From: Candidatus Vogelbacteria bacterium
GTDB taxonomy: Bacteria > Patescibacteriota > Minisyncoccia > Phycocordibacterales > XYD1-FULL-46-19
Direction of reading: 5' to 3'
NCBI GenBank assembly: GCA_903864935.1
Contig: CAIPHT010000004.1
Span: 1-42,721, forward strand
Length of the DNA: 42,721 nucleotides
In this document: one piece after another, positions 1-42,721 of the stretch
Layout: every line of letters starts with the position of its first letter
How positions within the stretch are numbered: the first letter of the stretch is position 1
The notes under the pieces: model-generated
What the model was told of the DNA's origin: nothing
The model's input: only the letters and a program-made list of their open reading frames with translations
Database searches by the model: none
Program-made: the position numbers and the translations under genes

Positions 1-140
1 TGCGGATTTGCAAAAGAAATTAAAAAGGTGGAATATATACTACAACAATCTAGAACATTGCGGTTTAAACGGCAAAACGCCAAACGAATTCTTGAAAGAT
101 TATCAGCTAATTAAACCGCCAAATGTGTGTGCCTAAAACA
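1..140 (+). mobile_element. 3' end of an insertion sequence, IS481-like (rve/DDE integrase-core transposase C-terminus plus right end)
   Basis: Frame 2..136 reads ADLQKKLKRWNIYYNNLEHCGLNGKTPNEFLKDYQLIKPPNVCA*, matching the YYN..H..L.G.TP C-terminal motif of IS3/IS481 transposases. The element ends in ...ACA at 140. Exact reverse complement at 42581-42720. Confidence 0.8.
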
Positions 141-284
141 ATTCGCTATGTCGTGGCGATCCCGACCAATATCCACGTCCTCAAGATCTACAAGCTTCGC
201 AAAAGCGACAAGAACCTGCGGACGAGATTGCAGGAGAAGGTCGACGAGGCCGTTGCCGAGACAAACAGACTCCTTCAGGAGTAG
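141..284 (+). pseudogene. 3' remnant of an orphan gene interrupted by the IS
   Basis: Open frame from the IS edge: IRYVVAIPTNIHVLKIYKLRKSDKNLRTRLQEKVDEAVAETNRLLQE*. It is followed by a terminator like the one after orphan 12999-13715. Confidence 0.6.
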
Positions 285-305
285 CCCTATCGCTCCACCA
301 AAGAG

Positions 306-347
306 AATCGCCCCATCGGGCTCCTCTTGGTGGGGCGGTTTTATTTT
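306..347 (+). terminator. Intrinsic terminator, related to 13738-13779
   Basis: aatcgccccatcggg...tcttggtggggcggtt followed by a T-rich tract. Confidence 0.7.
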
Positions 348-367
348 ACTTGTTGTATAATAATCAA

Positions 368-1099
368 ATGAGTGTCTTTTCAGTGATAATAATTTTTTTG
401 GTGCTAAAGATATTTCAGTATTTTAACGGTTTTGTCTTGGCTCAAATTTTTACTTCTAACGGTGGTTCTCTCCTAGCCTTTAGCTCGTTGGCTTTTGTTT
501 TGGCGATATTCTTTTTGGGCTTTTTGTTAAAAAAAGTATGGCCACAAGCGCTAAGTTGGTCATGGATTTTTGTTGTTTTGACAATCGGAGCTTCTTCGTT
601 GATAAATCTTTCCTTGCCGGTAGCTTTTATTTCAGGTCTATTTTTGTATGCGTTGATTGGCGCAGAAGCTCAAGTTTTTAAAACTATTGAAGTTTATAAG
701 AAAATTCCTCGTCCAGTATTGCTTATTTTTTCTTTGGTGCCCGCTTTGTTTCTTCTTTTCCCCGTCAAAGCGTTACAAGTGGGGATTGTCTCTCCTTGGT
801 CGTTTTATGTTGTCAGTACCGTTTTTGCCTTCCTTGCCTCTTATTCAGCCGAAATTTATGGGGGAGGAAGATTCATTTCTCAACCCAAAGGGCAGAAGTC
901 TATGCCAATCTGGTTTGGTTTAATCTTTATGATTGGTGCTGGTTTGCTATACATTTTTACTTATGTATTCTCTTATTTGGACCTTACGGACCTTGTCGGT
1001 ATCTCATCGACGGTTATCCTTGCTCCCATCTTGGGTTTTTATGCTGCCGGAGCCATGTCCGTCTATATTTCAATTGACGCTAGCTTGAGAGGGGAATAG
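368..1099 (+). CDS. Multi-pass membrane protein, unknown function
   Basis: Long hydrophobic ORF. ATG at 368 lies just after TATAAT (356-361). Confidence 0.75.
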   Translation: MSVFSVIIIFLVLKIFQYFNGFVLAQIFTSNGGSLLAFSSLAFVLAIFFLGFLLKKVWPQALSWSWIFVVLTIGASSLINLSLPVAFISGLFLYALIGAEAQVFKTIEVYKKIPRPVLLIFSLVPALFLLFPVKALQVGIVSPWSFYVVSTVFAFLASYSAEIYGGGRFISQPKGQKSMPIWFGLIFMIGAGLLYIFTYVFSYLDLTDLVGISSTVILAPILGFYAAGAMSVYISIDASLRGE

Positions 1100-1189
1100 A
1101 CAAGGCCCCGCCTATAAATTAAGGAAATTCATGTAATTAAACGTCTTTGAGGCGTCTTTATTTCTATACGTGGTATAGTGGGTGTGAAT

Positions 1190-1558
1190 ATGAATAAATC
1201 TAAAAAAATCTTAATTATTGAAGATGAGAAAACTCTCGCTCGAGCGCTCGAAATGAAGCTCGCGCGGGCCGGCTTTGAGGTTGTCGCCGTTTTTAACGGT
1301 GAAGAAGGTGTGGCTCTACTCCAAAAGGAGGAATTTGCCCTTATTCTTCTCGATTTGATAATGCCGAAGATGGATGGCTTCATGGTCCTCGCGGCTCTCA
1401 GGGAAGAAAAAATTAAAACGCCGGTCATGGTGCTGACTAACTTGAATCAAGCCGACGATATTAAGCGCACCAAAGAATTTGGTGTGAAGGAATTTTTTAT
1501 CAAATCCAACACTCCGATTATCAATATCGTCGAACGGGTAACAAAAATTCTGAAATAA
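1190..1558 (+). CDS. Single-domain response regulator (receiver)
   Basis: ILIIEDE, LILLDLIMPKMDG, VLTN and FFIK receiver motifs. Confidence 0.93.
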   Translation: MNKSKKILIIEDEKTLARALEMKLARAGFEVVAVFNGEEGVALLQKEEFALILLDLIMPKMDGFMVLAALREEKIKTPVMVLTNLNQADDIKRTKEFGVKEFFIKSNTPIINIVERVTKILK

Positions 1559-1567
1559 ATATTCTAC

Positions 1568-2893
1568 ATGGAAATTAAAAAACCAATAACTTCAGCCGCG
1601 AGCAAACTTGTCCTTAGGTTAAAAATTTTAGCGAAGGAAAAAGAAATTACTCGACGCAAGTTGGTGGTGACCGCGCGACAATTGGCGGTGACGGCCAGAG
1701 AAAAAGAAATTACTCGGCGCAAGTTGGCCGTGACGGCTCAAGAACTCAGAAGGTTGCATGCAACGCTAGAAAAGAAGGTCCTGCGTCGAACTAAAGATCT
1801 TGAGCAAATTCGCTCTAAGAATGAGGCCATCCTCACGAGCATTGGTGATGGCTTAGTGGTCGTCGATAAAGAGGGAAGGATAACTTATATCAATAAGTCC
1901 TTCGAAGAGATGCTGGGTTGGAAGTCGCAAGAGATATTGGGCAAGAGCATGGTTCAAGTCGTACCGCGAGAAGATCAAAATGGGATCGGGGTATTATTTA
2001 AAGAAAGAATTTTAACTCAAGTTTTGGCGGGGCAAAAATTTGTGGCCGATTTAACTAATCCCTTCTACTATATTCGCAAAGATAAGAGCCGTTTTCCTGT
2101 TAGTAGTATTGTCGCGCCGGTAATTCTTAATAAAAAAGTGGTGGGCGCGGTTGAGGTCTTCAGAGATATCACTAAAGAAAAAGAAATTGATAAAGCTAAG
2201 ACGGAGTTTGTCTCTCTCGCTTCGCATCAGTTGCGGACTCCGCTCTCGACCGTCAATTGGTATAGCGAGATGCTCTTGACCGGAGATGTTGGTGAGGTCA
2301 CCATCGATCAAAAAAAATATTTGGAAGAAATTTATAATGGCAACCAGCGCATGGTCGATCTGGTTAACACCCTTCTTGATGTCTCGCGCATTGAACTAGG
2401 GACTCTTGTTATTGAATTGAAGCCGACTGATATTGTGAAGCTCGCTCAGAATGTGATTAATGAACACAAACTTCAAATTATTGAGAAAAAAATTAAACTC
2501 CTGCCTTCATTTGAAGACAATATCCCGCTGATTAAAACTGACCCCAAACTGCTTCGTATGGTAATCCAAAATCTCTTGTCTAACGCTATCAAGTATACCC
2601 CCGATGGGGGGAGAGTCTCGATATCTCTTGCCTTGGAGGAAGAAGCCAACGTTGTCCTGACAATTGCTGATACCGGTTATGGCATACCAAAGAATCAGCA
2701 AAACAAAATATTTACCAAACTCTTTAGGGCTGACAATGTTATTGGGCGAGATACTGAGGGTACCGGCTTGGGCTTGTATATTGCCAAGTCAATTGTTGAG
2801 CAAGCGGGGGGGAAGCTGTGGTTCGAATCAAAAGAAAATCAGGGTTCGACATTCTATGCCACATTACCCTTAAGGAAGATTAAAAAGCATTAA
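1568..2893 (+). CDS. Cytoplasmic PAS-domain sensor histidine kinase
   Basis: PAS region, H-box ASHQLRTPL, N-box NLLSNAIKY, G1 DTGYGI, G2 GTGLGL. N-terminal coiled-coil repeat; no TM segment. Confidence 0.95.
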   Translation: MEIKKPITSAASKLVLRLKILAKEKEITRRKLVVTARQLAVTAREKEITRRKLAVTAQELRRLHATLEKKVLRRTKDLEQIRSKNEAILTSIGDGLVVVDKEGRITYINKSFEEMLGWKSQEILGKSMVQVVPREDQNGIGVLFKERILTQVLAGQKFVADLTNPFYYIRKDKSRFPVSSIVAPVILNKKVVGAVEVFRDITKEKEIDKAKTEFVSLASHQLRTPLSTVNWYSEMLLTGDVGEVTIDQKKYLEEIYNGNQRMVDLVNTLLDVSRIELGTLVIELKPTDIVKLAQNVINEHKLQIIEKKIKLLPSFEDNIPLIKTDPKLLRMVIQNLLSNAIKYTPDGGRVSISLALEEEANVVLTIADTGYGIPKNQQNKIFTKLFRADNVIGRDTEGTGLGLYIAKSIVEQAGGKLWFESKENQGSTFYATLPLRKIKKH

Positions 2894-2912
2894 GGTGATA
2901 TAGTGAAATTAT

Positions 2913-3308
2913 ATGACTAATAAAATTAAAGAAAAAAAGACAATCCTGGTTGTTGAGGATGAACGGCCCTTGGTTCAAATCATCCAGGCCAAACTTGAGA
3001 AAGTCGGTTTTGACGTTATTACGGCCCGAACCGTCGACCAGGGTCTAGATTATTTGGAGGAAGTGGGAACCATCGATGCCGTTTGGCTTGACCACTATTT
3101 GCCAGGACAGAAGACTGGTCTAGATTTTGTGGTTCAGATGAAGAAAGAGGGGAGCAAATGGGCCAAGATACCAATTTTTGTGGTTTCTAATACGGCCAGT
3201 AATGGTAATTTGCGATCCTACCTGCGCTTAGATATTAATAAATATTCGGTTAAAGCGGAGCATCGGTTGGATGAGATAACAAATGACATAATGCTATTCC
3301 TTAAATAA
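2913..3308 (+). CDS. Single-domain response regulator
   Basis: ILVVEDE, AVWLDHYLPG, IFVVSN, YSVK. Confidence 0.88.
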   Translation: MTNKIKEKKTILVVEDERPLVQIIQAKLEKVGFDVITARTVDQGLDYLEEVGTIDAVWLDHYLPGQKTGLDFVVQMKKEGSKWAKIPIFVVSNTASNGNLRSYLRLDINKYSVKAEHRLDEITNDIMLFLK

Positions 3309-3311
3309 TAT

Positions 3312-3770
3312 ATGAAAGAAAAATTGATAAGAAAGAGAACGATTTTGGTCATCGAGGATGAGCGAGCCCTACTTAAGGTTGTTAATACACGTTTAGAAAA
3401 AAAAGGTTTTGGGGTTATGACGGCGCGGAGTGTCGATCAAGTTTTCAATGCGACGTTAGAAAAAAATGATTTAGGCGTCATTGCTGCTAGTAGTATCCGG
3501 CAAGCTCTAGAGTATCTCTCGGATTTAGAAAAGATTGACGCTATCTGGCTCGACCATAATCTTATTGGGAAAGAAGATGGTCTTGATTTTGTAAAAAAGA
3601 TAAAGGCTAATGGTGGCCGCTGGAAGAAGATCCCAATTTTTGTTGTCTCTAATACCGAGAGTTCGGCCACGATAAAGTCCTATGTCAATTTGGGAATAAG
3701 CAAATACTATGTCAAAAGTAATCATCGACTCGATGAAATTATTGATGACATAAACTTATCTTTAAAATAA
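3312..3770 (+). CDS. Single-domain response regulator, paralog of 2913-3308 with an internal insertion
   Basis: ILVIEDE, AIWLDHNL, IFVVSN, YYVK, HRLDEI shared with the upstream paralog. Confidence 0.85.
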   Translation: MKEKLIRKRTILVIEDERALLKVVNTRLEKKGFGVMTARSVDQVFNATLEKNDLGVIAASSIRQALEYLSDLEKIDAIWLDHNLIGKEDGLDFVKKIKANGGRWKKIPIFVVSNTESSATIKSYVNLGISKYYVKSNHRLDEIIDDINLSLK

Positions 3771-3775
3771 ATTTT

Positions 3776-4084
3776 ATGAGTAAAGAGTATCTCGCTTATC
3801 TAAAAGATAATCCCAAGGGTTATTGGTTCAAGGTCAAATGTTATGGCTGGGGTTGGGTGCCGGTGAAGTTGCAGGGATGGGGCGTTGTCTTTATCTACAT
3901 TGTTCTCATTATCGGCCTCGTCCTCGCTAGAGAGAAGGATATTCCCGGCAATCCTGATTCAGGGAGCAATTTTCTGATCTTTGCCCTCCCGATTATTCTG
4001 TTGACCACCCTTCTTATTTTTATCTGTTACAAAAAAGGGGAGAAGCCACGTTGGCAATGGGGGAGGGCTAAGGGTAAGAAATAG
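3776..4084 (+). CDS. Small two-TM membrane protein
   Basis: WFK..YGWGW.P...QGW and GEKPRWQWG motifs flank two hydrophobic segments. Confidence 0.8.
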   Translation: MSKEYLAYLKDNPKGYWFKVKCYGWGWVPVKLQGWGVVFIYIVLIIGLVLAREKDIPGNPDSGSNFLIFALPIILLTTLLIFICYKKGEKPRWQWGRAKGKK

Positions 4085-4202
4085 ACCTTGCTCAAGCATT
4101 AAAAATGTGCCAGAAATAGGGACGGAATAGTTGCTTGGCCTACTGTGGGTCGAGATGACAAAATTCTTTGTGTTTGGGTTGAGCAAAAAAAGGAGGCCCA
4201 TC

Positions 4203-4817
4203 ATGGACCTGTTCCAAAAAAACAAACGTTTTTTGTCTTACTGGAAGCTGCTGACCAAGAGGGTGGAGACCCTGTTGAAGTGTCTCATCCTGTTCTCTTA
4301 TCCTCTTCTCACTGTGGCCATCATCACTCCGCTCTGGTACTTCGTGTTATATCAGAATGGGATATGCCTCAGCCCTCAGACGGAGGGGATTGTTTCCGCG
4401 GCCTGGATCCCGACCTTTGGGATTTTGTACAGCATTATGGCCTCGGTCGTGATGTCTACGGTCTGGGCCGAGTATAAGAAGGTGCGGGTCGCAGTGAAGC
4501 GATACGACTTCGAGGCCTTCTGTGATCTTCGAGACGAGCGAATGTCACCGCTCGTCTACGCTCTGATGAGGATGCTGTCGTTTGCTGTCTTGGCGGCGTT
4601 CGCTTCCCTCAAGTATTCTCGGGCCATTGACGGGGCCATCCTCGTCTCGGGGATGACCTACATGTTCTCATTGGTTATGTGGGTAATCAAAGAGATTGAT
4701 GACCCGTTCTCGGGTCTCTGGTTTATCAAACGGATGCCGGATGGCTGGCTGACCCTTGACGTGAAGGCCTACCGCCAGCGCCGGTGGGACAAAATGAAGG
4801 AAGTATCCCCCCAGTAA
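4203..4817 (+). CDS. Membrane protein, DUF4239/bestrophin-like
   Basis: SD AAGGAGG before ATG 4203; four hydrophobic helices; GILYSI..SVVMSTVW and IKEIDDPFSG motifs. Confidence 0.65.
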   Translation: MDLFQKNKRFLSYWKLLTKRVETLLKCLILFSYPLLTVAIITPLWYFVLYQNGICLSPQTEGIVSAAWIPTFGILYSIMASVVMSTVWAEYKKVRVAVKRYDFEAFCDLRDERMSPLVYALMRMLSFAVLAAFASLKYSRAIDGAILVSGMTYMFSLVMWVIKEIDDPFSGLWFIKRMPDGWLTLDVKAYRQRRWDKMKEVSPQ

Positions 4818-5011
4818 CAGGAGACAGCTCTAGCCCGGCAACAACAATGAGTAAAAACGTTGTTGTCGCCGGGCTTGTTTTATTAATTTTTTGACCAATA
4901 GTGATATTGGTAATTAAAATATCTCTCATCCGTCTATATTTATAGGGGCTAAGAATTGGCCGGTATCTTGGCTTAATGTATGAGTATTAAATAATCTAAA
5001 AAATATATAAA

Positions 5012-5212
5012 GTGATTAAAGGAATAAAATCAAAGATTGGTAAAACGGCCAAGTCGGTCCAAAAAGAGTGGAAGGCTGAGAAGCCCAAACGGATTAAGTT
5101 AAAAAGGGAATTAAGCGCGACCGCCAGCAAGATGTTTCGTAATGGCTTTAGAATTGGGGAGGACGTGATTAAGGTTATAAAAAAAGACATCAAAGAAATT
5201 AACAATAAATAA
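5012..5212 (+). CDS. Small basic hypothetical protein
   Basis: 66-aa Lys-rich ORF with GTG start, co-oriented with its neighbours. Confidence 0.5.
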   Translation: MIKGIKSKIGKTAKSVQKEWKAEKPKRIKLKRELSATASKMFRNGFRIGEDVIKVIKKDIKEINNK

Positions 5213-5224
5213 TATATTAAAAAA

Positions 5225-5389
5225 ATGCAAAAAAATACCATTATCATTGCGAGCATCATCATAGTGCTCATCGGTATCATTGGTTTGGTCTCAAGCTTCT
5301 CCACCTTCTTGATGTGGGCCTTAATAATTTTGGGTATTCTTGGTTTGGCCTGGGGTTATATGGAAAAAGGTAAGAACATCGAGAAATAG
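5225..5389 (+). CDS. 54-aa two-TM membrane peptide (not in the ORF track)
   Basis: MQKNTIIIASIIIVLIGIIGLVSSFSTFLMWALIILGILGLAWGYMEKGKNIEK*. Confidence 0.7.
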   Translation: MQKNTIIIASIIIVLIGIIGLVSSFSTFLMWALIILGILGLAWGYMEKGKNIEK

Positions 5390-5491
5390 ACTCTTCCAAA
5401 CAGAGTCCCTCTTTTAGTTTGATAAAAACTTCTGGCCTTAGGGTTGGATGTTTTTATTTTTTCAAAAAATTACACATGTTATAATAAGATT

Positions 5492-6178
5492 ATGATCCCC
5501 AATCAATATGTTTATCTTACCGGCTGTTTAATCCTTTTTGCTATTTGGCTGTTAATCTTTTGGCGGAGAAAAGATTTGCGCCGAGAAATGCTTTGGGCAA
5601 GTTGCTTGGGGCTACCCTTTGGTATCGTTGACTATTTTTTGGTTCCTGAATATTGGCATCCTGATTCGCTTTTCGGCTTGATGAAAGTTTATGGAGCGGG
5701 GCTAGAAAGTTTCTTCTTCCTCTTTGTGATGGCGGGGATTGCCTCGGTGGCTTATCAATCTTTACACAAAAGGAGGTCACTAAGACGAATCTCTGGCGAG
5801 AAGAAAAGAGGACGACACCTTGGCCTTCTCTTGTTGGTCGCTTTGGTTTATGTGCTTGCTTCTGTCTTGTCTCCCGCTAAGTCTGTCTATTATCTGATGA
5901 TGGGTGGCGGATTGGGAGCTCTTGCGACGAGCTATTACCGTCCTGATTTGCGCAAGCAAATGTTTGCCAGCGCCTTTCTTTTTAGTTTGGTATATTTTGC
6001 GGTTTTTGTTTTTCTTAACCTGATCTTTAAGGGCTGGGTGCAGGAATTTTATAATCTGAATAATACCTGGGGCATCTTAATTCTCGGTGTCCCGCTAGAG
6101 GAGATTGGTGTGGCCTTCTTTGCCGGCTCCTTCTGGTCTACGCTCTATGAATACACCAAGTCCTATCGAGACGGGTGA
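5492..6178 (+). CDS. Lycopene-cyclase-domain (CrtYc/Yd-like) membrane protein
   Basis: Two-fold internal repeat (RRKDLRREML / RPDLRKQMF) and ILGVPLEE motif. TATAAT lies just before ATG 5492. Confidence 0.7.
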   Translation: MIPNQYVYLTGCLILFAIWLLIFWRRKDLRREMLWASCLGLPFGIVDYFLVPEYWHPDSLFGLMKVYGAGLESFFFLFVMAGIASVAYQSLHKRRSLRRISGEKKRGRHLGLLLLVALVYVLASVLSPAKSVYYLMMGGGLGALATSYYRPDLRKQMFASAFLFSLVYFAVFVFLNLIFKGWVQEFYNLNNTWGILILGVPLEEIGVAFFAGSFWSTLYEYTKSYRDG

Positions 6179-6209
6179 GGCCCTTTTGTTTTTTTGGTAT
6201 AATAAGAAA

Positions 6210-6572
6210 ATGAACATCAAGCATTTCAAAAGTTTGTTTAAGTCAGAGGAGAAGTTTTTAAGAACGCCGGTGGGCATCTTCCTCTTGGGCGCCTTCTTGG
6301 GCGAATTGTCTCCTGACCCGACAGACGCTGTCCACTTCTGGTTGCAAGAGTCTGTTTTGAATAATCCACATTTTGCTAGCTCCACACGCGCTTTCTTGCA
6401 GATTTTTGATTGGTATTTTATGAGTGCTTCTTATTTTCTCTTATTGTTAATCCTTGCTTATTTTCTTCATATCCGTAAGGTTGGCACTGTGCGCCGGATA
6501 ACACTCATCGGCGGAGTTATTGGTATTGGCATCGTCGTCGGTATTATTGCCCGTTTCTTTTTTGTTTCTTAG
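6210..6572 (+). CDS. Hypothetical membrane protein
   Basis: Hydrophobic ORF with PDPTDAVHF motif; TATAAT just before ATG 6210. Confidence 0.7.
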   Translation: MNIKHFKSLFKSEEKFLRTPVGIFLLGAFLGELSPDPTDAVHFWLQESVLNNPHFASSTRAFLQIFDWYFMSASYFLLLLILAYFLHIRKVGTVRRITLIGGVIGIGIVVGIIARFFFVS

Positions 6573-6674
6573 AGACAGTTTCTTCCTTGGATGAGACTCG
6601 CTTATTTTTGTATTTTCTGTTAAACTTGAGAAATAATTAATCACCCGCTAAGCGGGATAATCAAAAAAATAAAT

Positions 6675-6788
6675 ATGGGAAAAAGAGCAACTGGGGTAGG
6701 TAATATGAAGACTTCACGTTCTAAGAAGACCAAGAAACGTTTGGCCACTAAGAAAGTGATGCTCGAGGCCAAGAAGAAAAAGAAATAG
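6675..6788 (+). CDS. 37-aa highly basic small protein (not in the ORF track)
   Basis: MGKRATGVGNMKTSRSKKTKKRLATKKVMLEAKKKKK*. The stop is 1 nt before the next ATG. Confidence 0.7.
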   Translation: MGKRATGVGNMKTSRSKKTKKRLATKKVMLEAKKKKK

Positions 6789-6789
6789 A

Positions 6790-7206
6790 ATGGAACCACA
6801 CATCCCAAATTCGCGCATTGAAGAAAGGGCGAAAGTCGGACCACATCTAACCAGCCATGAGCACTTAGGCCTCAATGGCCGTTTAGCTTTGATTATCACT
6901 AATATGGTCGGCACTATGTGGTGTGCTTATATCTTTGCTATTATCGCTCTTATTAGTTTGCCGGCCGCTATCAACGGAGGAACAGCCACCCTTGTCTCTT
7001 GGGTGGCTCAGACTTTCCTTCAGCTGGTTTTGCTCTCAGTTATTATGGTGGGGCAGAAGGTCTCGGCCGAGGCGAGCGACAAGCGAGCCTTGCAAACATT
7101 CCAAGATACTGAGGCGTTGCTAAAAATTCAAGACGATATCCATCGTTTGATCAAAATCAATAATGATCAAACTGAAGAAATTCGCAAATTTGTGATTAAG
7201 GGTTAG
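6790..7206 (+). CDS. DUF1003-like membrane protein
   Basis: VGTMWCAYIF...SWVAQTFLQLVLLSVIMVGQ followed by a coiled-coil tail. Confidence 0.75.
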   Translation: MEPHIPNSRIEERAKVGPHLTSHEHLGLNGRLALIITNMVGTMWCAYIFAIIALISLPAAINGGTATLVSWVAQTFLQLVLLSVIMVGQKVSAEASDKRALQTFQDTEALLKIQDDIHRLIKINNDQTEEIRKFVIKG

Positions 7207-7981
7207 TGCTCGAAGCGGTCGAGGTGCCAGTGGTGCCAGGGAGCTTGAAGGCCTTGAGACCCTTAAGAATTTTGTTGATATCTTGGCGAGCGGTGACAAG
7301 ATCTTGTTGCCCAACTTTAATGTCGGAGTGAGACAACTTCAGAGCGTCTTTGTTGCTGGCGACAATGGTGGCGTCATCATTATCGGGGGTAAGGTTGACA
7401 ACGTGTGAGACGGCGGCGGTGGCTTGAGTCTTAGCGTCACTTATCTTGGCGGTCAATTCAGTAAAAATTGTATTTAGGCTCGTGATATCTTTACCCGCGT
7501 TTTGGGCTTCGGTGAGACGAGTTTGTAGTTTGTTGGCCACAACGCTTAAGTCACCGGCGACAGTATTGAGACGGTCGGCGGAGGCGATAATGCGTCCCTG
7601 GGGGATAACGAGCGCAAAGATGCGGAAGGATCCGGTAATGGACTTAACATCAGTCTTTAGAGTGGCAAGATCAGTATCGGCATCAATCTTAGACTTGAGT
7701 GTATTGAGATTAGTAATTTGGGTTTGAATTTGGCTAGCGAGCGATGCCTTGTTGTCGGCGGAGACAAGTTTCATATCTTGGATACGGGTGTTGAGCTCGG
7801 TCAAGGCGTCAATGCGATTGGCGATAGCCTTGTCGCCACGGTCAATCAAGCGGGCCACGGCCGCATCAAGTTTCTTGGCCTTAGGGCTTGAGCTGGCTGC
7901 TGTCTCGGCAGAAGCGATGCTTGTGGAGAGAGTAAGAGCAAGGAGCAAGCTGGCGATAATGAGGAAGTTTATTTTTTTCAT
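7196..7981 (-). CDS. Secreted alpha-helical/coiled-coil protein
   Basis: Signal peptide MKKINFLII...ASA, then long heptad-rich helices. Confidence 0.85.
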   Translation of the reverse strand: MKKINFLIIASLLLALTLSTSIASAETAASSSPKAKKLDAAVARLIDRGDKAIANRIDALTELNTRIQDMKLVSADNKASLASQIQTQITNLNTLKSKIDADTDLATLKTDVKSITGSFRIFALVIPQGRIIASADRLNTVAGDLSVVANKLQTRLTEAQNAGKDITSLNTIFTELTAKISDAKTQATAAVSHVVNLTPDNDDATIVASNKDALKLSHSDIKVGQQDLVTARQDINKILKGLKAFKLPGTTGTSTASSTNP

Positions 7982-8020
7982 AGTTTTTTGTCTTGTCTAA
8001 TGAGTTTAGCTATTAATAAT

Positions 8021-8329
8021 TTATTGAACAGGGGCTTCAGTTTGGTTCTTCAAACTTTGGTCGACACTGGCGGCATCGGTTCCGAGATTTTTTAACTGAG
8101 AGTCAATGGCCGTGAGATCTTGATCGATTGAGGCATCAGAGCTATCGGTTGTGGAGATAATGTCAGGGGACTGATTGACCGCGGTGGTGGTAGCGACCCC
8201 CGTGTCTGTTGTGGTGGCGATGTTGGATTTATCTCCAGCCACATTTTTGCTGGCATACCACCAGCCGAGACCGGCTAAGATTATGACGATAATAATGACG
8301 ATGAGGACAATTTTTGCGGTTGTAGACAT
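8021..8329 (-). CDS. Membrane-anchored Thr/Ser/Asp-rich protein
   Basis: N-terminal TM, low-complexity linker, helical tail; co-oriented with 7196-7981. Confidence 0.8.
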   Translation of the reverse strand: MSTTAKIVLIVIIIVIILAGLGWWYASKNVAGDKSNIATTTDTGVATTTAVNQSPDIISTTDSSDASIDQDLTAIDSQLKNLGTDAASVDQSLKNQTEAPVQ

Positions 8330-8441
8330 AATAATTAATTTTTAAACTAAACGAATAATTACTCTTAATCATATGCCACTTTGGCCTAAATCACAATAAT
8401 CTACCCATTTTCTAAAATTTGTGTTACAATCCTATTTCTTT

Positions 8442-9890
8442 ATGGCTGGCGAAACAATTATCAATTTTGACCAAGTGTCCTTCAAATATGGACATAACCA
8501 CCCCATCTTAGATGAGGTGGACTTTTCGGTGCGCCGAGGGACTAAGATTACTCTCATGGGGCAGAACGGGGCAGGCAAGAGCACCATCTTCCAACTCTTG
8601 ACCGGAGTCGCGAGACCCGATGAGGGGATTATTAATGTCTCAGAAAAAATCAGTATCGCGACGGCCCGCCAAGTGATCCCGCGCGACCAGTTGGAACTCA
8701 CTGTACGCGAATTCTTCCAAAAATGTTTTAAGCAAAAAGTTTATGATATTGATCCCCGGATTGATGCGGTCTTAGAGACCGTCAATCTTAGCGCTCCTCA
8801 CGACCGCTTGGTAAAATCTTTTTCTGGTGGACAGCAGGCGCGCTTGCTCTTGGCGGGGGCCTTAATTCAAGATCCCGACCTCTTGCTTCTAGATGAGCCG
8901 ACTAATAATCTCGATAAGGCTGGTATTGCTCACCTGACTGACTTTCTCAAAAATTATGAGAAGACTTGTATTGTAATCTCGCACGATGCTGATTTCTTAA
9001 ACGCTTTTACCGATGGCATTCTCTACCTCGATGTCTTCACTAAGAAGGTTGAGCAATACGCTGGCAATTATTTTGATGTGGTTAAACAAATCACGGCCAA
9101 GATTGAGAAAGATAATGCCAAGAATGCTCAACTCTCTAAGACCATTCAAGAGAAAAAAGATAAGGCCAATTTCTTTGCCAATAAGGGTGGTAAGATGCGT
9201 ATCCTGGCCAAGCGTATGCGTGACTTGGCTGAAGAGATGGAGGAAGACAAGGCCGATATCCGCCGTGAGGACAAAACCATTAAACCTTTTATTATCCCGG
9301 CTCAAGCCGATTTGTCTGGTGAGATTCTTAATATCAGTTCGTGCTCGGTGATTAAGAATCATAAATCAACGACAAGGAAGGTGAATATTTCGCTTAAGAA
9401 AAATCAGCACCTACTTTTGTCTGGTCCGAATGGGATTGGGAAGAGCACTTTGCTTGAAGCGATTGCTAGTGGCGAGTCTAAGGGCTCGGTGATTGCCCCA
9501 GGGATAAAGGTTGGTTATTACCGTCAAGATTTCTCGACTCTAAATTTCGAAGACACTGTGAGGGAGTCTTTGCTCTCGGTGATGACAGAACAGATTGAGG
9601 AGAGACTGCGCGCTACAGCGGCCAGTTTCTTGATTGGAGCGGACCTAATTAATTCTAAAATTGGCAATTTGTCTGAAGGGCAAAAAGGTCTCGTGGCCTT
9701 TGCTCGACTTGTTTTGCAAAAGCCCGGTCTTCTTATTCTTGATGAGCCAACTAATCACATTAACTTCCGTCATTTACCGGTTATTGCCGAGGCACTTAAT
9801 AAATATCAGGGTGCGATGATTCTCGTTAGCCACGTGCCCGAATTCGTGGCCCAGATTCGCATTGATGAGACCCTTGATTTGGGGAAATAG
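8442..9890 (+). CDS. ABC-F family ATPase
   Basis: Two NBDs (GQNGAGKST/FSGGQQ/LLLLDEPTNNLD and GPNGIGKST/LSEGQK/LILDEPTNH) and no TM domain. Confidence 0.93.
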   Translation: MAGETIINFDQVSFKYGHNHPILDEVDFSVRRGTKITLMGQNGAGKSTIFQLLTGVARPDEGIINVSEKISIATARQVIPRDQLELTVREFFQKCFKQKVYDIDPRIDAVLETVNLSAPHDRLVKSFSGGQQARLLLAGALIQDPDLLLLDEPTNNLDKAGIAHLTDFLKNYEKTCIVISHDADFLNAFTDGILYLDVFTKKVEQYAGNYFDVVKQITAKIEKDNAKNAQLSKTIQEKKDKANFFANKGGKMRILAKRMRDLAEEMEEDKADIRREDKTIKPFIIPAQADLSGEILNISSCSVIKNHKSTTRKVNISLKKNQHLLLSGPNGIGKSTLLEAIASGESKGSVIAPGIKVGYYRQDFSTLNFEDTVRESLLSVMTEQIEERLRATAASFLIGADLINSKIGNLSEGQKGLVAFARLVLQKPGLLILDEPTNHINFRHLPVIAEALNKYQGAMILVSHVPEFVAQIRIDETLDLGK

Positions 9891-10006
9891 AATCCGTTGA
9901 CTTGTTGGCAGATGTATCCTATACTAGGGGTAACAAAAGTTGCTATCTAAACAAGTCGATTTATATATCTCTATTGTACATTATCAAGTTTAAGCCAAAC
10001 AATTAA

Positions 10007-10204
10007 ATGACTGGTACTATCAAAAGACTCACCCCCAACGGTTTTGGTTTCATCGGAGTTGAAGGTATGGAGAAGGATCTCTTCTTCCATAGCAATGCTC
10101 TTGTTGGCGTTACCTTCGAAGAGCTTCGTGAAGGTGATCTCCTCAGCTTTGAAACTGAGCAAACCCAGAAGGGTCCTAATGCTGTCAACGTTCAGCGTGC
10201 CTAA
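10007..10204 (+). CDS. Cold-shock domain protein
   Basis: GFGFI (RNP1), DLFFH (RNP2), KGPNAVNV. Confidence 0.95.
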   Translation: MTGTIKRLTPNGFGFIGVEGMEKDLFFHSNALVGVTFEELREGDLLSFETEQTQKGPNAVNVQRA

Positions 10205-10224
10205 ACGTTCTCGTTGATTTCAGT

Positions 10225-10261
10225 GCAAAAACCCCGCGCCTAACCGGCGCGGGGTTTTTGC
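10225..10261 (+). terminator. Intrinsic terminator (bidirectional type)
   Basis: gcaaaaaccccgcgcc-taacc-ggcgcggggtttttgc. Confidence 0.85.
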
Positions 10262-10366
10262 TTGACCCACTTTCTCTCTGGTGTTATGACTAAGAAGGAA
10301 TTGTCGTCAGCTTGTTGCTGACTTGAAATATCCAAACTCAAACCCTAAGGGGAAAGGAAATAAGCC
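10262..10366 (+). promoter_or_regulatory. Shared promoter/leader block, copy A (diverged)
   Basis: TTGAC..TGGTGTTATGACTAAG..GAATTG..gtcagc-ttgtt-gctgac-TTGAAATAT..aaaccc..GGAAAGGA; homologous to 14657-14760 and 15816-15919. Confidence 0.8.
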
Positions 10367-11080
10367 ATGGAACTTTTTGTTGAGTTGTCGGGTCTGGGGC
10401 ACTATGGTGTCTGCACTATTGTCCCGCCGGACCTTCTTCGTGCGCTTCGAGACATGATTGAGAATTCTGCTCATGCGGCGAAATTCAAAAGCTCAATCAG
10501 CGAGACTGGCCCCTTCGGTGTCGACGAAGCTCTCCGCCCCAACTTCTATGGGGACAAGGAAGAAGCTCTTAAGGTGATCTGGATTCCGGGGAAACTTGAG
10601 GGGGCCATGCTTTCGCACGAGATCTTGAGGCAGTGCGCTTCTCTGCTCGAACCTCAGTCTCCGCTGCCGGTTGATGACAAGACCTTGACTTTGGAGGTCG
10701 CCGTGGGGAGGTCTGGTAGTGATGGCTGGTATGTTCACGCTCGTTTCAGCGCTCCTGTCTGGGACGTGATCGAGGGACCCTTTTTCCCAGAGATCCTACC
10801 TCACATCAATCGGGAAATTCGTGACTGGTGGGAGGACTATAATGGGTGGAGGGGAAAGCGTGAGTGCACGACCCTCTTCAAAGGGAGAGATGGTCCGACT
10901 TTGCAAATCTACCAATCCTCTGGTAATGGCTTGTGGATCGCTGGCAGCCGGAAGGATCGGGAACTTGGCCAAGAATTCCAGTTCTACGACCATAACACCG
11001 ATTACCATGCACAGGCCTTTGCCCACATTATTGGCCTGTGCTTCGTCTTGAAACACTGCCGACAGTCTGTCGGTGCCTGA
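10367..11080 (+). CDS. Orphan hypothetical protein
   Basis: 237-aa ORF with SD, own promoter block and downstream hairpin; no family recognised. Confidence 0.75.
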   Translation: MELFVELSGLGHYGVCTIVPPDLLRALRDMIENSAHAAKFKSSISETGPFGVDEALRPNFYGDKEEALKVIWIPGKLEGAMLSHEILRQCASLLEPQSPLPVDDKTLTLEVAVGRSGSDGWYVHARFSAPVWDVIEGPFFPEILPHINREIRDWWEDYNGWRGKRECTTLFKGRDGPTLQIYQSSGNGLWIAGSRKDRELGQEFQFYDHNTDYHAQAFAHIIGLCFVLKHCRQSVGA

Positions 11081-11183
11081 GTTTGGTCCTGGCCCGCCCT
11101 CGCCTCCGGCGAAGGCGGGCCTTCTTTTTTTATGCTACAATTCACCCTGTGGAGTAGTTTGCTATACTCCACAGGGTAAACAC

Positions 11184-12440
11184 ATGAACAAAAATTCAGG
11201 AAATTATGATGTTATTGTGATTGGGGGTGGTCCCTCAGGGATGATGGCGGCGGGGCGAGCGGGCGAGCGCGGGCTCAAGGTTCTTCTCTTGGAAAAAAAT
11301 CGCGGGCTTGGCGACAAGCTCAAGATTACCGGTGGTGGCCGTTGCAATATTACCAACGCGGAGATGGATAAGGAAATTTTGCTCCGGCATTATGGTGCGA
11401 GCAAAGATTTTCTTCATTCGGCTTTTGCCCAATATGGCGTAGAGGATACTTTTAAATTTTTTGAAGCACGGGGTTTGCCTTTGGTGATTGAAGCGAGGAA
11501 ACGCGCTTTTCCTAAAACGCAACGCGCCGAAGATGTCTTCAAAGTGCTCGAAAAATATTTAAGTGACAATAATGTGGTAGTAAAAACTGGGGTGAGAGTC
11601 TCAGAGATTAGGCCTGGTGAAGGTAAGATTAAATCTGTCGTGGCTGGTGGTGTCGAATATGAAGCGCGAGCCGTCGTGCTTGCCACGGGTGGCTTATCGC
11701 ATCCAGAGACGGGGGCGACGGGCGATGGCTTCTCGTGGCTCACGCGGCTTGGCCACACTGTTAAACAGCCGACCCCTGATATCGTACCTTTGGCTGTCAA
11801 AGAGAAATGGGTTAAAGATCTCTCGGGACTTTCGCTGTCATTTATGAAAATTACTTTTTTCTTGGATAAGAAGAAGACTTTTTCTAAAACTGGCAAAATT
11901 CTCTTCACTCATTTTGGTCTCTCGGGGCCTTTGATTATGAATAGCGCTCGAGCGGTTAAAGATTTGCTTAAGGCTGGGGTGGTGACCGCCGAGATAGATA
12001 CTTATCCGGATACCGATTTGGGCGCGTTAGAAAAAAATATGATCAAAATTTTTGATCAGAATAAAAATCGCGATCTCAAAAATATTATGAAAGAGCTCAC
12101 GCCCGAGGGTCTGGACGAGACCGTAATGGTCCTGCTTAAAAATATTGATTTCAATAAGAAGGTGCACAGTGTGACAGTGGAGGAGAGAAAGCAACTTACT
12201 CACTTGCTCAAAGCCTTACCGCTCACCATCACCGGCCTCCTGGGCTTCGAGCGCGCCGTCGTCTCGGATGGGGGAGTAATGCTCACCGAGATGGATATGC
12301 GCACCATGCAATCTAAGCTTTTTAGTAATTTATACATTACCGGAGACCTTCTTAATATCACTCGCCCGTCGGGCGGTTATTCGCTCCAACTCTGCTGGAC
12401 GACCGGTTTTGTCGCGGGGGATAAGCTCTTGCCTAGCTAA
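11184..12440 (+). CDS. HI0933/YhiN/BaiN-family NAD(P)/FAD flavoprotein
   Basis: GGGPSG, KITGGGRCNITN, ATGGLSHPETGATGDG, LFTHFGLSGP, GGYSLQ. Confidence 0.93.
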   Translation: MNKNSGNYDVIVIGGGPSGMMAAGRAGERGLKVLLLEKNRGLGDKLKITGGGRCNITNAEMDKEILLRHYGASKDFLHSAFAQYGVEDTFKFFEARGLPLVIEARKRAFPKTQRAEDVFKVLEKYLSDNNVVVKTGVRVSEIRPGEGKIKSVVAGGVEYEARAVVLATGGLSHPETGATGDGFSWLTRLGHTVKQPTPDIVPLAVKEKWVKDLSGLSLSFMKITFFLDKKKTFSKTGKILFTHFGLSGPLIMNSARAVKDLLKAGVVTAEIDTYPDTDLGALEKNMIKIFDQNKNRDLKNIMKELTPEGLDETVMVLLKNIDFNKKVHSVTVEERKQLTHLLKALPLTITGLLGFERAVVSDGGVMLTEMDMRTMQSKLFSNLYITGDLLNITRPSGGYSLQLCWTTGFVAGDKLLPS

Positions 12441-12502
12441 TTTGGGCAGTATCTGGTATAATTAGGGTATATTAGTAATTAACAATATTTTAATAAAGTA
12501 TT

Positions 12503-12757
12503 ATGGCTACAACTAATTCAGCTTTCATGAAGCCTATGACCATCAGCGAAGAACTCGCCGAGGTTGTTGGTAAGGGTCCAATGCCTCGTTCAGAGGTTGT
12601 TAAGGCTCTTTGGGTCTATATTAAGAAGCACGATCTTCAGGATCCTAAGAACAAGCGCAATATTGTTGCTGACGATAAGCTTAAGGCCGTCTTCGGTGGC
12701 AAGGATGTCGTCAACATGTTTGAGATGACCAAGCTCGTCTCCAAGCACCTTTCCTAA
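12503..12757 (+). CDS. Stand-alone SWIB/MDM2-domain protein
   Basis: SEELAEVVG...PRSEVVKALWVYIKKHDLQDPKNKRNIVADDKLKAVFG. Confidence 0.93.
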   Translation: MATTNSAFMKPMTISEELAEVVGKGPMPRSEVVKALWVYIKKHDLQDPKNKRNIVADDKLKAVFGGKDVVNMFEMTKLVSKHLS

Positions 12758-12764
12758 GATATTT

Positions 12765-12808
12765 AAACAAAACCCCGCGGCGCTTTTGCGTCGCGGGGTT
12801 TTGTTTTT
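12765..12808 (+). terminator. Intrinsic terminator
   Basis: aaacaaaaccccgcggcgc-tttt-gcgtcgcggggttttgttt. Confidence 0.85.
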
Positions 12809-12824
12809 ATCAAGAATGCCCAAC

Positions 12825-12863
12825 ATCAAAAATGTGCAACACCGAGTGTTGCACATTTTTGAT
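12825..12863. repeat. Palindromic junction repeat, copy 1 (REP-like)
   Basis: atcaaaaatgtgcaacac-cga-gtgttgcacatttttgat with 18-bp perfect arms; abuts TTGACT. Confidence 0.9.
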
Positions 12864-12998
12864 TGACTTTATTTGTCGAACGGGGCAATCTGATAATGGA
12901 AACTAGGTCCGTGGACTGCTACATAAGCATCTTCTTACTTGGCAAGGGGTGTGATGCCATTCGGGCGTGTGTAGATAAGCGGATACAGGAGAATTGAC

Positions 12999-13715
12999 AT
13001 GAGAGTAGAGTTCCACCAGAGGGCGAATAGTTACGATGCCGCCAGAGCGGCAAGATCGGCAATCTCAAGGCACTTCCTTCAAGAGATTAAGCGCTCTGAT
13101 GAGCCGGGCGCAACGGGGAAAATTCGTCTTGGATCTATCGATGGAGTCTCGCTTGGAGAAGACTTTCCCCAATTGAAGGGCTGGAGCAGTGGACTTCAAT
13201 CAGTGATGGCGAGCTTTGCCGATCTTAAGAGTGGCCTAATGAACAGTTCTTTGGATTTGGTCATCGAGCACAATGGTCATCAGCCTGTCGCTATTGGAGG
13301 ATCCTTCTTCCTTCGTGTTCCTTTCGGTGACGGTATTTTTCTTGAAGTGAATTTTAGGGAAGAGCTTGATGGCTCGTGTGCTGACCCGATGGAAATTCTG
13401 GGACCGCCAACGTCAGAGAATCTCACTCTTTCTCGAGTTCTCATGGCTGGGCAGAGGAAGTTGACGGTCGTTGAGCCTAAGTTTCCAGACAGCGATTGCC
13501 GGTCCATGGCGAGCGCCTTGACTCGATCCTTGCAGAAGAGACAGGGATACTATGGCTGGGAGAAAGAGGGCACTCTTGATGGCCAGGATCTTCATTCCGA
13601 GCTTCCCCTCCGGGCAGCGAGGCTTGAGCTGACCCTGGTCGAAGAAGGGTTCCACTTCACCCACGGGACTCTCGGCCCGACATTGCGTCACCTGGCCGAG
13701 CAGTACCTGACCTAG
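12999..13715 (+). CDS. Orphan hypothetical protein
   Basis: 238-aa ORF, SD AGGAG, long leader, own terminator; no family recognised. Confidence 0.75.
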   Translation: MRVEFHQRANSYDAARAARSAISRHFLQEIKRSDEPGATGKIRLGSIDGVSLGEDFPQLKGWSSGLQSVMASFADLKSGLMNSSLDLVIEHNGHQPVAIGGSFFLRVPFGDGIFLEVNFREELDGSCADPMEILGPPTSENLTLSRVLMAGQRKLTVVEPKFPDSDCRSMASALTRSLQKRQGYYGWEKEGTLDGQDLHSELPLRAARLELTLVEEGFHFTHGTLGPTLRHLAEQYLT

Positions 13716-13737
13716 ACGACACCGCTTCATCATAGAG

Positions 13738-13779
13738 AACCGCCCCACTAGGGCCTCTCTTGGTGGGGCGGTTTTTCTT
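13738..13779 (+). terminator. Intrinsic terminator, related to 306-347
   Basis: aaccgccccactaggg...tcttggtggggcggtt followed by a T tract. Confidence 0.8.
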
Positions 13780-13793
13780 CTGGAAAAAAACAC

Positions 13794-13824
13794 TTGACAA
13801 AAAGATTATCTTAAGATAATCTTT
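13794..13824 (+). promoter_or_regulatory. TA promoter with autoregulatory operator
   Basis: TTGACA-17-TAATCT overlapped by the perfect 24-bp palindrome aaagattatcttaagataatcttt (13801-13824). Confidence 0.8.
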
Positions 13825-13828
13825 AGAT

Positions 13829-14047
13829 ATGACTAAAATAATTGGTTTGAAGGAATTAAGGGAGAACACCGAGACTTATTTGACCCAGGTTAAGAAAGGT
13901 AATAGCTTTTTAGTTTTGCGTCGTTCTGAGCCAATCTTTAAAATCTCACCCGTTGATGAGGCCGAAGAGCTTTGGGAGAAGGTAATCGATTTTACTAAGA
14001 TCAAAAAGGGTGGTGTCTCTCTTGATCAGATTCTTGCCCGACTTTAA
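13829..14047 (+). CDS. Type II antitoxin, Phd/YefM family
   Basis: IIGLKELREN...VKKGNSFLVLRRSEP pattern; immediately upstream of a RelE-like gene. Confidence 0.85.
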   Translation: MTKIIGLKELRENTETYLTQVKKGNSFLVLRRSEPIFKISPVDEAEELWEKVIDFTKIKKGGVSLDQILARL

Positions 14048-14050
14048 TTT

Positions 14051-14293
14051 ATGGATAAAATAAGCAAAGCTCTGGCTAAGTTAACAGAAAAGGAAAAAGA
14101 AGCGATTGCCGAAATTTTTGTAAAAATTAAAGCTGGCAAAATTGCTGGCTTAGATCTTAAGAAACTTAAGGGCTACGATGATATTTATCGCGTGCGTTTT
14201 GGTAAATGGCGAGTGATTTATAGAACAGAAAAAGGGAATAAGATTTTTCTCGTCTGGTTTGAAAGACGAAGCGATAATACTTATAAATTTTAA
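14051..14293 (+). CDS. Type II toxin, RelE/ParE family
   Basis: KKLKGYDDIYRVRFGKWRVIY and C-terminal RRSDNTY. Confidence 0.88.
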   Translation: MDKISKALAKLTEKEKEAIAEIFVKIKAGKIAGLDLKKLKGYDDIYRVRFGKWRVIYRTEKGNKIFLVWFERRSDNTYKF

Positions 14294-14333
14294 TCAAAAA
14301 ATGGCCAACACCGGGTGTTGGCCATTTTTTGAT
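14293..14333. repeat. Palindromic junction repeat, copy 2 (covariant)
   Basis: atcaaaaaatggccaacac-cgg-gtgttggccattttttgat; abuts TAGACA. Confidence 0.9.
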
Positions 14334-14426
14334 AGACACAGGGGATTTTTGTTGTGCTAATAATGGCTCAGGTTTTGGACAAAGAATAGCAATGTCTCAA
14401 ATTCTCTACGGAGAGTAGGTGATTGT

Positions 14427-14570
14427 ATGACAGAGAAAAGATTGACCCCCAAACAACGCAAAGTGGTGATGGCCCTGGACCGGCGCATCTCTCTTTGCGA
14501 CGAGACCACCGTAGGGGAACGCACTCGAGAGCTACTAATCAAGCTCCGCCAACAACTTGCTCTGTCCTGA
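14427..14570 (+). CDS. 47-aa orphan protein (not in the ORF track)
   Basis: MTEKRLTPKQRKVVMALDRRISLCDETTVGERTRELLIKLRQQLALS*; SD AGGTGA upstream and hairpin plus T6 at 14589-14620. Confidence 0.6.
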   Translation: MTEKRLTPKQRKVVMALDRRISLCDETTVGERTRELLIKLRQQLALS

Positions 14571-14622
14571 TACTTCTCAGGACAAATCCACCTCGAGCCA
14601 GACGGCCCGGGGTGTTTTTTAT

Positions 14623-14653
14623 AAAATGTGCAACACCGAGTGTTGCACATTTT
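14623..14653. repeat. Palindromic junction repeat, copy 3
   Basis: aaaatgtgcaacac-cga-gtgttgcacatttt, identical core to copy 1, followed by tgaTTGACC. Confidence 0.9.
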
Positions 14654-14656
14654 TGA

Positions 14657-14760
14657 TTGACCGTTTTTCTTTTTGGTGTTATGACTAAGGCAGAATTGCT
14701 ATCGGCCCAAGGCTGATTTGAAATATATGACCATCTAAACCCAAACCCCCGGAAGGAGGA
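14657..14760 (+). repeat. Shared promoter/leader block, copy B
   Basis: 104 nt with 3 mismatches to 15816-15919. Runs from TTGAC through hairpin atcggc-ccaag-gctgat and TTGAAAT to SD GAAGGAGGA. Confidence 0.95.
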
Positions 14761-14767
14761 TAGACTT

Positions 14768-15757
14768 ATGTTGCCTGATGTTGATGAGAAAAAACAGGCC
14801 TATAGGGCGATTGCCTCGTTACGTTATATCGATTGGGAGACGGTAGTCAAAGCCGCTCAAAAGTTTCTCCCCGAAGAGGAGAGAACCAGTGAGTACCTTC
14901 GCCTCGTTGACGCTGAAGTCTCTGATAGCCATACTCTTGGTCTTTTCAAGACTCTGGCCCTGTTGCCCGAAGCGGAACGGGTGGTAAAAGTCAAAGAGCT
15001 CATCCAGAACCCTCGACTTGTTAACCATATAGCTGAGCTGATTAATCTTCTGCCCGAGGCAGAGAAAGCCAATGAGAACAAACGACTGTTCGACTCTTAT
15101 CTCGCTAATGGCCACCTGTCTTCGGCTCAAGAGCTTGGTCGGGCAATTGGTCGGAATCTTACAGACAAGGATGTTCTTTTTGTCATTGAGGAAGCAAAAA
15201 GGTACCACTACGGCGAAGTCTATATGGCCAAGGCACTGGACTTTCTCTCGGAGCCTTCACGAAGCGAAGAACTGAACAAGCTTTTGGTGGGGATGATAAC
15301 CAAGAGCTCCCCCAAAGCGATCTTGGAAGTTGCCCTGATCGTTGGGCACGACCTTACCGATAAAGAAAAGGAGCTCATTCTCGAAAGCTGTCTCTCTCGG
15401 TCAGCGCTTTCTTATTCCAAGGAAGCCGCCAAACTTCTTGGCCGGGAATTAACGTTACTAGAGGTGGAGAGAATCTTTGAGGGCCAACTTGTCGTTCCTC
15501 ATTGCCTCGAGCTTGCTCTTGGCACCGCCCAAATTCTCCCCGAACCGAACAGGACCATTTGTCGGGAGAAAATCTTGGCAAGGGCTCTTCAAACGGAGAA
15601 TTACTTTGATTCGGTACAAAAAATAGTCAAAGTAATTGGCCGGGAATTGACACGACCAGAGCTTCTCGCTTTTCTTGAACGGATATCTGGCGAAGAGACG
15701 TATCGACAATCTTCTGTGGCCACCGTTGTCAACGAACTCCTAAAGGGAACTGACTGA
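14768..15757 (+). CDS. Orphan alpha-helical repeat protein
   Basis: Recurring LPE..R and (I/V/L)G(R/H).LT..(E/D) motifs; strong SD. Confidence 0.8.
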   Translation: MLPDVDEKKQAYRAIASLRYIDWETVVKAAQKFLPEEERTSEYLRLVDAEVSDSHTLGLFKTLALLPEAERVVKVKELIQNPRLVNHIAELINLLPEAEKANENKRLFDSYLANGHLSSAQELGRAIGRNLTDKDVLFVIEEAKRYHYGEVYMAKALDFLSEPSRSEELNKLLVGMITKSSPKAILEVALIVGHDLTDKEKELILESCLSRSALSYSKEAAKLLGRELTLLEVERIFEGQLVVPHCLELALGTAQILPEPNRTICREKILARALQTENYFDSVQKIVKVIGRELTRPELLAFLERISGEETYRQSSVATVVNELLKGTD

Positions 15758-15778
15758 CCCCCCCACCAAGAACAAAGA

Positions 15779-15817
15779 GGCCCCGCCTCGAAGTTTGAGG
15801 TGGGGTTTCTTTTTTTT
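15779..15817 (+). terminator. Intrinsic terminator
   Basis: ggccccgcctcga-agt-ttgaggtggggtt; the T tract runs into the next TTGAC. Confidence 0.85.
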
Positions 15818-15919
15818 GACTCTTTTTCTTTTTGGTGTTATGACTAAGACAGAATTGCTATCGGCCCAAGGCTGATTTGAAATATATGACCATCTAAACC
15901 CAAACCCCCGGAAGGAGGA
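15816..15919 (+). repeat. Shared promoter/leader block, copy C
   Basis: Near-identical to 14657-14760; identity stops right after the SD. Confidence 0.95.
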
Positions 15920-15926
15920 AGAAGAT

Positions 15927-16622
15927 ATGAATTTCGCCAGTGGCGCTATTACGCCTGGGTACTACTATTTGTATATGCCCAATACCTTGAGACGCTTGCG
16001 TCTTGAGATGGATGCTGACGGCATTGCTGCCGATGAGATTTTGGATCACACAAGCCCTGATATGTTTTGTGGCAGGGAGTATCCTCACTCGAGAAACCTT
16101 GATCTCGGCAACGACCAATTTGGGCAGAGCCTGTCGCCGGAACTTTCTGCCTCCGTTTGCAAAATGACCGAGCTCTTGAAGTTCGATGGTGCCAGGTGGT
16201 TCAGTCTTCACGCTCATTACTCCTTGTTCCCGGAGCTTGCCGAGTATCTAGTCCCCGAGCTGCTCTATGGGGAAGATGATCGTATTGATGAGGAGAGACA
16301 GCGGATGAAAAAAGAACTAAAGAAAAAGAAGTTCTCACGTCGCTCCGTGAAGATGCCCTTCCAAGAGCTTGATGAAGATTTTGGCTATCAGGATTACGCT
16401 TGTGATAACCCTGGTCGAACCATTCTTGAGCGGTTGAATTACGAACTTTGGGAAGGACGGTCACGCTTCGGGCAGGTCAATTCTCGCGAGATCCACTCAA
16501 TGGCCACGCCCTATCAGGTCGTCGAGTTCAAGAAGCTCGTCTTAGACGGCTATTTAAAAGAGTGCGAAGCAGCATCTCTTCTATCGAACGCCGGATTTCT
16601 TGAAGTTATTGAGAGCTTCTGA
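15927..16622 (+). CDS. Orphan hypothetical protein
   Basis: 231-aa ORF, strong SD, no visible similarity to 14768-15757. Confidence 0.75.
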   Translation: MNFASGAITPGYYYLYMPNTLRRLRLEMDADGIAADEILDHTSPDMFCGREYPHSRNLDLGNDQFGQSLSPELSASVCKMTELLKFDGARWFSLHAHYSLFPELAEYLVPELLYGEDDRIDEERQRMKKELKKKKFSRRSVKMPFQELDEDFGYQDYACDNPGRTILERLNYELWEGRSRFGQVNSREIHSMATPYQVVEFKKLVLDGYLKECEAASLLSNAGFLEVIESF

Positions 16623-16646
16623 CTATTTTCATGGCTACACAACAAA

Positions 16647-16692
16647 CCCCGTCGCGCGCATGCGCGACGGGGTGTTTCTTTTTATTTTTTTT
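16647..16692. terminator. Terminator between convergent genes
   Basis: ccccgtcgcgc-gcat-gcgcgacgggg followed by a T-rich tract. Confidence 0.8.
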
Positions 16693-16694
16693 GA

Positions 16695-17162
16695 TTAAGC
16701 TTTAACTTTAGTCTTGGTCGAAGTTTTTGCTTTAGCTTTTGTTGCTGGCTTGGTCGCTTTTTCAGAACACTTCGGACAACGGCAGCCGTGCGGTTTGATA
16801 TACTCGTTGAAGTATTCTTTGCCATAGTCGTAGAGAACTTCTTCACCCTTTTTTATCTTGCGCAGTGACATAATAAAGACTTGGCCTTTAATAATCTCGG
16901 CTTCAGCATTGGGCCGGCACGAGTGATTGAAGTAACGGGCCTTATTCTCTCGGATGGAGCCATCAATCGTTTTCTTTGAATTTATCTCGAAGAGATACTT
17001 ACTATTAATAGTATATTCTTCTTCAGGCGAGATGGTGCGACCGAAGTACTCCATCAGGCAGGCGCCCTTAGGGATATCTTCGCCGGCAAAAATGCCGAGA
17101 CCAGCAATTGAACGTTTCACTAATAATTTATAATCACCGGGTGTATATTTTGTTTTTTTCAT
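16695..17162 (-). CDS. SET-domain protein-lysine methyltransferase
   Basis: GLGIFA, ARYFNHSCRPNA, IKKGEEVLYDY, post-SET CRCPKC, Lys/Thr/Ala-rich tail. Confidence 0.93.
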   Translation of the reverse strand: MKKTKYTPGDYKLLVKRSIAGLGIFAGEDIPKGACLMEYFGRTISPEEEYTINSKYLFEINSKKTIDGSIRENKARYFNHSCRPNAEAEIIKGQVFIMSLRKIKKGEEVLYDYGKEYFNEYIKPHGCRCPKCSEKATKPATKAKAKTSTKTKVKA

Positions 17163-17207
17163 ACCAAGGCATTATACCTTAAGCGCTTTTATTGGTAAAA
17201 TAGGGGA

Positions 17208-17828
17208 ATGAAGAAGGAGACTTTTGGCTTAACCAAAACGGAGTTAAAAATTTTAAAAAAGCTCTCGACCCCGATTAAAATTCAGGATTGGCTTGACGCC
17301 GTGCCTCTTAATCATGAGAGGGACGGTGAGACTTATATGTCCCCGCGCAAAGCTCTTCGCGAGAACAAAATGCATTGCTTGGAGGGGGCCCTTGTCGCGG
17401 CGCTGTGCCTTGCTCTCCAAGGCGAAGAGCCACTCCTTCTCGATCTTAAGGCGCCCAAAGATGTTGACCATGTTGTGGCTCTATATAAGAAGAACGGTTA
17501 TTGGGGGGCGATTAGTAAGACTAACCACGCGGCGCTCCGCTTCCGTGACCCGGTTTATAAAACGATTCGCGAATTGGCCGTGTCATACTTTAATGAATAT
17601 TTTGATAATGGCACAAAGAAAAAAACTTTGCGGAGTTATGCTGGCCCATTTAATCTTAAGAAATTGGGGACAGATTGGGTCACGACTGAAGAAGACCTCT
17701 TCTCTTTACCTTTTGTTCTCGATGCTTTGCCTCACAAGCAAATTTTCCCTAAAGCGAATGAGAAATTTATCCGTCCGGCCGACAAGATGGAGCTAAAGGC
17801 GGGGAGCATTGTCGAGTGGCCGAGTTAA
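17208..17828 (+). CDS. Conserved hypothetical protein, possibly transglutaminase/NAT-like fold
   Basis: SPR...HCLEGAL, DHVVALY, WGAISKTNH...RDPVY motifs. The fold assignment is tentative. Confidence 0.65.
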   Translation: MKKETFGLTKTELKILKKLSTPIKIQDWLDAVPLNHERDGETYMSPRKALRENKMHCLEGALVAALCLALQGEEPLLLDLKAPKDVDHVVALYKKNGYWGAISKTNHAALRFRDPVYKTIRELAVSYFNEYFDNGTKKKTLRSYAGPFNLKKLGTDWVTTEEDLFSLPFVLDALPHKQIFPKANEKFIRPADKMELKAGSIVEWPS

Positions 17829-17851
17829 TCTTTTGTGCTATACTGGCGCTC

Positions 17852-18712
17852 ATGAACAGGCTTCAAATTTTTCTCTTGGTCTCTCTAATTCTCGTTGTTG
17901 TTTTATTGGTGGGCGGGGGATTAGGTGGCTATTATACCTGGTCTCTTCATCAGAAAAATTTGTCACTTGAAGCGAAGAACAAAGAATTACAAACGTTGGT
18001 GACGACGACAAGTGGTGATTTGGCTAGCACCACGGCTCGACTTCAAGAAGAGGCGGCTAAAACCAACGAACTTTTTAGTCAGGTGAGCACGATTGCCTCG
18101 ACTGTTGGCACGCTTGATAAATTAAGTAAAACAGACAAAGAGTTATTAAAAAAATATTCTAAAATTTATTTTCTCAACGAGAATTATATTCCCGCGCGCT
18201 TAGCGACCATTACGCCTGCCTTTCTTTATAATCCTAAAGCCCCTTTCCTTATCCATGCTTCGGTCTGGCCCTATCTTGAGCGAATGATCGTTGCGGCCTC
18301 TTCCTCTGGCATTAATTTGCAAATCAATTCGGCTTACCGCTCTTTTGGTACGCAAGCGGCGCTTAAGAGCAATTATAAAGTGGTCTTTGGCTCGGGGGCT
18401 AATAAGTTCTCGGCCGATCAGGGCTACTCTGAGCATCAACTTGGCACCACTGTCGATATCACTACACCGAGCGTCGCCCCGACTTCGCTTAATTTTGCCA
18501 AGACGCCGGCCTATGACTGGTTACTTAAGAATGCTTATAGTTATGGCTTTATCTTGTCTTATCCTAAAGAGAATACCTACTATCAGTATGAGCCATGGCA
18601 CTGGCGCTTTGTCGGTGTGGCGCTCGCGACCAAGCTCCACGAAGAAAATAAATTCTTCTATAATTACCCACAGAGATTGATAGATACTTACTTGGTAAAT
18701 ATCTTCGACTAA
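17852..18712 (+). CDS. D-Ala-D-Ala carboxypeptidase, M15B/VanY family
   Basis: SAYRS, SEHQLGTTVD (SxHxxGxxxD), YEPWHWRF; N-terminal TM and coiled coil. Confidence 0.92.
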   Translation: MNRLQIFLLVSLILVVVLLVGGGLGGYYTWSLHQKNLSLEAKNKELQTLVTTTSGDLASTTARLQEEAAKTNELFSQVSTIASTVGTLDKLSKTDKELLKKYSKIYFLNENYIPARLATITPAFLYNPKAPFLIHASVWPYLERMIVAASSSGINLQINSAYRSFGTQAALKSNYKVVFGSGANKFSADQGYSEHQLGTTVDITTPSVAPTSLNFAKTPAYDWLLKNAYSYGFILSYPKENTYYQYEPWHWRFVGVALATKLHEENKFFYNYPQRLIDTYLVNIFD

Positions 18713-18721
18713 ACTATCAAG

Positions 18722-19690
18722 TTAAACTTTCTTCTCCTCGGCAATTTGATTGAGGATTTTTTTAAGTGGTTCGAGGCTCTCGTCGTCAATTACGGAGATA
18801 GCAAAAACTTCGGGGTTGAGTTTCTTGGCTTTGGTTAAGAGTTTCTTTAATTCTTTTTCTTCTACCATATCGCTCTTGGAGATAATTAGGTATTCTTTTT
18901 TCTTAGCGAGCTCGGGGTTATGAGCAGAGAGCTCGGCGCGAATAGTTTTGTAATCAGCCTCAATATCAGTGCTGTCGGCCGCGATGAAGTGGAAAATAAT
19001 TTTGGTGCGCTCAATATGGCGCAAGAATTTATGACCCAAGCCCTTACCCTCGGAGGCGCCTTCAATCAAGCCGGGGATATCAGCGAGCACGAGATCATAA
19101 TAAGCGCCGAGATTTGGCTCGAGGGTGGTGAAGGGGTAATTGGCCACCTTGCTCTTGGCATTAGTGAGCATGTTTAAAAGAGTAGATTTCCCTACATTAG
19201 GCAAACCAACGAAACCAACGTCGGCAATCATCTTAAGCTCTAAGAGGACGTCGCATTCTTCGCCGGGGAGTCCGGGTTGGAACTCTTGGGGCGTGGTATT
19301 CTCGGCCGAGCGGAACTTGAAGTTACCTTTGCCCCCATAGCCACCCTTGGCCACCAAAATTTTCTCACCAATGGAGAGCATCTCACGGTCCTTGCCGGTT
19401 GTGAGATTGTGGATAACGGTGCCCACTGGGATACGGAAGATGAGGTCCTCGCCATCAGGGCCGTCAACAAAATTGCCATGCCCACGACCACCGTCAGGGG
19501 CAATGAGATCCTTCTGGTAGCGGAATTGAGCTAGGGCTCCCAGGTCGGAGACCCCCTCGAAGATAACGCTTGCGCCCTTGCCACCGTTACCGCCATCTGG
19601 GCCCTGAGCCATCTTTAATTTTTTGAAGGCGACAGCGCCACGGCCCCCGTGGCCAGCCGCTACCTTTACTTGGACTTCGTCTAATAACAT
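18722..19690 (-). CDS. obgE: GTPase ObgE/CgtA
   Basis: Gly-rich Obg fold (GPDGGNGGKG), GLPNVGKST, YPFTT, DIPGLIEGASEGKGLGHKFLRHIER. Confidence 0.96.
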   Translation of the reverse strand: MLLDEVQVKVAAGHGGRGAVAFKKLKMAQGPDGGNGGKGASVIFEGVSDLGALAQFRYQKDLIAPDGGRGHGNFVDGPDGEDLIFRIPVGTVIHNLTTGKDREMLSIGEKILVAKGGYGGKGNFKFRSAENTTPQEFQPGLPGEECDVLLELKMIADVGFVGLPNVGKSTLLNMLTNAKSKVANYPFTTLEPNLGAYYDLVLADIPGLIEGASEGKGLGHKFLRHIERTKIIFHFIAADSTDIEADYKTIRAELSAHNPELAKKKEYLIISKSDMVEEKELKKLLTKAKKLNPEVFAISVIDDESLEPLKKILNQIAEEKKV

Positions 19691-19739
19691 AGTGTAGTGA
19701 GTATAGCACCTTTTTGGTCTTTTTGTTATAATTTGACTA

Positions 19740-20777
19740 ATGACCAACACTAAGCCTCGTCTCTACTTCCTATTGTTCTTATTGCTGGCTACCTCAGTTG
19801 TCGCTTATTTAATCCTTAAGCCGTTCTTGTCGGCCTTGGTTTTGGGTGCCGTTTTTGCCATTGTTTGTCAGCCTCTCTATCGCGCGCTTCTTCGCACCTA
19901 CAAACAGCAGGCGAGTCTGGCGGCGATAACGACCCTTCTCTTTGTTTTTATCTTTATTTTTGTTCCGCTCTTCTTAATTAGTTGGCAAGTTTTCGGCGAG
20001 GGGCAACAACTCTACGCTTCAATCTCAGGCAACTTCGATAATGCGAGCTTGGTATCTTGGGCCAATCTTTTGGGTGAGAGGCTTAAGAGTTTGTCTCCCG
20101 TTTTTGCCAGTTTCTCTTTTGATCTCAGTCTCTATCTTAAGAATGGTTTAGATTTCTTATTAAATAATTTTGGTTCAATCTTCCTCAACTTGGCGAGACT
20201 TATGACCGAGCTTCTCGTCTTCTTGTTTGCCTTTTATTATTTTCTAAGAGATGGCGCCAAAATAAAAAAGGCCATAGTGAGAATTAGTCCGCTTACTGAA
20301 GAGGATGACGAAATCATTATTAAGAAGATTATTCTTGCCGTGAACTCAGTGCTTAAGGGGAGCCTGCTTCTGGCTATTATCCAGGGGGCCCTTATTGCGG
20401 TTGGACTCTTTATCTTTGGAGTGCCGAGCCCTGTTCTCTGGGGATCGGTGGCCGCTATTGGTACGCTTATTCCTTTTGTCGGGACCACTTTGGTTGTGGT
20501 GCCGGCTACTCTTTATCTCTACTTCAATGGCCAGACCTTGGCGGCGCTCGGGATCTTGCTTTGGGGTTTAGTTTTCGTGGGGGCTACCGAGCACTTGCTC
20601 CGTCCACCGCTTGTCGGGCGAGGGATGAGCTTGCATCCACTACTCGTCTTGTTATCTGTCCTCGGGGGTCTATCTCTCTTTGGCCCCGTCGGCTTCATCC
20701 TCGGGCCACTTGTAGCCACCCTTCTTATGGTCCTACTAGATATCTGCTCAACTTTTGTCACCAAGGGCTCAGCCTAG
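19740..20777 (+). CDS. AI-2E family transporter
   Basis: Multi-TM; YFLRDG, IPFVGT, LRPPLVG..MSLHPL, GPVGFILGP. Confidence 0.92.
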   Translation: MTNTKPRLYFLLFLLLATSVVAYLILKPFLSALVLGAVFAIVCQPLYRALLRTYKQQASLAAITTLLFVFIFIFVPLFLISWQVFGEGQQLYASISGNFDNASLVSWANLLGERLKSLSPVFASFSFDLSLYLKNGLDFLLNNFGSIFLNLARLMTELLVFLFAFYYFLRDGAKIKKAIVRISPLTEEDDEIIIKKIILAVNSVLKGSLLLAIIQGALIAVGLFIFGVPSPVLWGSVAAIGTLIPFVGTTLVVVPATLYLYFNGQTLAALGILLWGLVFVGATEHLLRPPLVGRGMSLHPLLVLLSVLGGLSLFGPVGFILGPLVATLLMVLLDICSTFVTKGSA

Positions 20778-20872
20778 TTTTTTACTTGACACGAAGTCTA
20801 AATAGGAGTCTAATTAAATTCAGACATATGAGGGCCTGATGGTCAGGTTCTCGAAATTTGGAGGGTTGGGAA

Positions 20873-21055
20873 ATGGTTGGTTTGTTTGGGGGCGTTGACC
20901 CCATGACTTCGGAGGAGGAGAGACAGGAACTCCGCACCTGTCGGAGGACTCTCAACTTCGTCGAATATCTGGGGCTGAGCCCCCGGCTGATCAAAGTTTT
21001 TCTTCCTATCCTAGTTCCCGTCTCTTTTCTCCGCTGGCCTCGGTTTGGCGGATGA
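20873..21055 (+). CDS. Small orphan protein
   Basis: TTGACA at 20786, leader hairpin 20830-20852, SD GGAGGG, hairpin at 21106-21132. Confidence 0.5.
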   Translation: MVGLFGGVDPMTSEEERQELRTCRRTLNFVEYLGLSPRLIKVFLPILVPVSFLRWPRFGG

Positions 21056-21161
21056 ATGAAGACAGGCGAGGGAACATAAGGAAGCGAAGCGTGCCCTTAT
21101 CCATGCCCCCGCGACCGCTTTGGCCGCGGGGGATTTCTGCCTGTGCTATAATGGGTCAATT

Positions 21162-21707
21162 ATGGCCGAGTCTGAGGAAAAAGAGCTTATAATTGAAGAC
21201 ATTGTGCGAGATTATTTGGGGCTGGTCTACAGCTTCATCTTTCGTTTGACCGGGGCAGGGGAGGAGACGAGCGATATCACTCAAGAAGTCTTCGTGAAGG
21301 CGTGGAAGAACCTTGATAAATATAATCCTAAACAGAATTTCAAAACTTGGCTCCTGGCGATTGCCCGCAACACTGCCATTGATTGGTTACGCAAAAAACG
21401 GCCGATTGTTTTTTCTAAATTAGATCGTGAGGGCGAAGAGGGCGAGAGGCAAGATTTTGTCGACACCCTGGTTGATGCCGAGGTTCTTCAAGATGAACTC
21501 TTCGCGCAAAAGGAGTTAAAAGAAGAATTAGACAAACTCATTGACATCCTCCCTTTATTAAAGCGAGAGGTTCTTCTTCTTCGCCTAGAAGACGAACTCA
21601 CTTTTGAGGAAATCTCTAAACTTGTCGGGCGACCCCTAAATACGGTGAAGAGCCAATATCGCCGAGCCTTAATGCAACTAAAGAGCCTTCACCCTCGTAT
21701 TCAATAG
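21162..21707 (+). CDS. ECF RNA polymerase sigma factor
   Basis: DITQEVFVKAW, FKTWLLAIARNTAIDWLRK, region 4 LTFEEIS...NTVKSQYRRA. Confidence 0.95.
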   Translation: MAESEEKELIIEDIVRDYLGLVYSFIFRLTGAGEETSDITQEVFVKAWKNLDKYNPKQNFKTWLLAIARNTAIDWLRKKRPIVFSKLDREGEEGERQDFVDTLVDAEVLQDELFAQKELKEELDKLIDILPLLKREVLLLRLEDELTFEEISKLVGRPLNTVKSQYRRALMQLKSLHPRIQ

Positions 21708-21710
21708 CGT

Positions 21711-22091
21711 ATGACGAAATTTATCGAATCAATTAACCTGCCGGCTGGTTTGGAGTCTCGGGTTTTGGCCCGTCTTAATGAAGAGCAGCAACGGGCAGCC
21801 AAGTTTCGTTTGTTTGTTTTTGCCTTGCTGGACGCTTTATCTCTCTTGGGCCTGGTTGCCAGTCTCGTCTATCTTGCTCGAGTTTTTGCCGAGTCGGGCT
21901 TTTCTCAATACTTGTCACTTCTTTTTTCTGATGGGGGAAGTCTTTTGTCTTACTGGCGAGAACTGGTCTTGTCTTTGGCGGAGTCGTTGCCGGCGCTTGG
22001 TTTACTAGCCTTTCTTTTTGTTACCTTGATTTTAATCTGGTCTATGGCTAAAACTATTATTAATGTGCGTGTGTTAACAATGTCTATATGA
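21711..22091 (+). CDS. Membrane protein, putative anti-sigma factor
   Basis: Directly after the ECF sigma; PAGLESRVLARL cytoplasmic helix followed by TMs. Confidence 0.65.
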   Translation: MTKFIESINLPAGLESRVLARLNEEQQRAAKFRLFVFALLDALSLLGLVASLVYLARVFAESGFSQYLSLLFSDGGSLLSYWRELVLSLAESLPALGLLAFLFVTLILIWSMAKTIINVRVLTMSI

Positions 22092-22576
22092 TAAAAATAA
22101 AAAACATTTGGCAGTCCAAATTTTTTAGAGGAGCAACTTCTTCTCTCCTTGTTCTTATTATCCTCCTCTGCGTCTTTCAAGCGGGACGTTTTGTTGGTTT
22201 TCACCAGGCAAGTTTCTCTTATCGTCTGGGTGATAATTATTACCGTGCTTTTGAAGGTGGGCCTTTGAGTGGAGGAATGATGAGGGGCAATCCATTTGGT
22301 GATTTACCTGGAGGTCATGGGGCTGCGGGCAAAATTATAAAGGTTAGTCTGCCGACCATTGTCATTTCGACGCCAGATAATTTAGAAAAAACAATTTTGA
22401 TTAATGACAAGACTCTCGTCCGCCACTTTCGAGGCAACGCCTCCTCATCTCTCCTTAAGGTTGGAGACATGGTGGTAATTATTGGCGAACCTAATCAGGA
22501 TTCAGCGATTGAGGCGAAGTTGATTCGTCTTTTGCCTCCACCACCATTAACAGCCTCAAGTTCTAATCCTTACTAA
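22088..22576 (+). CDS. Membrane-anchored protein with OB-like (DUF5666-like) domain
   Basis: TM, Gly-rich linker, LKVGDMVVIIG...IEAKLIR. Confidence 0.7.
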   Translation: MIKIKNIWQSKFFRGATSSLLVLIILLCVFQAGRFVGFHQASFSYRLGDNYYRAFEGGPLSGGMMRGNPFGDLPGGHGAAGKIIKVSLPTIVISTPDNLEKTILINDKTLVRHFRGNASSSLLKVGDMVVIIGEPNQDSAIEAKLIRLLPPPPLTASSSNPY

Positions 22577-22582
22577 AAAATT

Positions 22583-24136
22583 ATGAAAAACCTTGTCCTT
22601 AGACACAAAATAATTAGCGCCATCATTGTCCTTGTCTTGATTTTTGTCGGTTATAAAATTTACGCTTCTCTCACTAACACGAGTGGCCAAACTCATTATG
22701 TCATCGCGGCCGTAGAGAAGGGGACAATTATTAAGAATGTTTCTGGTACAGGACAAGTCTCGGCTAATAGCCAGGTGGAGCTTAAACCTAAGGCCTCTGG
22801 TGAGATTATTTATCTTGGGGCAAAGACTGGTGACTATGTTAATGCGGGGCAACTTATTATGCAAATTGATTCGCGCAATGCTGTGGTTGATTTGCAAAAT
22901 GCTAAACTTAATTTACAAAAAATGATTGAGGGTCAGGGGAGCGGTCTTGGTGGAAGCGGTGGTTTGGCCAAGGATTATGAAGATGCCTTTAGTCATATTG
23001 ATGCCACTTTCTCTGATCTCACCACTATTATGCCGGGCTTTGATTCGATCATCAATAATTATCAAGCCTCGCCTTATAAGATGAATTTGCCCGATGATCT
23101 GGCCAGAAGTTACTACAGCAAAACGTCCAAGAGTTATTATCTCGCTAAGACTGCCTATGATAAAACTTTAGCTGAATATAAGGGGATCAATCGACCTCTC
23201 TCTAACAATCAAGTTATCACGATTGTTAATGATACTTACACAATGTTGCAACTCGCCAATCAGCTGGCCAAGGATGCTAGTGTCTATCTTGCCTATACCT
23301 ATGATCAGCTCCAGGGGACGGCACGAAGTTCGGCTCTAATTACTGACAAGGGCAATGTTGATACCTGGTTCAAAACAATTAATAGTGATCTCTCCACGAT
23401 TGGTGCTGATCACAACACGCTTAAGAACTCGGCCCTAGACATTGAGTCCCAGAGACTTGCGGTGGAGCAGAAGGAGTATGCTTATCAGGATTATTTTCTC
23501 TACGCACCCTTTAGTGGTTTAGTCCAAATTAGCGCAACCCAAAACGATACGGTTAGTAATGGTTCGAGCATTGGGACTATTGTCTCGAATAAAAAAATTG
23601 CTACTATTGCTCTCAACGAAGTGGATATTGCCAAGGTTAAGGTTGGGCAAAAGGCAACGCTCTCTTTTGACGCTATTGATGGTCTGTCTATTACTGGCCA
23701 GGTGGCCGAGACGGATATTATTGGGACGGTCTCTCAGGGAGTGGTAACTTATAATGTGAAGATTGCTTTTGACACTCAAGATAATCGAGTGCGATCGGGG
23801 ATGAGTGTGAGCGCCGATATTGCTACTGATGTGAAGCAAGATGTTACCATCGTCCCGTCTGGTGCGGTAAAGACTCAAGGTTCAAGTAATTATGTTGAAG
23901 TTGTCGCGAGTAGTACACCAGTAACAACGGGGAATCAGGGTGTAATTTTGGCTAATCCACCGCAGAGCCAAGAGGTGACCATTGGTTTATCGGATGACAC
24001 TAACACGGAGATCCTTACTGGTCTCTCTGTCGGAGACAAGATTGTTTCGCGGACTATTGCCGGGACGACGGCGGCCAAGACAACGGCTACCGCGCCAAGC
24101 CTTTTTGGTAGTGCTGGTGGCCGAGCCCCTCATTAA
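22583..24136 (+). CDS. Periplasmic adaptor/membrane fusion protein (MacA/HlyD-like)
   Basis: Lipoyl half-motifs (SGEIIYL...GDYVNAGQ; APFSG), NEVDIAKVKVGQ, RSGMSV, VPSGAV. Confidence 0.92.
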   Translation: MKNLVLRHKIISAIIVLVLIFVGYKIYASLTNTSGQTHYVIAAVEKGTIIKNVSGTGQVSANSQVELKPKASGEIIYLGAKTGDYVNAGQLIMQIDSRNAVVDLQNAKLNLQKMIEGQGSGLGGSGGLAKDYEDAFSHIDATFSDLTTIMPGFDSIINNYQASPYKMNLPDDLARSYYSKTSKSYYLAKTAYDKTLAEYKGINRPLSNNQVITIVNDTYTMLQLANQLAKDASVYLAYTYDQLQGTARSSALITDKGNVDTWFKTINSDLSTIGADHNTLKNSALDIESQRLAVEQKEYAYQDYFLYAPFSGLVQISATQNDTVSNGSSIGTIVSNKKIATIALNEVDIAKVKVGQKATLSFDAIDGLSITGQVAETDIIGTVSQGVVTYNVKIAFDTQDNRVRSGMSVSADIATDVKQDVTIVPSGAVKTQGSSNYVEVVASSTPVTTGNQGVILANPPQSQEVTIGLSDDTNTEILTGLSVGDKIVSRTIAGTTAAKTTATAPSLFGSAGGRAPH

Positions 24137-24138
24137 TT

Positions 24139-24861
24139 ATGATTGAGATTAAAGATATAATAAAAACTTATACAACTGGCGATATTAAATTTGACGCTCT
24201 TAAGGGAGTGAGCTTTAAGATTGAAGATGGCGAATTCGTTGCCATTATGGGCCCATCCGGTTCGGGTAAGTCGACCCTGATGCATATTTTGGGGGCGCTT
24301 GATACACCGACAAGTGGTAGTTATTATCTCGACGGGCAAGATGTCTCAAGTTTATCAGAAGATGCTTTGGCCGATATTCGGCGTGATCATATTGGTTTTG
24401 TCTTCCAGTCCTTCAATCTTTTGCCTCGAACCACTGTTCTTCGCAATGTTATGTTGCCTCTTGTCTACGACCAGGTTCCGAGTGAGGAACGAATTAAGCG
24501 ATCTGAAGAGGCACTAAAGGCCGCCGGTCTTGATGAGGCTCATTTTTCTCACCTCTCAAACCAGCTCTCTGGTGGTCAGATTCAACGAGTGGCCATTGCT
24601 CGTGCCTTGGTCAATAACCCATCATTAATTCTGGCTGATGAACCAACGGGCAACTTGGATACTAAGACAGGAGAGATTGTCTTGGGCACCTTCCAGCGAC
24701 TTAACGAAGAACAAGGTAAGACTATTATTCTTATCACCCATGAATTAGATGTCGCTGAGCATGCCGACCGAATAATTCTGATTCGTGACGGAGAGATGGT
24801 CTCGGATAGTAAGCAACATGAAAAGAAAATTATTAATTTAAATTCTGGCGGGAAAGCCTGA
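24139..24861 (+). CDS. ABC transporter ATP-binding subunit (MacB/LolD type)
   Basis: GPSGSGKST, LSGGQIQRVAIARAL, ILADEPTGNLD. Confidence 0.95.
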   Translation: MIEIKDIIKTYTTGDIKFDALKGVSFKIEDGEFVAIMGPSGSGKSTLMHILGALDTPTSGSYYLDGQDVSSLSEDALADIRRDHIGFVFQSFNLLPRTTVLRNVMLPLVYDQVPSEERIKRSEEALKAAGLDEAHFSHLSNQLSGGQIQRVAIARALVNNPSLILADEPTGNLDTKTGEIVLGTFQRLNEEQGKTIILITHELDVAEHADRIILIRDGEMVSDSKQHEKKIINLNSGGKA

Positions 24862-24866
24862 GTCCT

Positions 24867-26090
24867 ATGCATATATTTGATATCTTAAATGAAACATATT
24901 CAGCTCTCTCGGCCAACAAAGTTCGGTCGGGCTTAACGATGTTGGGTATTGTCATCGGCATTAGTTCGGTCATCGCAATGCTTGCCATTGGCCAAGGAGC
25001 TCAAAGTTCGATCCAGTCAAGTATCCAATCGATTGGTTCTAACCTGGTGCTTGTTACACCGGGTGTGCAGCGAGGCCCGGGCGCTTTTGTCTCGGCGGGG
25101 CGAGGTTCGGCTAAGTCTCTGACTATTGCTGACTCAGATGCGATTAAAGCGCAAATTTCTTCGATCAAAAATATGGCGCCCGAAGTCTCTGGTCGTTATC
25201 AAGTTACGGCCCGGGGTCAGAATACTAACACTCAAGTTGTGGGGACTATACCTGATTACCAAAATGTGCGCAATGTTCAAGTGGCCGAAGGATCTTTTGT
25301 CTCAACCCAGAATGTTCAAGGGGGGAGCAAGGTGGCCGTGCTTGGACCAACGACGAGGGACGACTTGTTTGGTGTTGGGGCCGAGGCAATTGGTCAGACG
25401 ATTCGAATTAAACAAGTTGACTTCAAGGTGGTGGGCGTCACGGTTGCTAAGGGCGGCTCAGGTTTTGGGAGTCAGGATGATATGATCTTTATCCCGATCT
25501 CGGCCGCGCAAAGATATTTATCGGGTGATCAATATGTCACAACTATTAGTGTCTCGGCCCAAGATGCTAATTCTACAACTCAAGTGCAACAAGATATTAC
25601 GAGCCTGTTGCTAGATCGGCACCACATTAAGGATCCCAATTCGCCTGACTTTAGTACTCTTAATCAGGCAGACATTGCTTCAGCGGCTTCGAGCATTACG
25701 CAAATTTTTACCATCTTACTTGGTTCGGTCGCGGGGATCTCGCTCGTGGTTGGCGGTATTGGTATTATGAATATGATGTTGACGACGGTTACTGAGCGAA
25801 CTCGTGAGATTGGTTTGAGAAAGGCGATTGGAGCCAAACGTCGCGACATCAGTTTACAATTTCTAATGGAGGCGATTGCCCTAACTTTCTTTGGTGGTTT
25901 CTTGGGGGTGATCTTGGGGTGGCTGGTCTCCTTCGTTATTACTTATTTTGGGATTTTGCAAACGCAAGTTTCTTTGTTCTCAGTGGTCTTAGCTTTTGGT
26001 GTTTCGGCAGCGATTGGTATTATCTTTGGTTATTATCCGGCTCGTCGCGCTGCCGCCCTTAATCCAATTGATGCCTTGAGATATGAGTAG
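24867..26090 (+). CDS. ABC permease (MacB/FtsX type)
   Basis: RSGLTMLGIVIG, VGGIGIMNMML..VTERTREIGLRKAIGA, PIDALRYE. Confidence 0.95.
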   Translation: MHIFDILNETYSALSANKVRSGLTMLGIVIGISSVIAMLAIGQGAQSSIQSSIQSIGSNLVLVTPGVQRGPGAFVSAGRGSAKSLTIADSDAIKAQISSIKNMAPEVSGRYQVTARGQNTNTQVVGTIPDYQNVRNVQVAEGSFVSTQNVQGGSKVAVLGPTTRDDLFGVGAEAIGQTIRIKQVDFKVVGVTVAKGGSGFGSQDDMIFIPISAAQRYLSGDQYVTTISVSAQDANSTTQVQQDITSLLLDRHHIKDPNSPDFSTLNQADIASAASSITQIFTILLGSVAGISLVVGGIGIMNMMLTTVTERTREIGLRKAIGAKRRDISLQFLMEAIALTFFGGFLGVILGWLVSFVITYFGILQTQVSLFSVVLAFGVSAAIGIIFGYYPARRAAALNPIDALRYE

Positions 26091-26105
26091 CCCTCTTTCT
26101 TTCCT

Positions 26106-26144
26106 GAGGTCGGGCCTTGAGAGGCCGCCCAAAGACCCGACCTC
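26106..26144. repeat. Dispersed hairpin repeat, copy 1
   Basis: gaggtcggg-CCTTGAGAGGCcGCCCAAAG-acccgacctc; core shared with 26817-26855. Confidence 0.75.
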
Positions 26145-26197
26145 TATTTTTGAGATTCTTTAGAATTATTATTAAATTAGCAGTTAAAAAAATAAAC

Positions 26198-26614
26198 ATG
26201 AACAACACAACAAAAATAATCATTGGCGCTGTTCTCATTATTATTATCGCTGGCTTTGGTGGCTACAGGTATGGACAAAGTAGTGTGGCTGGTGGCCGAC
26301 AGAATTTTGGGGCCAGTGGTCCTCAAGGTAATTTTGCTCGCCGTGGTGTAAGCGGCGCGGGGGTTGGTATGGTCGCGGGGAATATTATTAAAAAAGACAG
26401 CCAAAGTTTAACCATTGAGCTTCGCACTGGGGGGTCAAAAATTATTTGGTTTGCCTCTTCGACCGAGATTAGCAAAATGGCCGCCGGGAGCTCAGCTGAC
26501 TTAAGTATTGGCCAGACAGTAACAGTGAACGGAGCAACAAATGCCGACGGTAGCGTTGTCGCTAAGACTATCCAGCTTCGCCCCGTGGGTGCTCGACCAG
26601 CTCCGATGAACTAG
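26198..26614 (+). CDS. Membrane-anchored DUF5666-like protein
   Basis: TM, Gly-rich linker, DLSIGQTVTVNG..NADGSVVAKTIQ. Confidence 0.75.
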   Translation: MNNTTKIIIGAVLIIIIAGFGGYRYGQSSVAGGRQNFGASGPQGNFARRGVSGAGVGMVAGNIIKKDSQSLTIELRTGGSKIIWFASSTEISKMAAGSSADLSIGQTVTVNGATNADGSVVAKTIQLRPVGARPAPMN

Positions 26615-26695
26615 TGGGCGTGCACTTCGTAGCCAAAGGCTACGAAGTGGATAACTTTTGTTGACAGTTAAATCAAAGTCTGATAAACTCTTAGG

Positions 26696-26800
26696 AAGGT
26701 TAAGGATGTTGACGGTTAGATCGTAAGTGATAACTTTTCAATTTATTGATAGACATCCTTAGCCTTACAAAGAACCCAACCAGCAATGGTGGGGTTTTTT
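26696..26800 (+). ncRNA. Candidate stand-alone structured small RNA
   Basis: TTGACA(26661)-17-TAAACT(26684); closing stem aaggttaaggatgt/acatccttagcctt; terminator 26773-26800; no plausible ORF. Confidence 0.6.
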
Positions 26801-26816
26801 GTTTCCCCGCTTCAGC

Positions 26817-26855
26817 CCCGCCAGACCTTGAGAGGCTGCCCAAAGGTCTGGCGGG
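26817..26855. repeat. Dispersed hairpin repeat, copy 2
   Basis: cccgccaga-CCTTGAGAGGCtGCCCAAAG-gtctggcggg. Confidence 0.75.
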
Positions 26856-26905
26856 TTATTATTTTATGTTATAATAAAAGTATTAATAAATAACCTAATA
26901 AAAAT

Positions 26906-27286
26906 ATGTCAGGATATATTGCAAACATCGAAGACAAGACCGCGGAGAACGAATACTTCCGCGAAGTATTATTCACTGCTCCTCACTCTCAGCTCGTGGT
27001 AATGAGTATTGCTCCCGGCGAAGATATTGGTGAAGAGGTTCACGATCTCGTTGATCAATTCTTGAGAATTGAATCGGGCGAGGGTAAGGCCATTCTTGAT
27101 GGCGAAGAGACCAGTCTTAGCGATGGCTACTGTGTTGTGGTCCCGGCTGGCACCCGTCACAATATTATCAATACCGGTAGCTCGGCGCTTAAACTCTACA
27201 CTATTTATTCTCCAGCCAATCATCCTGATGGCACCATCCATAAGACTAAGGCTGAAGCTTTAGCTGATGAAGATGACCACGTCTAA
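26906..27286 (+). CDS. Cupin domain protein
   Basis: QLVVMSI..GEDIGEEVH..DQFLRIE..G, VPAGTRHNIIN. Confidence 0.93.
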   Translation: MSGYIANIEDKTAENEYFREVLFTAPHSQLVVMSIAPGEDIGEEVHDLVDQFLRIESGEGKAILDGEETSLSDGYCVVVPAGTRHNIINTGSSALKLYTIYSPANHPDGTIHKTKAEALADEDDHV

Positions 27287-28544
27287 AAAAATAAAAAATT
27301 TTTTCCACAAACTTGGCCCCGGCTTTATTAGTGGTGCCGCTGATGATGATCCGACGGCGATTGCCACCTATACACAAGCTGGGGCGCAGTTTGGCTATGG
27401 GCAATTATGGACAGCCCTTTTTACTTTCCCCTTCATGGCGGTTATCCAGGAGATGTGCGGGCGCATTGGGTTGGTGACGGGCAAGGGCTTGGCCGGAGTT
27501 ATTAAGAAACACTATTCAGACTGGTTCCTTACCGGGGCGGTTATCCTACTATTGGTGGCGAATACAATAAGTATTGGTGCCGATCTTGGAGCGATGGCGG
27601 CGGCTGGCGAACTTATCTTTAAGACCTCATTTATTTTTTGGCTGATTGGGTTTACTTTTTTTATTTTAATCTTGGAGATTTTCTTATCTTACCGGGTCTA
27701 TTCTCGTTATTTGAAATATCTAACCTTAACTCTTCTGGCTTATCTCGCCGTTGCTATCTTGGTTAATCAGGATTGGGGTGAGGTTATTCGTCATACTCTT
27801 TTCCCGAGTTTTATTTTTTCTGAAGCTTTCTTCTTAAGTCTGATTGCGATTCTAGGGACGAATATTTCACCCTACTTATTCTTCTGGCAAGCGGGAGAAG
27901 AGGTTGAAGAAGAAGTCGCCAATGGCAAACTCAGGATTATGGGTCAGGGTCTACCCAAAATAACAAAAAAAGACGTCTTAGCTTTAAAGCAGGACACAAC
28001 CATTGGGATGCTTTTCTCCAATATAATTATTTTTGCCATTTGTTTGGCGGCCGCTAGTACTTTGGGACGCAACGGCTTCGTCTCTGTCACGACTCCGGTT
28101 GAGGCGGCTAAGGCTTTGGAGCCCTTGGTCGGTTCTTGGGCGAGTGTCTTGTTTGCCCTAGGGATTATTGGGAGTGGCTTGATAGCCGTGCCAGTACTTT
28201 CTGGCTCAGCGTCTTATGCCATTAGTGAGAGTTTCGGTTGGAAGGAGGGTCTCTATCGCAAATTCAATAAAGCGCATGGTTTTTATATTATTATTACTCT
28301 TGCCACTTTAGTGGGAGTCTTGGTTAACTTTTTATCAATCCCACCTTTCCAAATGTTAATTTATGCCTCGGCGATTAATGGATTACTCGCTCCGCCTCTC
28401 CTAATCCTCATCCTCTTCATTGCTAATGATAAAAAGATTATGGGCAAATATACCAACACTTGGCGCTCCAATCTCTTTGGTGTAATTATCATCTTGTTGA
28501 TGCTGGCCGCCGCCGGTTTCTTCCTCTGGCACTTGCCGTTCTAA
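27273..28544 (+). CDS. NRAMP-family divalent metal transporter
   Basis: LGPGFISGAADDDP, QEMCGRIGLVTGKGL, GTNISPYLFFWQ. The start could be 27267. Confidence 0.92.
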   Translation: MTTSKKIKNFFHKLGPGFISGAADDDPTAIATYTQAGAQFGYGQLWTALFTFPFMAVIQEMCGRIGLVTGKGLAGVIKKHYSDWFLTGAVILLLVANTISIGADLGAMAAAGELIFKTSFIFWLIGFTFFILILEIFLSYRVYSRYLKYLTLTLLAYLAVAILVNQDWGEVIRHTLFPSFIFSEAFFLSLIAILGTNISPYLFFWQAGEEVEEEVANGKLRIMGQGLPKITKKDVLALKQDTTIGMLFSNIIIFAICLAAASTLGRNGFVSVTTPVEAAKALEPLVGSWASVLFALGIIGSGLIAVPVLSGSASYAISESFGWKEGLYRKFNKAHGFYIIITLATLVGVLVNFLSIPPFQMLIYASAINGLLAPPLLILILFIANDKKIMGKYTNTWRSNLFGVIIILLMLAAAGFFLWHLPF

Positions 28545-28652
28545 TTTATTTACTAGGCAAGATAGATATTTTATGGTAAAAATAAAAGAGATCATTCTCG
28601 CTGTTGAGAGTGAGGTTTAGAATTGTCGCGACCAAGGAGAGAGGGTTTGAAA

Positions 28653-28982
28653 ATGAAGATTCCGGCGGGGATTCTGACGAACAAGAAAACGGGGCGTTTC
28701 CATCCAGTTTTCTTCCGGGCTGACCCGAGCGACGGTTGCTTCGGAGAGGACAAGAGACGGTATCGGGCTTTCTCGTATCATCCCGAGGGGTTCTCTGCGA
28801 TGACTGAAGCCGAAGACTGGCTCTCCAAGCAGGACACCGTCCGAGATATGGGTGTTGGCTCCCGGTGGGAGTGGAGGGGAGACATGGGTCCGGCGATAAC
28901 CTACTGGTATCGTCAATCGGAGATTGAGGCTCCCTTGACCACGAGCGATGAGGTTCTCGAACTTAAACCTCAGCTGGCCTGA
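28653..28982 (+). CDS. Orphan hypothetical protein
   Basis: Purine-rich SD before ATG 28653, leader hairpin at ~28594-28616, hairpin at 29009-29036. Confidence 0.65.
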   Translation: MKIPAGILTNKKTGRFHPVFFRADPSDGCFGEDKRRYRAFSYHPEGFSAMTEAEDWLSKQDTVRDMGVGSRWEWRGDMGPAITYWYRQSEIEAPLTTSDEVLELKPQLA

Positions 28983-29203
28983 CTTCTGTTATTTTTCTTG
29001 TTTTTTTTATCCCGTCGCGCGCAAGCGTGGCGGGATTGTTGTTTGTTGGGGATATTTGTGTTATACTCTCCCTGCTAGTGAACTCAATCGCTTTCATCTT
29101 TTAATTACTTAGAGTCTGGGCGTCCAGCACAATAAGAGGTGAGATGACCAAGTGATCGTGGGCCACGGTCGTCAAGCTAATTATTTCTTTAGAAAAAAAG
29201 TTA

Positions 29204-29485
29204 ATGAATAACAAATTGTTCGTCGGTAGCCTTCCTTTCCGTCTTACGGAGCAGGAATTTGCCGACCACTTCGCTCAAGCTGGGCAAGTGCTTTCTGCGA
29301 AAATCATCTTAGATAAGGCCACTGGTCGTTCTAAGGGTTTTGGTTTCGTCGAAATGGGTACACCTGAGGAGGCTGAGAAGGCTATCTCGATGTTGAATGG
29401 TAGCGACCTTGGTGGTCGCGCTGTCAGCGTTGATTTTGCCAAGCCTATGGAGCCCCGCGCTCCACGTCAGGGTGGTAGCTATTAA
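29204..29485 (+). CDS. RRM (RNP) RNA-binding protein
   Basis: LFVGSL (RNP2), KGFGFVEM (RNP1). Confidence 0.95.
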   Translation: MNNKLFVGSLPFRLTEQEFADHFAQAGQVLSAKIILDKATGRSKGFGFVEMGTPEEAEKAISMLNGSDLGGRAVSVDFAKPMEPRAPRQGGSY

Positions 29486-29599
29486 TCTCTTGCCCGCTAG
29501 GCCTCGGGAAATCTGAGGTCTAGCGGGAACGGGGAACAAAAACAAGAGAGACAGCCGACGCCGGTTGTCTTTTTTGTTTTTCTGGTTATACTAAGAAAG

Positions 29600-30178
29600 A
29601 TGGAGCCAAAAAGATTATTTATTGCTATCCCGGTAGAGGGGGTCTTGAGAGAGAAGGCTTTGGCTTGGCAGGCCGATCACGTGGGCTGGCCAGTCAATTG
29701 GACCTCTGGTGACGACTTCCATATCACTGTTGTCTCGCCTTGGCTGGAGAGTGATGTTCCTGCGCTCATCTCTAAATTGGACGAGTTTGCTCAATCTATT
29801 ATCGACGGCAAGCTTTCTATAAAATCTTTTGCCATTAGTTTTTTCAAAGTTGTTTTTGGTCCTAATCGTTTCTCACCTCGCTTGATTTGGGCCGAGGGTG
29901 AGCCACCTGTCCCACTTCTTGAATTGAAGAATCGCCTTGAGCAAACTCTCGCTAAGCCAGATAATCGTTTTTATCGTTTGCATCTAACTTTGGCTCGTTT
30001 CTTAGCCTCTGATTTTGGCCCGGCTGGTTTGCCCGATCTCTTTGACCGTGTCGACTGGAGTTCTAATATCAGTAGTTTTGTTTTGTTCGAATCAGTCATG
30101 AAGCCGGAGGGCCCCGAATATACTAAGATCAAAGAATTTTCTTTTGCTAATCAAGAGCAAAATCAGCAAGCCCTCTAG
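29600..30178 (+). CDS. thpR: 2H phosphoesterase, RNA 2',3'-cyclic phosphodiesterase (LigT/ThpR-like)
   Basis: RLFIAI, HITV and HLTL motifs, PRLIW. Confidence 0.85.
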   Translation: MEPKRLFIAIPVEGVLREKALAWQADHVGWPVNWTSGDDFHITVVSPWLESDVPALISKLDEFAQSIIDGKLSIKSFAISFFKVVFGPNRFSPRLIWAEGEPPVPLLELKNRLEQTLAKPDNRFYRLHLTLARFLASDFGPAGLPDLFDRVDWSSNISSFVLFESVMKPEGPEYTKIKEFSFANQEQNQQAL

Positions 30179-30243
30179 GGCTTAATTACTCTATATTTTT
30201 AATAGTGTTCTCTTTATAAATTTATTTAATTTAAATTTTAACT

Positions 30244-32067
30244 ATGTGTGGAATTTTTGGTTATGTTGGTAAGAAAGAGGCTCCCGCAATTTTAATCGAT
30301 GGACTTAAGGCGCTCGAATATCGTGGCTACGATTCGGCCGGCCTCTATGTCGCCGGGGCCGGTCTCGTGAAGGCCGTTGGCCAGGTCAAGAATCTTGAAG
30401 CTAAACTTACCCCCGACTTTAAGGGAACTGTTGGTATTGCTCATACCCGTTGGGCCACTCACGGTGTGCCAACTGAGGTCAATGCTCACCCGCATACTGA
30501 TTGCGAGGGCAAAATTTATCTCGCTCACAATGGTATCATTGAGAATTATGGCGAACTCAAAGCAGAGTTAATCGGGAAGGGCCACAAATTTGCTTCGGCT
30601 ACTGACTCTGAAGTTGTGGCGCATTTGCTTGAAGATTTTGTTAAAGCGGGGAGTACTTTTAGCGAAGCTCTCACTAAAACTCTGGCCATGATTCGTGGGA
30701 CTTATGGTCTGGCGATTGTTAACACCTCGGAGCCTGATCGTCTTTATGTCGCGCGCAAGGGGAGTCCGATTGTTCTGGGCATTGGTGAAGGTGAGAATTT
30801 CCTCGCTTCTGATCCTTCAGCGATTGTCCCCCACACCAAGAAAGTTCTTTATTTGAATGATGGCGAATGGGCAATTCTCAAAACTGATAGCTATCAACTT
30901 TTTAGTTTGGCTGGCGAAGAAATCAAGCGCGAGCCAACGGTCATCGAGTGGAGCGTTGAAGAGACGAAGAAGGGTGGTTATGACCATTTCATGTTGAAGG
31001 AGATTATGGAGGGGGACAATGTTATTAAGAATTCCTTCCGTGGGCGTTTGCTTGAAGACTCGCTCGAGATCAAGCTTGATGAACTCAAAGAGGTGGAGGA
31101 GAAACTAAAGGGGATCAAGCGTATCATTATTACTTCTTGTGGCACCGCGCTCTACTCGGGGATGGTGGGCGAATATATGCTCGAAGAATTTGCTAAGATC
31201 CCCGTGGAGATTGAGTATGCCTCCGAGTTTCGTTACCGCTCGCCGATTGTCGAGGCGGGGACCATGGTAATGGCAATTACTCAGTCGGGTGAGACAGCCG
31301 ATACTTTAGCCGCTATTCGCGAGGCCAAGCGTCAGGGCGCGCTCATTGTCTCAATTGTGAACACGGTTGGCTCGACTATTGCTCGTGAGTCTGATGCGGT
31401 TATCTATAATCAAATTGGACCGGAGATTGGTGTGGCTTCGACCAAGGCTTTTATTTCTCAAGTTACTATCTTTTCTCTCCTTACTTTATACCTTGCGAAA
31501 CTGCGTGGAGTAGCGAGCGACGAAGAGACCAAGAAAATGATCAAAGAGATTGTCGCTCTGCCCGAGAAGATCAAATCTATTTTAGAGAGAAGAGAAGAAA
31601 TTAAAGAAGTGGCCACTAAGTATGCCGGCTTCACCGACTTTCTCTTCATGGGTCGCAAGTACACTTTCCCGATTGCCTTCGAAGGTGCGCTTAAGCTCAA
31701 AGAGATTTCTTATGTTCATGCCGAAGGTTATGGGGCCGGGGAGATGAAGCATGGTCCGATTGCCATGATTGATCCCAATTTCCCCACGGTGGCTCTCTGT
31801 CTCTCCGATTCTGTCTACGAGAAAATGATTTCGAATGTTGAGGAGATTAAAGCGCGTAGTGGTAAAGTCTTAGCCATTGCCACCGTTGGCAATGAGACCC
31901 TTAAGACTCTGGCTGACGACATTATTTATGTCCCTGAGACCGTTGAATTCTTAGAATCAATCATTGCCGTTATCCCACTCCAACTCTTCGCTTATTATAT
32001 CGGCATCGGCAAGGGTTATGATGTTGACAAGCCTCGCAACCTTGCGAAGTCGGTAACTGTCGAATAA
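30244..32067 (+). CDS. glmS: Glutamine--fructose-6-phosphate transaminase
   Basis: MCGIFG, LEYRGYDSAG, HTRWATHG, QSGETADT, EMKHGP, PRNLAKSVTVE. Confidence 0.98.
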   Translation: MCGIFGYVGKKEAPAILIDGLKALEYRGYDSAGLYVAGAGLVKAVGQVKNLEAKLTPDFKGTVGIAHTRWATHGVPTEVNAHPHTDCEGKIYLAHNGIIENYGELKAELIGKGHKFASATDSEVVAHLLEDFVKAGSTFSEALTKTLAMIRGTYGLAIVNTSEPDRLYVARKGSPIVLGIGEGENFLASDPSAIVPHTKKVLYLNDGEWAILKTDSYQLFSLAGEEIKREPTVIEWSVEETKKGGYDHFMLKEIMEGDNVIKNSFRGRLLEDSLEIKLDELKEVEEKLKGIKRIIITSCGTALYSGMVGEYMLEEFAKIPVEIEYASEFRYRSPIVEAGTMVMAITQSGETADTLAAIREAKRQGALIVSIVNTVGSTIARESDAVIYNQIGPEIGVASTKAFISQVTIFSLLTLYLAKLRGVASDEETKKMIKEIVALPEKIKSILERREEIKEVATKYAGFTDFLFMGRKYTFPIAFEGALKLKEISYVHAEGYGAGEMKHGPIAMIDPNFPTVALCLSDSVYEKMISNVEEIKARSGKVLAIATVGNETLKTLADDIIYVPETVEFLESIIAVIPLQLFAYYIGIGKGYDVDKPRNLAKSVTVE

Positions 32068-32199
32068 AAAGCCCCTTCTTCGCTAAAGCTACGAAGGGCA
32101 AGCTTATTTTGCGAAATCCAACCTGCCCGAAATGCCTTAAGCAGGCGGGCTTCGTAAACCCTAGTAAATAGGGGATTAAATCACCAAAATCCCGCCCTG

Positions 32200-32307
32200 T
32201 TGACAGGGCGGGATTTTGGGTGTATAATAAAAGATAGAAATGTAGGGGCTTGTCTGCCTCTTGAAATAAGGTTTAAGTAACTCAATTTCTCGGAAAGGAG
32301 AAAAATC
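32200..32307 (+). promoter_or_regulatory. Consensus sigma70 promoter plus hairpin-TTGAAAT leader
   Basis: TTGACA-17-TATAAT (32200-32228), aggggc-ttgtct-gcctct hairpin, TTGAAAT, SD AAAGGAG. Confidence 0.8.
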
Positions 32308-32616
32308 ATGGAGACTTTGTTTGGAATAGTCGCCGGGGTTGTCTTATTCGCGTTGTACGACACCGCTCCTGTGCAGAAGGCCTGGCTGTGGTTCCTGTGG
32401 CAACTTAGCCCGAGAATTATCCTGTTCCTCCGCGCGGGATGGGCAGAGAAAATTGGAGAGATCGAAGGGGACATCATGGGCGGCTATCTCTTGATGGGTC
32501 TCACTCCCATCAGCAGCAAAGAAGGTAAGGAGTTTTCAAACACCTTCAGGGAGCTGAAGGTCTACCGCGAAAGGAAACTCGAACACCTCCGCTGGAAGCT
32601 GGAGGTGACACGCTAA
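32308..32616 (+). CDS. Orphan protein with N-terminal hydrophobic segment
   Basis: 102-aa ORF with SD, own promoter and terminator hairpin at 32621-32674. Confidence 0.7.
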   Translation: METLFGIVAGVVLFALYDTAPVQKAWLWFLWQLSPRIILFLRAGWAEKIGEIEGDIMGGYLLMGLTPISSKEGKEFSNTFRELKVYRERKLEHLRWKLEVTR

Positions 32617-32698
32617 TCTCAACCCGTCCCGACTTAAGCAGGTCAGAAACCTGCCTAGGTCGAGGGCGGGTTTTCTGATTCAAAAAATTTACCAATAT

Positions 32699-33087
32699 AA
32701 AATGTTACTCTTTTAGACGGTCGTCAAAAATGGTAACATTTTCAAATCAAAATTTATTAACACCAGTGACGGTCGTCTGAAAGTGTAATATTTTTTGATA
32801 GTAATCTGGAAGCTGTAATTTGGAAGCCGAGCTCCCAAAACGGGGGAGCGTGTGTTGTAATTATAAGCCGGTAACACTCGTGACGGTCGTCAGCAATGTT
32901 ACCTTTTTGCCTGCAAGTTAAAACTTATGCCACTAACGTGAGATTTTTTAGTGCCTGGTTTTTTACTGAACAAAATTTACAATTGTAAAAAATGTTCAGT
33001 GATTTTTGTTTCTAACTATAATCTAACGACCGCATCAAAATAGTTAGTCTTAACAAAATATGGACGGCCGTCTGAGGGATGTTAAGA
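32699..33087. repeat. Cluster of bipartite palindromes with GACGG(T/C)CGTC cores
   Basis: Cores at 32716, 32768, 32882 and 33063, each flanked at 6-8 nt by inverted TAAC/GTTA-type arms; related units at 32965-33000 and 33012-33047. Confidence 0.8.
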
Positions 33088-33257
33088 AGAATTTCTCGAG
33101 CTCCCTAGACGAAATTTAGGTGATGTGGTAGAACTGGAGTTAGATTGGGTCTGGTGCCTGATCGTTGAAATCGGACAAAGATGGGCTAGGGCTCGTCTGA
33201 CTCCACAAAAGACTCTTTCTAGGGAAAGAGGGGGCACTCAAGCCCAAAGGAGCGAAG

Positions 33258-34241
33258 ATGCCAAACGAAGATAGTCGGTTGATGAAAAGGCTCAAGGAGA
33301 CGAGGAATTTCTCACTTCTCCATAGTCTTTCGAACCAAGGTGTATTCGAGCGACGAAAGGTCATCGAGGACATCATCTCCACCACCATGACTCCCTGCTT
33401 TGAATCGGAGGAGGTGAAGTACTTCGAGGGAGAACTACTGGAGTACTTGGAGTTGTATTCCTGTGCCCTGATGGACCTTGGGATGAGCCAGCTTGACTAC
33501 GAACGCGAGACTTACCGCTTTGCCTGGTCGAGGTACCAGACAATCTCTGTTCATCTTTCGACAACATCAGAAGTGCTCAAGAGGCTCATCTCAGACATCG
33601 TTCACTGGTGGTTCGAGACTCCAACTCTTGACGAGGCAATGGAAATCTTTGACTTTCTCTCCGATGAGGCAGACAGACTTGGCTTCGATGATGTCATGGC
33701 CCGTGAGTTTCGTCGCGAAGAACACGATGCAATTTTTACCCTTGTCCTCCACAAACTGAGTGCCGCCATGGAAACCTTGGGCAAGGACAGACTCTGGGAG
33801 AAAGCCCCTCGGCTGACACAGGTGATTTCCGCTCGCTGGCATCGGATGATTGGCCCCAAGGCGGCAATCTTTCTCTCCCGGGTCCTTCAGAGCTTCGAGG
33901 GCGAGATGTCTGTGGCAGAAGAGGTGACGGTCATTCATACGGCCACTCAGGTTTACGAACTGGGCGACCTGGTTCGGCAAGCCATCGAAGTCCTGAGGGG
34001 TAATCGAACAACCGTCAGTCAATTCGAATTGGGTATTGGCGAAGTCAACCTTGCGGGGCAATATGCGGTCGTCCAGGTGACACTAGAAGACAGTGACCCG
34101 CGCTTCGATGATCACCTTTCTCTTTTGAGCACGGTCGCGACCCTTCTTAGGAACGAGGGAGACGACTTGGATTGCCACAGGTTAAGGGTTTCCGTTGTCT
34201 GTGGAGAACATCGTGCCGAAGGCTCCGTCCTGCCTCTCTAG
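33258..34241 (+). CDS. Orphan hypothetical protein
   Basis: 327-aa ORF, SD AAAGGAG, structured leader containing TTGAAAT (33165), terminator at 34291-34343. Confidence 0.78.
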   Translation: MPNEDSRLMKRLKETRNFSLLHSLSNQGVFERRKVIEDIISTTMTPCFESEEVKYFEGELLEYLELYSCALMDLGMSQLDYERETYRFAWSRYQTISVHLSTTSEVLKRLISDIVHWWFETPTLDEAMEIFDFLSDEADRLGFDDVMAREFRREEHDAIFTLVLHKLSAAMETLGKDRLWEKAPRLTQVISARWHRMIGPKAAIFLSRVLQSFEGEMSVAEEVTVIHTATQVYELGDLVRQAIEVLRGNRTTVSQFELGIGEVNLAGQYAVVQVTLEDSDPRFDDHLSLLSTVATLLRNEGDDLDCHRLRVSVVCGEHRAEGSVLPL

Positions 34242-34388
34242 TCCGTGAACCATCACGTTCAGCTTACAGAGGACTTGCCCTTCATGTTTTACCCGCTATT
34301 CGGGACAGCATCCGCTGTTTTAGGATGGCGGGTGTTTTGTTTATAAAAAACTTTTTGATTTTAATTTACGATAAGCTATACTCACCAT

Positions 34389-35060
34389 ATGAAATTATAT
34401 TTAATAGGCACACCAATTGGGAATTTGGGCGACATGACGCCAAGGGCAGTGGAGGTGATGAAAGAAGTACCAGTTTTGGCCGTGGAGAAGTGGACCGATA
34501 CGGTCAAGCTCTTAAAACATTTTGAGATTGGAGAGAAAAAGATTCTAAATTATGACGACAAGAATAGCCGACGCATGGCCCCGAAGATTTTGGATTTTCT
34601 TCAAGACCAAGACGTGGCGCTTGTGACCTCGGCCGGGATGCCCGGTGTCTCTGATCCAGGCGCTTATCTTGTTGAGCAAGCACGCGAAGCGGGGCATGAG
34701 ATCGTTCCGATTCCTGGACCCTCAGCGTTATCGACGGCTATCGCCGCGTCGGGCTTCTCGGGTAATTTTTGGTTTGTCGAATTCTTGCCTCGCACCCGTG
34801 GCAAGATTGTAAAAATTCTTAAACAGGCCGAAGAATTAGAAACTAACTTGGTTTGCTTCGAATCAACTTATCGCTTGGCCAAAAGTCTGGAGATTATTAA
34901 TGAACTTTATCCTGAAATTAAAGTTTTTGTCGGTAAAGAAATGACCAAGAAATTCGAGCAATATCTTGTGGGGACAGCGGGGGATTTTCTTGCTAGAATT
35001 AAGACGGATAAGGACTTTTCCCGGGGTGAATTCGCCTTAGTTATCCACTTTGGAAAATAG
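34389..35060 (+). CDS. rsmI: 16S rRNA C1402 2'-O-methyltransferase
   Basis: LYLIGTPIGNLGDMT, AGMPGVSDPG, IPGPSA, KEMTKKFE, RGEF. Confidence 0.92.
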   Translation: MKLYLIGTPIGNLGDMTPRAVEVMKEVPVLAVEKWTDTVKLLKHFEIGEKKILNYDDKNSRRMAPKILDFLQDQDVALVTSAGMPGVSDPGAYLVEQAREAGHEIVPIPGPSALSTAIAASGFSGNFWFVEFLPRTRGKIVKILKQAEELETNLVCFESTYRLAKSLEIINELYPEIKVFVGKEMTKKFEQYLVGTAGDFLARIKTDKDFSRGEFALVIHFGK

Positions 35061-35135
35061 CCAGATTGTTGTTAAAATAGGATCACAAATATTGTATAAA
35101 TTATTATTAATCTTTAAGTCTAAAATCATAAAAAT

Positions 35136-35636
35136 ATGAAAAAAGATCAAGGTGACGAGGTTTCCTCTGAAGGAGTTGTTTCTTCTAAAGGTAAGAAGTG
35201 CTGCGGTATGAGTTATAAGTTTTGGGGTGGGGTAATTATTGTCGTTGTTATAATTATCGCCGGTTATTATGCTTGGGGAGCTCTCAAGCCAAAGCCAAGT
35301 CAAACTGAAGCCCAGAAGGCGGCTGAACAGCAAGTCCTGGCCATCGTTGCTAGAGTTAAGAAATTAATGGTTGTCCCAGATGGAGAGGTCCCTCAAGTTG
35401 CTGAGATTAAGGATGCTGCCTTGGCGGCCAAAGAACAACCTTTCCTCGCTGGTTCTCAGAATGGTGATGTTCTTCTTGTTTATGCGACAGCGGGCAAGGC
35501 GATCGTTTATAGTCCAGCGCGAAACGTTATCGTCAATGTTGGTCCGGTCCAAATGAATAAGGCTGACGCTTCGGCTCAGACTCCGGCCCCTGCTCCGGTT
35601 ACCTCTGATAACACCGCAACCACAAAGAAGAAATAG
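35136..35636 (+). CDS. Membrane-anchored hypothetical protein
   Basis: Single TM; EQPFL...QNGDVLLVY...KAIVYSP...IVNVGP. Confidence 0.8.
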   Translation: MKKDQGDEVSSEGVVSSKGKKCCGMSYKFWGGVIIVVVIIIAGYYAWGALKPKPSQTEAQKAAEQQVLAIVARVKKLMVVPDGEVPQVAEIKDAALAAKEQPFLAGSQNGDVLLVYATAGKAIVYSPARNVIVNVGPVQMNKADASAQTPAPAPVTSDNTATTKKK

Positions 35637-35665
35637 TTCGATAAACTCACTATAAATAGTCCACT

Positions 35666-36241
35666 ATGAGCGAGTCGCTCTTCTTCTACTATCTAATTAT
35701 CTGGCCACCCCTAGGATATTTCCTGGGGGTTGTTGGTATGTTGATTGAGGGTGATATTACTTGGTTTACACTATCCTTTCTCACTAGCCAAGGCCTCTTC
35801 AATTTCTGGTTAATGTTGCCGGTCGTCTTCTTCGGGATGCTGGCGAGTGATTTAATCTTTTTCTTCATCGGTCGCAAGATTGAGTATTTCCCTCGTTTTG
35901 TTAAACTTTGGTCCAATAAGATCGCGGAGCCTTTTGACAGGCAACTTAATCGCCGTCCAAGACAAACGCTCTTCATTTCCAAATTTGCTTATGCTATCCA
36001 CAAGCCAATTTTGGTGCGAATGGGGATGACCGATAAGACGTATCGTGAATTTATTAAGCAGGATATCCCAGCCATTTGTTTTTGGGCGGTGGTCATTGGT
36101 AGTTTGGGTTATTTCTCGGGGGTCTCTTTTACCCTCGTCCAGCAATACTTGCATTATGCGGAGCTCGGGCTACTTATCGGGCTAATTATTTTCTTTGTTG
36201 TTATTAAGGTTGTGACAAAATATTCAATTAAAAAATTATAA
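35666..36241 (+). CDS. DedA-family membrane protein
   Basis: LIEGD, G...SDLIFFFIGR, LFISKF, LGYFSG. Confidence 0.82.
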   Translation: MSESLFFYYLIIWPPLGYFLGVVGMLIEGDITWFTLSFLTSQGLFNFWLMLPVVFFGMLASDLIFFFIGRKIEYFPRFVKLWSNKIAEPFDRQLNRRPRQTLFISKFAYAIHKPILVRMGMTDKTYREFIKQDIPAICFWAVVIGSLGYFSGVSFTLVQQYLHYAELGLLIGLIIFFVVIKVVTKYSIKKL

Positions 36242-36251
36242 ATAATATAAG

Positions 36252-36956
36252 ATGAGACAAAACCGCTTTTATAGCCAAGAAGACTTAGGGGATAAGGACT
36301 TAGAAATTACTGATCCGCTTATTCTTAATCAATTAAGAAAAGTTTTGCGGTCCAAGCCGGGGGACGAGATCTCTCTTTTTGACGGACGAGGTTTAGAACT
36401 TCGGGCTAAGATTATAGAGTTTAATAAAAATTCTGTTCGACTCTCTGTTCTCGAGCGAGAACTTAGAGAAAAAGAAGAACCAGAGGTCTGTCTTTATCTT
36501 GCTTTGCTTAAAAAAGAGAATTTCGAATTAGCGGTGCAGAAGGCGGTCGAGGCCGGGGTTAATAAGATAATTCCGCTTGTCACCGAACGGACAATTAAGT
36601 TTGGATTAAAGACAGAGCGCTTGTCTCTGATTATTAAGGAAGCGACAGAGCAATCGGGGCGAGCCTTTTTACCAGACTTAAGCGAACCTGTTAATTTTTC
36701 TGTTGCCTTGGGTAAGGTTAAAGATTCTGATTCCCTAAATATCTTTTGTGATTTAGAGAAAGAAAATGATAAAAAGTTGTTGACGAATTCTCGCTCAATA
36801 AATCTTTTTGTCGGCCCAGAAGGCGGGTGGAGCGAGAAAGAGCAGGAGCTAGCTCAGTCTTCTGATTTCACTTTCTATTCTCTTGGTCGGTCTGTTTTGC
36901 GAGCCGAGACCGCGGCGGTTGTTGTAACTTGGTTGGCCGTTAACAACAAGCTTTAA
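36252..36956 (+). CDS. rsmE: 16S rRNA U1498 methyltransferase
   Basis: KVLR...GD, QKAVEAGV, EATEQSGR, VGPEGGWS, LGRSVLRAETA. Confidence 0.95.
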   Translation: MRQNRFYSQEDLGDKDLEITDPLILNQLRKVLRSKPGDEISLFDGRGLELRAKIIEFNKNSVRLSVLERELREKEEPEVCLYLALLKKENFELAVQKAVEAGVNKIIPLVTERTIKFGLKTERLSLIIKEATEQSGRAFLPDLSEPVNFSVALGKVKDSDSLNIFCDLEKENDKKLLTNSRSINLFVGPEGGWSEKEQELAQSSDFTFYSLGRSVLRAETAAVVVTWLAVNNKL

Positions 36957-36975
36957 TTGTGTTAGAATCAAAAAT

Positions 36976-37638
36976 ATGAAATCTTGGTATCTATTTGCCA
37001 TCTTAGCTCTAGTTGTCCTTATTGAGGCTTTGGTGGTGGTACCTGTTGTCTCTAACCCGGGGCGTCGTTTTCTCGCTGCGGTGCTACCTTCTGTGGTTAT
37101 TAATTACGCCAACACCGATAGACAACAGGCCAGAGAAATAACTTTAAAAGAGAACCCCCTTCTGGCCAAAGCGGCAACCGAGAAGGCTCTTGATATGGCG
37201 GCGCGCGGTTATTTCTCCCATGTTGGCCCTAAGGGCGAGACACCTTGGACTTGGCTCGATAAGGTTGGCTATGATTACGTTTATGCCGGAGAGAATTTGG
37301 CGGTTAATTTCTTCGATTCTGGAGATGTTCATCGGGCTTGGATGAATTCGCCAGCGCATCGAGAAAATATTTTGGATAAGCGGTTTACGGAGGTTGGGAT
37401 CGGTACCGCCCCCGGCAAATTTAACGGTCGGGATAGCTTGTATGTGGTGGAATTTTTTGGTAGCACGGGTACCTCTCTTTCTCTTGCCTCAAGTACTCAG
37501 ATTATTTCTCAGAATAATTCTTCATTGCTCTCCGCTGTTGCCAGTATTCCCAACGGAGTCTTAAGTCTTAATCGTCGCTTCATACTCTCCCTTCTTGTCC
37601 TCTTGGGTTATGACTTGCCGAGTGGTAAGATTATCTAG
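36976..37638 (+). CDS. CAP/SCP-domain secreted protein
   Basis: DMAARGYFSH, AGENLA, WMNSPAHRENIL, EVGIG. Confidence 0.92.
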   Translation: MKSWYLFAILALVVLIEALVVVPVVSNPGRRFLAAVLPSVVINYANTDRQQAREITLKENPLLAKAATEKALDMAARGYFSHVGPKGETPWTWLDKVGYDYVYAGENLAVNFFDSGDVHRAWMNSPAHRENILDKRFTEVGIGTAPGKFNGRDSLYVVEFFGSTGTSLSLASSTQIISQNNSSLLSAVASIPNGVLSLNRRFILSLLVLLGYDLPSGKII

Positions 37639-37644
37639 TAAATT

Positions 37645-38529
37645 ATGTTTTTAAAAATATTACGCCAAATATTTTGGCTCCTGGTTTATCTTTTTGCGCT
37701 AATTGGTTTTATTTTGGTGGCGGGTTTTTTTGCTTTGCGTTTTGGTTGGACGAATACTTCGGGGACGGTTGACTTCAACGACCGTTATTTTAAAGAGGTG
37801 ATTGGCCAAATTAGGCAAAATAACGCCACAAGTTCAGACCAAGAGATCTCTGATAGTAACAAGCAAGAGTTAGGAACAGTTTCGGCGGCTTGGATGGATA
37901 CTCTCGACTGGCCAGTGTTAAAAGAAGCGATTACTAAAGATGCGCCTCAGATTAAGAAGGTGAGTGGGGAGACCGGCGTGCCAGAGCGCCTGATTGTCTC
38001 AATGTTGGTGCCCGAGCAATTGCGACTCTATACCTCGGAGCGAGAAGTGTTCAAACAATTCTTCCAGCCACTTAAGATCCTTGGCGTCCAGAGCCAATTC
38101 TCTTGGGGGGTGATGGGGATTAAAGAAGAGACGGCCAAACAAATCGAGGCTAATCTTAAAGATAAGACCTCTCCTTTTTACCTTGGTCCTGATTATGAAA
38201 ATCGTTTGGACTTTAGCACGGAGGATATCTCGAGTGAACGCTTTAATAGATTGATTGATAGTAAGAATCATTATTACTCTTATCTCTATTCGGCTCTTTT
38301 TCTTAAACAAATTATGAGGCAATGGGACTTGGCCGGCTATAATATTAGCAATCGACCTGAACTTCTGGCCACGCTCTTCAATCTTGGTTTTAGTAAATCA
38401 ACACCCAAGGCTCTACCTCAGGTTGGGGGAGCGGAGATTGACGTGGGGGGAGAGAAATATAGTTTTGGTGGTCTAGCCTTCCAATTTTATTACTCCAAAG
38501 AATTATTAGATTATTTCCCTTGGCAATAA
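37645..38529 (+). CDS. Membrane-anchored hypothetical protein, possibly lysozyme-like fold
   Basis: N-terminal TM; PEQLR, SWGVMGIK and LATLFNLG loosely resemble SLT motifs. The fold is tentative. Confidence 0.65.
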   Translation: MFLKILRQIFWLLVYLFALIGFILVAGFFALRFGWTNTSGTVDFNDRYFKEVIGQIRQNNATSSDQEISDSNKQELGTVSAAWMDTLDWPVLKEAITKDAPQIKKVSGETGVPERLIVSMLVPEQLRLYTSEREVFKQFFQPLKILGVQSQFSWGVMGIKEETAKQIEANLKDKTSPFYLGPDYENRLDFSTEDISSERFNRLIDSKNHYYSYLYSALFLKQIMRQWDLAGYNISNRPELLATLFNLGFSKSTPKALPQVGGAEIDVGGEKYSFGGLAFQFYYSKELLDYFPWQ

Positions 38530-38530
38530 T

Positions 38531-39043
38531 ATGGTCTTAACGCCTCATTCCATCGCCGGTGCGGCCATCGCTTCTTTCTTCAAACTTAATCCTTTCACCG
38601 CCTTTTTTGCTGGCTTCCTCAGTCATTTTTTTCTTGATGCTGTACCACACTGGGATTATAAACTTAAGTCCGAATATAAAGATTTAGAGAATCCGATGAA
38701 CGGCGATCTTATTATCGGTCGAGACTTTTATTTTGATTTGGTAAAAATCGGCTTTGACGCGCTTCTTGGTCTGTCCCTGGCCGTCTTTTTCTTTAATTTT
38801 GGATTAGGAGTTTCTCTTGAGATCGTGCTTGCCGGAGTTATTGGAGCCCTGGCGCCTGATGCGTTACAATTTGTCTATACCAAGTGGCGCAAAGAGCCCT
38901 TAATCTCTTTGCAAAGAACTCATCTTCTTTTTATCAATTTCTTTCAAAAGAAAATCGAGAGTCCTTTTTGGGGTCTCTCGATGTATTGCTTTGTTGTCGT
39001 TCTTTTTCTCTTTTTGGGGAGTTTGGGTGTCTTTAGTTTGTAA
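38531..39043 (+). CDS. Membrane-bound metal-dependent hydrolase-like protein
   Basis: TPHSIAG, SHFFLDAVPHWD, LAPD motifs. Confidence 0.7.
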   Translation: MVLTPHSIAGAAIASFFKLNPFTAFFAGFLSHFFLDAVPHWDYKLKSEYKDLENPMNGDLIIGRDFYFDLVKIGFDALLGLSLAVFFFNFGLGVSLEIVLAGVIGALAPDALQFVYTKWRKEPLISLQRTHLLFINFFQKKIESPFWGLSMYCFVVVLFLFLGSLGVFSL

Positions 39044-39605
39044 GAAGATCGTCAACTTTACCCACCATACCAGTAACGTCACCTTCAATACCCGTAACTT
39101 CACCCTCGAGACCTGAAGCATTGCCCGATAAGTTGGTGGTATTGCCTCTAAGTCTAGAGATATCCCCTGATAAGTTTGTAACGTTGCCGGAGATATTGGT
39201 GACATCACCTTGGATACTTGAGACATCGCCAATTAGGTCGCTAACATTGCCGCGAAGTTTGGTCGCATCGCCGCGAATATTGGTCACTTCGCCTCGCAAA
39301 TTGCTCATATCACCATAGAGGCCTGAGACGTCACCGGAGATATTAGTTACATCTCCGGTGAGATGTGTAACATTACCTCGAATGTTAGAGACATCCCCTT
39401 TGATATTAGAGACGGTGCCGAAGATGCCCGCAATGTTACCGCTAATATTACTCGCATTGCCGGTAATTTTGTGGATAGTCACGTCGCCATAAATTTTAGA
39501 GACATCGCCTCGGAGGTTGGCAAAGTCGCCCCAGATGGCTGGGTGGGGGTTCTCAATATTCTCAGTATTTTCTTTTATTTTTGGATTGATGCGTTGAAGT
39601 GTCAT
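39033..39605 (-). CDS. 7-residue tandem-repeat protein
   Basis: More than 20 copies of G(D/N/E)(V/A/I)(S/T)x(I/L)x. Confidence 0.85.
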   Translation of the reverse strand: MTLQRINPKIKENTENIENPHPAIWGDFANLRGDVSKIYGDVTIHKITGNASNISGNIAGIFGTVSNIKGDVSNIRGNVTHLTGDVTNISGDVSGLYGDMSNLRGEVTNIRGDATKLRGNVSDLIGDVSSIQGDVTNISGNVTNLSGDISRLRGNTTNLSGNASGLEGEVTGIEGDVTGMVGKVDDLLTN

Positions 39606-39650
39606 ATTTTTTTGATACTAGATAATAAATGCTATATACTAGCTACTAAT

Positions 39651-40454
39651 ATGACTATTATAACATCAATTGTCTTGGGAATAGTAGAGGGGATTACCGA
39701 ATTCTTGCCCATCTCTTCGACGGGGCACCTAATTCTCGCCTCACAGGTTTTGCGTCTTGGGCAAACAGAGTTTCTTAAGAGCTTCGAAATTATTATTCAA
39801 CTTGGGGCTATTGGCGCTGTTGTTGCTCTTTATTGGCGACAATTGCTTGTTAACTGGCAAGTGATGAAGCGCGTGGCCGTTGCCTTTATTCCCACCGCTA
39901 TCATTGGTTTGATTCTCTATAAAATAATTAAGTCTTATCTGCTAGGCAATTCTTGGGTGGTGGTTGTGAGTCTCTTTGCTGGTGGTCTAATTTTAATCTT
40001 TTTTGAATTATGGCTAACTAAAAAAGATACTAAATCACTTGGAGGCTTAGCCTCCAAGTTAAAGATTGATAGCCTAGAGAAAATTTCTTATAAAAATTCT
40101 GTGATTATTGGACTCTGCCAGTCCTTGGCCGTTATCCCCGGCGTCTCTCGTTCGGCGGCCACTATTGTTGGGGGGCTCGCCTTAAATATCAAAAGAGAAG
40201 CGATTGTCGAATTTTCTTTCTTGCTCGCGGTCCCGACAATGTTGGCCGCGACGGGTTTAGACTTGGTTAAATCTTCGCCCAATTTTACTGTTAGTGAGTT
40301 TGGATTGTTGCTTATTGGCTTTATGGTTTCCTTCTTAGTTGCCCTCATGGCCATCAAAACTTTCTTAGCTTATATCAAGAACAATAATTTTATTGCTTTT
40401 GGCATTTACCGTATTATCGTGGCCATTGTTTTTGCCCTCGTTTTTCTCGTTTGA
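39651..40454 (+). CDS. uppP: Undecaprenyl-diphosphate phosphatase
   Basis: GIVEGITEFLPISSTGHL, IQLGA, PGVSRSAATI, EFSFLLAVP. Confidence 0.96.
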   Translation: MTIITSIVLGIVEGITEFLPISSTGHLILASQVLRLGQTEFLKSFEIIIQLGAIGAVVALYWRQLLVNWQVMKRVAVAFIPTAIIGLILYKIIKSYLLGNSWVVVVSLFAGGLILIFFELWLTKKDTKSLGGLASKLKIDSLEKISYKNSVIIGLCQSLAVIPGVSRSAATIVGGLALNIKREAIVEFSFLLAVPTMLAATGLDLVKSSPNFTVSEFGLLLIGFMVSFLVALMAIKTFLAYIKNNNFIAFGIYRIIVAIVFALVFLV

Positions 40455-40530
40455 CAGACTTTCAACCTGAGAGTTAAATAGAGTTAGGTGTTTTGTTTTT
40501 TATTTGGTGTCCGAACTGGAGGGCTAAGTC

Positions 40531-40917
40531 ATGGCAGTTGCCTTGTCGGCGAAGGTGGTAACCCTTTTTGTCTCAGGTGGAGTACGGTGCGAAGGAAAAA
40601 AGGAGGAAACCTGGTTTTTTGAACTTACCTATGTCTGTCCTGGGGATAATGTCCCTTACCCGGGGACTAGCTGTGAGAAGCCAAAAGCTATTCCGGCTGA
40701 CGAGTTTTTCTGGGATCGATTCGAGAAGTGGCTTCTTGACTACCGGAAGAGAATGGCTGGTGGCCGTCTGCTAGAGGGAGAAATCAGATTTTTTTCTTCC
40801 TTCAAGAAACCGATCGGGAGGGATTGGCCAAAGGTCAAGCAGATTGCTGTTCGGGTTTTCCCAGAACTGGAAGTTTGGGTCAGGAGGAAAAGGAAGAGAG
40901 GGAAAAATCTCTTCTAA
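40531..40917 (+). CDS. Orphan hypothetical protein
   Basis: TTGACA at 40451, SD GGAGGG, terminator at 40936-40965. Confidence 0.65.
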   Translation: MAVALSAKVVTLFVSGGVRCEGKKEETWFFELTYVCPGDNVPYPGTSCEKPKAIPADEFFWDRFEKWLLDYRKRMAGGRLLEGEIRFFSSFKKPIGRDWPKVKQIAVRVFPELEVWVRRKRKRGKNLF

Positions 40918-41002
40918 TGGGAAGTCTGTCTGTCCCCGCGCGCTTGGAGAAGCGCGCGGTTTTTTCTTGCCCTGAGCCTCGTCGAAGGGTTATAATGCCC
41001 CC

Positions 41003-41752
41003 ATGACATATAAAATTGTATTAATTCGCCATGGCGAAAGTGTGTGGAATAAGGAGAATCGTTTTACCGGCTGGGTTGATGTTGACCTGACAGAATTAGG
41101 CGAGCATGAGGCCCATAGTGCTGGCCAATTATTAAAAGAGAAAGGTTTTGTCTTTGATCTGGCTTTTACTTCGGTGCTCAAGCGAGCCAACAAAACGCTC
41201 GGTATTGTCTTATCTGAGATGGGCGAGGAGGGGATAGAAATCAGAAAATCATGGAAGCTTAATGAGAGACATTATGGCGCGCTCCAAGGTCTTAATAAAT
41301 CTGAGACAGCGGCCAAGTATGGCGAAGAGCAGGTGAAGATTTGGCGTCGCGGTTATGATGTTGTCATCCCACCGCTTGATAAAGACAGTGAGATGTATCC
41401 AGGCAAAGATCCGCTCTACGCCAATTTAACCCCCGCCGAGATTCCTCTAACTGAGAATTTGAAAAATGTGGTTGAACGTGTGACGCCATATTGGGAGCAG
41501 GAGATTGCCCCAGCCATTAAAGAGGGGAGACAAATTATTATTGCCGCCTCCGGTAATAGCTTGCGCGCTCTAGTAAAATATCTAAGCAATTTTTCCGAAG
41601 AAGAAATTGTCGAATTCAATTTTCCTACCGGTATTCCGCTAGTCTACGAGCTAGACGAGAATCTCAAACCAACCAATCGTTATTTCCTTGCCGACGAAGC
41701 TGCCCTCCAAGCCGCTCTCGACAAAGTCGCCAACCAGGGCAAAAAAGCGTAA
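41003..41752 (+). CDS. gpmA: 2,3-bisphosphoglycerate-dependent phosphoglycerate mutase
   Basis: [50 protein letters not shown]. Confidence 0.96.
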
Positions 41753-41764
41753 AAACTTAAGGGA

Positions 41765-41880
41765 TTGACTTTTTGTGATATTTCCGCTAATATTTATGTA
41801 TACCTCCAGTCACTTCGGTGGCCGGACGCGAAACCGCAACTTTTGTTGCGGTTTCTGCTGTTAATAGTAAAATTAATAGC
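41765..41880 (+). promoter_or_regulatory. Promoter and three-hairpin leader of the NYN gene
   Basis: TTGACT-17-TAATAT; hairpins at 41805-41826 (cUUCGg loop), 41830-41855 and 41857-41880. Confidence 0.6.
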
Positions 41881-42498
41881 ATGAAAATTTGTGTGTATAT
41901 TGATAGTTTTAATTTGTATTATGGAGCTTTGAAAGATACTCCCTATAAGTGGTTGGACGTATCAAAAATGTGTCAGTATCTTTTCCAAAAGCATGAGATT
42001 TCTAAAATTAAATATTTTACTGCTCGAGTAAAACTGAGACCCAATGAAAAGGATTTAGAAAAGCCCGTTAGACAACAAATATATTTTCGCGCTCTCAAAA
42101 CAATTCCCAATCTTGAAATGTACGAAGGAAGTTTTTTGGTCAATATGGTGCTGATGAAGAAAGCTGACAACTCTGGTTATGTAAAGGTTATCAAGACAGA
42201 AGAAAAAGGTAGTGATGTTAGTCTTGGGGCTCACTTGGTAAATGACGCGCATAAGAAAGAATTTGAAATGGCCGTCGTTATCTCTAATGATTCTGATTTG
42301 GTTGAGCCGATAAAAATAGTTACTCAAGAGCTAAATTATCCGGTGATTATCATTAGCCCCTATGGTACCAATACAATAAAGCTAAAAGAAATTTCTACCT
42401 CAGCCAGACAGATTCGCCGTGGTGTTTTGAAGATTAGTCAATTCCCAGATAAATTGTCTGATCAGTTTGGAGAATTTACTAAGCCCTCAACTTGGTAG
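41881..42498 (+). CDS. NYN (LabA/DUF88, PIN-like) domain protein, putative RNase
   Basis: YIDSFNLYY, YFTA, EEKGSDV, ISNDSDL acidic motifs. Confidence 0.9.
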   Translation: MKICVYIDSFNLYYGALKDTPYKWLDVSKMCQYLFQKHEISKIKYFTARVKLRPNEKDLEKPVRQQIYFRALKTIPNLEMYEGSFLVNMVLMKKADNSGYVKVIKTEEKGSDVSLGAHLVNDAHKKEFEMAVVISNDSDLVEPIKIVTQELNYPVIIISPYGTNTIKLKEISTSARQIRRGVLKISQFPDKLSDQFGEFTKPSTW

Positions 42499-42580
42499 AC
42501 TATAAAGTCGAAATCTCCCAAATTCCCTTATTTGTCGAAGTCCAACTTCGTAGACTATATAAAACAGGGGATATTATTTG

Positions 42581-42721
42581 TGTTTTAGGCACACACATTT
42601 GGCGGTTTAATTAGCTGATAATCTTTCAAGAATTCGTTTGGCGTTTTGCCGTTTAAACCGCAATGTTCTAGATTGTTGTAGTATATATTCCACCTTTTTA
42701 ATTTCTTTTGCAAATCCGCAA
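42581..42721 (-). mobile_element. 3' end of a second copy of the IS481-like element
   Basis: Exact reverse complement of 1-140; begins with TGT. Confidence 0.8.

Follow-up and report, generated by a model that had tools for sequence, protein, structure and literature searches.

In Borrelia burgdorferi, the ospE/ospF-related (erp) genes reportedly carry an upstream homology box (UHB). The UHB is a conserved promoter region upstream of genes with differing coding parts, for which recombination has been invoked; these genes reside on multiple prophage plasmids and encode lipoprotein families with common leader peptides. Stem-loops at the 5′ terminus are also known to stabilize mRNA, as in the E. 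coli ompA 5′-UTR and the B. subtilis aprE leader. The promoter-early stem-loop (PeSL) cassettes of T4-type phages are described as elements of about 100 bp that comprise a promoter and a stem-loop, end at the Shine-Dalgarno sequence (SD) and start codon, and are located, for the most part, in hyperplastic regions ahead of ORFans (Arbiol et al. 2010, PMC2839356). The same report, together with Comeau et al. (2014, PMC4122927), gives about 50 copies per phage genome and presents experiments showing promoter and terminator activity and mini-circles.

How lineage-specific genes are acquired and expressed in very small, recombination-poor genomes is poorly understood. The locus analyzed here is a clean example in which a whole expression signal, from the -35 to the SD, is reused for unrelated new genes. 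On balance, and with modest confidence, we favor the explanation that recombination inside a plastic region has spread this signal as a compact expression cassette, in a manner close to that of the PeSL cassettes in T4-type phages. It has the appearance of regulatory modules being shuffled locally, not of a new class of RNA.

In the window (the whole 42,721-nt stretch of DNA that was analyzed), a repeat search delimited a block family of three copies, all on the plus strand and within 6 kb. Against the reference 14651-14760, the search gave 95% identity for 15810-15919 and 62% (ungapped) for 10256-10365. Copy 2 (14657..14760), the reference, was also placed by alignment, and copy 3 (15816..15919) differs from it, on register-by-register comparison, at exactly three of the 104 nt (14662, 14663, and 14690). 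The diverged copy 1 (10256..10366), likewise placed by alignment, was matched by BLAST at 75% over 76 nt (10256-10331, E 1.3e-8). Between copies 2 and 3, the identity per 10 nt is 8 to 10 inside the block and 1 to 5 outside. At the 3′ edge, it falls at 14761, right after GGAGGA and 7 nt ahead of each ATG, while the 5′ edge is a T-run plus TTGAC, located behind two unlike terminator hairpins. An earlier note on this DNA had described two 104-nt copies with three mismatches, spanning from the -35 TTGAC to just past the SD, and a diverged copy near 10262-10358; these descriptions hold, and the edges are sharp. Furthermore, a related strain, X5, from a run of another study, carries copy 1 with the gene for P0001 and copy 3 with the gene for P0003. 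Thus, the multi-copy state is not an assembly artifact.

All copies contain TTGACC, a 17-nt spacer, and a TG-preceded TATGAC, positioned at 10262-10267 and 10285-10290 in copy 1 and at 14657-14662 and 14680-14685 in copy 2. This -10 lacks a T at position 6, and a consensus scan does not call the promoter; we infer promoter activity and, for copy 2, a transcription start site (TSS) near 14690-14693. The commonest promoter-like pattern of the genome is TTGAC-17-TATAAT. Among 46 TA-starting hexamers in the genome, TATAAT occurs 11 times and TATGAC three times, the latter being the block copies themselves. Downstream of the -10 come GAATTG (14693-14698 in copy 2), a hairpin (GTCAGC 10306-10311/GCTGAC 10317-10322 in copy 1; 14701-14707/14711-14717 in copy 2), and TTGAAATAT (10323-10331 and 14718-14726, respectively), followed by a CA-rich spacer and the SD (AAAGGAA at about 10353-10359 in copy 1; AGGAGG at 14754-14759 in copy 2). 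The predicted helix would begin at or within a few nt of the putative 5′ end, with the unstructured spacer and the SD after it. This stem-loop lies downstream of the likely TSS, and the scan did not classify it as terminator-like; each of the three copies is preceded by a different terminator hairpin.

The stems read ATCGGCC/GGCTGAT in one version of the hairpin and GTCAGC/GCTGAC in the other, and the changes between them are one double compensatory change, one G-U to A-U, and one lost pair. The covariation that the earlier note had pointed out is right in substance, and the alignment also confirms its invariant flanks, GAATTG and TTGAAATAT, in all copies. By eye on the alignment, copy 1 diverges from copies 2 and 3 chiefly in the hairpin, at 10 of 19 positions, with the stem kept. 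Such a pattern hints that the transcribed part was not simply copied but also under selection.

The genes behind the three copies, all on the plus strand, encode P0001 (10367..11080, 237 aa), P0002 (14768..15757, 329 aa), and P0003 (15927..16622, 231 aa). None of the three proteins contains a Pfam family, and by eye no N-terminal signal-like hydrophobic stretch was seen in the translations. Similarity among them was not detected by BLASTP (E 0.6 or higher), and hhalign gave probabilities of 0.06 to 0.4%. Thus, the proteins are unrelated, as had been proposed, and ordinary gene duplication is inadequate to explain the block given its sharp edges and hhalign values below 1%. The description of the genes as orphans needs qualification. 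It stands for P0003, for which no homologue was found in any search; its codon score and mostly synonymous strain variants point to a genuine coding gene. P0001, however, belongs to a sparse uncharacterized family with 18 other homologous clusters in a large protein database, and for P0002 a single homologue at 50% identity was found, besides a few remote ones that match in part. P0002 is internally repetitive and all-helical, with an alpha-solenoid as its predicted model, whereas the low-confidence model of P0001 contains strands; AlphaFold pLDDT values for P0001 and P0003 are low (51.5 and 35.7, respectively). Homologues of P0001 in three other genomes have unrelated upstream regions devoid of the leader. 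Therefore, the leader does not travel with this family.

All three genes fall within two segments absent from the closest relative, G008, whose DNA flanking both segments is 74 to 82% identical. The first segment (10263..11184), with copy 1 and P0001, lies between a cold-shock gene and an HI0933-like flavoprotein gene, where G008 has 285 unrelated nt. The second, of about 3.96 kb (12764..16725), lies between a SWIB gene and a SET-domain gene, and in G008 this slot measures 82 nt and contains a single hairpin terminator. In another relative, G007, both slots are filled differently, the first with a DEAD-box helicase gene (identified by eye). The second segment also harbors a pair of Phd/YefM-like antitoxin and ParE-like toxin genes (13829..14293, plus strand), which in G007 is found on the opposite side of the SWIB gene. 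Scans for phage and mobile-element genes were negative (PHROGs, 8 proteins; Pfam, 19 proteins), and specifically no integrase, transposase, or recombinase was found by Pfam among the 19 proteins scanned in 6790-20777.

The region upstream of P0002 is a mosaic. A terminator hairpin, TermA, with TTGATTGAC (12829..12868, plus strand) precedes the gene for the orphan P0005 (12999..13715, plus strand, 238 aa, no Pfam family), which has the terminator and -35 module only and no leader. A second copy of TermA with TTGATTGAC (14623..14662, plus strand) is fused at the -35 to leader copy 2. The two stretches are identical at 39 of 40 positions up to TTGAC and divergent after it; the P0002 upstream region thus resembles that of P0005 in terminator and -35, and copy 3 from the spacer to the SD. 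Directly upstream of copy 3 is a different terminator hairpin, TermB (15774..15812, plus strand). In run X4, a contig of depth 5.3 is the only one that joins TermA and the leader straight to P0003, and most plausibly it is a de Bruijn chimera that arose at low coverage across an identical stretch of 70 nt. No allele was established as recombinant or empty. Elsewhere in the genome, an identical 31-nt terminator hairpin occurs at four loci, another promoter-bearing block (90 nt, 84% identical) lies upstream of two other genes whose translations are visibly unlike, and the intergenic repeat pairs of at least 40 nt number 116. Dispersed intergenic repeat families were also seen, including a structured-looking element of about 190 nt in six copies.

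We infer the following recombination mechanism. The cassette would consist of a sigma-70-type promoter (TTGACC, 17 nt, TG-extended TATGAC), a short 5′-UTR with a possible 5′-terminal stem-loop in its first ~45 nt, a CA-rich unstructured spacer, and a strong SD. Within a plastic section of a small chromosome, recombination may have placed copies of it ahead of three genes that are specific to the lineage and unrelated to one another. The left crossovers would have occurred in the terminator T-run with the -35 and the right ones in the SD, features common to every intergenic region, and this would account for the functional boundaries at either end of the copies. The tandem arrangement leader-P0002-terminator-leader-P0003 would be the expected product of recombination within the cassette that inserts or duplicates one gene unit, as in the model proposed for the PeSL cassettes of T4-type phages. 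The earlier suggestion that ORFs are swapped behind a fixed expression platform gains some support from the location of the genes in segments absent from G008 and from the mosaic upstream of P0002. With three copies, however, statistics on shuffling are impossible.

The earlier note had alternatively considered the leader a functional RNA marking a co-regulated class of effector genes. In a version that we regard as unlikely, the transcribed part would be a lineage-specific cis-regulatory RNA (an sRNA or protein target, a thermosensor, or a 5′ stabilizer with a regulatory role) that places the three genes under one control, and copying would be secondary. The stem kept despite 10 differences in 19 nt and the invariant GAATTG and TTGAAATAT speak for it. 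RNAalifold predicted 17 pairs, three of them with double changes, and 94% of the cells were paired as compared with 27 to 45% when the partner was slid. Among the differences listed for X5, none falls in 10271-10364, while the neighboring coding DNA differs by 4 to 12%, a hint of leader conservation in that strain. However, the fold energies of the leaders were no better than those of shuffles (z = -0.46, -0.23, and -1.42), and covariation equal to that observed arose in 23 of 500 shuffles, the copies being effectively two independent sequences. Rfam gave no matches in the whole window at the gathering score; in E-value mode the leader was unmatched, and sub-threshold hits fell only on neighboring terminator hairpins. 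A search of the organism's own genome (825 kb, 98.8% complete) found no block copy beyond the three, an outcome that the earlier note had named among its refuting conditions. BLAST against 60 relatives, a covariance-model search of 100, and pattern scans of genome, viral, and metagenome collections also found none; viral contigs gave neither a pattern match nor a protein match. The evidence for a regulatory RNA is weak, and with no further copies, weak fold z values, and marginal covariation, the effector-class proposal is not borne out. The hairpin palindrome, at about +10 to +27, could instead be a DNA operator for a repressor, making the block a shared promoter-operator unit, which we consider very improbable. 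It is perfect or near-perfect just past the likely TSS in all copies, and a 47-aa ORF (14427-14570) directly upstream of copy 2 looks by eye as though it could encode a small DNA-binding protein, supported by nothing else. However, this ORF matches nothing in Pfam or PHROGs and its coding score is close to zero, the genome contains no further site, and the half-sites of copy 1 differ from those of copies 2 and 3 at symmetric positions, which fits structure better than a sequence-specific site.

The adjacency of P0002 and P0003 behind a common upstream block could point to ancient tandem paralogues whose coding parts diverged past recognition while the upstream region was kept. Since the blocks are 97% identical and the coding parts are at chance identity from the first codon, the two are incompatible with a single duplication date; the hhalign probabilities below 1% and the different lengths and predicted secondary structures also make common descent highly improbable. 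Equally hard to credit is that a mobile element ends in the block, which would then be a MITE or IS terminus carrying an outward-facing promoter or a platform for integron-like attachment, although the genome has other dispersed intergenic repeat families and the island has a toxin-antitoxin pair. None of the copies is bordered by terminal inverted repeats, inverted repeats being seen only as terminator hairpins, and the block has no Rfam match, so that neither identity raised earlier, an Rfam family or a MITE/IS end, is sustained. Moreover, the copies are confined to one strand and to 6 kb of the genome, no integrase, transposase, or recombinase is among the 19 proteins scanned in 6790-20777, and the junctions consist of the terminator T-run plus TTGAC and of GGAGGA, not of the shared core site of an integron cassette. 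The least probable of these readings, one we hardly entertain, is that the block encodes a conserved 11-codon leader peptide, a regulatory upstream ORF running from the ATG inside TTATGACTAAG to the TGA of GCTGA. Frame, start, and stop are kept in the three copies, with an M-T-K start and E-L at codons 5 and 6. Because the ATG sits inside the putative -10, only 24 nt past the -35 and with a terminator just upstream, it would lie outside the transcript; furthermore, four of the six changed codons are non-synonymous (by eye), and the only SD-like element, GGTG, is 2 to 3 nt from the ATG.

Returning to the cassette spread by recombination, its crossover points would sit at generic regulatory features, and the interchangeable terminators would form a second layer of exchange. 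Should other strains show the same pattern, the view of regulatory cassettes as substrates for recombination, taken from the PeSLs of T4-type phages, would extend to a bacterial chromosome, and a compact natural expression cassette would become available for an uncultivated lineage. More speculatively, and with considerable doubt, the locus might be a cellular counterpart of phage PeSL shuffling, in which ORFan genes would be inserted, removed, or given a new head, with no integrase involved, through homologous recombination at a common promoter-leader cassette and at common terminator hairpins. Newcomers would then receive a ready-made, stabilized expression signal, and intergenic regulatory modules would act as the gene-capture machinery of plastic regions. 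For now, three copies in one species remain a local curiosity.

Compared with the 5′ stabilizers of ompA and aprE, the block similarly has a predicted helix at or near the putative 5′ end, followed by an unstructured spacer and an SD. It has no sequence relationship with them, its TSS is a predicted one, and its hairpin may be stabilizing. Like the Borrelia UHB, it is a conserved promoter region ahead of genes with differing coding parts; unlike the UHB genes, the proteins here have nothing in common, and a single chromosomal region contains every copy. The likeness to PeSL goes further. In both, a conserved intergenic element of ~100 bp with a sigma-70-like promoter, putative in the block, and a stem-loop ends at the SD and start codon, immediately upstream of unrelated ORFan genes, in regions that differ between close relatives; those of the block are absent from G008 and different in G007. 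In contrast to the about 50 copies per phage genome, three are present on this bacterial chromosome. Furthermore, where the PeSL stem-loop is a terminator joined with the promoter, that of our block belongs to the transcribed leader, with terminators as separate, interchangeable modules. The activities of PeSL are experimental, while the block is known from its sequence. Even so, a gene flanked by two copies of the cassette is the very arrangement of the proposed PeSL excision/insertion model.

A repeat search of the window returned one repeat family with three copies, at 10256-10365, 14651-14760 and 15810-15919. In-register comparison of 14657-14760 (copy 2) with 15816-15919 (copy 3) gave exactly 3 mismatches, at positions 14662, 14663 and 14690. 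The earlier note had described these as 104-nt copies with 3 mismatches; that description is accurate, and the repeat is real. Identity between copies 2 and 3 stays at 1 to 5 per 10 nt (chance level) outside the block, reaches 8 to 10 from 14651, and is lost again at 14761, right behind GGAGGA and 7 nt short of each ATG. Copy 1 is 75% identical across 76 nt by BLAST (E 1.3e-8) and can be aligned as far as its own SD if one 8-nt gap is allowed. The terminator hairpin preceding the block differs among all three copies. No inverted terminal repeats were found around the blocks.

The note had also seen no visible similarity among the proteins encoded behind the block, P0001 (237 aa, 10367-11080), P0002 (329 aa, 14768-15757) and P0003 (231 aa, 15927-16622). 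BLASTP and hhalign agree with it, the former detecting no pairwise similarity and the latter giving probabilities of 0.06-0.4%. No Pfam or PHROG family was found for any of them. P0001 falls in a sparse family that lacks annotation, with members in 3 of 42 same-family genomes and 18 other clusters in a large protein database. P0002 has one homologue at 50% identity (P0006), itself not found in the metagenome contigs searched or in 400 same-order genomes, in 3 of which P0002 has distant partial matches. Homologues of P0003 were found neither by word-based search nor by phmmer over 1.84 billion representatives, and no viral relatives of P0001 and P0002 were found. All three ORFs score as coding in frame, with scores on the low side of the range seen genome-wide, and their G+C is 0.49-0.54 versus about 0.44-0.46 for the larger contigs. 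Among the strain differences listed for P0003, 8 of 11 are third-position changes that leave the amino acid unchanged (binomial p 0.009); therefore, P0003 is a real gene. AlphaFold pLDDT values for P0001 (51.5) and P0003 (35.7) are too poor for fold search or fold comparison. The Atlas model of P0002 is a helical repeat. In the Atlas structure search, P0001 had no usable feature match and P0002 only repeat-protein look-alikes (TM at most 0.5).

Comparison with related genomes places these genes in their setting. The flavoprotein flanking the variable segments is 92% identical in the closest relative (G008), where the order is a cold-shock gene, 285 nt, an HI0933-like gene, a SWIB gene, 82 nt with one hairpin, and a SET-domain gene. 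Two segments have no counterpart there: 10263-11184, holding copy 1 and P0001, and 12764-16725, holding a 238-aa ORF (P0005, 12999-13715), a Phd/ParE pair, a small ORF, copy 2 with P0002, and copy 3 with P0003. A second relative (G007) carries in the first slot a gene read as a DEAD-box helicase, and its toxin-antitoxin pair lies on the opposite side of the SWIB gene. Therefore, all leader-bearing genes sit in two variable slots flanking a conserved two-gene block. The SWIB/MDM2-domain gene (12503-12757, plus strand) and the SET-domain gene (16695-17162, minus strand), which are adjacent in the closest relative, flank the island with eukaryote-like chromatin domains; a second, weaker SET match lies at 80984-81271 of contig C6.

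The locus is present in public lake-water DNA runs. A second study supplies a related strain in which P0001 is again preceded by copy 1, and P0003 by copy 3. In that strain's run (X5), positions 12971-14572 and 14840-15640 of the island are without read cover, which is not evidence of absence, and a joint from 10110 to 11184 was disregarded, its shorter side being only 27 letters. Another run (X4) yielded a 350-nt contig reported to join 12862 to 15816, which could be a P0002-deleted allele. The first 34 letters of this contig fit 14623-14656 equally well, and it has 3 'other letters', as many as there are copy 2/copy 3 mismatches. However, the P0002 contig of the same run spans 14772 to 15802 only; these ends suggest coverage gaps that would leave exactly this chimeric path, and the joined contig is therefore not taken as evidence.

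Sequence within the window points to a past exchange of modules. A stretch of 40 nt at 12829-12868, comprising a terminator hairpin and TTGATTGAC, is repeated at 14623-14662 with one mismatch, and the two loci diverge beyond it. From TTGAC on, the locus at 14623-14662 agrees instead with copy 3, which itself stands behind another terminator. Thus, P0002 has a mosaic upstream region, the two parts of which meet at the -35. The 31-nt terminator hairpin occurs in identical form at four loci (12829-12859 and 14623-14653 in the window, 82709 of contig C17 and 8168 of C18, minus strand). A diverged form of it, whose stem has changed in a compensatory way, is found at 14298-14343, and the hairpin is also seen in further contexts on contigs of the lake-water runs. 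A scan of 19 proteins at 6790-20777 turned up no recombinase.

A second promoter-bearing repeat (L057) is present in the same genome at C17 69685-69774 and 70627-70716 (90 nt, 84% identical), with TTGACA, 17 nt and a TG-extended TATAAT. Downstream of it lie two consecutive genes, of 205 aa and about 65 aa, with visibly unlike translations. The left end of this repeat resembles the right end of a family of about 190 nt, with six intergenic copies of 76-88% identity (C2 9792-9988, 25054-25230 and, on the minus strand, 27054-26865; C5 63803-63985; C14 3113-3295; C7 97449-97597). With its long-range complementary ends and internal hairpins, this family looks like a MITE or a structured RNA; the copy searched (L054) had no Rfam match at E ≤0.001. 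In total, the genome holds 116 intergenic repeat pairs of at least 40 nt. A 115-nt intergenic block is 83% identical at two unlinked sites (window 32959-33073; C6 6420-6534) and is made up of a terminator hairpin, a stretch resembling TATAAT and another hairpin; neither the window nor locus L058 gave an Rfam match. A structured-looking 129-nt intergenic repeat, 78% identical (C5 14716-14844 and C7 58399-58527; L055 and L056), has no Rfam match either; one copy adjoins a tRNA gene, and the neighbouring ORFs are unrelated. A 118-nt intergenic repeat is 97% identical between C1 4354-4471 and C12 1378-1495. The window ends, 1-140 and 42581-42720, are mutual inverted copies of 140 nt that recur unchanged at other contigs' ends; they probably reflect an overlap in the assembly graph at a repeat.

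All three copies of the block carry TTGACC, a 17-nt spacer and TATGAC with TG before it, a plausible promoter as judged from sequence. About 7 nt past TATGAC there follow, in the same order in each copy, GAATTG, a 6-7-bp hairpin, TTGAAATAT, a CA-rich stretch and a GGAGG-type SD. The commonest promoter-like pattern of the genome is TTGAC-17-TATAAT, and TATGAC within that pattern is confined to the three copies. The consensus scan did not call the block promoter because its hexamer ends in C. An 11-codon ORF keeps its start and stop in all three copies (14681-14716, 15840-15875 and 10286-10321); a leader-peptide reading was set aside, as its ATG lies inside the putative -10 and is presumably untranscribed.

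The searches found the block at this locus only. In its own genome (825 kb in 20 contigs, 98.8% complete), BLAST, nhmmer --max and a covariance model of the leader found no copies beyond the three. BLAST against 60 relatives gave matches of 20-22 nt only. The covariance model accepted no copy in 100 genomes (best E 0.02), and with filters off it gave nothing below E 0.33 at syntenic loci and loci of protein homologues. Its best same-genus match (G004), read by eye as lying in the infC-rpmI spacer, was taken as chance. Exact-pattern scans with two patterns over 185,579 species genomes returned 0 matches, and the first pattern also had 0 matches in viral and metagenome contigs. Furthermore, P0001 homologues in three other genomes have upstream regions unrelated to the leader. 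The earlier note's proposal that the leader marks a gene class or effector regulon called for more copies, and it fails with only three found.

In our assessment, the best-supported reading, leaning modestly towards probable, is that the block serves as a compact expression cassette and that recombination at generic features of intergenic DNA has spread it within a plastic region. Its main rival would make the hairpin a 5' stabiliser or a regulatory element. RNAalifold draws a helix that encloses the hairpin and starts close to the inferred 5' end, with 17 pairs, 3 of them changed on both sides. This covariation is matched by 23 of 500 column shuffles, from effectively two independent sequences, and the folds of single sequences do not exceed shuffles in stability (z -0.46, -0.23 and -1.42). 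The leader has no Rfam match. Attenuation was set aside, as the hairpin is not called terminator-like, and so was the idea that the C-run sequesters the SD; copy 1 does not conserve that run.

The block is real and neatly delimited; it has an explanation of a known kind, and its scope is very small. By analogy, its nearest described counterpart is the PeSL cassette of T4-type phages. PeSLs are about 100 bp long, pair a promoter and a stem-loop, and extend to the SD and start codon; most of them stand before ORFans, in regions that are hyperplastic (PMC2839356); genes are inserted and deleted through recombination between them (PMC2839356; PMC4122927). The present locus is not a member of the PeSL family. 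In contrast to PeSLs, the block is chromosomal and present three times, and the stem-loop that it conserves is part of the leader and does not act as a terminator.

Follow-up and report, generated by a model that had tools for sequence, protein, structure and literature searches.

Palindromes between the SWIB and SET genes of a Candidatus Vogelbacteria bacterium are probably REP-type hairpins and terminators in a lineage-specific pile-up of gene units

Introduction

In the 42,721-nt stretch of DNA analysed here (the window; contig CAIPHT010000004.1 of the Candidatus Vogelbacteria bacterium assembly GCA_903864935.1, an 825-kb genome in 20 contigs, called G000 below), two convergent genes, SWIB and SET, enclose three near-identical palindromes and five plus-strand units. 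An initial annotation of the window had read this arrangement as an insertion hotspot in which the palindromes serve as capture sites for an enzyme acting in trans. Do the palindromes take in the units, or did they settle among them as repeats of a different kind? On balance, we favor the second answer: the palindromes are probably REP-type hairpins in a lineage-specific pile-up of units, where they act as terminators and not as capture sites.

Results

Five units between conserved genes

The flanks, both conserved in relatives, are a SWIB/MDM2-domain gene on the plus strand (12503..12757; Pfam PF02201, 113.7 bits) and a SET-domain gene on the minus strand (16695..17162; PF00856, 79.4 bits). 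SWIB has its own terminator, a GC-rich hairpin with a T-run (12765..12806, plus strand; fold −35.4 kcal/mol), and the same kind of structure follows SWIB in the relatives G003 and G006. All units between the flanks are on the plus strand, as initially annotated, and Pfam supports the assignments of SWIB, SET and a ParE/RelE-type toxin. Orphan 1 (12999..13715, 238 aa) has no Pfam match and is found in 0 of 42 other family genomes; three homologs with 47-55% identity were recovered among 5.8 billion proteins, and it is a real but rare gene. It ends in a GC-rich hairpin and T-run (13735..13781, plus strand; −31.1 kcal/mol) that is not a palindrome copy. The third unit is a candidate coding sequence of 47 aa (14427..14570) with no Pfam match, preceded by AGGTGA 5 nt upstream of its ATG, as judged by eye. 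Orphan 4 (14768..15757, 329 aa), which also has no Pfam match, is helical-repeat-like with internal repeats; it has one full-length homolog at 50% identity, the rest of the 58 proteins at E<=0.001 (1.84 billion searched) being weak, and 2 of 250 other order genomes gave weak matches. It, too, ends in a hairpin and T-run without a palindrome copy (15774..15812, plus strand; −28.4 kcal/mol). For orphan 5 (15927..16622, 231 aa; no Pfam match), the homolog search recovered only itself, and a contig about 96% alike is present in a second study. On the right, the island ends with the GC-rich hairpin and long T-run of this orphan (16646..16694, plus strand; −27.2 kcal/mol), directly next to the SET stop codon. 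In base composition the units stand apart from their surroundings, with a G+C of 0.36 in the toxin-antitoxin (TA) pair and up to 0.57 in orphan 1, versus 0.45 for the contig.

The second unit is the TA pair. Its promoter region (13795..13828, plus strand) consists of TTGACA followed by a 24-nt perfect palindrome at 13801-13824, likely an autoregulation operator. A Phd/YefM-type antitoxin (13829..14047, plus strand, 72 aa; PF02604, PhdYeFM) and a ParE/RelE-type toxin (14051..14293, plus strand, 80 aa; PF05016) follow. The toxin half of the Phd/RelE pair originally proposed is upheld (23.2 bits, cut-off 23), and the antitoxin scores 27.2 bits, below the Pfam cut-off of 29.8.

Three perfect palindromes

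The three palindromes, given here without strand, are all perfect. Copy 1 (12825..12863) is built as 18+3+18 with the centre CGA and folds at −24.3 kcal/mol (z −7.9). Copy 2 (14293..14333; 20+1+20, −27.9 kcal/mol), a GGCC stem variant, begins at the last base of the toxin stop codon and is the sole hairpin after the TA pair. Copy 3 (14623..14657; −17.7 kcal/mol) is perfect as 14+3+14 at 14623-14653, with a likeness to copy 1 that extends to about 14668. The core pattern occurs at three sites in the window (6 strand-matches) versus 0.03 expected, a number reached in 0 of 100 shuffles. Copies 1 and 3 have identical cores, are both followed by TTTTTGATTGAC and, flanks included, are 93% identical over 46 nt in direct orientation. 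They have seven more bases in common past the palindrome (GATTGAC), as expected of a duplicated site, which runs against the reading preferred here. The compensatory changes noted in copy 2 were confirmed: relative to copies 1 and 3, two stem positions are altered on both arms (TG/CA to GC/GC). The asymmetric centres also keep one orientation, reading CGA, CGG and CGA on the plus strand in copies 1 to 3. Of 401 order genomes, two have the variant core of copy 2. The G188 site falls within a MetRS-like ORF, named by eye from its N-terminus. Both island ends carry TTTTTGATT (12856-12864 and 16688-16696), again an observation that does not sit well with the preferred reading.

Each copy consists of an A-tract, a stem and a T-tract, folding at −17.7 to −27.9 kcal/mol, and copy 1 is among the terminator-like structures listed by a terminator scan. 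The claim that each copy abuts the −35 box of the next module stands in part: by eye, TTGACT follows copy 1, TTGACC follows copy 3 and TTGATA overlaps the end of copy 2, but a consensus promoter scan lists no site at any of them. Among the six borders counted in the island, just three have a palindrome, and ordinary GC-rich hairpins stand instead at the orphan 1/TA, orphan 4/orphan 5 and orphan 5/SET borders.

A common promoter/leader and the build of the units

Two units start with the same 110-nt promoter/leader (14651..14760 and 15810..15919, plus strand; 95% identity overall, 99% over 97 nt). The first copy has TTGACC, a 17-nt spacing and a TG-extended TATGAC, after which comes a leader of roughly 80 nt with a small hairpin within. 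A sixth unit, outside the stretch from 12825 to 16692, lies at 10247..11131 on the plus strand, between a cold-shock-like gene and an oxidoreductase gene; it has a weaker version of the promoter/leader (75% match at 10255-10331), an orphan at 10367-11080 (237 aa) and a terminator, and no palindrome. The same site in G008 is occupied by an unrelated spacer of about 270 nt. Two of the three orphans with this promoter/leader (units 10247-11131 and 15810-16694) thus have no adjoining hairpin. Judged by their sequence, the island units appear autonomous, each with a promoter-like start, its ORF(s) and a hairpin with a T-run.

A lineage-specific island

Of the 13 relatives examined, seven have SWIB and SET as direct convergent neighbours, among them six of the seven same-genus genomes in the set, a result that bears out the expectation of direct SWIB-SET adjacency. 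These seven relatives have 0-1 hairpin between the two genes, and the gaps between aligned blocks in the six same-genus genomes measure 48-156 nt. By these alignments, the 3.9 kb that separates SWIB from SET in the window is a lineage-specific (strain-specific) insertion. The left breakpoint of this insertion falls at the 3' foot of copy 1. At this position, G008 carries a hairpin that is single-copy and has identical 9-nt outer arms; both features are at odds with the reading preferred here. Of the proposed insertion hotspot, the lineage-specific insertion with a breakpoint at the foot of copy 1 is supported, and the other half, the hairpin as capture site, is so far not.

What speaks against capture is the occurrence of units without hairpins. 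The TA pair has about 77-78% nucleotide identity to TA pairs in G007 (between the oxidoreductase gene and SWIB) and G003 (after another gene), in both of which the unit starts with TTGACAAAAGATTATCTTAAG and has the same TTGACA as its 5' boundary. In G003, the toxin gene is not followed by a palindrome, and the end of the G007 unit is broken by an N run. The orphan units of the same build at 10247-11131 and 15810-16694 likewise lack the hairpin. Since the TA unit and these two leader-bearing units occur without it, the hairpins appear dispensable for unit mobility. No island unit was found elsewhere with hairpins attached in relatives, order and family genomes or protein searches. As for the excision- or circle-type joints suggested earlier, none seen at a palindrome, in reads or contigs, could be placed without ambiguity. 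In run X3, hairpin sequence and the 5' portion of leader copy 1 are joined to orphan 5, but on a single low-depth contig that is compatible with two places and may be a chimera assembled across the repeat.

Genomic copies and their RAYT partners

G000 has seven copies of the hairpin. Three are those of the island, all within 1.8 kb and with their centres in the same orientation, a clustering that counts against the preferred reading. Mapping of the other four gave little support to capture: two are in spacers between conserved genes, one is in a gene and one is in a variable region. The copy at C17:82707 shares its spacer with three other repeats of about 36 nt, and the flanking conserved genes are syntenic in G008. 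The copy at C18:8175 lies between conserved genes, and at exactly the same place after the orthologous gene, G008 has an unrelated hairpin with a T-run. The copy at C17:84041 is inside an ORF, and no gene-sized insertion was seen at any of these three. The copy at C15:23878 is in a variable region of about 4.8 kb without a DNA match in G008, which fits the preferred reading poorly. Some copies lie between convergent genes with no promoter following.

The suspected affiliation with REP elements and HUH transposases was borne out: copies of the 23-nt core lie on either side of an IS200-like Y1 HUH (RAYT-like) gene in the same-genus genome G002 and at 11 further Patescibacteria loci. In G002, two core copies surround a 231-aa ORF matching PF01797 (32.2 bits, cut-off 23). 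A scan of database contigs found the 20 specified bases of the core in 84 stretches spread over many lineages of Patescibacteria; the 80 loci fetched represent 72 distinct places. At 14 of these places, a RAYT homolog lies no more than 1.5 kb away, and the gene is bracketed by or contains the hairpin at 12, with all counted copies exact at 8 of these. Among 14 distinct loci with at least two copies, 12 bracket or lie within a RAYT gene and two hold something else. Eight loci have an exact copy on each side of the RAYT gene, and in seven, the two copies have the same centre or a one-base difference there, on one strand. In L103 (Taylorbacteria), two direct copies surround 945 nt with an ORF that matches neither Pfam nor RAYT, a further observation unfavorable to the preferred reading.

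The contig of the window encodes no tyrosine recombinase or Y1 transposase. G000 has seven PF01797 (RAYT) genes and two PF00589 matches, all on other contigs; five of the seven RAYT genes are flanked by hairpin families of their own, and none by the exact hairpin of the window. A RAYT flanked by the exact palindrome, which the initial annotation suggested looking for, thus exists in relatives but not in this assembly, a finding that runs against the preferred reading; such a gene could be missing from the 20 contigs. The RAYT at C17:10313-11026 (minus strand) retains the HUH motif and the catalytic Tyr, and aligns with RAYTs flanked elsewhere by the hairpin of the window. Its own flanking hairpin differs from that hairpin at two stem positions and has nine genomic copies, five of them within 2.3 kb, indicating that family members cluster locally. 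Some hairpin copies are in frame within coding sequences, that of the RAYT itself among them.

Discussion

We propose that four orphan units and one Phd/ParE-type TA unit piled up in the terminator spacer of SWIB and SET, each contributing a TTGAC-type start, its ORF(s) and a hairpin with a T-run. The palindromes would be short non-autonomous repeats spread in trans by an IS200-like Y1 HUH enzyme, and we infer that a RAYT moves the copies in the window. They may have settled in the SWIB-SET spacer as REP repeats do in other G000 spacers, and most likely serve as predicted intrinsic, possibly two-way, terminators between the units, which would have come in by hairpin-independent recombination.

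Hairpin-guided capture, which we consider unlikely, would have a RAYT-like enzyme cut single-stranded DNA at the foot of a resident hairpin and join a hairpin-ended foreign segment, so that units accumulate 3' of each hairpin and the hairpins are joints, comparable to IS200/IS605 insertion beside a short target. The left breakpoint, the three direct copies, the non-RAYT ORF bracketed in L103 and the seven of eight RAYT loci with matching centres, a direct arrangement like that of IS200/IS605 ends, would all follow; and because the rare sub-variant of copy 2 recurs in G188, this copy would be a separate arrival and not an in-place mutation. Such a mechanism leaves three of six borders, including the right end of the island, without a hairpin. 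It also has to contend with the hairpin-free TA and leader-bearing units, with three of four other genomic copies lacking a gene-sized insertion, with multi-copy loci that mostly hold RAYT itself (12/14; other content in 2/14), and with the lack of hairpin-attached units elsewhere.

We regard it as distinctly improbable that the hairpins acted as portable identity for host recombination with incoming or circularised DNA, leaving copies 1 and 3 as direct repeats around an inserted 1.76 kb. These copies do enclose orphan 1, the TA pair, copy 2 and the 47-aa ORF, and the X3 contig is the product expected from recombination between the 110-nt leaders, suggesting at best that repeats here recombine. 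Forty-odd bases are, however, very short for homologous recombination, the extra common bases are a T-run and a TTGAC promoter box that hairpin-free units also have, and the X3 joint is the doubtful contig described above. Hardly credible, finally, is that the palindromes are not mobile at all, but chance or convergent terminators, or operators of one dimeric regulator for the downstream promoters. Their terminator shape, TTGAC directly after two of three copies, and the frame ATCAAAAA...TTTTTGAT, also present at three unrelated hairpins in the genome, would suit this; the recurrence of the 20 specified bases across many lineages, bracketing RAYT genes, would not, nor would copies inside ORFs or between convergent genes, or copy 2, in which both half-sites are altered together so that the hairpin is preserved and the operator changed.

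How do hairpins and units compare with known systems? Phage morons are autonomous promoter-gene-terminator units inserted between genes. The units here similarly start at their own TTGAC box right after the preceding T-run, end in their own hairpin and T-run, and differ in G+C from their surroundings; unlike morons, they are chromosomal, between housekeeping genes and not in a prophage, and three of them have one promoter/leader in common. In its one-directional row of small, mostly unknown genes, a TA pair among them, and in the folded site that recurs at some joints, the island resembles an integron cassette array, but half of the joints have no site, the units have their own promoter-like starts and terminators, and, as initially stated, the contig has no integron integrase and the palindromes are not attC: they are perfect, 31-41 nt long, and without the attC architecture. 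With IS200/IS605 and their non-autonomous derivatives, the system has in common the enzyme superfamily and the direct hairpins flanking the enzyme gene. IS200/IS605 insertion beside a short target on single-stranded DNA is described in PMC6006769; here, by contrast, the enzyme gene and its flanks are single-copy and the hairpin alone is dispersed, left and right hairpins have the same sequence, and no whole-element copies were seen. REP elements with their RAYT (TnpA-REP), the REPtrons, together with E. coli REP/BIME and Pseudomonas REPINs, are treated in PMC5581495, PMC3116915, PMC3337134 and PMC3479197, and the GTAG or CGTC foot tags of REP elements in PMC3733652. The hairpins here lack such a tag, number just 7-9 copies per family in 825 kb, have perfect stems framed by A and T tracts, flank RAYT genes mostly in direct orientation, occur in frame within genes as well, RAYT among them, and belong to Patescibacteria, for which the literature searched yielded no description of a REP/RAYT system. 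Like REP/RAYT, they form a short, multi-copy and mostly intergenic palindrome with a terminator-like shape, which brackets a single-copy Y1 HUH gene (PF01797), and the genome has several RAYT paralogs with a separate hairpin family for each.

Perfect palindromes in the spacer between the SWIB and SET genes

The window is the whole of contig C4 in the assembly of Candidatus Vogelbacteria (G000; 825 kb, 20 contigs, 45% G+C). Between the SWIB gene (12503-12757) and the SET gene on the opposite strand (16695-17162), ORF calls and a Pfam search recovered the gene content described in the initial annotation: orphan 1 (238 aa), a toxin-antitoxin (TA) pair comprising a Phd/YefM-like gene and then a ParE/RelE-like gene, a 47-aa ORF, and orphans 4 and 5 (329 and 231 aa). 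All three palindromes were also found where they had been placed: copy 1 at 12825-12863 (18-nt arms, centre CGA), copy 2 at 14293-14333 (20-nt arms, single G in the middle) and copy 3 at 14623-14653 (14-nt arms, centre CGA). Their core pattern is expected 0.03 times in the window, and none of 100 shuffles reached the observed count of three. The compensatory change reported for copy 2 was confirmed, as two stem positions differ and both arms are altered in concert. The description of the palindrome as punctuation held for three junctions, whereas the remaining three of the six borders have ordinary GC-rich hairpins with T-runs.

The initial annotation had also raised the possibility that SWIB and SET are directly adjacent in relatives, and they are convergent neighbours in 7 of the 13 relatives with a SWIB locus examined (G002, G003, G004, G006, G007, G008 and G020; each species sampled by a single genome). 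Within the same genus, this arrangement was present in six of the seven genomes examined, with 48-156 nt between the aligned blocks; G001 has a different neighbour, and G005 lies outside the sample. Since the two genes converge across a short spacer in these relatives, we regard the 3.83 kb from ~12864 to 16694, judged by this comparison, as lineage-specific. The spacer of the relatives contains one hairpin, except in G007, which has none. The hairpin in G008, the closest relative, has the total length and 9-nt outer arms of copy 1 and a different inner 23 nt, and that in G004 is set in an AAAAATG...CATTTTT frame; each was single-copy in the five genomes searched for multi-copy REPs. The G020 spacer hairpin belongs to the family of another G000 RAYT (REP-associated Y1 HUH transposase-like gene, PF01797).

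Self-contained units of the island

Every unit starts with a TTGAC box right after the previous T-run and ends with a hairpin and a T-run, the promoters being called by eye. A common 110-nt promoter/leader, 95% identical between orphans 4 and 5 (14651-14760 and 15810-15919), recurs as a weaker third copy at 10247-10366, and thus accompanies three unrelated lineage-specific orphans. It is built of TTGAC, 17 nt, a TG-extended TATGAC and a small hairpin, one pair of which has changed in a compensatory manner. The orphans sharing this leader may be co-regulated, or the leader may be a portable expression module. An Rfam search of 12400-17300 yielded no match to the leader, only sub-threshold terminator-like matches, and a motif scan gave no matches in viral contigs or in metagenome contigs. 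The unit with the third leader (orphan at 10367-11080) lies between cold-shock-like and oxidoreductase genes with the palindrome at neither end, and G008 has an unrelated ~270-nt spacer in its place.

A different hairpin of ~38 nt (ACCCTGTGGAGTA...TACTCCACAGGGT) was observed at 11138-11176 of the window and at C15:5433-5475, on another G000 contig. The window copy sits between a conserved TGCTACAAT promoter box and the oxidoreductase ATG and is missing there in G008. Many related genomes have copies ~90% alike, and this hairpin resembles a further dispersed family, located in 5' leaders.

Orphan 1 had three homologs (47-55% identity) among 5.8 billion proteins and none in 42 other genomes of the family, and a metagenome contig search for its relatives returned 240 pattern matches, none of which was confirmed. 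Orphan 5 matched only itself in the protein search, and orphan 4 had a single full-length homolog (50% identity) plus weak repeat-protein matches. The orphan 4 DNA (14864-15661) contains internal repeats, a 24-nt unit three times and a 34-nt unit twice, as expected of a repeat protein. The orphans are not recognizable paralogs: no pair gave a BLASTP match below E 6, and no second genomic copy was found.

The TA genes scored 27.2 bits against PF02604, below the cut-off of 29.8, and 23.2 bits against PF05016 (cut-off 23). The antitoxin gene precedes the toxin gene by 3 nt, and a 24-nt perfect palindrome (13801-13824) lies over the promoter. With this layout, the pair is a predicted type II toxin-antitoxin system, Phd/YefM with ParE/RelE. 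The TA unit occurs elsewhere at 77-78% nucleotide identity, between an oxidoreductase gene and SWIB in G007 and after another gene in G003, with the same TTGACA as its 5' start in both. No palindrome lies 3' of the toxin gene in G003; in G007 this end is broken by an N run.

The hairpin family in G000 and other genomes

Mapping all genomic copies, which had been proposed as a check of enrichment at module borders, showed three of the seven core copies in G000 at the island, within 1.8 kb and in one orientation, and the other four outside the window (C15:23878, C17:82707, C17:84041 and C18:8175). Six of the seven are outside long ORFs. The C17:82707 copy occupies a spacer with three other ~36-nt repeats, whose flanking genes are syntenic in G008, the C18 copy is placed between conserved genes, and the C15 copy falls within a ~4.8-kb variable region. 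At C17:82539-82741 (locus L132, 3040-3242), four different ~36-nt repeats adjoin in a 242-nt spacer 3' of a 601-aa GTPase-like gene; three of these repeats occur in several copies in each of the five same-genus genomes searched. The copy at C17:84041-84063 lies in frame inside an ORF (83917-84864, 315 aa), where it is read as GVCNTKCCT. The variant core of copy 2 was also found in G188, inside a MetRS-like ORF (named by eye from its N-terminus).

Perfect hairpins with a stem of at least 10 number 133 in G000 versus 5 in the shuffled genome, and several of them group into families. The exact 17-nt core pattern was present in 3 of 41 related genomes (G000 itself, G002 and G020). When each species was represented by a single genome, a 23-nt pattern with 20 specified bases matched 84 stretches, of which 80 loci were retrieved, representing 72 distinct places. 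By record title, these span many Patescibacteria lineages: Paceibacterota, Sung-, Taylor-, Vogel-, Nealson- and Kaiserbacteria, bins labelled Saccharibacteria and one Firestonebacteria bin. In one Taylorbacteria MAG record (L103, 1440-2490), two inverted hairpin copies 39 nt apart form a REPIN-like doublet. Beyond it come a 945-nt segment, which holds an unknown-family ORF, and then a third, direct copy; this ORF, bracketed by two direct copies, has no Pfam and no RAYT match.

RAYT genes as partners of the hairpins

In G002, two hairpin copies spaced by 713 nt enclose an ORF of 231 aa that matches Pfam Y1_Tnp (IS200-like transposase, PF01797) with 32.2 bits, above the cut-off of 23. A homolog of this protein lies at most 1.5 kb from the hairpin at 14 of the 72 places. 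The RAYT gene is bracketed by, or contains, hairpin copies at 12 places, and all counted copies are exact at 8. The link between the palindrome and HUH/RAYT transposases was thus substantiated in G002 and 11 further places.

G000 itself encodes seven PF01797 genes, all above the cut-off and none on contig C4, with 26-41% identity to the G002 query. Five of these paralogs have a private hairpin family on both sides. None of the seven is flanked by the exact window hairpin, although the 20-contig assembly could miss such a gene. A RAYT flanked by the palindrome was therefore located in relatives, but in G000 the nearest has only a variant hairpin. This nearest gene, C17:10313-11026(-), is intact. 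Both on its flanks and in frame within it lies a sister-family hairpin, which differs from the window's at two stem positions and has nine copies in G000, five of them within 2.3 kb. The copy at C17:10510-10532, inside the RAYT ORF, is translated NVQHPMLD. In an alignment of 21 RAYT sequences, the C17 product retains both the HUH motif and the catalytic tyrosine. All 21 sequences have HxH (consensus MPNHFH), and 20 have the SAY(I/V)H-NP tyrosine, the exception being the ORF at locus L060, which has diverged and ends early. In a tree of these sequences, the C17 gene stands beside RAYTs flanked elsewhere by the window's hairpin, with weak support (86/82). A whole IS200/IS605 element, with an enzyme gene between left and right ends that differ, was not seen in several copies among the paralogs, each of which has a different hairpin family or none.

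Hairpins at terminator positions

Copies 1-3 have fold energies of -17.7 to -27.9 kcal/mol (z-scores, -5.7 to -7.9). Copy 2 starts at the final base of the toxin stop codon and is the sole hairpin after the TA pair. The C18 copy, with A and T tracts, occupies the exact place of an unrelated hairpin and T-run after the orthologous gene in G008, and in G004 a decayed copy occupies the equivalent place. A T-run directly 3' of a stable hairpin where a gene ends is the mark of intrinsic terminators, and from this sequence pattern we infer that the hairpins would terminate transcription.

Capture sites or colonists of a permissive spacer

The assembled contigs of four sequencing runs from two studies were compared with the window. 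One low-depth contig of run X3 joins 12862 to 15816, with 34 letters on the short side, and fits 14656 equally; it bears leader copy 1 letters and leads from hairpin sequence and the first leader into orphan 5, skipping orphan 4. Because it fits two places and has these letters, it points away from a hairpin joint, and to either recombination between two leader copies (giving a deletion variant via the 110-nt repeat) or a mis-assembled chimera. Excision junctions at the palindromes, a search for which had been proposed, did not emerge from the run contigs, since this sole joint fits leader-copy recombination or a mis-join. No X5 contig covers orphan 1, the TA pair or orphan 4, which is a coverage gap and no sign of absence. 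In the second study, a relative ~93-96% alike has orphan 5 and the leader.

The initial annotation proposed the palindrome as an insertion hotspot, and enzyme-driven capture of units at the hairpins would account for the clustering of three of seven copies in a single orientation; a sister family with the same local clustering weakens this point. The left breakpoint of the island coincides with the 3' foot of copy 1, but the hairpin is missing at the right end and at three borders, and the TA unit, like two units with the shared leader, also exists without it. Copies 1 and 3 have 7 bases in common past the palindrome, which are the T-run and promoter box present at hairpin-free units too. TTTTTGATT at both ends of the island counts for capture; the generic nature of the TTTTTGAT frame in G000 counts against it. 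The C15 copy in a variable region and the bracketed L103 ORF would also suit capture, yet the C17:82707 and C18 copies are placed among conserved genes, one G000 copy lies inside an ORF, and the copy 2 variant core is inside the G188 MetRS-like ORF. On balance, we consider capture unlikely, and the hotspot proposal is not supported; integration of the units driven by homology is very doubtful. Weighing these points, we regard the hairpins as having colonised a permissive spacer. One candidate signal was discarded as unspecific, namely TTTTTGAT as a transposase-like target: this 8-mer is present 153 times in the genome, counting both strands, and three unrelated hairpins also stand in the ATCAAAA...TTTTGAT frame.

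A broader scheme, to which we assign a quite low probability, is that RAYT-type HUH enzymes and hairpins of Patescibacteria constitute a gene-capture system working on single-stranded DNA. A resident hairpin in a shared terminator would serve as the landing pad, and promoter-to-terminator units ending in a hairpin would be joined beside it in turn, giving integron-like orphan/TA arrays without an integrase. If hairpins did guide capture, this would add a new way in which genes are acquired. Under the colonist reading, the island illustrates strain-specific gene gain in tiny genomes, with autonomous units accreting in a convergent-gene spacer, and palindromes that recur at the gene borders of these genomes should not be annotated as cassette sites. 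One 23-nt hairpin core is common to very distant Patescibacteria lineages, and an 825-kb genome maintains seven RAYT paralogs, of which five have a private hairpin family, with hairpins at terminator positions.

Comparison with known systems

In integrons, attC sites are imperfect, about 57-141 nt long with extrahelical bases, and present at every cassette joint, and the cassettes are promoterless. The palindromes here are perfect, 31-41 nt long and found at three of six joints, and the units have their own promoter-like starts and terminators. No IntI-type tyrosine recombinase lies by the array, PF00589 matching in G000 only at C5:5971 and C19:1193, which agrees with the earlier view that the palindromes are not attC and that the window has no integrase. 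Given the contig's lack of an integrase, the absence of attC-like form and the apparently self-expressed units, we conclude that the array is not an integron. The second of these tyrosine recombinase matches (35.5 bits) is on contig C19 (1,877 bases, G+C 0.387), which may be part of a phage or another kind of mobile element.

The pairing of REP hairpins with RAYTs has been studied extensively in Proteobacteria. The window hairpin is likewise a short, multi-copy, mostly extragenic palindrome that flanks a Y1 HUH gene. REP elements are defined by their arrangement around a REP-associated tyrosine transposase (PMC5581495), and in the sense of this layout the hairpin and its RAYT partners form a REP/RAYT system. 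According to PMC3733652, a GTAG or CGTC tag at one repeat end marks two large REP superfamilies; neither tag is present at the window hairpin, whose foot reads AAAATGTG.... The literature searched yielded no description of REP/RAYT in Patescibacteria, the host here. The window family further differs from classical REPs in its low copy number, its perfect A/T-framed stem without a GTAG/CGTC tag, the copies on either side of the RAYT gene, which are mostly direct, and the in-frame hairpin copies inside genes.
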